A stretch of 64,000 bases of DNA, from NCBI GenBank assembly GCA_030390025.1, contig CM059431.1:132620001-132684000 (forward strand), in the 5' to 3' direction. The stretch is from Squalus acanthias. Taxonomy: Eukaryota. The notes below the pieces were generated by a model. That model was not told the DNA's origin. It did not search any database and was given only the letters and a program-made list of their open reading frames with translations. Made by a program: the position numbers and the translations under genes. Position 1 is the first letter of the stretch, and every line of letters begins with the position of its first letter. Shown here one piece after another: positions 1 to 64,000 of this stretch.

Positions 1-1860
1 CCTGGCAGCACACTCTCCAAATGTCCCAGAGGATGGAGAAGTCCAGCTCAAACATTTGATATCTCAGGCTTTTCCAAAGATACAATCTTCCATTGAGACT
101 GGCCTCCTCTATGGAAGTTGAATCTCGGCACATTAACGAGTCTCTGCAGGCCCAGACGGCAGCCTTGCAAACGATGAACACCAACACCAACATGTCTACT
201 GCGTTACACAGGCTAGCAGATAGATTAGACGTGGGCTTCCAAGGTCTCACTGATCTCCTCCAAGCTGCTCTCCCACAGAGAGGCAGGGGTGATGTGCCGC
301 TGGCCTAAGAGAGGGACATACAAGGGCAAACTCCTCTCAAAGCGTTTGCATGTCTCAACTGTGCCCATCCCTCAACCAGTACTCGACATGCTGCCTCCTC
401 TCCCGCTGGCCCAGTCTGCCCCTGCACAAGTGCAGGTGGAGCAGTCATTGGCGGATTCCTCACGGGCTCCAATATCCAGAACTCTCTGCTCCGAGCACCT
501 CAAAAGTCAGAGCAGGGATCAGAGCAGCCTGCCACTACCTCTGCTGAAGCCACAGCAGGGATTGCACCACGTAGAAATGCCAGACAGAGAAAAAGAAAAA
601 GAAAAAGGAAAAGCTTTATAGTTTACCATGGGTACGCACATGGGTGTTTTTGAATATGTTAATGTGGTTAATTTCTTAAATCAAATTAAATTTATTACTT
701 TGCACCACTTTCCCGTATTCCCCATTCTTGAACGGCGAGTGTCAACTCTGCTTTTCATCTGTTTGGTGCTGAATGTGAAGACACCAATTGGTGGATGTGA
801 AACGAGTGGATGGAAGGTTACAGGACTGCTTGTGTAACTGGTTGGGGGGGGGGGGGGGGTGGGGGAGGAGAGTGGCAGTGGATATTATAGTTACTTTGAT
901 CCAGTGAGAGTGACTAGCTGAACCTTTGCACTATTAGGGCATCTAGAGCAGCAATGTGATCGGCTGGTCTGGCGGTGCACCTCATTTGAATCCTCATCAG
1001 ATGTGGAGTGCCGAGTGGCTCGTTTCTCCTGCACCTCGAGTCCTCAGTGCTGTGCAGAACACAGCACATCCTGGGGACCCTTGCTGGTGAGTACTGAAGA
1101 AAAAAAATGGACTACTCTTGCACGTGATGCAAGTATTCATAGAGCCCCAAACCTGTCCAGGCACCTGAAGTGCAACTTGAGCAGGCCCTCTTAAGAGGCT
1201 ACAGATTTCTGCAACTACACGATGTGACAATCTCAGCCTTCAAAATCACTGCTCCTCCGTCAGGTCAAGGAAGCTGAGCCTTTTCTGTAGACCTCGTTAG
1301 GTGAGTAGTGCCTCCTTCGACCTCGACCCCTCTGTTGCTGCCTTCTCTGATGGCCACCTACAGCTCCCTCAACAGCACGCCATTGCTGCTGTTGATCCTC
1401 ATCTTCTTCCGAAGTCCAATCAAAAGCAGCCATGGCACCACCCATCATGAGCTTCTCCATCTGAACAACTCAAAACTCTCCAAATCACTCTCTCAGACCA
1501 GATACTCTCACCAAACCATGTCCCAGAGGGAACTTAGAAAGCAGCTGTGAGCACTGAACCTTTATTCAAATTGAGTCTCCTGACCTTTAACCACCCCGAT
1601 AAAGTGCCGCTCAATTTCACCTCGGTTTCAATGCTGAGTTTCCCAAACCCCGGGAAACCCATGCAGCAGCTGTTAATTCCAAATCGGGCTCCCAATCGCG
1701 TTATAAGATTCAATTTTCATATGTTAATGACTGTCCCACCTCTCCACAGCGGGATACTCGGGTGCCCCTATATCCAGGTGCGTGTGCGGTGGGTTAGGGT
1801 CGCGCTACTCGTATTTCACTGTTTAACCCCGACCCTCATCAGAACTGCAAATTCCGGGCC
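1..1860 (-). mobile_element. PIF/Harbinger DNA transposon, partial and internally deleted
   Basis: Minus-strand transposase N-terminal remnants (RRRHYSPNEVYR, VVAEICSLL); plus-strand 1-620 resembles the C-terminus of the accessory Myb/SANT protein; TIR-like end gcaaattccgggcc at 1847-1860. Confidence 0.6.
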
Positions 1861-2924
1861 TGTAACTGTAAAACCACTTTGTACCAATGCTATAGGTATA
1901 ACGTAAATGCACCTTAGAACGATCTATTGCAAATTAATGGTGAACAACAATTACTTATGAATACTTACATCATGTGCAAGAGTAGTCCATTTTTTTTTAA
2001 ATAGTGGAGAAGACAGTAAAGTCTGGGTGGTTCATTGCTCTTTCAGCAGATGCAAGCTTTGTAAGTCGTACTAAAACCCAGACGTGAAGGACTTCCAGTT
2101 GAGTGAACAAAGAATTGGTGATTCCCTCTGCATGCAACCTCAGGAATGCTACCTTGATCAACTTCAAAGCTTGCACCCACCAGGCTGTCTGAATTTCAAT
2201 GCTAAATTAATAACCCAATGCCTGATTAAAAGAACATTTTTTAAAAAGTTTAACATATTAAAGAATGGCATAGAAAAAAAGATATTTTTGAATTTAGGAA
2301 AAAGTATTAAAAACTATGTTTGAATTTAGCTTTGTAACTTTTTAAAAAAAAATTCTGCAAGTAAAGGGAATTAAACCCAAGTAGCCTGGGAATTAGTGGC
2401 TAGCTCTCTCAAGTAACCTCCAGAGGAAAACTCTTTTCAAACCTGCACAGCATCACTTCCAAGATATCCACTACACTTTTATTTTAAGTGTCTGTGTCAC
2501 ATTTCCATAAGCTTGAAGTAAGGAATGGAGTCTGGGCCATTTATATGCTCTCTCTCCATTCTGCCTCAAATGGAAACATTACAGAGGGTTTAATTAGTAG
2601 CTAATAGATAGGCACTGTGACTGCTAATGTAAAAGATGCATCTGTTTGCCTTTTCCTGGGGAGTTGAGAGGGAGGAGAATGTGGTGAGAGACTGGGAACA
2701 CTGGGAGACACGAAAACTAGTCAGGTACTGTTGCTCATTTTATGATCCTCTTTAAATAAAATGTTTTTTGGAATGCGTTTGCACCTCTTTTAAAGGTGGA
2801 GAAGGGTCCACATCGAAATAGCGATCACCAAGCTATTAAAGTCCTGTGGCACACATCGATCAGCTGGATGGGGAATGGGTAGGAGAAGACGTAGAGGGAA
2901 GCATAGATCAAGAAGGAAAAAAAC

Positions 2925-3820
2925 TAAAATAGTGGTAAACAGTGAGGATGATACCAATCGACTGCAACAGGACATAGAAAGGCTAGCAGAATGGGCAGAC
3001 AAGTGGCAGATGGAATTTAATACAGAGAAGTGAGGTGATGCATTTTGGCAGAAGGAACAGGGAGAGGCAATATACACTTAATGGCACAGTTTTAAAGAGT
3101 GTGCAGGGACAGAGGGACCTGGGAGTTAATGTGCATAGGTCCCTGAAGGTGGCAGGACATATTGAGAGAGTGGTTAGCAAAGCATATGGGATCTTGGGCT
3201 TCATAAATAGAGGTAGAGTACAAAAGTAGAGAAGTTATGCTGAACCTTTATAAAGTGCTGGTTAGGCCACAACTGGAGTATTGCGTCCAGTTCTGGTCAC
3301 CACACTTTCGGAAGGATGTGAAGGCCCTTGAGAGGGTGCAGAGGAGATTTACCAGAATGGTTCTGGGGATGGGGGATCTTAGCTACAAGGACAGGTTGGA
3401 GAAGCTGGATTTGTTTTCATTAGAGCAAAGGAGGCTGAGGGGCGATTTGATAGAAGTGTACAAGATTATGACAGGTTTGGATAGGCTAGACGGGGAAAGG
3501 CTGTTTCCACTAGTTGATGGTGCAAGGACTAGGGGACACAGATTTAAGGTTTTGGGCAAGAGATACAGGGAGGATGTGAGGAAAAACCTTTTTACGCAGC
3601 AAGTGGTGATGACCTGGAATTCACTGCCAACGGAAGTGGTGGAGGCAGAGACACTCAATGTTTTCAAGGGGAGACTGGATAGGCACTTGAGGGAAAACAA
3701 ACTTGCAGGGCTACGGGGATAGAGCGGGGGAATGGAACTGACTGGATTGCTCTACAGAGAGCCAGCATGGACTCGATGGGCCGAATGGCCTCCTTCTGTG
3801 CCGTTATGACTATGACTCTA
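2925..3820 (+). mobile_element. CR1 LINE 3' fragment
   Basis: WADKWQMEFN, LVRPQLEYCVQFWSP, RRLRGDLIEVYKI motifs; 3' tail (atgact)n. Confidence 0.9.
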
Positions 3821-5434
3821 GTAGAAGCAATGAGAGGTTGGAAGCATGGATGGACCATTATATATTTTGCCAAGAGATTAAATCCCTGTGTTCACTCGCA
3901 TTATTTCCAGAGAGGCAAGACTGGCATTCACAAATGCAAACATTAGCTTGAAGGCATGTACTAAAATTAGTTAATATATTGAACTCTGATGACGTAGCAA
4001 TATATGATCAAATGAAACAAGTCTGAGGAAAGTTATCTATGCTATTGTACTAATAGTTCTTGAAAATATTATTAATCCTTAATTTTTCAAAAATTACAAT
4101 AAAATTCTGTTCACATACTTAATCGGTAAATAGATTCGGTGTAGCTTTTACAGTGAGCAATAATGGAACTCATTCAGTACTCACCATCTCAATAGTTAAA
4201 CATTATGGATTTCACCAGTTAGCCAGCCAGCCACTTAGTTGGTAGCTCTAGTTAATCAAAGAACTTGATGCCAGATCACTCACTTAGCTGCAACTACATT
4301 GAAGACAGACGTTCATTATGATGACTGAATAAAATTAAAGTGGGAACAGTTACTTAAGCCTTTCTTTAAAAACCTGAAATGTACATATGAATGGCTGCAT
4401 TCACAGGATGAAGTATTACTAGACTTTTATTTAAGATAATGGGATACTGGCAGCTAAAGGACTACAAACTCCCCAGTTGACATTGTAACTTTCTTTGCTC
4501 TTATAAGAACAAAAGCCATTTTCCTGCTCAGTCATATCATGTAATCTTTTAAAGGAGAGTCGGATTTCCCAAATTGTTCTCACCTAAATTAACAGCAACG
4601 TTTGTTGCAGAAATGCCAGAATTATTTAAAGCATTTTTACTTTACCACGTCAAATTCAGGCTAGGAGATCCTGCTTTTGGGAGAGCAACTGTTGTCTGCC
4701 ATTCTTCTACATTTACACTTGGGGTTGGGATCCAGTTTCCGTAGGCATGTTGGACTCCATTGTGAAGACCAAGGGCAAAAATATCCAAAATCATTTCATT
4801 GTGATTCAATCAAATCGGTGACCTTAACCAAATGGCATATTCATCACCCTAGATTTTTGTGACTGTAATGTTGTTGGTTACCAAGTTGTTTACTCTATGT
4901 AATGCAACTGATGTAGGGAGAACCACAGATATACCATCATCTCCACTCCTGTAGTATAAATGCACTATAACATTTAATCTGGATCTTGGAAGAGTGACAC
5001 CAAACTGAACTCCATGCATTTATACTATCCTTTGCCTCCACTCTTCTGTAGGCCTCCTGAAAGGGAGGGGGGTGGGGGTGGGAAAGAGAATGAATGTAGC
5101 AAGGGTTGCAAACTTATGCTGAGCCATACTAATATCATGGCGCTATATTGCATCATGACACAAGTTTGTTGATGCACTGAATGCCACCAGAGAAGATCAT
5201 TATTGTGACAGATCAGGGGAAGTAGGAAAAAGTGGGTTTCCACTGCTGCTGGTTATGTGGAAGCCAGGTCATTTACATTTGTATGCATCAACAATGGCAC
5301 AAAAACCTCTGTCAGCAGTTGATGGAACTCCAAGGTAAAAATGCCTTTAGTGTACTTAAGTCACAGAACAATTTATCACACAGGAAAAAAAAAATCTAAT
5401 TTCCTATTATACCTCTGACTATATATGCACACTA

Positions 5435-6126
5435 ACCTCCCCTTGACATTCAACGCCATTACCATCGCCGAATCCCCACCATCAACATCCTGGGGGTCAC
5501 CATTGACCAGAAACTTAACTGGACCAGCCACATAAATACTGTGGCAACAAGAGCAGGTCAGAGGCTAGGTATTCTGCAGTGAGTGTCTCACCTTCTGACT
5601 CCCCAAAGCCTTTCCACCATCTACAAGGCACAAGTAAGGAGTGTGATGGAATACTCTCCACTTGCCTGGATGAGTGCAGCTCCAACAACACTCAAGAAGC
5701 TAGACATCATCCAGGACAAAGCAGCCCGCTTGATTGGCAGCCCATCCACCACCTTAAACATTCACTCCCTCCACCACCGGTGTACCATGGCTGCTGTGTG
5801 TACCATCTACAAGATGCACTGCAGCAACTCGCCAAGGCTACCACCTAGAAGGACAAGGGCAGCAGCCGCATGGGAACACCACCACCTCCAAGTTCCCCTC
5901 CAAGTCACACACCATCCTGACTTGGAAGTATATCGCCATTCCTTCATCGTCGCAGAGTCAAAATCCTGGAACTCCCGACCTAATAGCACTGTGGGAGTAC
6001 CTTCACCACACGGACTGCAGCAGTTCAAGAAGGCGGCTCACCACCACCTTCTCAAGGGCAATTAGGGATGGTCAATAAATGCTGGCCTTGCCAGTGACGC
6101 CCACATCCCATAAACGAATAAAAAAG
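5435..6126 (+). mobile_element. CR1/L2-group LINE, second family, 3' fragment
   Basis: YKAQVRSVMEYSPLAW RT C-terminus; A-rich tail; highly similar copies at 30832 and 48275. Confidence 0.85.
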
Positions 6127-6856
6127 AAATCTCTTAAAATACAAGTATCGTATAGGAAAAAGTTAACCTTTCTTGTATCTAAAGTGACATGGCATTCAGC
6201 ATTCTAATTTAAATTTAAAAAAAATCAACATCTCTGTTCCCCAACAATGACTTTCATTTTAGATCTCCTAATGCAACTTCAAAAAAACTAGCGGACAAGC
6301 TAAAAATGTGTGCACTTTTGACTATGCAGAATAATATTCAACAATTTCAACTGAAAGAGTGGAGAATTTCTCAAAATAGTACATCTATTTGTAACAAAAT
6401 GCACTAATACTTAAAGCCCTATTATAATTGATGAATGGGTGGGACGAGGTGGCAGAGTTTACATTTATACCTGCAACTCTATACCTGGCAAGTTTTTGTT
6501 CCCCCCCCAACCATCACTAAAAAAAAAAGCAAAAAAACCCCTGGGAAAATCTGAAACCCCCCCCAGAAATTGCTGCACTCAGCATATCTGGTAATATCTG
6601 TGCGGACCAGAGACAAGTTAATGTTTTGAGTGCAAATTCTCAAACCCTCCCCCCGGAGTTGTAGTATTGGAGGAGGAAACCAAGCACTGCTCTTTCCACA
6701 CCACGTCACTCATACATACCTCCCAGTGGCTAGATCAGGTTGGCATTGAAGGTACTGGAAAGTAGATCACCTGCCCAATTTCAATCAGGGTGAGGTAAAA
6801 GTTAAGAAAATTGTTTGGGAAACCCAGCAAGACCAGTCCATCTCAATTTAACTTAC

Positions 6857-7022
6857 CAGAAGAACTAACTCCTTGGCAAGTTGAATGACTGACATCCCAA
6901 AATTTGTGCCGACGTTGTAGATCTCACCGGGTTCACCCTTCTCAAGAATTGTGAGGAATGCCTCGGCGACATCCGTAGCATAGAGAAAATTACGTGTTTG
7001 AACTCCCATTCCATGAATGCAG
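6857..7022 (-). CDS. TGDS: TGDS exon 9 (gene presumably continues left of the window)
   Basis: [55 protein letters not shown]; 166 nt; GTAAGT donor. Confidence 0.96.
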
Positions 7023-7248
7023 CTAACAGGAGGAAAAGAATGATTGGTTTCCAAAAATGAAGTTATCCTGTAATATGAATTTGTTTCTAAATTTTACTGA
7101 TCTTTTGAATATTTATGCTACTTGATACACAATAAGTATGATATAGCCCATCCAAGGCTGTAGATAAAGATGCTCCTGGCCAAGTCTCCTTATCTGGCTT
7201 AGTTAGTGGCATTTTTGAACATTTATAGACTTCTGTGCATTATCCCAG

Positions 7249-7705
7249 GTGTCAGCCTTGACTCAGTGGTAGCACTTTCACCTCAGAGTCAGAAGATTGT
7301 GGGTTCATATCCCACACCAAAGACTTGAGCACATAATCTAGGCTGACACTTCAGCACAGTGCTAAGGAAGTGCCTTACTGTAGGAGGTGCCATCTTTCAG
7401 ATGAGACGTTAAACCAAGTTAGCCCCATCTGCTATCTTAACTGGAAGTAAAAGATCCCAAGGCACTATTAGAAGAGGAGCAGGGAAGTTCTCCCTGTGTC
7501 CTGGCCAATATTTATCCCTCAACCAACATCACTAAAAAACAGATTATCTGGTCATTAAGATTTGTAGGACCTTGCTGTGTACAAATTGGCCAATGCATTT
7601 TTCTATATTACCAATGTGACTACAGACAATAATGTACTTTTGAAGTGTAAAGCACTTTGGGACGTCATGTGGTTGTGAAAGGCACTATATAAATGCAGGT
7701 TATTA
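7249..7705 (+). mobile_element. tRNA-derived SINE (DeuSINE/SacSINE1-like)
   Basis: A/B-box-like head (actcagtggtagc...gggttcatatccc), core ctggccaatatttatccctcaacc, L2-like tail gcactatataaatgcag. Confidence 0.75.
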
Positions 7706-7759
7706 TTTTGTACTTTGGTCTGAGAAATGTTATGGCAGAGATCCTGTAAGACAAGCTAG

Positions 7760-8597
7760 CTCTATTGTGTTTGTCTTTCCATTAAACAACATGATAAAGT
7801 TCCACACAAGATTAGTAGCAAAAATGAAAGTGCACGGAATTGGAGGTAGCCTTGTGACATAGGTTGGTAATTGGTTGAGAAGTAGGAGACAGAAAGTAGG
7901 AATAAAGGCAATGTATTCTGATTGGATGGATGTGACAAGTGGTGTTTCCCAGAAATCTGCACTGGGGACTCAGCTTTTCACCATATATATCAATGATCTG
8001 AATGAAGGTACAGAGAGTTGTATTTCTCAGTTTGTAGATGACAATAGGTTAGGAGGCATAATCTGTTACAAATGGACATAGACAGATTCAGTGAGTGGGC
8101 AAAACTGTGGCAGATGGAGTTCAATGTGGGGAAGTGCATGATCATCCACGTTAGATCCAAAAAAGACAAATTGGAATTTTTTCTTAACCGTGAGAAACTA
8201 GGAGCTGTGGAAGAGCAAAAAAGGATTTGGGTGTCCATGTACACAAATCACTAAAATCTAGTGCACAGGTACAAAAAGTAATCAAAAGGGCTAACTGAAT
8301 GTTGGCCTTTATCTCAAAAGGGACTGGAATACAAAAGGGAGGAAGCTATGCTTCAGCTGGGCAGAGCTCGATCAGACCCCATCTAGAGTACTGCGTTCAG
8401 TTTTGGGCCCACCACAAGAAGGAATAATTGACCTTGGAGGGGGTGTAGAGCAGATGCACCAGAATTATACCAGGGCTTAAAGGGTTAAATTATGACGACA
8501 GGTTGCATAAACTTGGCTTGTATTCCCTCGAGTTTAGAAAGTTGAGGGGAGATCTAATCAAGGTATTTAAAATGATAAAGGGATTTGATAAGGTAGA
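7760..8597 (+). mobile_element. CR1 LINE, outer layer of the nest; resumes at about 16110-16265
   Basis: RT motifs SGVSQKSALG, FVDDN, WQMEFNVGKC; breaks at gataaggtaga and resumes gggtagatacagaaaaact. Confidence 0.8.
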
Positions 8598-10201
8598 ATC
8601 ATACAGCACAGAAGGGGGCCGTTTAGCCCGTCGTACATGTAACCCTGCAAATTAGTTCTCTTCAAATACATGTCCAATTGCCTTTTGAAAGTTCCTATGC
8701 AATCTGATTCCACCAACCTTTCAGGTAGTGCGTTCCGGATCGTAACAACCTTCTGTGTAAAATAATTTTTCCTCATTTCCCCTCTAGTTCTTTTGCCATT
8801 TATTTTAAATCTATGACCTTTAGTTACCAACCCACTTGCCAGAGGAAACAGTTTCTCCCTACATGCTCTATCAAAATCCCTCAATTTTGAATACCTCTAT
8901 TAGGTCTCCGTTAAGCTTCTCTGCTCTTAAGGAGAACAATCCCCACTTCTCCGATCTCTCCATATAACTGAAGTCCCTTATCCCAGATATCATCCTGGTA
9001 CACCTCCTCTGTAACCTCGCCAAGGCCTTGACATCCTTCTTAAAAGTGTGGTGCCCAGAATTGTACACAATACTCCAGCTGAGGCCTAACCAGTAATTTG
9101 TAAAGGGATTAGCATGACTTCTTTGCTTTTGTGTTCAATGCCATTATTTACAAAGACAAGTATCCCATACGCTTTCTTATCTGCCATATCAACTTCCCCA
9201 GCGACCTTCAAAGATTTGTGAATATGCATCCCCAGGTACCTCTGCTCTTGCAGCACCCTCAAATTAGTACAATTTAGATTATACTGCCTCTCCAAAGCTT
9301 TCTCCCAAAGTGCATCACTTCACACTTATCCACATTAAACTGCATCTAATATGTATTTGCCCATTTCACCAGTCTGTCTATATCCTCGTGACATCTGCTA
9401 CTATCCTGTTCACTACTTATTACATTGTCAAGTTTTGTATCATCCGCAACTTCGAAATTGTACTACCTATACCCAACTCCAGGTCATTTATATACAAGAA
9501 AAGCAATGGTCCCAATACTGACCTCTGGGGGACCCCACTGCATACTTCTCTCCAGTCAGAAAACATCCGTTCACCACTGCTCTCCACCTGCTATCCCTTA
9601 GCCAATTACGTACCCAAGTTACCACCGTCCCTTTAAGACCATGTGCTTCTATTTTCTGAATAGGTCTGTTACACGGTACTTTAACAAATACCTTCTGAAA
9701 GTCCATCGGCGAGAAATTGGGTTCGCTAACGCCCATTTTTTGGCCCTTAGAGCTCCAAAATGGTGTCTGCGGTGTGCGCGCACTTGCGGGGCAAATCACG
9801 CCGGACGCCATATTGGTGCAGGAGTTAGCGTGCGTGCAGTGAACATCCAGAGGTTTGCAGAGCAGGCAGATCATGACGTCAACCAGCGCTGTCATTTAAA
9901 CCTCAACGCGTCAGCCAACTCCCTCTCAACCTCGCACAGCTGAACACGCGTTCAACAGCAGGAAGGACCTCCCACCAGTGCTATTTAACAGGATCATAAA
10001 CTACTTACAGGTTAGTTGCGAGTTGATTTCTTCTAGCTGTTGCTACGATTCTACAAGTATTTGGTGATTTCTATAGTTGTTTTAAGTTGCAAAAGTCTAC
10101 AGGAAGTGGTGTGGCAGGAGCTGAAGGACTTTTTGCTGACTTCAAGGCTTCTGTACAAACCAGTTGCTCCCAGACATGGGTGCACTTAGTAGGCATTCCC
10201 T

Positions 10202-11289
10202 TTGGAATACAGCATGACTTGGAGGCCACGCAGAGCAGGAAAAGCTGCTGGAAGAGGAAGGAGGAGGAGGAGGAGAAGGGCTCTCAGCAGGAGGCCATAT
10301 CCGCCCAGGGTGTTCATGGAGCAATTCTCCTACTTGAACCTCTGCGAGGAACAATGTGTGAGACGTCTGCGCTTCAGTAAGGAGGTCTTCAGTGAAATCT
10401 GCCACTTGCTGCAGCCACAACGGCAATCTCACAGTAGGACACGGACTGCATTGCCAGTGGCTTTGAAGGTGACTGTGGCGATGAAGTTTTATGCATCTGG
10501 CTCCTTCCAAGCTGGAGATATTTGCAACATCTTGCAGTTTGCTGTCCACTGTTGCATAAGGGAGGTCACTGAGGCTCTCTATTCAAAGAGAGCTAACTAC
10601 ATTTTATTCTCTTGCCAGAGACAAGCAGGCGGAGCGAGCACGCGGCTTCACTAGGTTTGCAGGCTTCTCCATGGTGCAGGGTGCCATTGACTGCATGCAC
10701 AGCGCTTTGCGGCCGCCACATGTCAACTCTGCAATATACCAGAACTGAAAGGAATTCCACTCCCTCAACGTCCAGCTGGTGTGTGACCATAGGCAGCAAG
10801 TTATGCAGGTCAATGCCTGGTATCCTGGCAGCAGTCATGATACCTTCATTCTGTGGCAGGCCGCTGTGCCGGCTGCATTTGAGCCACCATGGTAAACCAA
10901 AGGGTGGCTACTGGCCGACAAATGCTATCCGCTGACTACATGGCATATGATTCTGGTGTGTAACCACGCACACAAGCGCAGCATGCATACAATGAAGGCC
11001 CTGCTGCCACATAAAATGTGAGAGCAGACCACTAGCATGCTGAAACAACGCTTCCGCTGCCTGGACCGCTCTGCTGTATTCTGCAGAACGTGTGTCAAGA
11101 TTCGTGGTGGTCTGCCAACATGAGGGCACAGCCCTTGCCACCAGCTATACACGAGCAGCTGAGGAGCTGGAGCAGGAGTACGAGGAGGAAGAGGAGGTTT
11201 TGGAGGAAGAAGAGGGGGGGAGGCAACCTAGACAGCACCTTTCTGCCCGGGCTGTCCATAAAGAACTCATCCAAGTGCGATACCAGTAA
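10202..11289 (+). pseudogene. Harbinger (HARBI1-like) DDE transposase, frameshifted
   Basis: CVRRLRFSKE, LPVALKVTVAMKFYASGSFQ, VQGAIDC, HSLNVQLVCDH, LKQRFRCLDRS spread over several frames. Confidence 0.88.
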
Positions 11290-11409
11290 CTGCAATCCCA
11301 ATTCCCCAACCTTATCTTCCTTGTCACTGACCATCACAGCGATTGCTTGCAAAAATGCAAAGATAAAAGCCACCACAAAATAAATTTCAAACCAAATTTA
11401 TAAATGAGA

Positions 11410-14400
11410 TTATGCCATATTGCATACAAAAGTCAACAAATCACCCTTGTACATTCCCTTAGTGCCTGTATCCTGTGTGCCTTTGCCTGTCCTAGTGCTC
11501 CAACGCAGTGCTACCCCGTTGGCTGCAGCATGGCTGGTGGAAGGCTGCTGACTTTCAGTGGAGGAGACTGCAGATGGCCTTGGAGGATGACCTAGAGTAG
11601 CTCTTGGCTGAGAAGGCCCGGCTGCGACTGCACCATCTTGACATTGACAGCAGCAGTCTGGGCTGGCTGGCTGACACGCAACAGCAAGGGCACTGGTGGA
11701 GTGGCAGGAAGAATTCTGTTTTCCTGAGAGGGGACAGCAGGTTTGTGCTCCATGGAGCCACTGCCACTCCCCTGGGGCGCGCCTCAGCAATCCTAGCAAT
11801 CTGTTGGAAGACAGATTGCTGGACTGCTGTGAAAGCACATTTTCACACTGTAATCCACAGCCATGATGGCAGCAGTCTGAGCTTGCATAGCAGCAAGCTG
11901 ACCTTGCATGACAGCAGTCTGAGCTTCCACTAAAGCACTCATACGGTGGGTGGCTGCTGCTTGTGCTGCAATGGAAGCTGCAATACTGGCCATCAGACGC
12001 TGCATCATGGTTGGGTCCACCAGTGTGTGAACGGTGTTAGCCACCACTTCTATGCTGGAAAGGACGGGCTCCAAGCTCTGCGCAAAGCCCTGTGCCAAGT
12101 TGGTGCTGGTCTCCTCCAAGCTCCTCGACATTGACCACAGGCTTTCTGGCAGGCTTCTAAATGCACCAAGCATTTTGGTTTTGTATACCCATCAGCATTC
12201 TTCTGTAGGCTGCCCCATTGAAATCCTCATCCGAGTCCTCTGCAGAGGAACCCGTCTGTAACCTCACCCTCCAGCGAACTGGCACCAGCACTATCCTTTC
12301 CCTATGCCTTGGCTGCAGCCCACTCGTGCCTGGTGTCTCACCATGTGCAGATCCCACCTCTGATCTATCTTCTAAGATATGCGCAGTGTCAGTATCTCAG
12401 TTGGTAGTTGCGAGTGTGAAATCGAGTGACAGTGCTGTCTCTTCATCATCACTCTCTTGTTGGTGTTCATCCAGGTTGCACCTCTTTGGTATCTGAAAGG
12501 AAAAAGGCACATGGGTAAGGTTGTGGTGCGGGGAGCAGGGGGTGGGGGAAGGAAGAGGTGTATGCTTATACCATCTGCAGCTTGTAAATCAGAAGAGGGT
12601 GTGGGATAAGGGGGAAGTGGGATGTGAGAAAGAGGACACTGTCATTGTCGATGGTTTCAGGCCCGCCACTGCCCACGGTTTTAGCAATGGCCATCCCAAT
12701 AATGGCCAGTGTCTCCTCCATGGGGGTTAGGACATGCAGGCATGCCTGTCCCCTCCGGTTAGCACCTGCTCCCTCAGTTTGTGCGCCACCTTGTCCTGCA
12801 AGAGAGAGAGAAGTATGTCAGTGAATGTCGTACAATCTGTTTGGCTGATGTGGCTGTCATGGTTGAATTGCTGGCAGTGTGTGCAAGCTGTGAGATGTGG
12901 ATATGAAGCTTGCAGCAGTGCTAAGTGTGTGAGAGTAAGGTGAAGCTATGAATGTTAGATATGAGGCATGATTGCTAAGAGATTGTTGGTGGGCGAGTGA
13001 TGGGGATGTGGTGATTTGAGCAGTGGCTAAGGCTACTGGTGCAATTGGTAGGAAATGGCATTTGAAGATGTAGATAAATCACCAGGCCCGGATAAAATGT
13101 ATCCCAGGCTGTTAAGAGAAGCAAGGGAGGAAATAGCGGAGGCTCTGACCATCATTTTCCAATCCTCTCTGGCTACAGGTGTGGTGCCGGAGGACTGCCA
13201 ACGTTGTACCGTTGTACAAAAAGGGAGAAAGGGATAGACCGAGTAATTACAGGCCAGTCAGCCTAACCTCGGCAAATTATTGGAAAAAATTCTGAGGGAC
13301 AGTATTAGTCGTCATTTAGAAAGACATGGATTAATCAAGGACAGTCAGCATGGATTTGTTAAGGGACTAACTTGAGTGAATTTTTGAGTAGGGTCGATAA
13401 GGGTAGCACATTTGATGTGGTCTACATGGATTTTAGCAAGGCCTTTGACATGGTCCCACATGGCTTTTACTTTTCTGACCAGTCTGCCCATGGGATCCAA
13501 GGGAAAGTGGCAAGTTGGATCCAAAACTGGTTCAGTGGCAGGAAGCAAAGGGTAATGGTCGACGGGTGGTTCTGTGACTGGAAGGCTGTTTCCAGTGGGG
13601 TTCTGCAGGGCTCAGTACTAGGTCCCTTGCTTTTTGTGGTATATATTTAGACTTCAATGTAGGGGATAAGATTAAGAAGTTTGCAGATGATACAAAAATT
13701 GGCTGTGTGGTTGATAATGAGGAAGAAAGCTGTAGACTGCAGGAAGATATCAATGGACTGGTCAGGTGGGCAGAAAAGTGGCAAATGGAATTCAATCCAG
13801 AGAAGTGTGAGGTAATGCATTTGGGGAGGGCTAACAAGGCAAGGGAATACTCAATAAATGGTAGGATACTGAGAAGTGTAGAGGAACAGAGGGACCTTGG
13901 AGTGCATGTCTACAGATCCCTGAAGGTAGCAGGACAGGTAGATAAGGCAGTTAAGAAGGCATACGGGATATTTTCCTTTATTAGCTGAGGCATAGAATAT
14001 AAAAGCAGAGAGATTACGCTTGAGCTGTATAAAACACTAGTTAGGCCACAGCTAGAGTACTGCGTACAGTTCTGGTCACAACATTACAGGAAAGATGTGC
14101 TTACACTAGAGAGGGCACAGAGGAGATTTCTGAGGATGTTGCCAGAACTGGAGAATTTTAGTTATGAGGAAATATTGGAGAGGCTGGGGTTGTTTTCTTT
14201 GGAACAGAAGAGGCTGAGGGGAGACTTAATTGAGGTGTATAAAATTATGAGAGGCCTAGATAGAGTGGGGATAGGAAGGACCTATTTCCCTTAGCAGAGA
14301 GGTCAATAACCAGGGGGCATAGATTTAAAGTAATTGGTAGAAGGATTAGAGGGGAGTGGAGGAGAACTTTTTTCACCCAGAGGGTGGTGGGGGTCTGAAC

Positions 14401-14912
14401 TCACTGCCTGAAAGGGTGGTAGATGCAGAAACCCTCACTGCATTTAAAAAGTACTTGAATATGCACTTGAAATGCCGTAACCTACCGAGATATGGACCAA
14501 GAGCTGGAAAGTGGGATTAGGCTGGACAGCTCTTTCTGAGCTGGCACAGACACAATAGGCTGAATGACTTCCTTCTGTGCTGTAAATTTCTATGATTCTA
14601 TTCACTGGCCTTGACCACTTGTGTGAGGTCATTGAACTTCTTGCGGCAGTGCATCCAGGTCTTCGGGGCTTGACTCCTGGCATTGACTGCCACAGCTATC
14701 GGCTCCCACTGCCTTTTGAGTGTGCGTCTGGAGGGTCTCCTTCTGCCCTGTGGATACAGAACATCTCTCCACCTTTCCACCTCCTCTATCAAGAGCTCCA
14801 GTGCAGCGTTCGAAACAGTGGAGCCCGCTCTCTCTCCTGTTGTGTCATTCCTCACTCTTTCCCAGGTCAGAATCTCTTCAAACACGACTTTCAGCACCTG
14901 CTCCAGCCACAA
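11410..14912 (-). pseudogene. Harbinger Myb/SANT-like accessory gene, probably spliced and interrupted by CR1
   Basis: AALELLIEEVERWRDVLYP...QWEPIAVAVNARSQAPKTWMHCRKKFNDL at 14598-14912; Ala/Gln-rich coiled region at 11793-12173. Confidence 0.75.
13068..14600 (+). mobile_element. CR1 LINE, 5'-truncated, inserted inside the Harbinger element
   Basis: KSPGPDKMYPRLL, YMDFSKAFD, GVLQGSVLGP, FADDTK; tail ttctatgattcta. Confidence 0.92.
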
Positions 14913-16740
14913 TGCACCTCCCTTTTAAGAGCAGCAGGCTAGCTTTAAGAAGTGAAGGCTAGCTTTAAGTGGTGCTAGCCGCTCACGATATTGCCCCGCT
15001 GCTGATGCGTCCAGCCAATGAACAGCATGGTTAGCGCTGGCTGGATGCAGAGACATTCAAATGAGTAGACAGCACAAGGTTGGTGTGCTGCCTGCATTAC
15101 AATCAACGGGCATGGGTTAATCGTGCATCGCGATTCCCTCGCCTGTTTTCGGGAGCTATCCAATTTAGCCCCCCATACATACACACAATATCTACTGCGC
15201 TACCTTCATCAAAGAACTCAAATCAGGTTAGTCTGACATGATTTGCCTTTAACAAATTTGTGCTGGCTGTCCAGAATTGACCCATGTTTCGCCAAGTGAG
15301 AATTAATTTTGTCTTTGACAATGGTCTCTAGTAATTTTCCACCACTGACATGGTTCCCCTTTAGTTTCCCCTTTTTTTAAACAAGGGTATTAACATTTGC
15401 AATCCTCCAGGCCTCTGACATCACTCCAATATCCAAGGAGGAATGAAAGATTGTAGTCAGAGCTTCTGCTATCTCCACCCTAGCTTCCCTCAGCAACCTA
15501 GGATGTATCCCATCTGGACCGGGTGACTTGTTAACTTTGAGTGATGCCAACCGATTTAGCACCTCCTTTCTATCTATTTTTATCCTACCCAGTATCTCTA
15601 CTCCCCCCATCTCAACTGGAACATTAACTTCATCCTCTTCTTTTGTGAAGACAGAAGCAAAGTACTCATTCAGTACCTCAGTCATTCACCCTACCTCCAC
15701 ATGAAGATTTTTTGTTGTCCCTAATCGGCCCCATCATTCCTTTAACTATCCTTTTACTTTTTATAAGTTTATAAAAGGTTTTTGGGTTCCCTTTTATGTT
15801 ACCCGCTAATATTTTCTCATACTCTCTCTTTGCCCTTCTTGTATCCTTTTTCAATTTCCCCCTGCGCTCTCTGTATTCTGCTTGGTTTTCTACTCTATTC
15901 TGTACCGAACATGTGTGTTATTTTAACCTCTATTTTCTTTGTCATCCAAGGAGCTCTAGCTTTCTTCCTTATAGGAATATGCTTGGTTTGTACCGGAAAT
16001 ATCTCCGACTTGAAGGCCTGCTATTTCTCATTTACTGTTTTCCTGGTCAATCTTTGTTTCTAGTCCACCTATGCTAGAACCCTTCTCAAATCACAAATTG
16101 GCTTTCAGTTGGGTAGATACAGAAAAACTTTTTTCTCTGGTGGGAGAATCCAGAACAAATCCATAATAACCTAAAATTAGAGCTAGAACACTTAAGAAGC
16201 ACTTTTTTCACACAAAGGGTAGTGCAAATCTGGAACCCTCGCCCCAAAGGTTGTGGATGCTGGGTCAAATGACATTGTAACTCCTCCACAGCCCAGAGCA
16301 CACTGGTGTTCTGAGCACACAGCACTGTGACTCCACAAGTTATGTTGCAAGATGTCATCTTACTATTTGCCTCTTATTATAATACACTGACCTATATTTG
16401 AGCTGATACACCCAATGTCACTTTCAACTGAAAATCCCAGAAATAGCAGTGGGTGATAAGAGGCTGCAGAACTTCTCCCCCTCACCCACCCTGGTTATGT
16501 CAAAGTGGGGCTCACCAATCTTTAAAGATGACTTAGCCTCAACAATACATTGAGGCTACTGACCCATCAGGTCCAAAATATAGTTATTTACACTTTTTAA
16601 ATACTTATCAATACGAATTTCATTTTGACACTTTCAAAAAAGGTATTAAACCCATATGTAACAGTAAAAAAAAGAAAAGCACAATCCAATGGGCAACAAA
16701 TGTAAACTTTGCAAAAGCCTCAAATCTCAAAGCTACTTAC

Positions 16741-16784
16741 CATTTTCGGTTACGTTGCAATAAGGCTATGAATTTTGGAATAAC
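16741..16784 (-). CDS. TGDS: TGDS exon 8
   Basis: VIPKFIALLQRNRK(C); 44 nt; AG acceptor, GTAAGT donor. Confidence 0.94.
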
Positions 16785-18599
16785 CTAAAGAAAAATTAAA
16801 GAATTGGTCATCTATCACAAACATGGATTTTAAAAAGACTACATATAAATGCACACATATGAAGTCTGGTGAGTTTAGCAAACTTGTGTCAGATTACTGC
16901 TTGTAAATGTATTATATTCTAATTTACATCATCAAACTTTCCATGATTACATCTTAATTATTTCACAATTTTTTTTAATCAACATTACAAATGGAAACTT
17001 TAGCAAACATCAAAAGGCAGCTCATTAAAATTACAAAACCACAAGGCAGCTTTTTGCATTAGATCACAGAAAAATGTCTTTCCTCATCTGTATTTCAAAC
17101 AATTCTTTTAAAATGGATTCTAATAAGAAATGCAACACTGATCCAAAAGGGCCTTTATTTTCTATACAAAATATTTAAAAAATCATTTGGATTGCTGTAT
17201 TTAAAAGCAAGAAAAAAAATCAGACTAAAGGATTAATCTTTAAAATTTCAATAAAGCAATAAATGTGTTGCTAAAGCAAAGATGATATTTAAATGATCCA
17301 AACAATAAACTAACCCTGAGCTAATTGGGATCCTAACTGATACAAATTATAAGAGTTGCAACTGCACTGCCCCAGCTTATCTACATATCTTTCTGATAAT
17401 GTTGGAACAGTGTAGTTGCAATTACTTTCAGAATAATGATTACACAGAAATGATTTAAAGGATAACAAACAGTACAAGAATTATACAGACTAGATTTACT
17501 GCCTTATAATTACGGTTTTTAAATATGCATGTACACTTTGTTTCCAACTCTGCTTTACTGTGCACCCCTTCATTCTACTGTTGGCTGCAAAACTTTCAGC
17601 CATCTGTCCCCATATTGTGCAACTCTCTCCCCCTAAACGTACAAATTTCTCCAGATTTTCAAAAGCCTGCTTAGAACCTAACTCTTCAACTGTACTTTTA
17701 ACCACCTTCCCTAATTTCCCCTCTAACTTTTACTTGGGCCTAAACCCTTGGGACATTTTGCAACATTAAAAGGCACTATATAAATGTAAGCTGTTTTCAT
17801 TCAATTTTAGCTGTTTTTGTGCTTGCAGCCAATTGTCAGTGCACTTCACATGTCAAGTAATGTTAGCACTGCATGATTTATAACTAATAACATTAATACA
17901 AAGTTATTGAGACAGGCTCCACTCTGATTCTGGGGTGAAGCGGAATAAGACTCCCTGGAGGAAGGAATCACATTCTGCTTTTCTCCAGAATTAGATCGGG
18001 CCCTAGCTCAGGATCTTCAACGGCACAAGCTTGGTGCTGATTTGCTAAACTTGTACTGTAGATTCAGCTTTACGATACATAATAAAAAAAAGTTCCCATA
18101 AATAAATTTGCAAAGGAGGCAAAGAATTACAGTTGTAGTCTTCAAGTGTTTTGTTGAATTTGTCGGAGGGCGCTTTTCTCCTTTTTGAGCGATTAATATG
18201 TCATGAGTAAATGGGAAAGGTTCAATTATAATCATTTCTCCATAAAATGTGTATAATATGGACTACAGAAATGTAGCATTTTGTACTTTTCATATACTTC
18301 TAGTACTACCCGATGCAAATCACTTTTTAATAAAAATCATACAATTTCCAAATACAAACCAGCTACTATTAAGACTTGTATTAATGTACACCCATAGGTA
18401 TACGTTAGCACTTGTTGATCATATCATTGCAATGTTCGAATCTTTCAATACTGCACGCATGAGAATGTACATTATAAAGGCTGTTGGTACTTTATTTGTA
18501 AAAACGAAGTGTACAGATTGCAACAAAAATCCATGTCCATCTATTCCCTCCAATATTACAGAATAAACAGAACTTCAAAATCCATTTAGAATATCTTAA

Positions 18600-19240
18600 A
18601 TAACATAACATAAGAAATAGGAGCAGGATTAGGCCACTTGGCCCCTCGAGCCTGCTCCGCCATTCAATAAGATCATGGCTGATCTTGGGCTCAAAGCCGC
18701 TTCCCCGCCCGCTCCCCATAACCCTTCACTCCCTTATCTTGCAAAAATCTGTCTATCTCCACCTTAAATGTATTTAATGACCCAGCCTCCACCGCTCTCT
18801 GGGGCAGAGAATGCCACAGATTTACGACCCTCTGGAGAGAAGAAATTCCTCCTCATCTTTATTCTAAAACTGTGCCCCCAAGTGGAAACATCCTCTCTGC
18901 ATCTACCTTGTTGTGCCCCCTCAGTATCTTATATGTTTCAATAAGATCACCTCTCAGCCTTCTAAATTCCAATGAGTATAGGCCCAACCTGCTCAACCTT
19001 TCCTCATAAGTCAAACCCCTCATCTCTGGAATTAACCTAGTGAATCGTCTCTGAACTGCCTCCAATGCAAGTATATCCTTCCTTAAATAAGGAGACCAAA
19101 ACTGTACGCAGTACTCAAGGTGTGGTCTCACCAATACCCTGTACAGTTGTAGCAGGACTTCCCTGTTTTTATACTCCAACCACCTTGAAATAAAGGCCAA
19201 CATTCCATTTGTCTTTTAGATTACTTGCTGTACCTGCATA
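18600..19240 (-). mobile_element. CR1 LINE 3' fragment
   Basis: LVRPHLEYCVQFWSPYLRKD ORF at 18859-19203; (cataa)n tail. Confidence 0.9.
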
Positions 19241-19509
19241 CAGAAAATAAAACGTGGCCAGATTTCAGCATGGGATACTGAGACTTCATGTAGGTCTAGG
19301 TCAGACACAGAACCTAGAAATTTATAACATGGAGGGAGACCTTCTAGTCCATTGTGTCAGTGATTTTCCTGGTGGCAGAAATGCTCAGTAAGGTACATAA
19401 AGTATTTTCAATGTTCTCTAAAAAAAAATTTCGTCAGCTGTTCCAGGAAGTTCAGAGCATTGGTCAGATTCTGGTTAGATTAAAGAATAACATAGCAAAG
19501 CATACTTAC

Positions 19510-19569
19510 TTTTTCTGGATATTGATGAGGTCCATAAACATTACTACTTCTTGTTACAATGACTGGAAA
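19510..19569 (-). CDS. TGDS: TGDS exon 7
   Basis: FPVIVTRSSNVYGPHQYPEK; 60 nt; AG acceptor, GTAAGT donor. Confidence 0.96.
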
Positions 19570-20259
19570 CTACAGAAAATATAGTTTTAAAAGAAAAATT
19601 AAAACACAAATAGGTGCACGTAAATTCATGCACATATTAAACAAGAACAACTTGTATTTATATAGCACTCCTCATGTGTAAGAAGAGCTTTTACAATAAG
19701 AAAAAAAAAACAGTGGACTCTAAGGCCTAGATATTTGAAGGAACCCAATAAAGGTCATGCAGGGAACAATCCCTGCGTCTGAATTGATAGGCCCCGAGGT
19801 GCACTTAATATTGGGCCTTGGGCCTCATCGCCAGCGAGCTGCCTAAAAGGCATCTAGCCAGAGATGAGGACTCGAAGATTGGGCTGCTGCGGTATTAAAA
19901 GCGCCCCACGGGCAAGCCCATAAAGTGGATGATCATGAGGGAGGGTAGCAGTGATCGGGAAGAGTGGGTAGCAATAATCGGGAAGGGTAGGTAGCAGTCG
20001 GCGGTGATCGGGGAGGGTAATGGCCGGGATAGGGAGGGTAGCGGCGGTGATTGTGGAGGGTGGGTGTGGTGACTGGAACTTTATCAAACGCCTTTTGAAA
20101 GCCCATATACATAACATCAACTGCACTACCTTCATCAACCCACTGTTAATTCATCGAAGAACTCAACCGTGTTAGTCAAGACACGATTGGCCTTTAACAA
20201 ATCAGTGTTGGCTGTCATTTATTAACCCATGTTCTTCCAAGTGACAATTAATTTTCTTT

Positions 20260-20455
20260 CTTTGAAGTAGTGCCTTGGGATCTTTTACATCCACCTGAGG
20301 GCAGAAAGCACCTCAGTTTACCATCTCATCCGAAAGACGGCTCCTCCTACATGAAATGCAAGTCTGGATTATGTGCTCACATGTCTAGAGTGGGACTTCA
20401 ACCCACAACCCTCTGACTCAGAGGAGAGTGCTACCACTGTGCCAAGGTTGACACC
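20260..20455 (-). mobile_element. DeuSINE-like SINE 5' fragment
   Basis: Reverse-complement similarity to the head of 7249-7705. Confidence 0.65.
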
Positions 20456-20643
20456 TTGAATGCATAGATAGACACCACCAGAAAATACTTCTTCTACTAG
20501 AACCTGTCAGCCAGAACTCGAAGAAAAAGTCAGTCAAGAAATGTTTATACTTTACACTGGATTAAAGTACTGGTCAAAATTACTTTGAAAAAAATCAGTA
20601 ATCCTTATAGTATATTTTGGTAAAATACAATATATAAACTTAC

Positions 20644-20742
20644 CCTGAAGCTTTCCCAATAGGACATAACAATACATTCAGATGCTGCTTTTGATGCTGC
20701 ATAGGGATTGGTGGGATTTTTAGGTGATGCTTCATTAAATTC
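20644..20742 (-). CDS. TGDS: TGDS exon 6
   Basis: EFNEASPKNPTNPYAASKAASECIVMSYWESFR with the SDR YxxxK motif; 99 nt; GTAAG donor. Confidence 0.96.
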
Positions 20743-22568
20743 CTAAATCAAAGCAGTTATATATATATTAAAAAACACATTTACTACATAGACAATTTGC
20801 ATGTTCAAGCTGTGTTACAATTGCAAGTCTACTTTAAAAACAGTTTCTTAATGGCATTTGCATAGCGTAGTTTTATGTATAATTATTCAGCACGTTAAAA
20901 GCAGTTCTTCCCCCCCCCCCTTTCAATCATAGGAATTGATGATGAATAGTGTCCAGAATGTTGTGTTTTTGGAAAGAACTTAAAATGGCTATCTTGTTAA
21001 CACTCAGCCATTTGTCATCTGAGTATTAGGCACAAGATACAGTGAATTTCTATACGCCTGGGAAACTATATTTTCAAAGCTAATGAAAATACATCTAAAA
21101 GTATTAGTTGATGTTGTGGCATAGCTCATAGATAAAAGGGGGAAAAGATAGTTTCTCTTTTCGTATAACTGTCTCTGCTCATTTTCATCTGTAAAAATCT
21201 TTCCGTCACCCTCTGCCTTTCTGTTTGCCTCCTACTAAGTCACCCCTCTCATGCAATTTCTCATCATCTCTGTAGCTCTCCAGTTGCCTGACTCATTCTC
21301 TCTCCCTTTAAGAAAAATAAGCAGACATTCCTTTTGAATAGATCTAGATGTTCTTACTTTGACCTGTTTAGCGTTGCTATGGTAACATTTGAGATCATTA
21401 CTGTGAACGTTTTTTCAGCATACATGCACATATATCCACAAATATTACTTTCCCTGATCTCGTTCTTGAACATGCTGGGAAATTTGCTATTGATTGGGGC
21501 ATCATGGGAGCTCATCATTTTCTTTTGTTTTTCTGTGGAAAGGTATGTCCATTGGCATAGGCAACATGCTTGGCAGGTGGAATAGGCTGTCTGAACCACC
21601 ATCATCTCTGCCATCTCTCAGGTTCTGTTAGGGGTACTAGTTATTCCAATCCTCAACTTTTGTTAGGGGTACTACTCATTCTCTGGAGGTTAACCATTTT
21701 CTTTCTGACTGTGGTTTTATTTTGCTAGTTTATAGCAAAATATTTCATCTGTTTAAAATGCCCACAACCACTAATCACAATTTTCTCTTTTCTTCTTACC
21801 AAACTCTCTTTCAGCTTGTTCCTGTATCCAAAATACCACGTCTGATGTAATATGTTGCTGTGGAAGAGGGTCACTTGGATAGTGAAACAGGCAACTCCTG
21901 GCAAATTATATCCAATAATACAGCTTTTAGAGATCTGGAAACTCATTTCATGGCAGGAGTCTTTCTAGACTGAAAAACTCTGATAAACATTATATACTGA
22001 TGCTTTATTTAGTTTAATACACATCTTAACAAATTAACACTTGTTGAAAACCTCCCTCAAAAAAATGAGCAAAACAAGTCCAAATCATGGCTTAATCAGT
22101 TCAAAGAGGAAAAAATTGCATCCAGCAGTATGAAGGGAGCCAGGAGGGGGCAGAGCAGCCAAGTCAGAGGCTGGGAGGGAGTGCAATGTCCAAATCTGGG
22201 TCCAGGAGAGACCAGGCAAGTAGAAGTGACCCTAAGTTTATTCACGCGTAACGAGGACTGGGAAGGCAGACAACTGACCAAGAGAGAATGCCTCAAAAGG
22301 ACAGTAGCAGCAGCACACAACACTAAGACCCTTCATAAAGGACAGGTCCACAATGGAAGCTGTGGAGCACTGAGGCTGAGCAAATATGTGGAGAGTAAGG
22401 AGGTCCAGGAGTGACATTCAAAATGGCTGGAGTTGGTAAATGGATCAATGGAGTGATAGATTGGTGAATAATCATGGTAGCAAAAAAGGGTTGATTTTTA
22501 TTTTTTAATGATGCTCACCAAAAGGGAGAGAGTCTGATGTTTCATATATTTTGCACCTAAAAGTCTTA

Positions 22569-23264
22569 GGGGGAAAAATTCATAAGGTGAAAAATAGCAC
22601 CAGCGATTGCTAAATTCAGTTTTAGCGCTCCAAGAAGGAGGTGGAGCGCTAATTTAAGCGCTCCACTTCCTTTAGAGCGCTAACCCCGAATATCGGGGTG
22701 GTGCGTTCTGCAGCGCTACGCACTGGGCCACGTAGCGCTGCCGCATGGAAGGGCTCTTCCCCTCATTAAAAGGGGAGGGCCCAAGCCCACAACTCTGCGG
22801 GGCCCTACCTGAACCACCGGGGAGCGAAGGGCCATGCCAGCAGCCCGGCACACAAGAGTGGTGCCGGGCTGCCAGGCACGGACTCCACGTTCAAAGAGGC
22901 AACGGGCCGCGACAAGTAAGTCGACCGTTTTTTTTCCCTGCCCGCCACCTCCCCTTTACTTATCACCCCGCGAGCTTCCTGCCACTCCATTCCCGCCCCC
23001 TGAATCGGTCGCTGCCATCGCCTGGAGCAGATTCAGGGGGCATGGGCCAATTTTGCAGGCGGGTGAAAACGGGGCGCTGCGCACGGTGATGACGTGCTCA
23101 GTGCCTGCGCAGCGGAGCACTACCGGTTACCGCCGCCGCTAAACTGCCGCTGAATTAAGCGGGAATTGTTAGCGGTGCCACGCCCGGGCGAAAAGTCGTT
23201 TGCGCCCTGTTAACGTCCCCCGGGGGCGCTAACGAGAGGCACAAATGTACCGAATTTCTAGCCC
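22569..23264. mobile_element. Harbinger-type MITE
   Basis: Ends gggggaaaaattc / gaatttctagccc; TTA TSD on both sides; GC-rich, non-coding. Confidence 0.8.
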
Positions 23265-24824
23265 TTAATGTGATATATATAGAATTTTTTAACAATTAAA
23301 AGTTCAACATCTGCATCCTCTGAGCCATGACTTCCTATTGTCACATTTTTTGTGTTAACTTTTTCCATTATAAATTCCTATGTGCACATTTATAATGGGT
23401 TTAAGCTATATAAACGTGTCATGCTCTTAAATGCACAATCTGGCCGCTGGGTGGCTTTTATGCCCAGTCTCTGAACACCTTCACAGTCCCTTGCTGAAGA
23501 TTTTCAGAGATTCTGATTGCCAGCTTCTTTTACCTTCATGTAATTTTTGGTTTCAGAACTTAGCTTCTTCCTTACTTTTTTTTTAAATAAGTTTAGTTTT
23601 ATTCATTTTGTTCCTTTTACAGACTCTTTCAACCTCCTGCACATGCTATGTTAACAGTTAAGTCATCTTTTTTCCTGATCCTTCCTTGCATTTGCCTTTC
23701 CCTCATCTTAGTCACTTTCCCTTGTATACAATCACAGCCCTTCACAGTGTTGCTGGGTATTTGTGCCTCCAACAACAATTTTTCAAAAATTTCTAATGAC
23801 TGAAAGGTAAATAATTTAAACATATAGTTTTCTGCTCTGTCCTCCCCTGAAGCTGTCCCGATCTTCTCCCTATCACAGTGTGCATAACCCACCAATTTTG
23901 CATGGTCCACACTCTCTGGTGGCATGACATGACCCGACAGAAAAATTTGTCCATTAGGCATCAGTATTTTGCACATCTCAGCTACAGTCATGGACAGAAA
24001 TGTTTCCATTTGAACTCATTTTAATTGTGTGTGAAAGCTTTATTACATTTGTAGAAAACAAACAACGATCTCCCTCGCTCTAGGAAATAAGGATGGAATC
24101 TGGGACAGAAACGTAGAAGTATTCGTTAACAGGCACAAACCTCACCCCTATAGAGTATACTCCCTCGGGTTCATCCAACCACCCCTTCGCACAAAAAAAA
24201 CTCTATCCTGGATTTAACCATTAACATCTGCAAGCTCCCTTACCACTTCCTGGACTGCACAAATAACCCCAACTCCACCCAGAACAAGATTTTCTCTATT
24301 TAAGCCACCTCTCTTCCCCACCCCCCAAAGGAATCAACATGTAATTTAGAATGAGCTACAGAACCCCAACACCCTGTAGCAAGCAAGGGGGGGGGGGGGG
24401 TGGAGAGAAAGAGAGGAAGGAGGTGAGGAGCGGAAAGAGAAAAGAGGGGAAGTAAGGGTGCGCTTGGGAGGGGGGGGGGGGGGAAAGAGAAGAGGTTATG
24501 GTAGAGAGACAAGGGAAGAGATAGTGTGCACCAAATGGGGAAGAGGGCACAAGATCATGAGACACAAAAGATGAAAAAATTACTTATTTTGAGATGCTGA
24601 AAGTTTACAACCTTGTTGGTGGATAAAAAGTAAAAATCTCATTGAAGTTGCAACACTTGCAAATTTGCAAGTTTCAATTAAATCAGATTTTGTTACTTTT
24701 GTTTTATGCCATTCATCATTGCTATTAATCATTACTATGGAAATTTCACTATCAAAGAATGTTGCACACATGCATTCAACAGGAATTACCCAAGATATTA
24801 TACTAAATTATTGACATCAGTTAC

Positions 24825-24967
24825 CTCTTTAATACTTCCTCCATAGACTTCATCAGTACTAACATGAATGAATTTCTCAATATTAGCCTGATAAGCAGCT
24901 TTCACTAGGACTTCTGTACCATAGACATTCACATTTGTGAATTCCGAAGAACACCAAAAGGACTTAT
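24825..24967 (-). CDS. TGDS: TGDS exon 5
   Basis: [48 protein letters not shown] with the STDEVYG catalytic motif; 143 nt. Confidence 0.96.
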
Positions 24968-25399
24968 CTGAAAAAACACATTAAATTATTGGGCTAGCAG
25001 CATGGAATTCTTCTTTATGTAACACAACAATTTTAAATGAATGCTTTGAAATCTATGTTTTTTTTTAAATACATTCACTAAGGCATACAACATATCAAAA
25101 AATGTAGAGATAGAAAGGAATCTGAAATAAACAGAAAATGCTGAAAATAAATGCAAGGAAAAGGGTTCAGCTGAAGGTTCACACTTAAAGGTTAACTTTT
25201 CACTGATCAACCTGTTGTGCATTCCTACAATTTTCTGCTTTTATACAAAAAAATTGTTACAAGATTTAACTTCAGAACAAAGCAAAAATGTGATGTAAAT
25301 AAAAATATGGAGCATAAAAACTTTTAAATCATCATTTACCCAATGGGAACCGAGACATTTTCTAGGGCAAAAATCACAATGGTCACTGATGAGAGAGTC

Positions 25400-25915
25400 C
25401 ACCTTAACTCCAATGATAAAATTATGGTCAGATATTTAAAAATAATATTTAGCGAAAACAGTAGAGTACAAATTAGAGGAAGTCGTATTCAACCTTTACA
25501 GTGCTCTGCTCAGACTAAACCTTGAGTACTGTATCCAGTTCTGGTCATCAAGACACAAGGGAGACATTCAAGCTCTGGAAGCTGTTAAGAGAAGTCACGA
25601 GACTAATCCCTAGTATCACAGGACTGAGTTATGAGGAAAGACTAAAGTAAAAAAGATGACTGATAGGTAAACAGTACAGAAAGGGTAGATGCAGAATGCT
25701 ACTAATCTGTGAGAGTAGGAAAAGGGATCAAAGGTTTAAACTAGTAAAAAAAAACCCTCGTCAGGAAGTAGTTCGTCACAGAATGATTAACACACGGAAT
25801 GAATAGGCAGGGCAGTGGAGGCAAAACCTTTGGAATCAAGTTGGATGCCATGATGGGGAACTGCAGGCTCTTTCTATGCATGAGTGGATATAGGCCAAAT
25901 GGCTTTTCACATCTG
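25400..25915 (+). mobile_element. Old, degenerate CR1 3' fragment
   Basis: Decayed LEYCIQFWS-type and LSYEERL-type motifs. Confidence 0.55.
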
Positions 25916-25957
25916 TATGCAAATTGTGAACAAAATCCTAGCGTTTGCTATATACAA

Positions 25958-26669
25958 TGGTCCGGATTTTGCAGTCAGCGGCAAAGGAATGGCGCTCGGC
26001 GTTCACATTTACAGCTGACCACAGGGTTTTTGCGGGATTTTGAGCAGCAACTTGCGGTCATTAGGCGTCTGATCCAGCGCGGCGCCCTCTACAGGGGATC
26101 TGTGGCATGTGTAAGCAGGACAAGCAACAGTGTGACTCTTTTCAGAGTCTAAACCAGGAGGTATAAATTAGAATATTTAATTCATTGTAAAATCATGTAC
26201 AGAAAGCAAAACATAAAGTGAGGGAAAGAAAGATGGGATTAAGAGAGATAAAAAGAGACATACAGAAAAAGTAAAAAAAAAATTTTTTTTTAAATCTCCA
26301 ACAATAATTAAATTCTGAAGGAATGAGACTCCACATCTTTAAAATTTAATTTTTAGCACCAGAGAGTTTGTTTGGTAGTAATTAAGACTTTACGCCATTA
26401 AAAATTCACTTAGACTGAATGCACCAGCCCTAACTTTTTCCTGGCGTGTTTAGTGGGTAACTAGTGGGCAAGTACACAACTTCATGCCTTTACAATGCCG
26501 AATCTACTGGTGCAGTGAAGCTTGTGGAGGAGCAGGGCAAATCAGACAGCAACTTCCGGATTTCTGTGTTTAACTGTGCATGTACAGACTCCAGAATTTT
26601 GTGTCTGATTTACTCCATAATAACGGTGAGTGCCGTTATCCTCACCATTACTAACACAAATCCGGGTCA
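25958..26669. mobile_element. Harbinger-type MITE
   Basis: Inverted ends tggtccggattttg / caaatccgggtca; subterminal similarity gcggcaaaggaatggcgctc vs gagtgccgttatcctcacc; TSD not clean. Confidence 0.65.
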
Positions 26670-27084
26670 TTGGATTTACTTCCAGGTGTAGTGAAAATTC
26701 ATCTGATAAACAAAAGCCCAATACTAAATTGGCTTCAGCATGTCTGAAGGAAAAGGACTCTTGAAAGGTCGTTGGAACACCTGCCCACTTAGCTTGGCTA
26801 TGTTGTGAATACCGAGAGAAAACAAGTGACATGTCAAACAATCATGGGTTGTATCTGTAGGAACCTATGGTTGGCAAGAGGTGTGGTTCTATGTTAAAAT
26901 GGTCTTTTAAAGCAAGACAGAAGTTAGAGTGGAAAGAGACATAGCTCAACCGCAACTGCTCCAACCTTGCCTTTTGCTTCCTGGCGATGCCACCTCACCT
27001 GGAATCTTCCTGACTGTTCGCTACCACACAAGCAGCCAGTGAATCAGATAACCTGGCTTCAAGAGAAAGCCAAGCTACACAACA

Positions 27085-27915
27085 AATAGTTGTTTTTATA
27101 AAGCGCCTTTAACGTATTAAAACATCCCAAGGTGCTTCACGGGTGCGTTATCAAACAAAATTTGATGCCAAACCACATAAGGAAGATATTAGGGCAGATA
27201 ACCAAAGCTTGATCAAAGAGGTAGGTTTTAGGGAGTGTCTTAAAGGGGGAAAGAGAGGTAGAGGGGCGGAGAGGTTTAGGGAGGGAATTCTAGAGTTTAG
27301 GGCCTTGGCAACTGAAGGCACGGCCACCAATGGTGGAGCGACTGAAATCGGGGATGCTGAAGAGGCCAGAATTAGAGGAGCGCAGATATCTCGGAGGGTT
27401 GTGGGGCTGGAGGAGATTACAGAGATAGGGAGGGGCAAAACCATGGAGGGATTTGAAAACAAGGATGAGAATTTTAAAATCGAGGCATTGCTTAACTGGA
27501 AGCCAATGTAGGTCAGTGAGCACAGGGATGATAGGTGAATGGGACTTGGTGCAAGTTAGGACATGGACAGCAGAGTTTTGGATGACCTCAAGTTTACAGA
27601 GGGTAGAACGTGGGAGGCTGGCCAGAAGTGCATTGGAATAGTCAAGTCTAGAGGTAACAAAGGCATGGATGAGGGTTTCAGCAGCAGATGAGCTGAGGCA
27701 GTGATGGAGTCAGGTAATGTTCCAGAGGTGGAAATAGGCGGTCTTAGTGATGGCGCGGATGTGTGGTCGGAAGCTCATCTCTGAGTCAAATATGACAAGG
27801 TTGCGAACAGTCTGGTTCAGCCTCAGACAGTTGCCAGGGAGAGGGATGGAGTCAGTGGCTAGGGAATGGATTTTGTGGTGGGGACCGAAGACAATGGCTT
27901 TGGTTTTCCCAATCT
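27085..27915 (-). mobile_element. L2 LINE 3' fragment
   Basis: LTDLHWLPVKQCLDFKIL...GGRAFS typical L2 RT tail. Confidence 0.88.
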
Positions 27916-28324
27916 TCCCAACAAGCTTGTGCCAATCACGAGTATATAACTTTTGTTATGGGGTTAGTTGAAGATAGACATGTGATTTCCAAAAAGGTTA
28001 TGTATTTTGGGAATTCAGAAGGGAATTTGGAAGGTGTGGTTTTATTGTTGTTAAAGCAATTCTAAAATCGGGCATAAACCCAAGATGTTGTTTAATTCTA
28101 ATGTCAACTTGATAGTGTATTAATAATAAATTATAAAGCCATGGTTTGTGCCTGAAGTTTCTTTAGTAAAAAAGAGACGGAGATAAAAAGGCAATTCCCC
28201 AAATTAAAGTATAAAATTACTTTGCACCATTTTGTTCCTATACAGGACCCTAAGAAAATAAACATTCTCTGTAAACCAATAACAAGAAAGTAAAATACTT
28301 AGATTGGTTACTGAAACTCCTTAC

Positions 28325-28415
28325 CAACATGAGTCTGAGCTGCAAAATGTAGAACTATGTTAATTTTTTCAGTTCCAAACAATAGCTTCACAAAATGTTC
28401 ATCACAAATATCACC
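28325..28415 (-). CDS. TGDS: TGDS exon 4
   Basis: [30 protein letters not shown]; 91 nt; AG acceptor, GTAAGG donor. Confidence 0.95.
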
Positions 28416-28865
28416 CTATGAATAAAAAGATCATATCACTGCAATTATACATTAACATGCTTAATAAGTCACTGAGCACCACAATTATGTTTTATTAAAT
28501 TCACTATTTAAAAAAATAGTAATTTTAAAAAGTCCCAATGATTATTCCAACAAGGAAATAAACACAGAAAATCCACCAAGTCCTAACCCATGAAAGATCA
28601 GAGAAAATAAAGTATGTGGGACCTATACTTTTATAACTGTTGTTGGTGTTGAGCTTGTGTCATGCAGCCATGGAGAGTGATCAGCAGAAAAATAATATTC
28701 TATTATTTCAAGCCACATCACTTATTTTTTATATGGATGTAAAAGATTCCATGGCACTATTCAAAGACGAGAAGGGAGTGCTGGTGTTCTGGCAAACATT
28801 CATCCCTCATCCTCCACTACCACCAAAACAACTAAATTATTTTTATTAAAGTAGTTAAAGAAACA

Positions 28866-29596
28866 GGGCCAAAAATTCATCCCGGTGCGCGAGTGCGTAC
28901 TCTCGCGTATTCCCTCTGCAATTGCCGGTTTTCTGCATGCCCTGCGCATGCGCTGAAAACCGGCAATTGCTCTTTTGAAAAGGGGGCGGTTCCTCGGTGC
29001 ATCGCGTGCGCGCTACAGGCTGCGCGCACGCTGTGCACTTCATGCTTTGGACGCGCAGGTAAGTACTGAAGATTTTAGAAATGGGAAAAGGAGTAAGACC
29101 CACTTTTAACAAGGTAAGTAGTGAATTAAGTATTTTTTTGAATTTTTTTTAACAGGTATATCTTTTTTAGAGACTTTAAAGACAGGTAAGTTTATTTTTA
29201 TAACTTTTTAAAAGATTTTAAATTTTTTCAAAAATTTAATTTTTTATTTAAAATGGTTAATTTATTTAACTATACTTATTTTATTAATGTGATGGTTTTT
29301 TTTTAAATTTAATTGAGGTTTAGCTGTTATTTTGGGGGGGTGTAAGATTCATAGATTTCACAGCACGTATGTGAAACTTATGAATGGAAGATGGTGTGCT
29401 GCCATTGGCTCTAACTGAGTCACGTGATCCCACAGCTCGCACGAATTCACTACGCCGCTGGGATACGCAAGCACTGCCCAGCTGATGTCTGGAACATCAA
29501 GTTCGTGCGAGCTGGATCTGAAAAAGCACAAGCGGAGTGAGAGATCGCGGGGAAGGCTTACCCCCGCGGGAACAGAGCGAGATCAATTTCTGGGCC
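28866..29596. mobile_element. Harbinger-type MITE
   Basis: Inverted ends ggccaaaaatt / aatttctgggcc; GC-rich arms around an AT-rich core. Confidence 0.65.
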
Positions 29597-29639
29597 ATAG
29601 ATTTTTTTGCAATCACATTTCAGTCTTGTTTGCCCGTTT

Positions 29640-29875
29640 GAGTGGACGTAAAAGATCTCATGGCACATTCTGAGAAGCAGAATTTTATGGTGCCCTGGCC
29701 AACCTTCATCCCTCAACCAATACCACCAAAACAGATTAACTGGTCATTTATCTCACTTGTTGTTTGTAGGATCTTGCTGTGTGCAAATTGGTCACTATGT
29801 TTGCCTACAAAACAGTGGCTACACTTCAAAAGTTATTCATTGGCTGTAGGTGCTATATAAATACGTTATTTCTTT
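29640..29875 (+). mobile_element. DeuSINE-like SINE 3' part
   Basis: Similar to 7440-7700 (gtaaaagat, ctggcc...atccctcaacc, gctatataaat). Confidence 0.65.
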
Positions 29876-30611
29876 CTAACTATACTGCCAATCTGGTCAC
29901 TAATGCTGGATTTGTATTAGTGTTGCTGCTAGAGGCAGCCTTGACTTTGGCAGCAATGCTATAATATAGTGGTAGCACTTGTACTTCCTGTAGCACACTT
30001 ACTTACAGGATGGTTATTCCCCACACGATGGCAGCAACACAACAATCAATCTGACATTTTTCAAGACTGTAATTGGACTATGCTCTCAACCTATCGGTAA
30101 GGCAGCAATGTAAAAATCACATTACTGGTCTGTATGAATGCCCTGCACCTCCCTTGAAGAAGCTTAATCATTTCCCAGTTGCCACTGGTGATCTGAAATT
30201 TGTCCAACAATGTAAATGAAGTGCATTCCAGAGCAGTGGCAGCCTCGTCAGATTGTTCTAATAATTAGAATGTGACATCATCGATATTTAAATACTACAA
30301 AGGAAATTACATCATCGCATATGATACTGGTGTGCCTTGTTGCCAGGCTGACTGATACAGAAAATCTGACCCCTGGCAGTGTACTACTGACTATGTGCAC
30401 TTCTCTGTGGTTAAAGGCAGTGAGTGTTGCTCTTTGGGATCTGTAAAGAAGCATTTTCCCCAATGTAGTACCCATTTTATAAATCAAAGTTATAAAGAAC
30501 CTATTTTTTTGGTCTGGTCTCCCTCAAAACTTTTAAACTGATAATTAACTCCCTTTGCACTATCAGTAGATAGCTTCAGTTATCTTAATGATTTGGTAAT
30601 GATTCAAATAC

Positions 30612-30680
30612 CTGTATAAATCTGTAGTTTGTTCTGCTAGAAACTGATTGCAAGTTCTTTAAGCTTGCACAATAATCAAG
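30612..30680 (-). CDS. TGDS: TGDS exon 3
   Basis: LDYCASLKNLQSVSSRTNYRFIQ; 69 nt; cctacAG acceptor, GTATTT donor. Confidence 0.95.
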
Positions 30681-30831
30681 CTGTAGGAGGAAAACAAGAG
30701 TAATGTGATAAAAAGCCTGCACAATAAATCAAGCTGTAGGAGGAAAAAAAAGTAATGATATAAAAAAATTAAATCAAATACTATAATTCATATATTACTA
30801 GGTTCATTATAACTTTCACAGCCCATAAAAC

Positions 30832-31862
30832 TTTTTTTTTTATTAGTTCCTGGGATGTGGGCGTCGCTGGCAAGGCCAGCATTTATTGCCCATCCCTAAT
30901 TGCCCTTGAGAAGGTGGTGGTGAGCCACCTTCTTGAACCGCTGCAGTCCGTGTGGTGAAGGTACTCCCACAGTGCTGTTAAGGAGGGAGTTTGACCCAGC
31001 GACGATGAAGAATCGGCGATATACTTCCAAGTCAGGATGGTGTGTGACTTGGAGGGGAACTTGGAGGTGGTGGTGTTCCCATGCGCCTGCTGCCCTTGTC
31101 CTTCTAGGTGGTAGAGGTCGAGGGTTTGGGAGGTGCTGCCGAAGAAGCCTTGGCGAGTTGCTGCAGTGCATCTTGTAGATGGTACACACTGCAGCCATGG
31201 TACGCCGGTGGTGGAGAGAGTGAATATTTAATGTGGTGGATGGGGTGCCAATCAAGCGGGCTGCTGTGTCATGGATGGAGTCGAGCTTCTTAAGTGTTGT
31301 TGGAGCTACACTCATCCAGGCAAGTGGAGAGTATTCCATCACACTCCTGACTTGTGCCTTGTAGATGGTGGAAAGGCTTTGGGGAGTCAGGAGGCGAGAC
31401 ACTCGCCGCAGAATACCCAGCCTCTGACCTGCTCTTGTTGCCACAGTATTCATGTGGCTGGTCCAGTTAAGTTTCTGGTCAATGATGACCCCCAGGATAT
31501 TAATGGTGGGGGATTCGGCGATGGTAATGCCGTCGAATGTCATGGGGCGGTGGTTAGACGCTTGCTTGTTGGAGATAGTCATTGCCTGGCACTTGTGTGG
31601 CGCGTATATTACCTGCCACTTATCAGCCCAAGCCTGAATGTCGTCTAGGTCTTGCTGCATGTGAGCATGGACTGCTTCATTATCTGAGGAGTTGCGAATG
31701 GCACTGAACACTGTGCAGTCATCAGCAAACATCCCCACTTCTGACCTTATGATGGAGGGAAGGTCATTGATGAAGCCCTGAGGAACTCCTGCAGTGATGT
31801 CCTGGGGCTGTGATGATTGACCTCCAACCACCACAACCATCTTCCTTTGTGCTAGGTATGAC
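30832..31862 (-). mobile_element. CR1/L2-group LINE (second family), 5'-truncated, in TGDS intron 2
   Basis: AGVPQG, MFADDCTVF, QAWADKWQV motifs; poly-A tail at 30832-30844. Confidence 0.9.
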
Positions 31863-31887
31863 AACTTCAGTGTTTTAGCAGACTCAC

Positions 31888-31954
31888 CTTGTCCAAGTTT
31901 ATGATCAAATAGTCTGGATATCTTTCCAGGAGACAAATAATCACATGCGAGGCA
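31888..31954 (-). CDS. TGDS: TGDS exon 2
   Basis: ASHVIICLLERYPDYLIINLDK; 67 nt; AG acceptor, GTGAGT donor; phase fits exon 1. Confidence 0.95.
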
Positions 31955-32289
31955 CTTCAAAGAAAAAACACATTGGATTACTTGGTTAGTAAGAGTTTCT
32001 TATCCTCTGAAAATAGTGCTATAAAATCCAAGTTACCCGAGACCTGTATATATCCATCACTCTGCCAGGTTAAAGGTTTAGTAACAAAGATATTTGGAGG
32101 ACACAAAAACATTCAATACAGACAAATCAACTGGTATCTGGTTTTGAAACCTAGTGCTCATCAGGAGTGCAAGAACTGAGTGCAGCAAGGTCCTTAAACA
32201 CTTTAGTCAACGATATTTTATTCAACTTGGAGATTTCATACAGCTAAATGATTTATGACATTTTTATTTGGGCCACAAATTCAAATGAA

Positions 32290-32665
32290 GAACCTTCATT
32301 CATATTGCACTTTACCTTGTTCTCAAGATGTCCCAAAACACTTCACAGCTTTTGAAGGATAGTAAATATTAGGTGGGCAAATGTGGCAGCCAATTTGTGC
32401 ACACTAAGATTCCACAAACCGCAAATAAGATGAATGACCAGCTAATCAGTTTGTCATTTGAGAAAAGGGATATTTATCAGGAAACTAAAAGAACCCCTTG
32501 CTCTTCTTCGAATAATACCATAAGATCTTTTATATCCACTGAACAAGCAGACTGGGCCTCGGTTTAATGTCTCATCTGAAACACTGCACTGAAGTGTCAA
32601 TCTAGATTATGGAGTCAAGTCCTGGAGTGGGGTTTGAACCCACGACCTTCTGACTCAGAAGTGGA
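32290..32665 (-). mobile_element. DeuSINE-like SINE
   Basis: Reverse-complement similarity to 7249-7705, including the B-box ggttcaaacccc. Confidence 0.65.
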
Positions 32666-32973
32666 AGGTCTACAAAATAAACAAAGCAGATATTTTAGGG
32701 ATTGAATTTTGGAGGGAACTTGCATCTGCAGTTTTTCTTGCTGAAAACAGGATGTGCTTGTTAATGTCATCCTTCTCAGATTAAGATATATTCTCCAAAC
32801 TACCACTGCTTTGCAATGAAAGCAGATGTTGGATAGGTTCTACACTGGATTTTGCAGTATGCACAGCTTCAAACGGTATTTTAACTTTATTCTTTTAGTC
32901 AATATCAGAAGGAGAGAAATAGATGTCAAATAGAAAATGCATACAGTCAAATAAAATCACTTGCAAATCATAT

Positions 32974-33517
32974 CGGGCCTGAATTTGCGGTCAGGGGCTT
33001 CCCACAGGCGGATGTCTCCGACCGGCAAAAAATCTATGAACCTACCTTATGGTCCTGGATCCAAGAAGACTCGCGCTCCTGGGCCTCTATGCGTAGACAT
33101 GCGCAGAGGCCCATGTATCCCAGGGGCGCAACAAATAATTTTTTTAAAATACATATTTAAAATTAATAAAAATGCCATTTAATTATTTAAAACAAAAATT
33201 TAATTTTTGAAAATAAATTTAAATGTTTTAATGGGGCTAAAAATAACCTTGCCTTATTGCACAGGTTTTTTAATGTTGAAATGATTGAAAAAAACATTTT
33301 ATGTTCATTTACCTGGCGTAAGAATTTCACGGGCATTCGCTGGGCAACTCTCCACCCGCAAATGCCCTTTTCCCGGAGATGCGGATGATGTCAAGAACAT
33401 TCTTGACAGGTCGCAAGTTCTGGGTTTTCGGCATGCGCTTTGCGTGCGAAAACTCGGAACTTGCGCGGACCTTAAGCACCTCGTATGCACCCGTAGGGGC
33501 CGCAAAATATGGACCAA
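32974..33517. mobile_element. Harbinger-type MITE
   Basis: Ends gggcctgaatttgcgg / ccgcaaaatatggacc; TAT on both flanks. Confidence 0.65.
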
Positions 33518-34271
33518 TATTTCATCAAGGTGCAGTGGCTTATTTTATCAGATCAATATGCAACATTAAACTTCATGTGCAAATTCTTCTAGTTTGTGGT
33601 TATGTTCTTCTTCTAAAAAAAACCTTTACTATATAAATAGGTGTCTGAGCTGCAAAGTGAGGAATTATTCTATGTGGAATATATTGGGTGGAGGGAAAAG
33701 GTAGAGAGAATAAGAGACATTCTACCACAACATGAGGAAAACAATTTCCTGTGCAATTTCAGAAGGGAAGAAATGTGGCTGAAATTTGTCCTAGTAGAGG
33801 ATGAAAGTAAATAAAAGGTCATAAAAAGGCAGCTTTTTAAAATGGATTGGGATGAAGTGGAAAAAGAGTAACATGTGATACACTTATTTACCCCCAACTC
33901 TAAATTCTTAAGGTGTTCAGACATGCTGTTTCCCAGCAAATTGTGGAAATTATTATTTTGATTACAAGCTTAAGTTTAAAAACAATTCTTAGATTTTCCA
34001 AACCCTGTGTAATCTCTGAAAATAATGGTGGTACCCAGTGACCAGAATGACAGCTGGGGGAACTGGTTAAATTCAAAGAAACAGGAACCTGCCAACTTTG
34101 AGTTGCAATACATCAATGATACTCTAATATATCAGGAAAACAATGAGATCCCCAAGATGCCAGTAAAGTTCACGGAGTCATAAATCCGTAGTAATGAAAA
34201 AAAATCTCAATTATTACAAGAGCTTGATGCAAGAGGTAGAAATGCTACCAACTGAGCTATGCTGATGCAAA

Positions 34272-34680
34272 GTGTCAACATGGTTGAGTTGGTAGCACTT
34301 TAGCCTCTTGCGTCAGAAGGTTGACAGTTTAAGCCCCATTCCAGGACCTGGACACACTATCTGGGCTGACACTTCAGTACACTACTGAAAGAGTGTTGCA
34401 TTGTTGGAGAGATGCTGCCCTTTGGATGAGAAGTTAAACCAAGGCCCTTACCTGTCCATTCAGGTGAATGAAAAGGAATCCATATCATTATACAAAGAGG
34501 AGCAGGGACCTGGCCAACATTCTTCCCTTTAACCAACATTGTGGAAAAAATAGATTAACTGGCCATTAATCTCGGTTGCTGTCTGTGGCATTTTGTCGTA
34601 TACAAATCTGCTACTGTTTGTTCACATAAGTAACTACATTTCAAAAGAAATTAATTGATTGTGAAGTGCTTTTGGGCACA
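34272..34680 (+). mobile_element. DeuSINE-like SINE, diverged
   Basis: Collinear similarity to 7249-7705. Confidence 0.65.
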
Positions 34681-35134
34681 ATACGATGCTAAAGGCAATT
34701 TGGGGATGTCTGGGCTTTTTCCTTGAGGAAATGTGTCACACTTTCCTCCTCCACTTCTTCCCACTATTCCTTTTGATTTGGGGAAATCAAATGTCCTATT
34801 TAACCTTCCTACGCACCAGGTGATTAGATAATAGAATAGATACTGTAAACTAATTTGTACAATCTCTATGTTTCACTCGTCGTCAAAGACAATGAGTGAC
34901 AGTCATTAGGTTATTCATATAAAATTGATGATGGGTATTCTACAAGCTATTGTTGGCTACAAAAAAGTTAATAGAAACTAATAACTTTGGTTTAAAAGAG
35001 GAAAAAGGCAGACAATTATGCTGGAGATTTTTTTTTTATAGCAATAACATTATGAGGTTGCCAAAATTATCAAATCATATTGAGTGATTAAGAACACAAG
35101 AGTGGTTTCTTATTAACTGACCCCCTGGACACTC

Positions 35135-36830
35135 ACACCAGACCCATGCCCAGCACCGTGTCGTTCACCATACCACACCTGACCCCTGCCCACTCCCGTG
35201 TCGCTCGCCACACCAGACCCCTGCCCAGCACCGTGTCGCTCGCCAGACCCCTGCCCAGCACCGTGTCGCTCATCACACCAGACCCCTGCCCAGCACCGTG
35301 TCGCTCATCACACCAGACCCCTGCCCAGCACCGTGTCGCTCGCCAGACCCATGCCCAGCACCGTGTCGCTCATCACACCAGACCCCTGCCCAGCACCGTG
35401 TCGCTCATCACACCAGACCCCTGCCCAGCACCGTGTCGCTCATCACACCCGACCCATGCCCAGCACCGTGTCGCTCATCACACCAGACCCCTGCCCAGCA
35501 CCGTGTCGCTCATCACACCCGACCCATGCCCAGCACCGTGTCGCTTATCACACCAGACCCCTGCCCAGCACCGTGTCTCTCGCCAGACCAGACCCCTGCC
35601 CAGCACCGTGTCGCTCACCACACCAGACCCCTGCCCAGCACCGTGTTGCTCACCAGACCAGACCCCTGCCCAGCACCGTGTCGCTCATCACACCAGACCC
35701 CTGCCCAGCACCGTGTCGCTCGCCACACCAGACCCCTGCCCAGCACCGTGTCGCTCACCACACCAGACCAGACCCCTGCCCAGCACCGTGTCGTTCACCA
35801 GACCAGACCCCTGCCCAGCACCGTGTCGCTCACCACACCAGACCCCTGCCCAGCACCGTGTCGCTCACCAGACCCCTGCCCAGCACCGTGTCGTTCACCA
35901 GACCAGACCCCTGCCCAGCACTGTGTCGCTCGCCACACCAGACCCCTGCCCAGCACCGTGTCGCTCACCAGACCCCTGCCCAGCACCGTGTCGCTCACCA
36001 TACCACACCAGACCCCTGCCCAGTACCGTGTCGCTCACCACACCAGACCCCTGCCCAGCACCGTGTCGCTTGCCACACCAGACCCCTGCCCAGCACCGTG
36101 TCGCTCACCAGACCCCTGCCCAGCACCGTGTCGTTCACCAGACCCCTGCCCAGCACCGTGTCGTTCACCAGACCCCTGCCCAGCACCGTGTCGTTCACCA
36201 GACCCCTGCCCAGCACCGTGTCGCTCGCCACACCAGACCCCTGCCCAGCACCGTGTCGCTCGCCACACCAGACCCCTGCCCACACCCAGCACTGTGTCGT
36301 TCACCATACCACACCAGACCCCTGCCCAGCACCGTGTCGCTCACCAGATTCCTGCCCAGCACCGTGTCGCTCGCCACACCAGACCCCTGCCCAGCACCGT
36401 GTCGCTCGCCACACCAGACCCCTGCCCACACCCAGCACCGTGTCACTCACCATACCACACTAGACCCCTGCCCAGCACCGTGTCGCTCACCACACCAGAC
36501 CCCTGCCCAGCACCGTGTCGCTCACCACACCAGACCCATGCCCAGCACCGTGTCGCTCGCCACACCAGACCCCTGCCCAGCACCGTGTCGCTCACCACAC
36601 CAGACCCCTGCCCAGCACCGTGTCGCTCACCACACCAGACCCCTGCCCAGCACCGTGTCGCTCACCACACCAGACCCCTGCCCAGCACCGTGTCGCTCAC
36701 CACACCAGACCCCTGCCCAGCACCGTGTCGCTCACCACACCAGACCCCTGCCCAGCACCGTGTCGCTCACCAGACCCCTGCCCAGCACCGTGTCGCTCAC
36801 CACACCAGACCCCTGCCCACTCCCAGCACT
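35135..36830. repeat. GC-rich minisatellite, 30-40 bp variant units, roughly 50 copies
   Basis: Core accagacccctgcccagcaccgtgtcgctc plus optional 5-mers (accac, atcac, gccac, accag, accat). Confidence 0.97.
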
Positions 36831-36851
36831 ATCTCCCCTCCGTCGACCTAC

Positions 36852-36937
36852 ATGAAGCCGGCGCCGCCGGTGACGAGCAGCCGCTTGTCAAACGCCGCTC
36901 GCGCAGCCGCCACCTCCCAACCGCTTCCTTCAGACAT
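36852..36937 (-). CDS. TGDS: TGDS (dTDP-D-glucose 4,6-dehydratase-like) coding exon 1
   Basis: ATG at 36937; MSEGSGWEVAAARAAFDKRLLVTGGAGF(I) with Rossmann GxxGxx motif; 86 nt; donor GTAGGT. Confidence 0.95.
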
Positions 36938-37404
36938 CTTCACTCGCTGCTTTCCGACGTCGTAAAGCACACACGTTTACAATTCTTTCAAAAGTTAAAC
37001 CTCGGTCCAACCCAACTACAAACTCATTTTTTTACGGTTGAAAATGACAGATTCAACAATTAAAACGGCTCGTGGCATTGCAATGTATTTAATTCCTGCA
37101 TTTTCTGGATGTATATATTTGTTTATCTTTACGACCATTATTTTTCAACCACTTTATGGTTCCGTTTGACACGTAGCAACCGCCGGCGAAGCCGTTCATC
37201 AGAAGATGATCAAAGTGGAGGAGGGGGCCCCGGCCGATGCCGATTGGTTATGATTTCGGCAGAGTGTCGGTATCTGGAGTGAGGAATGGTTATCCTGGGT
37301 GTCAATCACCCGCAGTATCAGGTTAGAGCGAGGTGCAGGACTTTTCCCGCAATAGATGAGCTGCAGGAGCTGGAGAGTTTGGGCTTTTAGTAACCGCTGA
37401 AACA
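36938..37404. promoter_or_regulatory. Bidirectional promoter and 5'UTRs shared by TGDS and GPR180
   Basis: 467 bp between divergent ATGs; CpG-enriched; inverted CCAAT (gattgg) near 37242; same head-to-head layout as mammalian TGDS/GPR180. Confidence 0.75.
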
Positions 37405-37543
37405 ATGGCCCTTTTATTCCTTCTGGCCACTTTTGCGGAACTGGTGTTGCTGATTTGCGAGGGGAAAACAGTGAATGGATTTTTCAGTAGTGATCTCGCG
37501 AGACAGAGTGGAGGGCAGCAAGTTGCTAAATTTCTGTTTCATG
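37405..37543 (+). CDS. GPR180: GPR180 coding exon 1
   Basis: MALLFLLATFAELVLLICEGKTVNGFFSSDLARQSGGQQVAKFLFH(G): signal peptide, then similarity to human GKTLRGSFSS...GQRIGHFEFHG; phase-1 donor GTAGGT; adjacent to TGDS as in mammals. Confidence 0.88.
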
Positions 37544-37897
37544 GTAGGTGCTGATTAATTTTTAAGGATTTATCTATCCAGTACCTTCAGTTAGCAACAT
37601 CTCTTTTGCAATGACTACATTTTAAAGCATCCACAATAATCCAATTTTAGTAGTGCTAAGTTATCTTGTGAAAGCGCACATACTGCCATAGCTCAGCGGC
37701 AGTATAAATGCAAGATGTAAAGATGTCAAAGGTTAGTTGACACGTGGCTAAAGGTTAGGGGCAATTTGCTTTAACGGCATTATAACTGAAGTTCAAATGT
37801 CAATGCATTTATTATCAGTTTTACCCTGAACAATCCAATAGGCCTAATGAAAATATGGGAATTTTATCATGCATTAAACAAAGCATAAAAAAACTTT

Positions 37898-40620
37898 AGA
37901 ATCATAGAATGATACAATACAGAATGAGGCCATTTGGCCCATCGTGCCTGTGCCGGCTCTTTGGTAGACCTATCCAATTAATTCCACTCCCCTGCTCTTT
38001 CCCCATAGCTCTGTAATTTTTTTTCCTTCAAGTATTTATCCAATTCTCTTTTGAAAGTTACTATTGAAACTGCTTCCACCGCCCTTTCAGGCAGTGCATT
38101 CCAGATCACAACAACTCACTGTAAAAAAAAAAGTTTCCTCATGTCTCCTCTGGTTCTTTTGCCAATCACCTTAAATTGGTGCCATGGTTACTGACCCTTG
38201 TGCCACAGGAAACAGTTTTTCTTTATTTACTCTATCAAAACCATTCATGATTTTGAACACCTCTATCAAATCTCTACTTAACCTTTTCTTCTCTGAGGAG
38301 AACAACCCCAGTTTCTCAAAAACTGAAGTCCCTCATCTCTTGTACCATTTTAATAAATCTCTTCTGCACCCTCTCCAAGGCCTTGACATCGTTCCTAAAG
38401 TGTGGTGCTCAGCATTGAACACAATACTCCAGCTGAGGCCTGTTTTATAAAAGTTTAGCATAACTTCCTTGCTTTTGTACTATATTCCTTTATTAATAAA
38501 GCCACGATCCCATATGCTTTTTAAACAGCCTTCTCAACTTGTCCTGCTGCCTTCAAAGATTTGTGTACATACACCCTCGGGTCTCCCTGTTCCTGCACCC
38601 CCTGTAAAAAAAGAGCCTAGGGAACACCACTGTATACCTCCCTCCAGTCTGGAAAAACAACTATTCACCACTACTCTCTGCCCCTTAACCAATGTTGTAT
38701 CCAAGCTGTCATGTACCCTTTAATCCCATGGGCTTTAATTTTGCTAACAAGTCTGTTATGTGGTACTTTGTCAAACACCTTTTTGAAAGTCTATATACAC
38801 AACATCAACAGCACTACCCTCATCAACCCTCTCTGTTACTTCATCAATGAACTCAATTAAGCTAGTCAAACACAATTTGCCTTTAACAAATCGGTACTTA
38901 CTTTCCTTTATTAGCCCCTACTTTTCTAAATGTCAATTAATTTTGTCCTGGTTTATTGTCTCAAAGTTTCCCACCACTGATATTAGGCTGACTGGCCTAT
39001 AGTTGCCAGGTTTATTCTTCTCACCTTTCCATAAGTGGGGTGTAACATTTGCAGTCCTCAGGCACCATTCCCATATCCTTGGAAGATTGTGGCCAAAGCC
39101 TCTGCAATTTCCACCCTTACTTCCTCACTAACCTAGGATGCATCCCATCCGGACCGGGTGATTTTTCTACTTTGAGGACTGCCAATCTTTTAAGTACTTC
39201 CTCTTTATCTATTTTTATCCTATCCAATATCATTACTGCCTCCTCCTTTACTGCTACATTGGCAGAATCTTCTCTCGTGAAGACAGATGCAAAGTACTCA
39301 TTTAGTACCTCAGCCATGCCCTCTGCCTCCACAAGAATATCTCCTTTTTGGTCCATAATCGGCCTCACCCATCCTTTGACTACCCTTTTACTATTTATAT
39401 GTTTATAAAAGACCTTTGGGTTCCCTTTTATGTTGGTCGTTAACCTAATCTCATATTCTCCCTTTGCCCCTCTTCCCTTTTTTAGATCTTCTCTGTACTT
39501 TCTATATTCAGCTTGGTTCTCTACTGTATTATGAGCCCTACAAATGTCATAAGCCTCCTTTTTCTGTCTTATTTTAACCTCTATATCTTTAGTCATCTAG
39601 GGAGCTCTAGCTTTGGATGTCCTTCCTTTCCCCTCATAGGAATATCTACTCTGTACCTGAATCATTTCCTCTTTCAAGGCCTCCCATTGTTCAATTACTG
39701 TTTTGCCTACAACTGTTTGCTTCTAATCCACCTGGGCCAGAACCCTTTTCAACTTACTGAAGTTAGGCCTCTTCTAGTTAAGTATTTTTCTGCTTGATTG
39801 TACCTTGTCCTTTTTCATAACGATTCTAAACCTGATATTATGATCACCGTTCCCCAAATGCTCTTCCACTGAAACATGCTCCACTTGCCCCAATTCATTC
39901 CCCAGAACTCGATCCTGCACTGCTTACTTCCTTGTTGGGCTAGAAATACACTGCTTGAGAAAGTTCTCTTGTACACATTTCAGGAATTCCTCTGCCCCCC
40001 CCCCCCCCTCCTTTGTCTTTTACACTGTTACTATCCCAGTCTATATTAGGATAATTGAAGTCCCCTATTATCACTACTCTGTAGTTCTTACATCTTTCTG
40101 TAATTTGCCTGCAAATTTGCTTCTATTATCCTTCCTACTATTTGGTGGCCCATAGTATACACCCAGTAGTGTAATAGCTCCTCTATTGTTCCTGAATTCT
40201 AACCAAATAGACTGTCTTTGGCCCCTCAACTACATCATCCCTCTCCAGTGCTATAATAGTTCCTTTGATCAATACTGCCACCTGCCCACCTTTTTTCCTT
40301 CCCTATCCTTCCTGAATACCTTGTAGCCGGGAATATTAAGTTCCCAATCCTCCCCTTCTTTGAGCCAGGTCTCTGTTATTGCCACTGTATCATAGTCCAA
40401 TGTAGCGACTTGTGCCTGGAGCTCACCAACCTTATTTACAACGCTCTGTGCATTTACGTACATGCACTTCAAACTCATCTTCTCGAATGCTTCGCATTTG
40501 CTCCCTGTCTGATCCCTCCTATATCTGAGCTATTGTTTACTCTAGTGCTATTTTCCTCTCCCAGTCCTCTGAGCACCTTGTTTCTTCTCTCTAATATTTC
40601 ATCCTGGTGCCCATCCCCCT
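37898..40620 (-). mobile_element. CR1 LINE with endonuclease and RT remnants, internally deleted
   Basis: LKCMYVNAQSVVNK...AITETWL (APE domain); EVLNEYFASVFT...KSPGPDGMHPR; 3' tail at 37898. Confidence 0.92.
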
Positions 40621-41721
40621 GGTGCTTTGTTCTTAATCTATCTACGCTAGAGAAATTCCATTTAAAAGTCTCTAGAAGCCTGGCTGGCTATAAATGTGAT
40701 TTCACTTTCAAATTTACTGGATCAATATTGATTAACCCTGACTTTCAGTGAAGTTTATTGAACTGTAAAATATTTGAGGAAAATTACATACAAACCAAGC
40801 TCAATAACACTGAGATGTGGGTCAATGTGGTAGAGAAACATTTCATGTGCTCCAGGGATTAAATATCCTTTTTATGGGTTTCCAGTAAAATTGATCTTAA
40901 ATTGAAAATTACATCATTAAGAACCCAGTAAAAAGTTCAAAGACAAATCAACCCAAATTATTATTACATGTCCTCCTGGCAGCTGGTTATGGCAGCATTA
41001 GCAGAGATTCACAATATTACCTATCTTTTTTCTCCTATAGGTGGGTAAAGAGAATTAAGTTTGGATTGGAATTATTAAATAAATGTGGGAATCTGCTTTT
41101 AATATGGTCAGTTTATTGGAATTAAGACAAAAGCATACCATAAATGGATCCATTATGGACTCTACCCAATTTGTTTAATTTTCTGAAGGAGATAATAACC
41201 TATAGATAAAACCTACTGAAAGATAAAACTCAGTGAATTTCTTCCCTGATCAACCCAAAGAAATAGAGCAATATTCAAGGCTCACATTAGAATCTATAGT
41301 GTTTAACCCTGACTAATAGTATGCCACAGTTGTTGCTTGATTTAAGGAGCATAACTGCCATCATAACCTACACCATTTAATTTCATTTTTCAACCATTTG
41401 TTCATCCAGTTCTTTGATAGGGGGCTCAATTGGAAGCCTGTAAACTTCACCTAGTAAATGTTAATTTGTTCCTACGCTCTCGCATGCCACACATATCATC
41501 TTTTGCTCTCAACTGCAACACCTAGCTTTCTTTCCGAATTGGTATGACAACAATTCCCATTCATTCCATTCTTAATTTAGCTGCTAACGATATTTGTTTT
41601 ATTAAAAACTAATGAATTGTTATGCACAAATCAGATTTAAATTAATCTTGTTTTTTTCCTTGCTCTAACTATGAGGTAATGATCAAATTCAACAAACCTA
41701 TTTTCCTAGTGCTATATATTA

Positions 41722-43720
41722 ACAATAACTTGCATCTATATAATGCTTTTAATATGGAAAGAAATGTTCCAGAGGCACAAGGAAAAAAGGTGATATTGGA
41801 GGATGGGAAGTGGTTTTCAGGAGGTTCTTAAAGGAGGAGAGGGAGGGGAGAGGTTTAGGGAGGGAATTCCAGAACGTGGTGCCTAGGTAGCGAAGACACA
41901 GGCACCAATGTTGGGGTGCAGGATGCACAAGATACCAGATTTAGAGGAACAGAGAGACCGGGTGGGCAGGGTTAGGGCTGGAGCATGTTACAGAGATAGG
42001 GAGGGGAGGGGGGGTGGGGTGAGGCCATGAAGGAATTTAAACACAAGAATGAGAATTTTAAATTTGAGATGTTGAGGGTCCAGAAGCCAGTGTAGGTAAA
42101 CGAGGACATGGAGGATGGGCGAGTGGGACTTGGTGGGCAATAGGACACAGGCAGCAGAGTTTTGGATGAGCTGAATTTTTCGGAGAGTGGTAGGCTGACT
42201 AGGAAAGCAATAGAATAGGTGACTCCCAAGGTGAAAAAGGCATGGATGAGAGTTTCAGCAACAGATGAGCTGAGCGAGCGGTGGAGGAGGGTGTTATTAT
42301 AAAGGTGGAAGTAGGCGGACTTTGTGATGGAGAGTATATGTAGTTGGAAATGCAACTCGGGGTTGGATAGGTCACTAAGGTTGCAAACAGTCTGGTTCAG
42401 TCTAAGACAGTGGTCGGGGAGGGGGATCAAATCAGTGGCAAGTGTACGGAGTTTGTGGCAGGGGCCGAAGACAATGGCTTCAGTCTTGCCAATATTAAGC
42501 TGGGGAAAATTGCGGCTCATCAAAGACTGGATGTCGGACAAGCAGTGTGATAACTGTAAGGTCAAGAAAGTTCGTGGAGAGGTAGAGCTGGACATCAGCA
42601 CATCCCATGAGTGCAGATGATGTTGCCAAGGTGCAGCATGTAGGTGAGGAATTCTGGAGGTATTTGTGGGGGGGGAGGGCAAGGAGGCCAGATACTCTGG
42701 CTACGGTCGGATAGGTAAGAGTGGAACCAAGTGAGGGTAGGCCTACTGAACTGAATAATGGTGGAGAGGCTTTGGAGGAGGATGGTGTGTGGTGTTGACT
42801 ATGTCAAGGGCTGCAGAGAGGTTGCACATGGATAAAGCACCATGGTCACAGGCACAGAAGATGTCATTTGTGACTTTGGTTAGGGCTGTTTCGGTTATAT
42901 GGCAGTAACAGAAATCTGATTGGAGAGATTCAAACAGACAGTTGAGGGAAATATGAGCAGCGATTTGGGAGGCGCCAACATACTCAAGAACTTTGGTAAC
43001 AAAAGAGAGATTGGAGATGGGGCGGTAGTTTACAAGGAGAGAGGGTTGAGGGTAGGTTTTTTGAGGAGGAGGATGATGACGATGGTTTTGAAAGGGAAAG
43101 AACAGTACCTGAAGAGAAGGAAACATTTACAATGTCAACTAGCATGGTGGCCACGAAGGGACATGGGTTGGTAAGTAGTTTAGTGGGACTGGAGTCAAGA
43201 GAGCAGGAGGTGGGTATTGTGGATGAGAAGAGCTTGGCGAGGTTATGAGGGGAGATGGGAGAGCAATTAGATATGTGGGTTCAAGGCAAAGGCAGGGAGG
43301 CCAATGTGTGACTTGGTGATGAGGGCCACACCACCATTGCAGTGATTTGGGCAGGACGGATGGTGGAAGGTTTAGCCAGGTGAGGCTTTGATAAGGGCAA
43401 GGTGTCGCCACCCGTGTGCTACATTTCCATCAAAACCATGATGTCAATGCAATCATCTGCCATAAGGTCATGGATGGCAAGGGCCATGTGGAGGGAAATG
43501 CGGAGAGGGGCAATGATTGATCCGCTGGCAGAGTCTAAGGTAGTGGTGTGTGGGATAAGCGGGATGAAAAGGAGGTGGTTGGCAAGGTTATCCCTCGGTG
43601 GGTGAACAAGATGGGAAGGTCAGCATGAGGAGGTTGGGGCAGTTGGAGTTGATCAGAATTGAAATAGTACGACATTGACTTCTTCATGGAGGTAAGAGGG
43701 TTACTGTGGTTGATGGTATC
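41722..43720 (-). mobile_element. L2 LINE, degenerate
   Basis: NYRPISNLSFVTKVLE, TETALTKVTND, QLNIGKTEAIVFGP. Confidence 0.85.
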
Positions 43721-44309
43721 ATGTTGCCGTATTAAGGAAGACCAATTAAATTGTGCCAGCGCTATTTTGAAATAGAATGTAAAGGAGTAGGTGAACATGG
43801 AATATAAAACTAAGTGAAATAATAACTTGTATTTATATAGCAGCTTTAACATAGAAAAAATCCCAAGATGCTTCACAGAAGCCTGAGGAAAATGGATACC
43901 ATGGCAAAGAAAGAGTGCTTTGAAGGGCTACAGATAAGCACATTTGTCTGTTGACATGAGCTCTGTATTATTGAAGTACTTTACAGTTGAGCACTATATT
44001 ATAAAAGTATTAATTATTCAAAATATTTTTGCTTTTATAATGGGGGAAAAATACATTACAAAATCTAGTTTGCCATTTTTTTTTTTAAAAATAGTTTTTT
44101 CTTACCTGTGGCATACAAGAGGAGGTAGCAATTAAGGCACATTAATTAGGCAGATCGAAAAGAGCTTTACTCTACATCTGGCCATTTTTATACCAGATCT
44201 AAGAGTACTTGAAAGAAAGAAAAAGTAAGACTTGCATTAATATAGCACCTTTCAGGACGTCCTAAAGCGCTTTACAGCCAATGAAGTACTTTCGAAGTAT
44301 AATCCTATT

Positions 44310-46847
44310 TGACCCTGAGGTGAACTTCCGACCACATATCCTCTCCATCACCAAAACCACCTATTTCCACCTCTAGCATCGCCCATTTCTGCCGCTGTCT
44401 CAGCTCATAAGAACATAAGAAATAGGAGCAGGAGTAGGCCATATCGCCCCTTGAACCTGCTCCGCCATTCAATAAGATCATGGCTGAACCTCTACATCAA
44501 CTCCACTTTCCTGCCCTATCCCCATATCCCTTGCTTCTCAAGAATTATTGGATCTCAGTCTTGAATATACTCAACGACTGAGCATCCACAGCCCTCTGGG
44601 ATAAAGTTTTTTTTTAACCTTTACTTAGTTGGAGGTGGATGAGGAGAAAGCAAGCTCCCTTGGCTGTTGCTGAAGTTATTTACTTGTCTCTCTCCTGAGC
44701 CACTAACAACTGTCTCCCTACCACAATGCAAAAATTCTCCCCTTCTCCAAACCACACAACTACTCCTTCCCACTTGGAATAAAGAGAGAAGCCAGCAACA
44801 CCCTCCTCTTATTCCCACACCACCATTCTTAATACCCATGTTTGTTTTCCCTGTTCCTCCACCTACTATTTAGCACCATGGTATTCATCTGCTGCCGAAA
44901 CCCTCATTCATACCTTTGTTACCTCTAGACTCGACTATTCCAATGCTCTCCTGGCCGGCCACCCACCTTTACCTTCCGTAAACTTGAGCTCATCCAAAAC
45001 TGTGCTGCCCATATCATAACTCGCACCAAGTCCCATTCACCCGCTCACTGCTCATTGGCTCCCGGCCCGCCAAAGCCTCAATTTTTAAAATTCTCATCCT
45101 TGTTTTCAAATCCCACCATGGCCTCGCCCCTCCCTAACTCCGTAACCTCCTACAACCGTCCGAGATCTCTGCGCTGCTCCAATTCTGACCTCTTGCGCAT
45201 CCCCGATTTTCGGGGAATTATAGACCGGTAAGCCTGACATCGGTAGTGGGCAAAATGCTAGAGTCCATTATAAAAGATGTAATAGCAGAGCACTTGGAAA
45301 ACAGTGACAGGATCGGACAAAGTCAACATGGATTTACAAAAGGTAAATCATGCCTGACTAATCTACTGGAATTTTTGAGGATGTAACTGGTAGAATAGAT
45401 AAGGGAGAACCAGTGGATGTGGTGTATTTGGACTTTCAGAAGGCTTTCGATAAGGTCCCGCATAAGAGATTAGCATGCAAAGTTAAAGCACATGGGATTG
45501 GGGGTAAGGTACTGATTTGGATAGAGAACTGGTTGGCAGACAGGAAGCAAAGAGTTGGAATAAACGGGTCTTTTTCCGAGTGGCAGGCAGTGACTAGTGG
45601 GGTACCGGTGCTAGGGCCCCAGCTATTCACAATATATATTAATGATCTAGACGAGGGAACTAGATGTAATATCTCCAAGTTTGCAGACGACACAAAGCTG
45701 GGTGGGTGTGTGTGCTGTGAGGAGGATGCAGAGAAACTCCAGTATGATTTGGACAGGTTGGGTGATTGGGCAGATGCAGTATAATGTGGATAAATGCGAG
45801 GTTATCCACTTTGGTGGCAAAAACAGGAAGACAGATTATTATCTGAACGGCAATAGATTGGGAAAAGGGGAAGTGCAACGAGATCTGGGAGTCCTTGTGC
45901 ACCAGTCGCTGAAGGTAAGCATGCAGGTGCAGCAGGCGGTTAAGAAGGCAAATGGTATGTTGGCCTTCATAGCGAGAGGATTCGAGTACAGGAGCAAGGA
46001 TGTCTTGCTGCAGTTGTACAAGGCCTTGGTGAGACCACACCTTGAGTATTGTGTGCAGTTTTGGTCGCCTTATCTGAGGAAGGATGTTCTTGCCATGGAG
46101 GGAGTGCAGCGAAGATTCACCAGACTGCTACCTGGGATGGCAGGAATGACGTATGAAGAGAGATTGGGTCGATTAGGCTTATATTCGCTAGAGTTTAGAA
46201 GAATGAGAGGGGATCTCATTGAAACTTATAAAATTCTAACAGGACTAGACAGACTAGATGCAAGAAGGATGTTCCCGATGGCGGGTGAGTCCAGAACCAG
46301 AGGTCACAGTCTAAGGATAAGGGGTAAGCCATTTAGGACTGAGATGAGGAGGAATTTCTTCACCCAGAGAGTGGTGAACCTGTGGAATTCTCTACCATAG
46401 AAGGCAGTTGAGGCCAATTCATTAAATATATTCAAGAAGGAGATAGATATATTTCTTAAGGCTGAAGGGATCAAGGGATATGGGGAGAAAGCAGGGACAG
46501 GGTACTGAACTTGGATGATCAGCCATGATCTCATTAAATGGCAGAACAGGCTCGAGGGGCCGAATGGCCTACTCCTGCTCCTATCTTCGATGTTTCTATG
46601 TTTCTTCGCTCCACAGCTGCCTTGGCTCTAACTTTGGAATTCCCTCCCTAAACCTCTCCGCCTCTCTACTGCTCCTCCTTTAAAACGCTCCTTAAAACCT
46701 ACCTCTTTGACCAAACTTTTGGTCACCTCTCCTAATATCTCTTTATGTGGCTCGGTGTCAAATTTTATTTGATAATCGCTCCTGTGAAGCGCCTTGGGAC
46801 GTTTTACTGCATTAAAGGCGCTCTATAAATGCAAGTTGTTGTTGTTT
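44310..46847 (+). mobile_element. L2 3' fragment split by CR1 insertions
   Basis: L2 pieces at 44310-44406, 44885-45210 and 46605-46847 (tail gcaagttgttgttg), similar to the L2 at 27085. Confidence 0.75.
45211..46604 (+). mobile_element. CR1 LINE, relatively young, 5'-truncated
   Basis: [34 protein letters not shown], long RT C-terminal ORF; tail (tgtttcta)n. Confidence 0.93.
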
Positions 46848-47496
46848 GTAATGTAGGAATTCTAATCCGTGTTACTTGATGCTTACATTGGGTGATAAAA
46901 GTGAAACCATGTCTCATTTCCTTAGCTTTGATGTTCTTCAACTTAATAACTACAAAAAGTCATCTAAAAATAAATTTAAAGAACAGTGTTCATGAAAAAT
47001 GTGTGGGAAACTGTTTTTGTTAATTTGTTGAATAATACATGACTCAGCGACATAATCAGATCAGAACACATCATCTTGTCACTTTTTTGTGACTTCATCT
47101 TGATGAAAATTATGCACTTCTGTCTCTTCTCCCACTTAACCATAAACGGTTTGCCAAACACTTTCAGGTGAAAACAGTGCCCCTTTTAAAGGACAAGAAG
47201 TGGAGTAACTTGGAAGTGTTTATGTTGTATAGATCATGAGGCATCATACCTCAGTGCCCAGCCTCTTTAGAAATGCAAAATTGTTTCAGAAATAACCGCT
47301 CTGATTGTGTGGCCAACCATGGGTCCTTTTTTCAATATTATCTTCTTAATCTCATCCCCCACCCCCTCTGATTTTCTTCCATTACCTTCCTCCCCACCCC
47401 TCCCATGGCAATGACAAGCTCTGGGATATGGTTCTACATGAAGGGAGCCCTCCTTGCTCTACTTGGCAGTCTTCATGTGTGAGCGTGGATAATAAG

Positions 47497-47572
47497 GAAT
47501 ACATAGAATTTACAGCACAGGAACAGGGATACATAGAATTTACAGCACAGGAACAGGGATACATAGAATTTA
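47497..47572. repeat. 30-bp tandem repeat, about 2.5 copies, CR1-tail-like
   Basis: atacatagaatttacagcacaggaacaggg repeated. Confidence 0.85.
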
Positions 47573-47711
47573 TGCTCCACACAAGCCTCCCACCCTACTT
47601 CATCTAATCCTATCAGCATGTTCCTTTCTCCCTCAAGTGTTTATCCACCTTCCCCTTGCATGCATCAATGCTAGTTTTCTCAACAAATTCATGTGGTAGC
47701 AAGTTCCACAT

Positions 47712-47822
47712 TTTTTCCTTCCTTCCTTCCTTCCCTTCTCACTCCTGAATTCCTTCCTTCCTTTCTCTCCTGAATTCCTTTCTCCTCCCTTCCTTCCTTC
47801 CTTTCTCTCTCCTGAATTCCTT
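47712..47822. repeat. (TTCC)n polypyrimidine low-complexity repeat
   Basis: Visible TTCC runs and repeated ctcctgaattcc. Confidence 0.85.
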
Positions 47823-48274
47823 ATTGGATTTATTAGTGGCTATCTTATATTTAAAAGAGTGTTTGTTTTCTCTCTCTTTTTGCACATCCTTTCTGATTCT
47901 CCCAGTATCTTCTGTATCTCTCTTTCTGGCTTTTCTGCTCTGATCCCATCTTCCCTCAGTAACAGTAATTAGCCACTAATTTAGCTCAGAAATGTATGAA
48001 CATAGGAACATGAGGCGGCCATTCAGCTCCTCGAGCCTGTTGCACCGGAACAGGAGGAGGCTATTAGAGTCTGTCCGCCATTCAGTTAGATTGTGGCTGA
48101 TCTGTATCATAACTCCATCAACCCATTTTGGTTCTGTAACCTTTAGCACCCTTGTGTACAATTAGCCTCTAATTTAGCTTGGCATGTGCTAAACTTTGCT
48201 TTCTTAAAGCACAGGCCAGGTTGAACACCGCTCTAGCTGAGCAGCAGAATAACACACCATGCACTACATGGCAT

Positions 48275-49683
48275 CAAAACACTGGCATCTATGAGACAAT
48301 ATGGAAAACTGCCCAGGTATGTCCTGTCCACAAAAAGCAGGACAAATCCAATCCGGCCACTTACCACCCCATCAGTCTACTCTCAATCATCAGCAAAGTG
48401 ATGGAAGGTGTCGTTGAAAGTGCTATCAAGTGACACTTATCGCCAATAACCTGCTCACTGATGCCCAGTTTGGATTTCGTCAGGACCACTCGGCTCCAGA
48501 CCTCATTACAGCCTTGGTCCAAACATGGGCAAAGGAGCTGAATTCCAGAGGTGAGATGAGAGTGACTGCCCTTGACATCAAGGCAGCATTTGACCGAGTG
48601 TGGCATCAAGGAGCCGTAGTAAAACTGAAGTCGATGGGAATCGGGGGGGAAAACTCTCCACTGGCTGGAGTCATACCTAGCGCAAAGGAAGATGGTTGTG
48701 GTGGTTGGAGGTCAATCATCTCAGCCCCAGGGCATTACTGCAGGAGTTCCTCAGGGCAGTGACCTAGGCCCAACTATCTTCAGCTGCTTCATCAATGACC
48801 TTCCCTCCAACATAAGGTCAGAAATGGGGATGCTCGCTGATGACTGCACAGTGTTCAGTGCCATTCACAACTCCTCAGATAATGAAGCAGTCTATGCCCG
48901 CATGCAACAAGACCTGGACGACATTCAGGCTTGGGCTGGTAAGTGGCAGGTAACATTCGCGCCACACGAGTGCCAGGCAATGACTATCTCCAACAAACGA
49001 GAGTCTAACCACTGGCCCATGACATTCAACGGCATTACCATCGCCGAATCCCCCACCATCAACATCTTGGGGGTCACCATTGACCAGAAACTTAACTGGA
49101 CCAGCCACATAAATACTGTGGCAACAAGAGCAGGTTAGAGGCTAGGTATTCTGCGGCGAGTGTCTCACCTCCTGACTCCACAAAGCCTTTCCACAAGGCA
49201 CAAGTCAGGTGTGTGATGGAATATTCTCCACTTGCCTGGATGAGTGCAGCTCCAACAACACTCGAGAAGCTCGACACCATCCAGGACAAAGCAGCCCGCT
49301 TGGCTGGCACCCCATCCACCACCTTAAACATTCACTCCCTCCACCACCGGCATACCGTGGCTGCAGTGTGTACCATCTACAAGATGCACTGCAGCAACTC
49401 GTCGAGGCTTCTTCGGCAGCACCTCCCAAACCCGCGACCTCTACCACCTAGAAGGACAAGGGCAGCGGGCACATGGGAACACCACCACCTCCAAGTTCCC
49501 CTCCAAGTCACACACCATCCTGACTTGGAAGTATATCGCCGTTCCTTCATCGTCGCTGGATCAAAATCCTGGAACTCCCTCCCTAACAGCACTGTGGGAG
49601 TACCTTCACCACACGGACTGCAGCGGTTCAAGAAGGCGGCTCACCAGCACCTTCTCAAGGGCAACTAGGGATGGGCAATAAAT
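48275..49683 (+). mobile_element. CR1/L2-group LINE (second family), RT region
   Basis: YHPISLLSIISKVME, QFGFRQDHS, ALDIKAAFDRVWH, LADDCTVF. Confidence 0.92.
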
Positions 49684-50505
49684 TTTTCACTACTTTTTAC
49701 ACTTGTACTTCCCCCCCCACCCACCCCACCACAGTTTGCAGGTATGTACGAATCATGTAGAAGTACTGTTTGGGGAGAGTGAGATGGTTTTAGTAGCATT
49801 GTGGGTGTGCGAACAGTACGAGGGGGTGGCGAAGTTGGAAGGAGCAGAGAGATGTTGTGATGTCAGAGTATTGAAGTACTTAGAATCATAGAATCATTAC
49901 AGCATAGTAGGAGGCCATTTGGCCCGTCGAGCCCATGCCGGCCATCTGCAAGAGCACTCCGCTAGTCCCAATCCCCCGTCCTTTCTCCATAGCCCTGCAA
50001 TTTTTTTTTCTTTCAGGTACTTCTCTAATTCCTTTTTGAAAGCCACAATTAAATCTGCCTCCATCATCCTTTCAGGCAGTGCACTCCAGATCATAACCAC
50101 TCGCTGCATAATAAAGTTTTCCTCATGTCGCCTTTGGACCTTCTGCCAATCACCTTAAATCTGTGTCCTCTGGTTCTCGACCATTCTGCCAACGGGAACA
50201 GTTTCTCTCTATCTACTCTGTCTAGACCCCTCATGATTTTGAACACCTCTATCAAATCTCCTCTCAATCTTCTCTGCTCCAAGGAAAACCACCTCAGTTT
50301 CTCCAGTCTATCCATGTAACTGAAGTTCCTCATCCCTGGAACCATTCTTGTAAATCTTTTCTGCACCCTCTCTAAGGCCTTCACATCTTTCCTAAAGTGC
50401 GGTGCCCAGAATTGGACACAATACTCCAGTTGTGGCCGAACCAGTGTTTTATAAAGGTTCATCATAAAATCCTTGCTTTTGTACTCTATGCCTCTATTTA
50501 TAAAA

Positions 50506-51413
50506 ATTGAGAGGTCGCACAACACCAGGTTATAGTCCAACAGTTTTATTTGAAATCACAAGCTTTCGGAGCTTACTACTCCTTCGTCGGGTGAAGTAAA
50601 GAGATACAGAATCGCCAAAGCATATATAGATAGAGAACAATGCATGTGTACCTTACAATTGCAGACAACTAAATTAAATCATCCTGACTGTTTATCTGCC
50701 GAGGTGTGATAAAGTTAATCAGGTCAGCCAGGAAGGTACCACATCAAAGACATAGCAAGATACAACTGAGACAATGAGGTGGAGTCGCAGGGGGTCTAAC
50801 GTGTCAAAAGCTGCCGTCTGTATATAAAACGATATATAAGCTTTAAAATTTTTACTTTTTTACTGGGAATCACATCTGTGAACAAGCCAACGACGACTCG
50901 AGTCCGGATCACGTCATGTATCGTGACATAAACCCAAGATCCCGGTTGAGACCGTCTTCATGAGTGCGGAACTTGGCTATCAGTTTCTGCTCGATGATTT
51001 TGCGTTGTCGTGTGTTCCTAAGGTCGCCTTGGAGAACGCTTACCCGCAGATCCGAGGCTGAATGTCCTTGACTGCTGAAGTGTTCCCCGACTGGGAGGTA
51101 ACAATCCTGCCTGGCGATTGTTGCGCGGTGCTCGTTCATACGTTGTCTCAGTGTCTGCATGGTCTCGCCGATGTACCATGCCGCGGTGCATTCTTTCCTG
51201 CAATGTATGAGGTAGACAACGTTGGCCGAGTCACATGAGTATGTACCATGTACCTGGTGGGTAGTGTCCTCACGTGTGATGGTGGTATCTGTGTTGATGA
51301 TCTGGCATGTCTTGCAGAGTTTGCCGTGGCAGGGTTGTGTGGTGTCGTGGTCGCTGTTATCCTGAAAGCTGGGTAATTTGCTGCGAACGATGGTACTTCT
51401 GAGGTTAGGTTAG
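50506..51413 (-). mobile_element. Penelope-like retroelement 3' fragment (GIY-YIG endonuclease plus pLTR-like end)
   Basis: VVYLIHC...WYIGETMQTLRQRMNEHR...PVGEHF...EQKLIAKFRTHEDGLN; 12-bp TSD ctatttataaaa at 50494-50505 and 51414-51425. Confidence 0.9.
50556..50594 (-). ncRNA. Minimal type-I hammerhead ribozyme of the Penelope repeat, core variant
   Basis: UCAC-CCGACGA-A-GGAG(uaguaag)CUCC-GAAA-GCUU-GUGA; core CUGANGA reads CCGACGA. Confidence 0.7.
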
Positions 51414-54199
51414 CTATTTATAAAACCCAGGATCCCGTATGCTTTTTTAACCGCTTTCTCAACCGTCCTGCCACCTTCAACGAATTATGCACATATACCC
51501 CCAGGTCTCTCTGTTCCTGGGGGCTACTTGGTTACTTGAGAGTAGTTTGGGGCGGGGGGGCGTTCAGCTGGTTGTGAATACTAGGAGACCTACTTTGAGA
51601 GTGCGCCGGTGTTGCGAGGGGTGATGTAGTGGTGGGAGGATGCTTTTAGTGTGTGGGAGCACTGGGATTTGGGGCGTTTTAGGAAGGGGGGGTTACTTGG
51701 TGTGGGAGTAGAGGAAGATGAATTGCTGCTTGGGAATAGTGGAAGGGGTGGGGTGTTGCTGAGAAAAACACTACATTCGCATTTGTAGCCATGATTACAT
51801 TCGCATTTGTAGCCATGACTGAGGAGCTCACTACACTTTTACTATCTTAGTAAAGAGCTGGCATCTGCGAGTGGGGAGACATGGGTGCAGAAATGGTGGC
51901 CGGTAGGGGTGAAGGAGCATGATGGCTTCTACACTTCAGTTCCCCTACTTGCATCCCCAGAAGGTTGAAAAGGGCTTCACCATGATTTTGCTGGGGAAGC
52001 CTCTTATTTAATGTTCTTTGGGGAATCATGTTCCTGTTCTACAAAAGCCAGCTCCCAGCCATGGCTGGATCTGACTTAAAGCTGTTTAAGCACCTTCTGC
52101 GTTTCTTCTACTATTCTGCAGCAGTGTTGGTGTTTGTCCTTTTAAGGCTACAAGATATAATTGATAAGCATACATACTTTGTGAATTCATTGAAAGATTA
52201 ATTGCCATTCAGGCTAGAGATGAGGTGTTGTTTCTGAAGAACCGAGGGTCTGGTATTTTATGTGCCTGGAGAGCTTTTCTGTACATTGCAAATGAATGCT
52301 TTTGTTTCTTTTATAAACTGCCACAGACATTTATATTATGTAGTGTGCTGAGGTCTGAAGTGTGAAGGACAAGAAAAGTGTGCATTTATAAAATGTTTAT
52401 AATTCAGTGTCCCATGACGTTGTCCGTAGTGAGTTTGAGGATATAGTCTGTCCATTGTGTGTAGCTGATGTCCTGTTTGAGTTATCGTCAACTGTTAACA
52501 TGATGCTATTTGTCCACGATGCTTTTAAGTTGCATTGTAGTTTTAAACACCAACCTACGCATAATTATTAAAATTCTAAAATGATAGAAATAATGACGTG
52601 ATTTAGAATAAACAATAAATTAAAAATTCAAAATGATTTATAGCATCTTACTTAGAAAAATATTAACATAATAACTAATGGTAATTAAGTAAAATATGAA
52701 AATGTTAATTAATAAAATGTTAATGAAATGTTACATGAGAAAATATAAAAATTCGGTCATCTAATGTAACTAAGTAAAATGTTAGTTATTTTTAAATGAA
52801 TTGGAAAATCAATTAAGATGAATATATTAGAATTGAGAATTTAAAAAGTATATTTTTTAAATGCAAAAAAATTGTAAATTTAGATGCTTAAATGATAAGT
52901 GTTTGAGTTGAGCAGTTTAAAATGAGATATTAAGGATGGTTAAGTTAATACATATTCATACATGGAAATCTTAAAAATTGTGATTAAATGAATAGTGATA
53001 TTTAAGAGGATAAAACTATGATTATTTATGAGGAAACGGTTGTGGAAATGGCAAACGGATGCAGGAGACTACACTTGGTCTCGACTACCCGTGTAATGTC
53101 ATAGGAAATTGATTAGTATATTGTGTATATAAAAATAAAATTGTATTTTAATAAAAATTCAAACCTTTCTGTATGGGTAGTTCAAGCAGGGAAGCTGTGA
53201 AGTTGGTTCCATCCTGGGGTTGCAAAGGCTCTGCAGCTATTTAATGGCAGTTTAGCTATGGGAAGTTGAGCTCTTGTATCTCCATCTAGTGGTAGATGTG
53301 GAGGTACTAGTATAACTGGTACTCATGGCAGAAGAGCTGCTCACTTAATAATGGGAAATCCTATCGAGGTGCAACCAAGAAGAGAATGGTGATTACCTAA
53401 AAAGGAATATATGTACCTTTTTTAATATATTAAAAATGACTAGCAATTCTCCCTTAATAGGTATTATTTGCAATAATTCTTCAAGTTATATTGTACCACT
53501 TAATCCAATTTTTTTATCTTTCCACGGGAAATCCTCCTGCTAGAGTTCTGCACTTTGTCTCAGTAAGTGCAGCAGACTACACTGGTACTGTGGATTCTTA
53601 ACAAAAGTTTGATAAGTAATATTATGCTCCCAGTTTCGTTATGAATGGGCATTAAAATGATTTAGCAAAGCATTTTCACACTACAACTGCCTCTTAATAT
53701 TTTTGTGACAGTAATACATAGTTATGTGAAATAAGTCAGGTTAAGGACAGTGCAACATTTAAAATTAGGAGGCACATACTTCTGAAGCCTGTTGTAGTAG
53801 TACAGGATATGCAGTTATATTTTGTTTGGGTTCTCTAAACTGAGAATCTGTCTGCTATCTACAACTGGTGTGCATTGCAATAATGCTACAGCAGCATCTA
53901 TTAATCAACAAGTTTAATAAACACAATTTAAGAGAGAATTTTGGACTTTTTTCAAACACTTATGCTGCAGACCAACCGATTACTAATTTAAGTCCACCAA
54001 AAGGCTTGTATTTGTGTTGGGAGTTGCAGGAAAAATATGGCTCTGAGGCTCACTTCTTATCCCCTCCCCCAATCACTTGTGCTTCCCCGCGTCCATCCCC
54101 CCCCCCCCCCAACCTACAACTCCATCTCATTACCTACCCCTAGCAATAGTTTGGTCTGGGGGTGAAAAGGCACGAATAAGAATTTCAGCTGCAGGTAGG

Positions 54200-55660
54200 C
54201 TAAGGCAGGGGCGGTGGTAGGTGAGGTTATTGGTTAAAAGCTCAGCTTGGGGTCCAATAGGGCACTGAGGTTGTGAACAGTCTGGTTCAAACTAAGACAG
54301 TGGGCAGGGAGGGGGTTGGAAACAGTGGCAAATGTACAGAATTTGTGGTGGGGGCTGAAGGCGATAGCTTTGGTATTTGTGACTTTGATTAGGGCCATTT
54401 CAGTGCTGTGGCAGAGATGGAAAGCTGATTGGAGAGATGGGAAAGTGTTGTGGGAAACATGGGCAATGTATTTGGGAGGCGATAATGCATTCAAGGTCTT
54501 TGGAATGGAAAGGGAGATTCGGGATGGGGTAGTAGTTTGCAAGGACAAACTAGTCAAGGGTAGGTTTTGATGACGACGGTTTTGAAAGGGCGGGGATAAT
54601 ACCTGAGAAAAGGGAACCACTTACAATGTCAGCTACCATGGGGACCAGGAAGGGAAGTGGGGTGGTCAGCAGCTTAATGTAAATTGGGTCAAGGGAGCAG
54701 GAGTTGAGTTTCATGGACAAGAGGAACTTGGAGAGGACTTGAGAAGAGATGGGAGAGAAACGGGATCAGAGTTATGCATGGGGAATTCTGGGGGGAGGTT
54801 TTGCATAGTGGGCAAGGGAAGGTAGCTAGACAGCTGGTCTCAATCTTGGTGACAAAGAAGTCCATGAGCTCCTTGCACTTGTTGAAGGTGAGGGGGTGGG
54901 GGAGAAAGGTTTATGGAGATGGTTGGTCTTGGAGAAAGGAAGCCGGGGGTTATCTTTGCTCTCCAGGATGACCCTGGAGTAATGGTGGTTTTGGCAAAGG
55001 AGAGTAAGTCCTGATAACGCTTGATGTGGTTCAGCCAGATATGGTGATGGGTTGCTCAACCAGTTCTGTGCCAGTTACGCTCATGTCTGTGCCTTTTGAA
55101 CTTGAAGCAATGAAGGTGGGGGCCTTACCAAGGGAATGACCAGGATGAGGGAGAGTAAAGGTTTTACTGGGGACAAGGGCATCAAAGATGGAGGTGAGGG
55201 AGTGGTTGAGCAGCTGCAGAAATATCATGGTGAGTGGAAGGCCAAAGGCTATAGTCAGTTGGCAGCTTAAAAGCTTTGGGCAGAGTGTTTCCAGGGGCGG
55301 TTGCAGAAGGAAGTGGAGTTGGTAGGGGGCAGTGGGTGGTGAGGGATTTAACAAAGTGGTTGCAGGTGGCCTTATCTGTAATCGAGACCATGGGAATAAA
55401 GAGGCCATGTGAGGTGACCGGGTTGAGGAGCTGGCTGTGAATAAGGGTAGGAGAGTTTATAGGGAGGGAGAGGTTTAGGAGAACAAAGTTTGTAAAGGAG
55501 AGGTTAGAGTGATGGAATAAGGTCAGGTGCTTGAAGGAAGAGAAGGTGCCAGAGGAGTAGGGGGAGAGACCAAGATGTGATTTGGTTGATAAGAGCATGT
55601 TGCCACCACAGGGGTTTAGGCAGGACAGATGTTGAAAAGTTTAGCCAGGAGGGAAGGTTT
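54200..55660 (-). mobile_element. L2 LINE, degenerate and deleted
   Basis: LQSAFHLCHSTEMALIKVTN; similar to the L2 at 41722-43720. Confidence 0.75.
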
Positions 55661-55747
55661 CAAGGCAGAGTATCACCACTTGTGATAGTGCAATCGTCCA
55701 CAATAAGTCCCTGAAGGACGCCACTGCTGTCAATGAAATGAATTGGT

Positions 55748-55759
55748 TGCGCATGCGCA
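55748..55759. promoter_or_regulatory. Perfect NRF1 palindrome upstream of the ROCK1-like exon
   Basis: TGCGCATGCGCA about 200 bp 5' of the ATG in a CpG-enriched patch. Confidence 0.55.
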
Positions 55760-55956
55760 GTTTCTTTTTGGTGGTTCTGAGTGGGGGGAAAACTGTTGGG
55801 TGAAACTATGCTGTGCAGCCGTTTGCAGCGACTGTTTAAAACATCTGTTCGTTGCTCCGTGAAGAGGCTGTCACAGTCATATCAGAAGTGCTTATTTTGT
55901 ACAAGTTCTGTTTACTTTTTAATTGGGATGAAACTTTATAAAATAACGTGGACACC

Positions 55957-56050
55957 ATGTCGTCTGGAGAAAGTTTGGAGGCTCGGTTTGAAAAAAATTG
56001 AATCCATGTTAAAGGATCCCAAGTGCAAAGTGAACAGTGAAAGTTTGCTG
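55957..56050 (+). pseudogene. ROCK1: ROCK1-like first coding exon with a +1 frameshift (pseudo-exon or homopolymer error)
   Basis: Kozak caccATG; MSSGESLEARFEK / IESMLKDPKCKVNSESLL resembles ROCK1 MSTGDSFETRFEKMDNLLRDPKSEVNSDCLL; donor GTAAGT; 94 nt instead of 93 because of the A7 run at 55991-55997. Confidence 0.75.
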
Positions 56051-56499
56051 GTAAGTGTGAAGATTAATGATGAGTTTAATGCATTTCTGCCGAACAGAGC
56101 TGTGTCAGGAAAAGAAAATCTGGGCTAGCAAAACTCAGCAAACGTCGAATTTCATTAATTCTCTTCTCCTTTCCCTTCACACGGAACTTTCGATCCAAAC
56201 AAATAAATCTCCGCAATCCTCCCTCCCCCCCACGGAATTATTATACGTTAATATTAAACCAACCTAGAGCTCCACAGATTTATGCGATATTACGAATAAA
56301 GATTTATGCGCAGAACACGTCTGTGCAGCTTCCGGTCGTTGGCAGCAGTCACTCCGGTTCCTGAATGGCAAGGGTTTTCTTCAGAATGAACTACCTTCTC
56401 AACTCTTTATCCTCCCCTCTCCCTTACTCCGTGTCGTTCATCTCACCCACAACTCTCTGTCCATTCCTATTCGCTCCCCAAAGGGAAAATGGTTAGAGG

Positions 56500-56608
56500 C
56501 AACATTCCCTTTAAGCTGCGCGAGCAATGCTCTGAAGGTCCCTCGCAGCTGGGGAGCCGGCTTTTAAATCGAAAAACCACGCGGGCCAAAAAATTAGAGG
56601 GAACATTG
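56500..56608. mobile_element. 109-bp hAT-type MITE
   Basis: 15-bp TIRs caacattccctttaa / ttagagggaacattg; perfect 8-bp TSD gttagagg at 56492-56499 and 56609-56616. Confidence 0.85.
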
Positions 56609-57451
56609 GTTAGAGGCCCCCTCAACCTGCTTCCCTCAACGAGCCTTTGCTGTCAAAATTCAACTTCTTAAAAAAAAAATTGGAATGAGGAAAGAAACTG
56701 CCTGTCTGCTTCTTCCCTCTGTTTCCCTGTTTTATAGGTGTCAGAAATTAGTGTACATCATTAGCATTGACCTTTCTAACTCTTAAAAACGTGAGGTAAC
56801 TGGCTGGATTTGAAATTTAACTGCTGATTTTTGTTTTGATAAATTGAAGTAATAAATAACATCATCCTTCCCTCTGTCTGTCTGTCCCTCCCCCTATTTT
56901 TAAAAGTTTATAGAACACAAAAGAAAGGTTACAACAGATATGTAATCAGAACACTGTACTCTTAAGCACACACACGCACACTCTTAGACATTTATGAATT
57001 TTAACTCAAAACTTTTGAAATTTGTCCTCTATCTAGAATGGCAGAAGGTGGAAATAGGGGGATGGGGACAAGGACAGGCAGAAAAGTGGATGGGGAGGAG
57101 AGGAAGAGGATGGGAGAGTTGAAATAAAAATGGGACTGAGAAAAATTAATTAAATGAAGATGGGTGATTCATGAATTTAACGTAGCCTTACATTGGGGAG
57201 AAACGGCAACACATAAATAAATAAAGTTAACAATGGTGGAGATCAATGAATTAAATAAATTGGGGAGAAAGTTGACTCAACTAAAGATTTGGGGTTTATA
57301 AATTGAAAGGGCCCTTGCACATCAGCAACATTAATTAAATTAAGTTCCAAGCTTCAATCAACAAAATGAATTAAAAGATTGGGGTTTCACTGGGAAAAAT
57401 TAATTATGAAAAGATTGGAGCTATTCTAGGGATTACTGTGTAATAAAACCA

Positions 57452-57915
57452 TTGGCTGGGAAATTGGTTTCCAGCACAAGACGATTGGGCATCCCCATGC
57501 AGCTTGCTGCTTGAGGCCTTCTCAAAATCGATTGGCTCATACACTGAGCCAGCCCACAGGTAAGTCCTGGCGGAGGGGGGTGGGGTGAATGTGGGTCCAC
57601 AGCGGCCTGCAGTATTGCTATAGAGCCAGGAGAAGCACTCCTGTTCCTTCAGGCTTTACCTTAAGGCAAGTTTTTTTTAATGAAAATGTACCTGTTCTTT
57701 GACAGCCTCCAGTGGTCCCTTTTAGGACTGCTGGTTAGGCCACTGTAGACCCAAAAAAAACTGGGCGGAGCATGCTGGTCCAAAATTTTGGCATATTTGG
57801 CATTGGGTCCTAAAATAGGCATTAGACCCGGATTAGCATATTTAAGAGGCCTTGCACCTGTTTTAGGCAGGCACCTCGGGCACTTGAAGTCGTCAACTGC
57901 CAATTTGATAGCCAG
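57452..57915. mobile_element. Probable Harbinger-type MITE, degenerate
   Basis: Ends tggctgggaaattgg / ccaatttgatagcca; GC-richer interior. Confidence 0.45.
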
Positions 57916-58579
57916 CTCACTTCCGGGGGGGTGGGGGGAAATCAAGTGTGGGTGATCGTGCCCAGAAATTATGTTGCTATACTAATTTTGGCATTTGTAA
58001 TTTTCCAGGCATATCTTTTCTAGCTGAATCATCTATCTCAAATGAATTGACAACAATGGATTTTTTTTGCTATGTTTGATCCAATTGCCTAAAATTATAA
58101 AATTGGAGTAGCTTAAAGGCCAAACATTCTTCACCTAAATTAGAAGGTTTTTAGAAAAGTTTTTGAGAATGAACATTTTTGGAAGATTTTGGGATTAAAA
58201 AATGGTAGCCAAGCAGGAAAAAGACATAACAACAAACTTTGAATCAGTGCCTCATCAAAACTGTTCAACATTGTAGCTAATCTGCTACATGAGAGGTTGT
58301 ATCTTTTGCAATTAAAAATTGAAAGTTTGAGACTTGACCTGATAGCATTATGATGCTACTTTGCAATTTTGAAGTTTTCCAAGTGTATACTGTAACATTG
58401 AAAACTGAATTTTAATATTAGGTCTGAGTTAAAACCACCTAATGCTGTGATTATTGCACGATTCAGATCCTGTCAGTTATACTAAATATTGCATACTTTT
58501 ACTGTGGTCATGGATACAGAACCTGCTGTTATAATTGTAGTGTTGTAGATGTATTTAAATAAAATAGTTCTTCGTAGTA

Positions 58580-60989
58580 CAGGAAACTCTTTGGTATCCG
58601 GCACCGACGGGACCAGGGTGGTGCCGGTTGAATAAAAATTCCGGATGACGGAGAGGGTTATCTACCGAGGCTATTTTTAACCAACAAAAATAAAAAAATC
58701 AAGAAATGTGCAGTATACAGTAATTGGGTACTCACCTACAGAATGTTGTGTTAAATGGATGGTGGAAGATGCTTGATTAAGTACAGTACTGCCAGTTGAG
58801 GGTAATCCATAACTCTAATTACTTAACAGTAAAACAAAACTTATAAACGACTGTATACAGTACTGTAGTTGACGGTACACTTATTCCAAGTCAGCTGGTT
58901 CATCAGGAATATCCATGCCAGCTGGGTCATCAGGATCATGCACTTCCACAGATTCTTCAGGCACTTCCGCTGCTTCGACTCTTTTGGAAGCTTTCTTAAA
59001 CATGCTCCGGATGTCGGCTTGCTTAGTGGACTCTTGCCTTTTCTGTAGAAACGTGGAATGCAGAATATGGAGTTGCATAACTTCTTGGGCAGAGTAGCAA
59101 GGCTGCCTTTCAGCAAATTGGAGGATTGAAGCAAATCCTTCTGCAGCTTTAGCCCAAGAAATCATCTTCTCTTCAGAAATCTCATCCTCTTCACTTTCCA
59201 TCTCACTTTCCTTTTCTTTCTTTGGATTCAAAACACTCAATTATTTCATCATCACTTAGCATATGCACAACACCAACTTCTCTTTCTGCATCAACCCACT
59301 GCTCAATATCACTTTCACTGAGGTGACTTAGAGGGTTTGCTGGGCCTACATTTTTTACCATGCCAGCCATTTCCATTATTGTACTCTTCTTGGGACGAAG
59401 ATTGAACCCATGAAATTCCTCCTCTGAAGAAGAACCTTCAGCAAACATTACAGAAGGCCACAATTTGCGCCAGGCTTGCCTCAGAGTGTGACCTTTCACC
59501 AAGTTCCAGGAACATGCAACATTATATATAGCATCTTTAATACTGTATTCCTTCTGAAATGCGTGAATATTGTCATCTTGGTTTATCAGTTTACGTAGGA
59601 AGTCTTTCTTGTAATGACACTTCAGATTTTGGATAACGCCCTGGTCTATGGGTTGTATGAGAGAAGTTACATTTGGTGGCAAATAAATGGTGAAAATATT
59701 TCCCGAAACCAACTCTGATTCATGCGGATGGGCTCTACAATTATCAAGCAATAAAATGCATTTGCTATCTTCAGGTTTCCCTATTTTACGGAAATGTTCC
59801 CTCACAGATGGAACAAAAATATGATGCAACCAATAGGAGAAGATTTCCTTATCCAGCCAAGCATTTTTTTGATCTTTGTACTCAACAGGTAAGTGCCTCA
59901 CATTTTTAAATGCACGGGGATTTTTATACTTCCCAATAACGAGAAGTTTAACCCGGTGTGATCCAGCAGCGTTTGCACATGTTAGCACGGTTACACGATC
60001 TTTATTTTTCTTGTAACCTGAAGCATTAGCCTCACTAGCCCCAGCAAGTGTCGATTCTGGCAAAACCTCCAAAATAAGCCAGTTTCATCGGCATTATATA
60101 TCTGTGCTGGCGACAAATCATGTTGCTGCACAATCCGATTGAAATAATCGCAGTATTCTTCTGCGGCGTCGTGATCAGCTGATTTCTTCTCCCCAGAAAT
60201 AGAGTCGTCGTATCCCGTGCCGTAACTTGAAGCACGTTAGCCATCCCTCGGAGAAAGCACACTTGTCAGTGAGCTCCATCCTTACGTAGAAATCCTTCGC
60301 TTTCTCGATTAGCATAGGTCCGGAAAGTGGAACACCCTCTGAACGCTTAAGAGAAAACCACTCATAAAGCACGGTATCCAGCTCTTCAAGCTTAGGCTTA
60401 CGAAGCGTACGCCGTTTCTCTACACTCTTAGATGTCTCAGAGCTTGAATAAAACTTGAGCAGCTTATCCTTCTGCGATTTGATGTCGTAGATTGTTGACA
60501 AACCGATTTTGAATTCATTCATAATGTTGATATGCTTCTCTCCCCTTTCTAGTCGTTGGCATATCTCGATTTTCTGTTTTAAAGTGAACACCACTCTCTT
60601 CCTTTTGCTTGGACCAGCTTTTGGGAATTCCATTATGCAAGATGGGGGAGATAATTCATGATAAAGATGGAGAGACACACAGAAAAATGGTGGCTTGGAA
60701 GAGACTACCAGCAGCGCGGGAGACACACAGTAAGATGGCAGATCAGAAGAGACTACCGGCAGCGCGGGAGAATCAGACTCCTGTTACTGCGGTGTTCGGA
60801 CTTCCGACAGCGCCGGGAAGCCGAGTAGTGGCACTTTGGAGAACTACCCCCACTGACTAACTCGGCGTTTGCGGGAGACTCGGACTCTGCAACATTGCCG
60901 GTTATTGGGGAGGAGTTTTCGGAGTATGAATTTTGCCGGTTAATAGAGCATTCTGGATATTTAGGTGCCGTTTAAACGAGAGTTTCCTG
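58580..60989 (-). mobile_element. Tigger/pogo (Tc1-mariner superfamily) DNA transposon, full length, 2410 bp
   Basis: 26-bp imperfect TIRs caggaaactct...cggcacc; TA TSD on both sides. Confidence 0.93.
58881..60633 (-). pseudogene. Tigger/CENP-B-like transposase with about three frameshifts
   Basis: [12 protein letters not shown] (HTH_psq), [15 protein letters not shown] (CENP-B HTH), [27 protein letters not shown] (DDD triad), acidic C-terminus. Confidence 0.92.
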
Positions 60990-63465
60990 TACATTGAGTT
61001 TTGTAGCATGTTTCCGAGGTCTTCCAAGTGTAATTGGAGTTAATAGTAAATCTTCGTAATATTGCATTATAATGCATCACATCTGTGACAATTTCTTTGG
61101 ATTAGTTTATGTCGGATAACTTTAAGCAAAACAGCATCACATAAACTCTGAATCTCAGTTCAATTTTTCCTATTGGAATTCTGATCCAATTTTTCCTGTA
61201 GCATACAAAAATAAGTAAATGCGTGAAACCTTGTTGTAAAAGAAGTAATAGGAATGACTAATTTACTCGGAGTGATGAATGTATTGAACAATCTATGGGG
61301 TAAGGCAATAGAATCAGAAACATTAGGTGCATTCAGAAAGAGGCTAGCTGCTGCAGTGGGAGTTAAAATACTAAAGGGATGAGCTTTGATGGGCTGAACA
61401 GTCTTCTCTCATCCTTGTCTTTTGTTTGTTATGATCCATTGCATGTCATGATGACATTGAAGAATCTGTGCATACTGTTTGATGAGAACCTTTATTAATA
61501 AACTCTCTTTGATGTCAGCCAATCTAAGGTAGTTTATTTTTTCCAGATGAGAAGCCAGAATTTACAATCCATGTGGTTGAGGGAGATAATTCTTTAGCTG
61601 CCTCTTAAGTCGATCCTTATCTGATTAAGGGAGTGACTGGATAATCCCAAGCCCACAAATTGACAGAACACCATTCCTGCTGGGACCAAAAGGGCTCAGT
61701 GCTCCTATGAAAATTTAATTTAAATGACTGGTTAATAGCCACCCAGATCTGATTTTCCATGCTAAGCCATAGAGTAGTTTTCAACCCAACTTAAAAGTTG
61801 GTTTTAACACCACTGTGGGTACTTGTGGTGTATGTGTGTGTGTGATAGTGAGAATGATGGGGCGGATTGGGGGAGGTGGGGAGGATGATAAACTCAAACT
61901 GGCTGAATTTTTATTCCGAGTGGTGCAGGATTCCCAGTTGTTCATTTTGACCCACATTTGGGGCTATATCATTTTTTTTTAAATATCTAACTCATTTTCT
62001 TTGTGTGTGTGTGTGTAGTAAGGCTACATGCATAATTAGGAAATATTCCGCTAGTTTTATTTTTATTTATCAAAATTGGGGTCTGATTAAAAAAGTTTGG
62101 ATGGGCCATGAAAATGTAGGTAATGTGACCAAACAGTTTTGATAAAATTAGGATTAGAATCTCAATTTGTGGTTAATCTTTTCTGATTCTGCACTTACCA
62201 GCCCACAATTACCTGCCCATTAAAATTAATTGGCAGAAAATCATGGACTGGCTGGGACAGAAGCAGAAAACCTGGCCTATGTCTTCTACCTATACCAAGT
62301 TTTCAGATTCTTCAGGCCTTTTATTCCAACTACCAAGGTTTCCTATATTCCCTCACTGCTACTGAATTTTATCAATGGGATCAGAGAAAATCAGTGCTGG
62401 GTATAAGCTAAGCAAGGTAGCAGGCAAAGAGAATCAATATTACAAAAAGAGAGTGGAAAAACATGAAATACAAACAAATTTAGTTTAACGTTAAACAAAA
62501 AACTTCTTAAATTGGTATTTTAATTTCTTCAGTTCTCAAAATTGGCGCCATAAACCTTGGATTAAAATCTTTTCATCATTCCAGTTTCACTGTTCCCATG
62601 CTTCTCTGGGTGCATTCTCGATATATACAAGAAAACCATCCAGAAAGTTCAGGGAAATAATCCATAGTACATGGTTACTCTGGTGTGTACTCGCACTTCT
62701 ATATTTAGAAGATCCAGGGAGGTTTAAATTACAATATGCAGTAAGCTTTAACGATGTGTTTAATTTGCAATTATTTACTATAGGTAATTGCAGTATTTTA
62801 AAGCTGTACAACTCCCAGAAATATATATTTAGCAGAAAAAATAGAGCAACTGAAAAATAATTGTTTTGAAAATTTAAGGATCAAAAGTAATTTGATTTAT
62901 TTGTGGTTTGTATTATTGTGCCTGGACCAGTCAAATGAAAACTTAACTGATACCTTGGAACTGGGAAGAATTTAAATGTTTTTGAGTTGAATATCTAATC
63001 TTCAACATCTAAACACTTCCACCCTATCAGCCAGCTCATATCTACCCCATGAGAAAAGGTTTTCTTGCATTCAGATCATAGCCCTGGATTAACACTGTGA
63101 GAACAATAACATTGTGCACTTATATAGTGTACTTTAATGTAACAAATATCCGAGGCACTTCACGGAGGAGAATCAGACCCCGAGTAATAATAGAGAAAAT
63201 GACCAAAAGCTCGATCGAAGAGATAGGTTGGACGAGGCTTTTGAGGGTGTGGTGGGATGTAGCTTTAATTCCTAATTTTTATTTCCTTTATTTGCTCCTT
63301 CCAGGTTCGCACTTTAGCATAGTATTCCCCAATTCCATCAATCTCCAGCCCATTGTCTGATGTGTCATGATATGTTCTCGGGTTCCAAGTTTTTAAAAAT
63401 GTATTAACAGGCGAGGCCAGCATTTATTGCCCATCCCTAATTGCCATTGAGGAGGTGGTGGACCT

Positions 63466-64000
63466 TATAGAATCATAGAATAGTACAGCACAGAAGGAGG
63501 CCAGTCAGCCCAGCGAGTCTGCGCCTGCTCTTTCGAAGAGCAATCCAGTTAGTCCCACTCCTGCGCTCTCTCCCCATATCCCTGCAATTTTTTTCTCCTT
63601 CAAGTATTTATCCAATTCCCTGTTGAAGGCTACTATTGAATCTGTTTCCACCACCCGATCAGGCAGTGCATTCCAATCCTAACCACTCGTTATGTAAAAA
63701 AAAAAAATCCTCATGTCGCCTCTGGTTCTTTTGCCAATCACCTTGAATCTGTGCCCTCTCGTTCGACCCTTCGGCCATTGGAAACAGTTCCTCTTTATTT
63801 AATCCATCTAAATCCTTCATAATTTTTAAACACCTCTATCAAATTTCCTCTTAGCCTTCTTTGCTCCAAGGAGAACAACCCCAGCTTCTCTAGTGTATCC
63901 ATACAACTGTATTCCCTCATGCCTGGAACCATTCTAGTAAATCTCTTCTGTACCCTCTCCAAAGCCTTCATGTCCTTTCTAAAGTGTGGTGCCCAGAATT
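63466..64000 (-). mobile_element. CR1 3' end, running off the window
   Basis: tagaatcatagaa tail; similar to 49881-50505 and the start of the 37898 element. Confidence 0.88.

Follow-up and report, generated by a model that had tools for sequence, protein, structure and literature searches.

Gene capture by Mutator-like elements (MULEs), in the form of Pack-MULEs, is known from plants and one fly (PMC8277862), and the survey of 100 animal reference genomes (81 of them vertebrate) by Tan et al. (2021) reports four multicopy Pack-TIRs and no Pack-MULE (PMC8277862). The true absence of MULEs from vertebrates is listed as an open question by Dupeyron et al. (2019; PMC6446971). Vertebrate repeats filed as MuDR, namely Ricksha and zebrafish Repbase entries (PMC5753468, PMC6446971), were left unmatched to MULE transposases by the same authors, who urged their re-evaluation (PMC6446971). 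MULE terminal inverted repeats, which span 20 bp to hundreds depending on the group, are described as typically longer than 100 bp (PMC5499845), with groups having repeats of 20-38 bp appearing in Table 1 of PMC6446971, and the transposase is characterised by a D-D-E motif with (C/D)xxH located 15-45 residues beyond the second D, a W ahead of the E, and a zinc finger (PMC5499845). The Drosophila Pack-MULE Ssk-FB4 is described as a young element of four copies that carries a near-whole gene and is translated, its MULE assignment coming from duplication and repeat length without a transposase in hand (PMC8277862). In the literature searched (partial coverage, main texts, without Repbase or Dfam), we found no shark MULE and no vertebrate Pack-MULE.

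We are highly confident that intron 1 of GPR180 in Squalus acanthias holds a decayed nonautonomous transposon with part of ROCK1 exon 1, likely spread by a MULE transposase with the same ends. As in rice and other plant Pack-MULEs, we observe inverted ends, a 9-bp duplication and 5'-end cargo in the form of a gene fragment with intron sequence, in a nonautonomous element whose copies apparently moved in trans to sites with distinct duplications (PMC8277862, PMC5499845). Unlike those plant elements, the shark family has a vertebrate host, inverted repeats of ~22 bp versus more than 100 bp, and one cargo at a copy number of at least 42; its repeats are below the typical MULE length and within the 20-38 bp groups, and its 9-bp duplication lies within the MULE range of 8-11 bp. 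With Ssk-FB4 it shares an animal host, multiple copies, duplication length (9-10 bp in the fly), 2-bp microhomology at the junctions and a related element near the parent gene (PMC8277862), and it departs from Ssk-FB4 in having a decayed first exon as cargo, about 10 times as many copies and a same-ended MULE transposase in the genome. Like the multicopy vertebrate Pack-TIRs, it acquired host 5'-end sequence, a few hundred bases in length, and transposed repeatedly, whereas the frog Pack-hAT-N8_XT, with the CAPSL 5' UTR, is a hAT element with three copies (PMC8277862). It also resembles the vertebrate repeats filed as MuDR and, unlike those entries, has a family transposase that scores above the PF10551 cut-off. 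Ricksha, for its part, carries captured retroviral sequence.

Aligning seven family loci placed the element limits at 55716 and 56356 of the window (the whole stretch of DNA analysed here, 64,000 nucleotides), with the following features at and around the insertion.

37405..37543, plus strand: GPR180 exon 1, coding part (phase 1), followed by the hosting intron; 87% identity to residues 1-47 of shark GPR180 (P0008)
55707..55715, no strand: left copy of the 9-bp target-site duplication, GTCCCTGAA; 8/9 identical to the right copy
55716..56356, plus strand: complete nonautonomous element, 641 bp, assigned to the Mutator-like class (Pack-MULE); limits are the limits of copy similarity
55716..55737, plus strand: left terminal inverted repeat, ~22 bp, imperfect; inverted match to the right end
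55738..55788, plus strand: subterminal sequence with NRF1-like palindrome (55748); without match to the parent gene
55789..56088, plus strand: captured ROCK1 fragment, made up of the 5' UTR end, the coding part of exon 1 and 38 bp from intron 1
55957..56050, plus strand: ROCK1 exon 1 coding part, 94 nt, with +1 frameshift; 93 nt and open in the parent
56051..56056, plus strand: captured splice donor GTAAGT; identical to the parent donor
56089..56334, plus strand: interior and right subterminal sequence with ETS-like site (56329); common to the ROCK1-free elements L009, L011 and L015
56335..56356, minus strand: right terminal inverted repeat; inverted match to the left end
56357..56365, no strand: right copy of the 9-bp target-site duplication, GTTCCTGAA; pairs with the left copy

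The captured fragment is 94.7% identical to the parent (L016:4944-5242) over 300 bp, and the first-pass annotation was correct in proposing that intron 1 of GPR180 contains a duplicate of the ROCK1 5' segment. It had also read the landmarks accurately (ATG at 55957, GTAAGT donor at 56051, a palindrome of NRF1 type at 55748 and the sequence cttccgg at 56329), as well as GPR180 exon 1 upstream on the same strand, but it overlooked the frameshift, the inverted repeats, the duplicated 9 bp on either side and the multitude of copies, and its options did not include a DNA transposon as the agent of capture and spread. Its view that the exon encodes the ROCK1 N-terminus holds for the peptide, which is ROCK1-like, but not for the reading frame: an additional A in the run at 55991-55997 makes the coding part one nucleotide too long and generates a TGA at 55999-56001, codon 15. 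Sequencing error was rejected as an explanation of this frameshift, since the same additional base recurs in four other copies (L002, L003, L005 and L006). The motifs that had been taken as promoter features of a ROCK1 exon both lie outside the parent-matching segment, and both recur in the ends of transposase-bearing elements, the NRF1-like one in the left end of L046, so that they belong to the transposon and are not a promoter of ROCK1 itself; the left inverted repeat itself recurs on the transposase-bearing elements L045, L046 and L052. A processed retrocopy was rejected given the retained intron sequence and the inverted ends, and a CACTA element, considered from the end letters, was rejected on the 9-bp duplication. 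The 641-bp loaded element is without transposase.

A search of the assembly with GPR180 and ROCK1, as the first-pass annotation had proposed, located both genes. GPR180 exon 2 lies at ~132,697,336 on contig C7, 13 kb beyond the end of the window, and is succeeded by exons 3-8 in their proper sequence, the best protein matches being those of sharks; on the genomic exon map, from which alone the splicing of exon 1 is read, GPR180 is predicted to continue normally past the element. Searching the genome with the PF21892 profile returned C5 loci only, GPR180 not among them. The reported absence of both GPR180 exon 2 and ROCK1 exon 2 from the window was borne out by search, and the one loose match to a ROCK1 exon-2 motif in the window (at 12063) has no continuation as ROCK1. 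The right junction of the element is bridged by public-run contigs from X1 (record 5, with 2 differences) and X5 (record 32), and the left junction by another from X5 (record 25), none of which individually covers the whole element stretch. Since the contigs of X5, coded as another organism, bridge the junctions while differing by 4-5%, the insertion in GPR180 intron 1 is likely common to more than one species. Elsewhere in this intron, minus-strand frames are found at 59203-60084 and 60175-60783, the former (293 residues) with a strong DDE_1 match, of the pogo/Tigger transposase type. At 35092-36830, a GC-rich tandem repeat with units of ~25-30 bp adjoins a minus-strand first exon at ~36860-36947, which we take to be that of TGDS.

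The parent locus, L016 on contig C8, matches the element interior only and is without the inverted end. Its exon 1 coding part is open over 93 nt, with the same donor as the window copy; exon 2 lies ~63 kb downstream and the kinase exons come thereafter, including one of 47 residues that is identical to human ROCK1 at 47/47. The 27-residue exon-2 piece scores slightly higher on ROCK2 than on ROCK1, and a profile search of the genome with PF08912 (Rho_Binding) gave 0 matches, the domain being split over exons. Among the 12 PDB matches listed for the parent exon, 10 are to ROCK1 and none to ROCK2. Judged by these sequences, the parent gene is identified as ROCK1, on a different contig from the window. 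Long contigs in X1 and X3, two runs whose identity as RNA is a guess, represent parent alleles without the additional A; they end at the donor and extend ~580 letters further upstream, from which we infer that a longer 5' UTR contributed its last part to the cargo, the ROCK1 promoter lying outside the capture.

A DNA search of the genome with 55690-56400, in which the best 40 of 806 candidates were scored, gave matches at 40/40 loci on many contigs (38 loaded copies, 1 parent and 1 empty element). Exact 20-mer searching produced 24 matches including the parent (control, 0), with 4 further loaded copies among them, so that at least 42 ROCK1-carrying copies are dispersed over the genome; the overlap of the two lists suggests 46-48. 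Across 23 two-ended elements, flank identity peaks at 9 bp with a mean match of 0.79, compared with 0.47 at 8 bp and 0.48 at 10 bp, and 17 of these elements match at 7 or more of the 9 duplicated positions (mismatched flank pairs as control, 8/506). The 6/23 below this level include two that fit 10 bp better and four that fit poorly (L017, L026, L034 and L035). Among loaded copies, 14/20 reach at least 7/9, every duplication being different, and among 15 further loaded loci both ends are present in 8, five of which reach at least 7/9. The 16-letter end core has 586 exact occurrences in the genome (control, 0), and since only 18/56 ends of loaded copies retain it exactly, these counts suggest a family of ~900 elements. 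On contig C1, a sample of 32 loci with exact cores included 1 that carries ROCK1. We also observe a second ROCK1-carrying branch (L027, L030-L035, L089 and L120-L127), which has lost the donor together with the second half of the exon and, in the members read, has a 27-bp minisatellite.

With respect to the source of mobility, a profile search of the genome with PF10551 revealed 8 matches above the cut-off, and in the DNA examined family ends lie near three of them (the third with a left end alone) and near none of the other five. L046:1992-7804 is flanked by a perfect duplication of 9 bp, carries both family ends and contains a PF10551 match, with a gap of 352 N separating the transposase from the right end; L045:776 to L108:7955 likewise carries both family ends, with a duplication of 7/9, no N and a PF10551 match above the cut-off. 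The transposase frame matches MULE, ZSWIM1/3 RNaseH-like and SWIM families in Pfam and no hAT family, and by eye it has D, D, CxxH, W and E in MULE order, with the C 21 residues after the second D. Because a decayed transposase of MULE/SWIM type is encoded by these two elements, which share the family ends and have duplications of 9 bp, we assign the family putatively to the Pack-MULEs, on the combined indication of Pfam domains, motif order, ends and duplication. Transposase DNA matches 21 genome loci, 15 of them at 78% identity or more; no intact copy was found, all copies read being broken, so that it is the shared ends that point to mobilisation by a MULE transposase. The nearest named proteins of the transposase are shark 'ZSWIM3-like' entries, and three such proteins of Heterodontus francisci (P0001, P0002 and P0059) are 52-64% identical to it and have the same Pfam domains, but are annotated as host genes. 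One vertebrate genome thus holds the full series of transposase-coding, cargo-free and loaded element together with the parent gene, which opens the vertebrate-MULE question to direct testing and suggests transposons among the shark genes annotated as 'ZSWIM3-like'. The significance is tempered by the seemingly inert state of the window copy and by the possibility that the family may already be filed in Repbase or Dfam.

In the longest copies, 358 bp derive from the parent (227 bp before the ATG, the 93-bp coding exon and 38 bp of intron), and the window copy retains the last 299 of these. Comparison with the cargo-free elements of ~475 bp (L009 and L015; L011 is also without cargo) indicates that the cargo stands in place of ~60 bp of their interior, with a 2-bp overlap of shared bases at each of the two capture junctions, although microhomologies of two bases carry little weight. 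Of 36 copies, 14 have their end at, or no more than 2 nt from, one position of the parent, and the four longest share a starting base. As breakpoints are common to the copies unless later deleted, a single capture would account for the loaded copies, in which 358 bp of ROCK1 replaced ~60 bp of element interior. The route may have been repair of a break or a template switch, with DNA or unspliced RNA as the source, by analogy with what is described in PMC8277862, while spliced mRNA is excluded as the cargo source by the intron piece. Successive master copies would then have lost pieces, through a left deletion and one added base in the window branch and through half-exon loss plus a minisatellite in the other branch; the loaded copies would have moved in trans and drifted neutrally, the window copy being spliced out with its intron.

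A loaded copy with an intact exon frame, L017 (contig C8, ~55,638,300), lies 208 kb from ROCK1, a proximity with a chance of ~0.5%, and a family right end is found inside a ROCK1 intron (L060:4250). Together, these two observations hint that the capture happened near ROCK1. L017 is without a clear duplication and the tree leaves its place open, the tree of the captured piece being poorly resolved and not revealing the oldest copy. Dating in years was dropped, as the per-generation rate given in PMC10587355 yields no plausible age.

Several other explanations of the locus were weighed against a decayed Pack-MULE. The first-pass annotation had offered an additional ROCK paralog, a rearrangement breakpoint or an assembly mis-join, for which the out-of-place position is the sole argument and which we regard as extremely improbable. 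A paralog is at odds with the frameshift and with the lack of downstream ROCK exons in the window, the true ROCK1 lying elsewhere; a breakpoint, with the colinearity of GPR180 exons 1-8 across the element; and a mis-join, with the target-site duplication at the ends, an N-free window, the dispersed copies and the public contigs that bridge both junctions. Merlin is among the superfamilies with 8-9 bp duplications, as is hAT, and an element of either kind could have made the capture, the link to MULEs being coincidence or nesting. This we consider very unlikely: the short inverted repeats beginning GG would fit, as would the CxxH and W that are also present in hAT (PMC5499845), but the duplication peak is at 9 bp and not 8, two separate transposase-bearing insertions lie between family ends, each with a duplication of its own, a third shows the left end, and the Pfam matches are to MULE and SWIM rather than hAT.

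The same element could also act as a portable first exon, with a promoter in its left end and the captured donor spliced to host exons, or, in a variant of this reading, its copies could yield antisense or small RNA against ROCK1. The cargo does comprise UTR, ATG and donor, in sense orientation just after a left end with NRF1-/ETS-like motifs, and the window copy is sense to GPR180 with its donor kept; however, the three ATGs that are open to this donor are in phase 0 and GPR180 exon 2 requires phase 1, which also argues against the chimeric product raised by the first-pass annotation, at least as a protein, and the sole acceptor-like site would add 269 nt, shifting the frame. Short family-copy contigs occur in runs guessed to be RNA (X2, records 11-13), whereas the long contigs of X1 and X3 show the alleles of the parent and not those of the window copy. 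Pack-TIRs and Pack-MULEs are said to change host transcripts (PMC8277862), but 9/28 copies here are without half of the exon and the donor. On balance, a portable exon appears quite unlikely. Among the same 28 copies, ATG, frame and donor are kept in 2 and broken in 17; pN/pS is 0.75 over 36 copies that are not independent (27 synonymous and 82 nonsynonymous differences), and the median non-CpG distance of copies to the parent is 0.053. Returning to the decayed Pack-MULE, its copies appear to drift neutrally, and the window copy is probably inert and most likely removed with the GPR180 intron. An unlikely extension is that a true Mutator family of sharks distributed the beginning of a host kinase gene in the form of a prefabricated first exon (transposon end with NRF1/ETS-like motifs, 5' UTR, ATG and splice donor), some of the 40-50 copies now initiating or rewiring host transcripts or making RNA that regulates ROCK1, as is the case for Pack-MULEs in rice.

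Further elements were observed around the family. L044 and L050 represent a second MULE transposase lineage, 83% identical mutually and ~70% identical to the family transposase, with no matching ends. An exact end core on contig C2 (183,374,569) lies 7 kb from a transposase match at 183,381,945, the pair being likely a further full-length element. L083 contains a 942-bp element in which 468 bp of the transposase 3' part lie between family ends (L083:361-818 of the element), and which is a deletion intermediate. Two more same-ended subfamilies, of the L095 and L094 types, measure ~620-660 bp and have other interiors at 40 or more copies each; these interiors are possible further captures, and their parents were not found among the best 40 of 69 and the best 40 of 273 candidates, respectively, with 12 inspected in each case. 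On contig C3, six L095-type copies are clustered within 63.8-64.7 Mb, four of them with equal score, in what looks like a tandem or segmental duplication.
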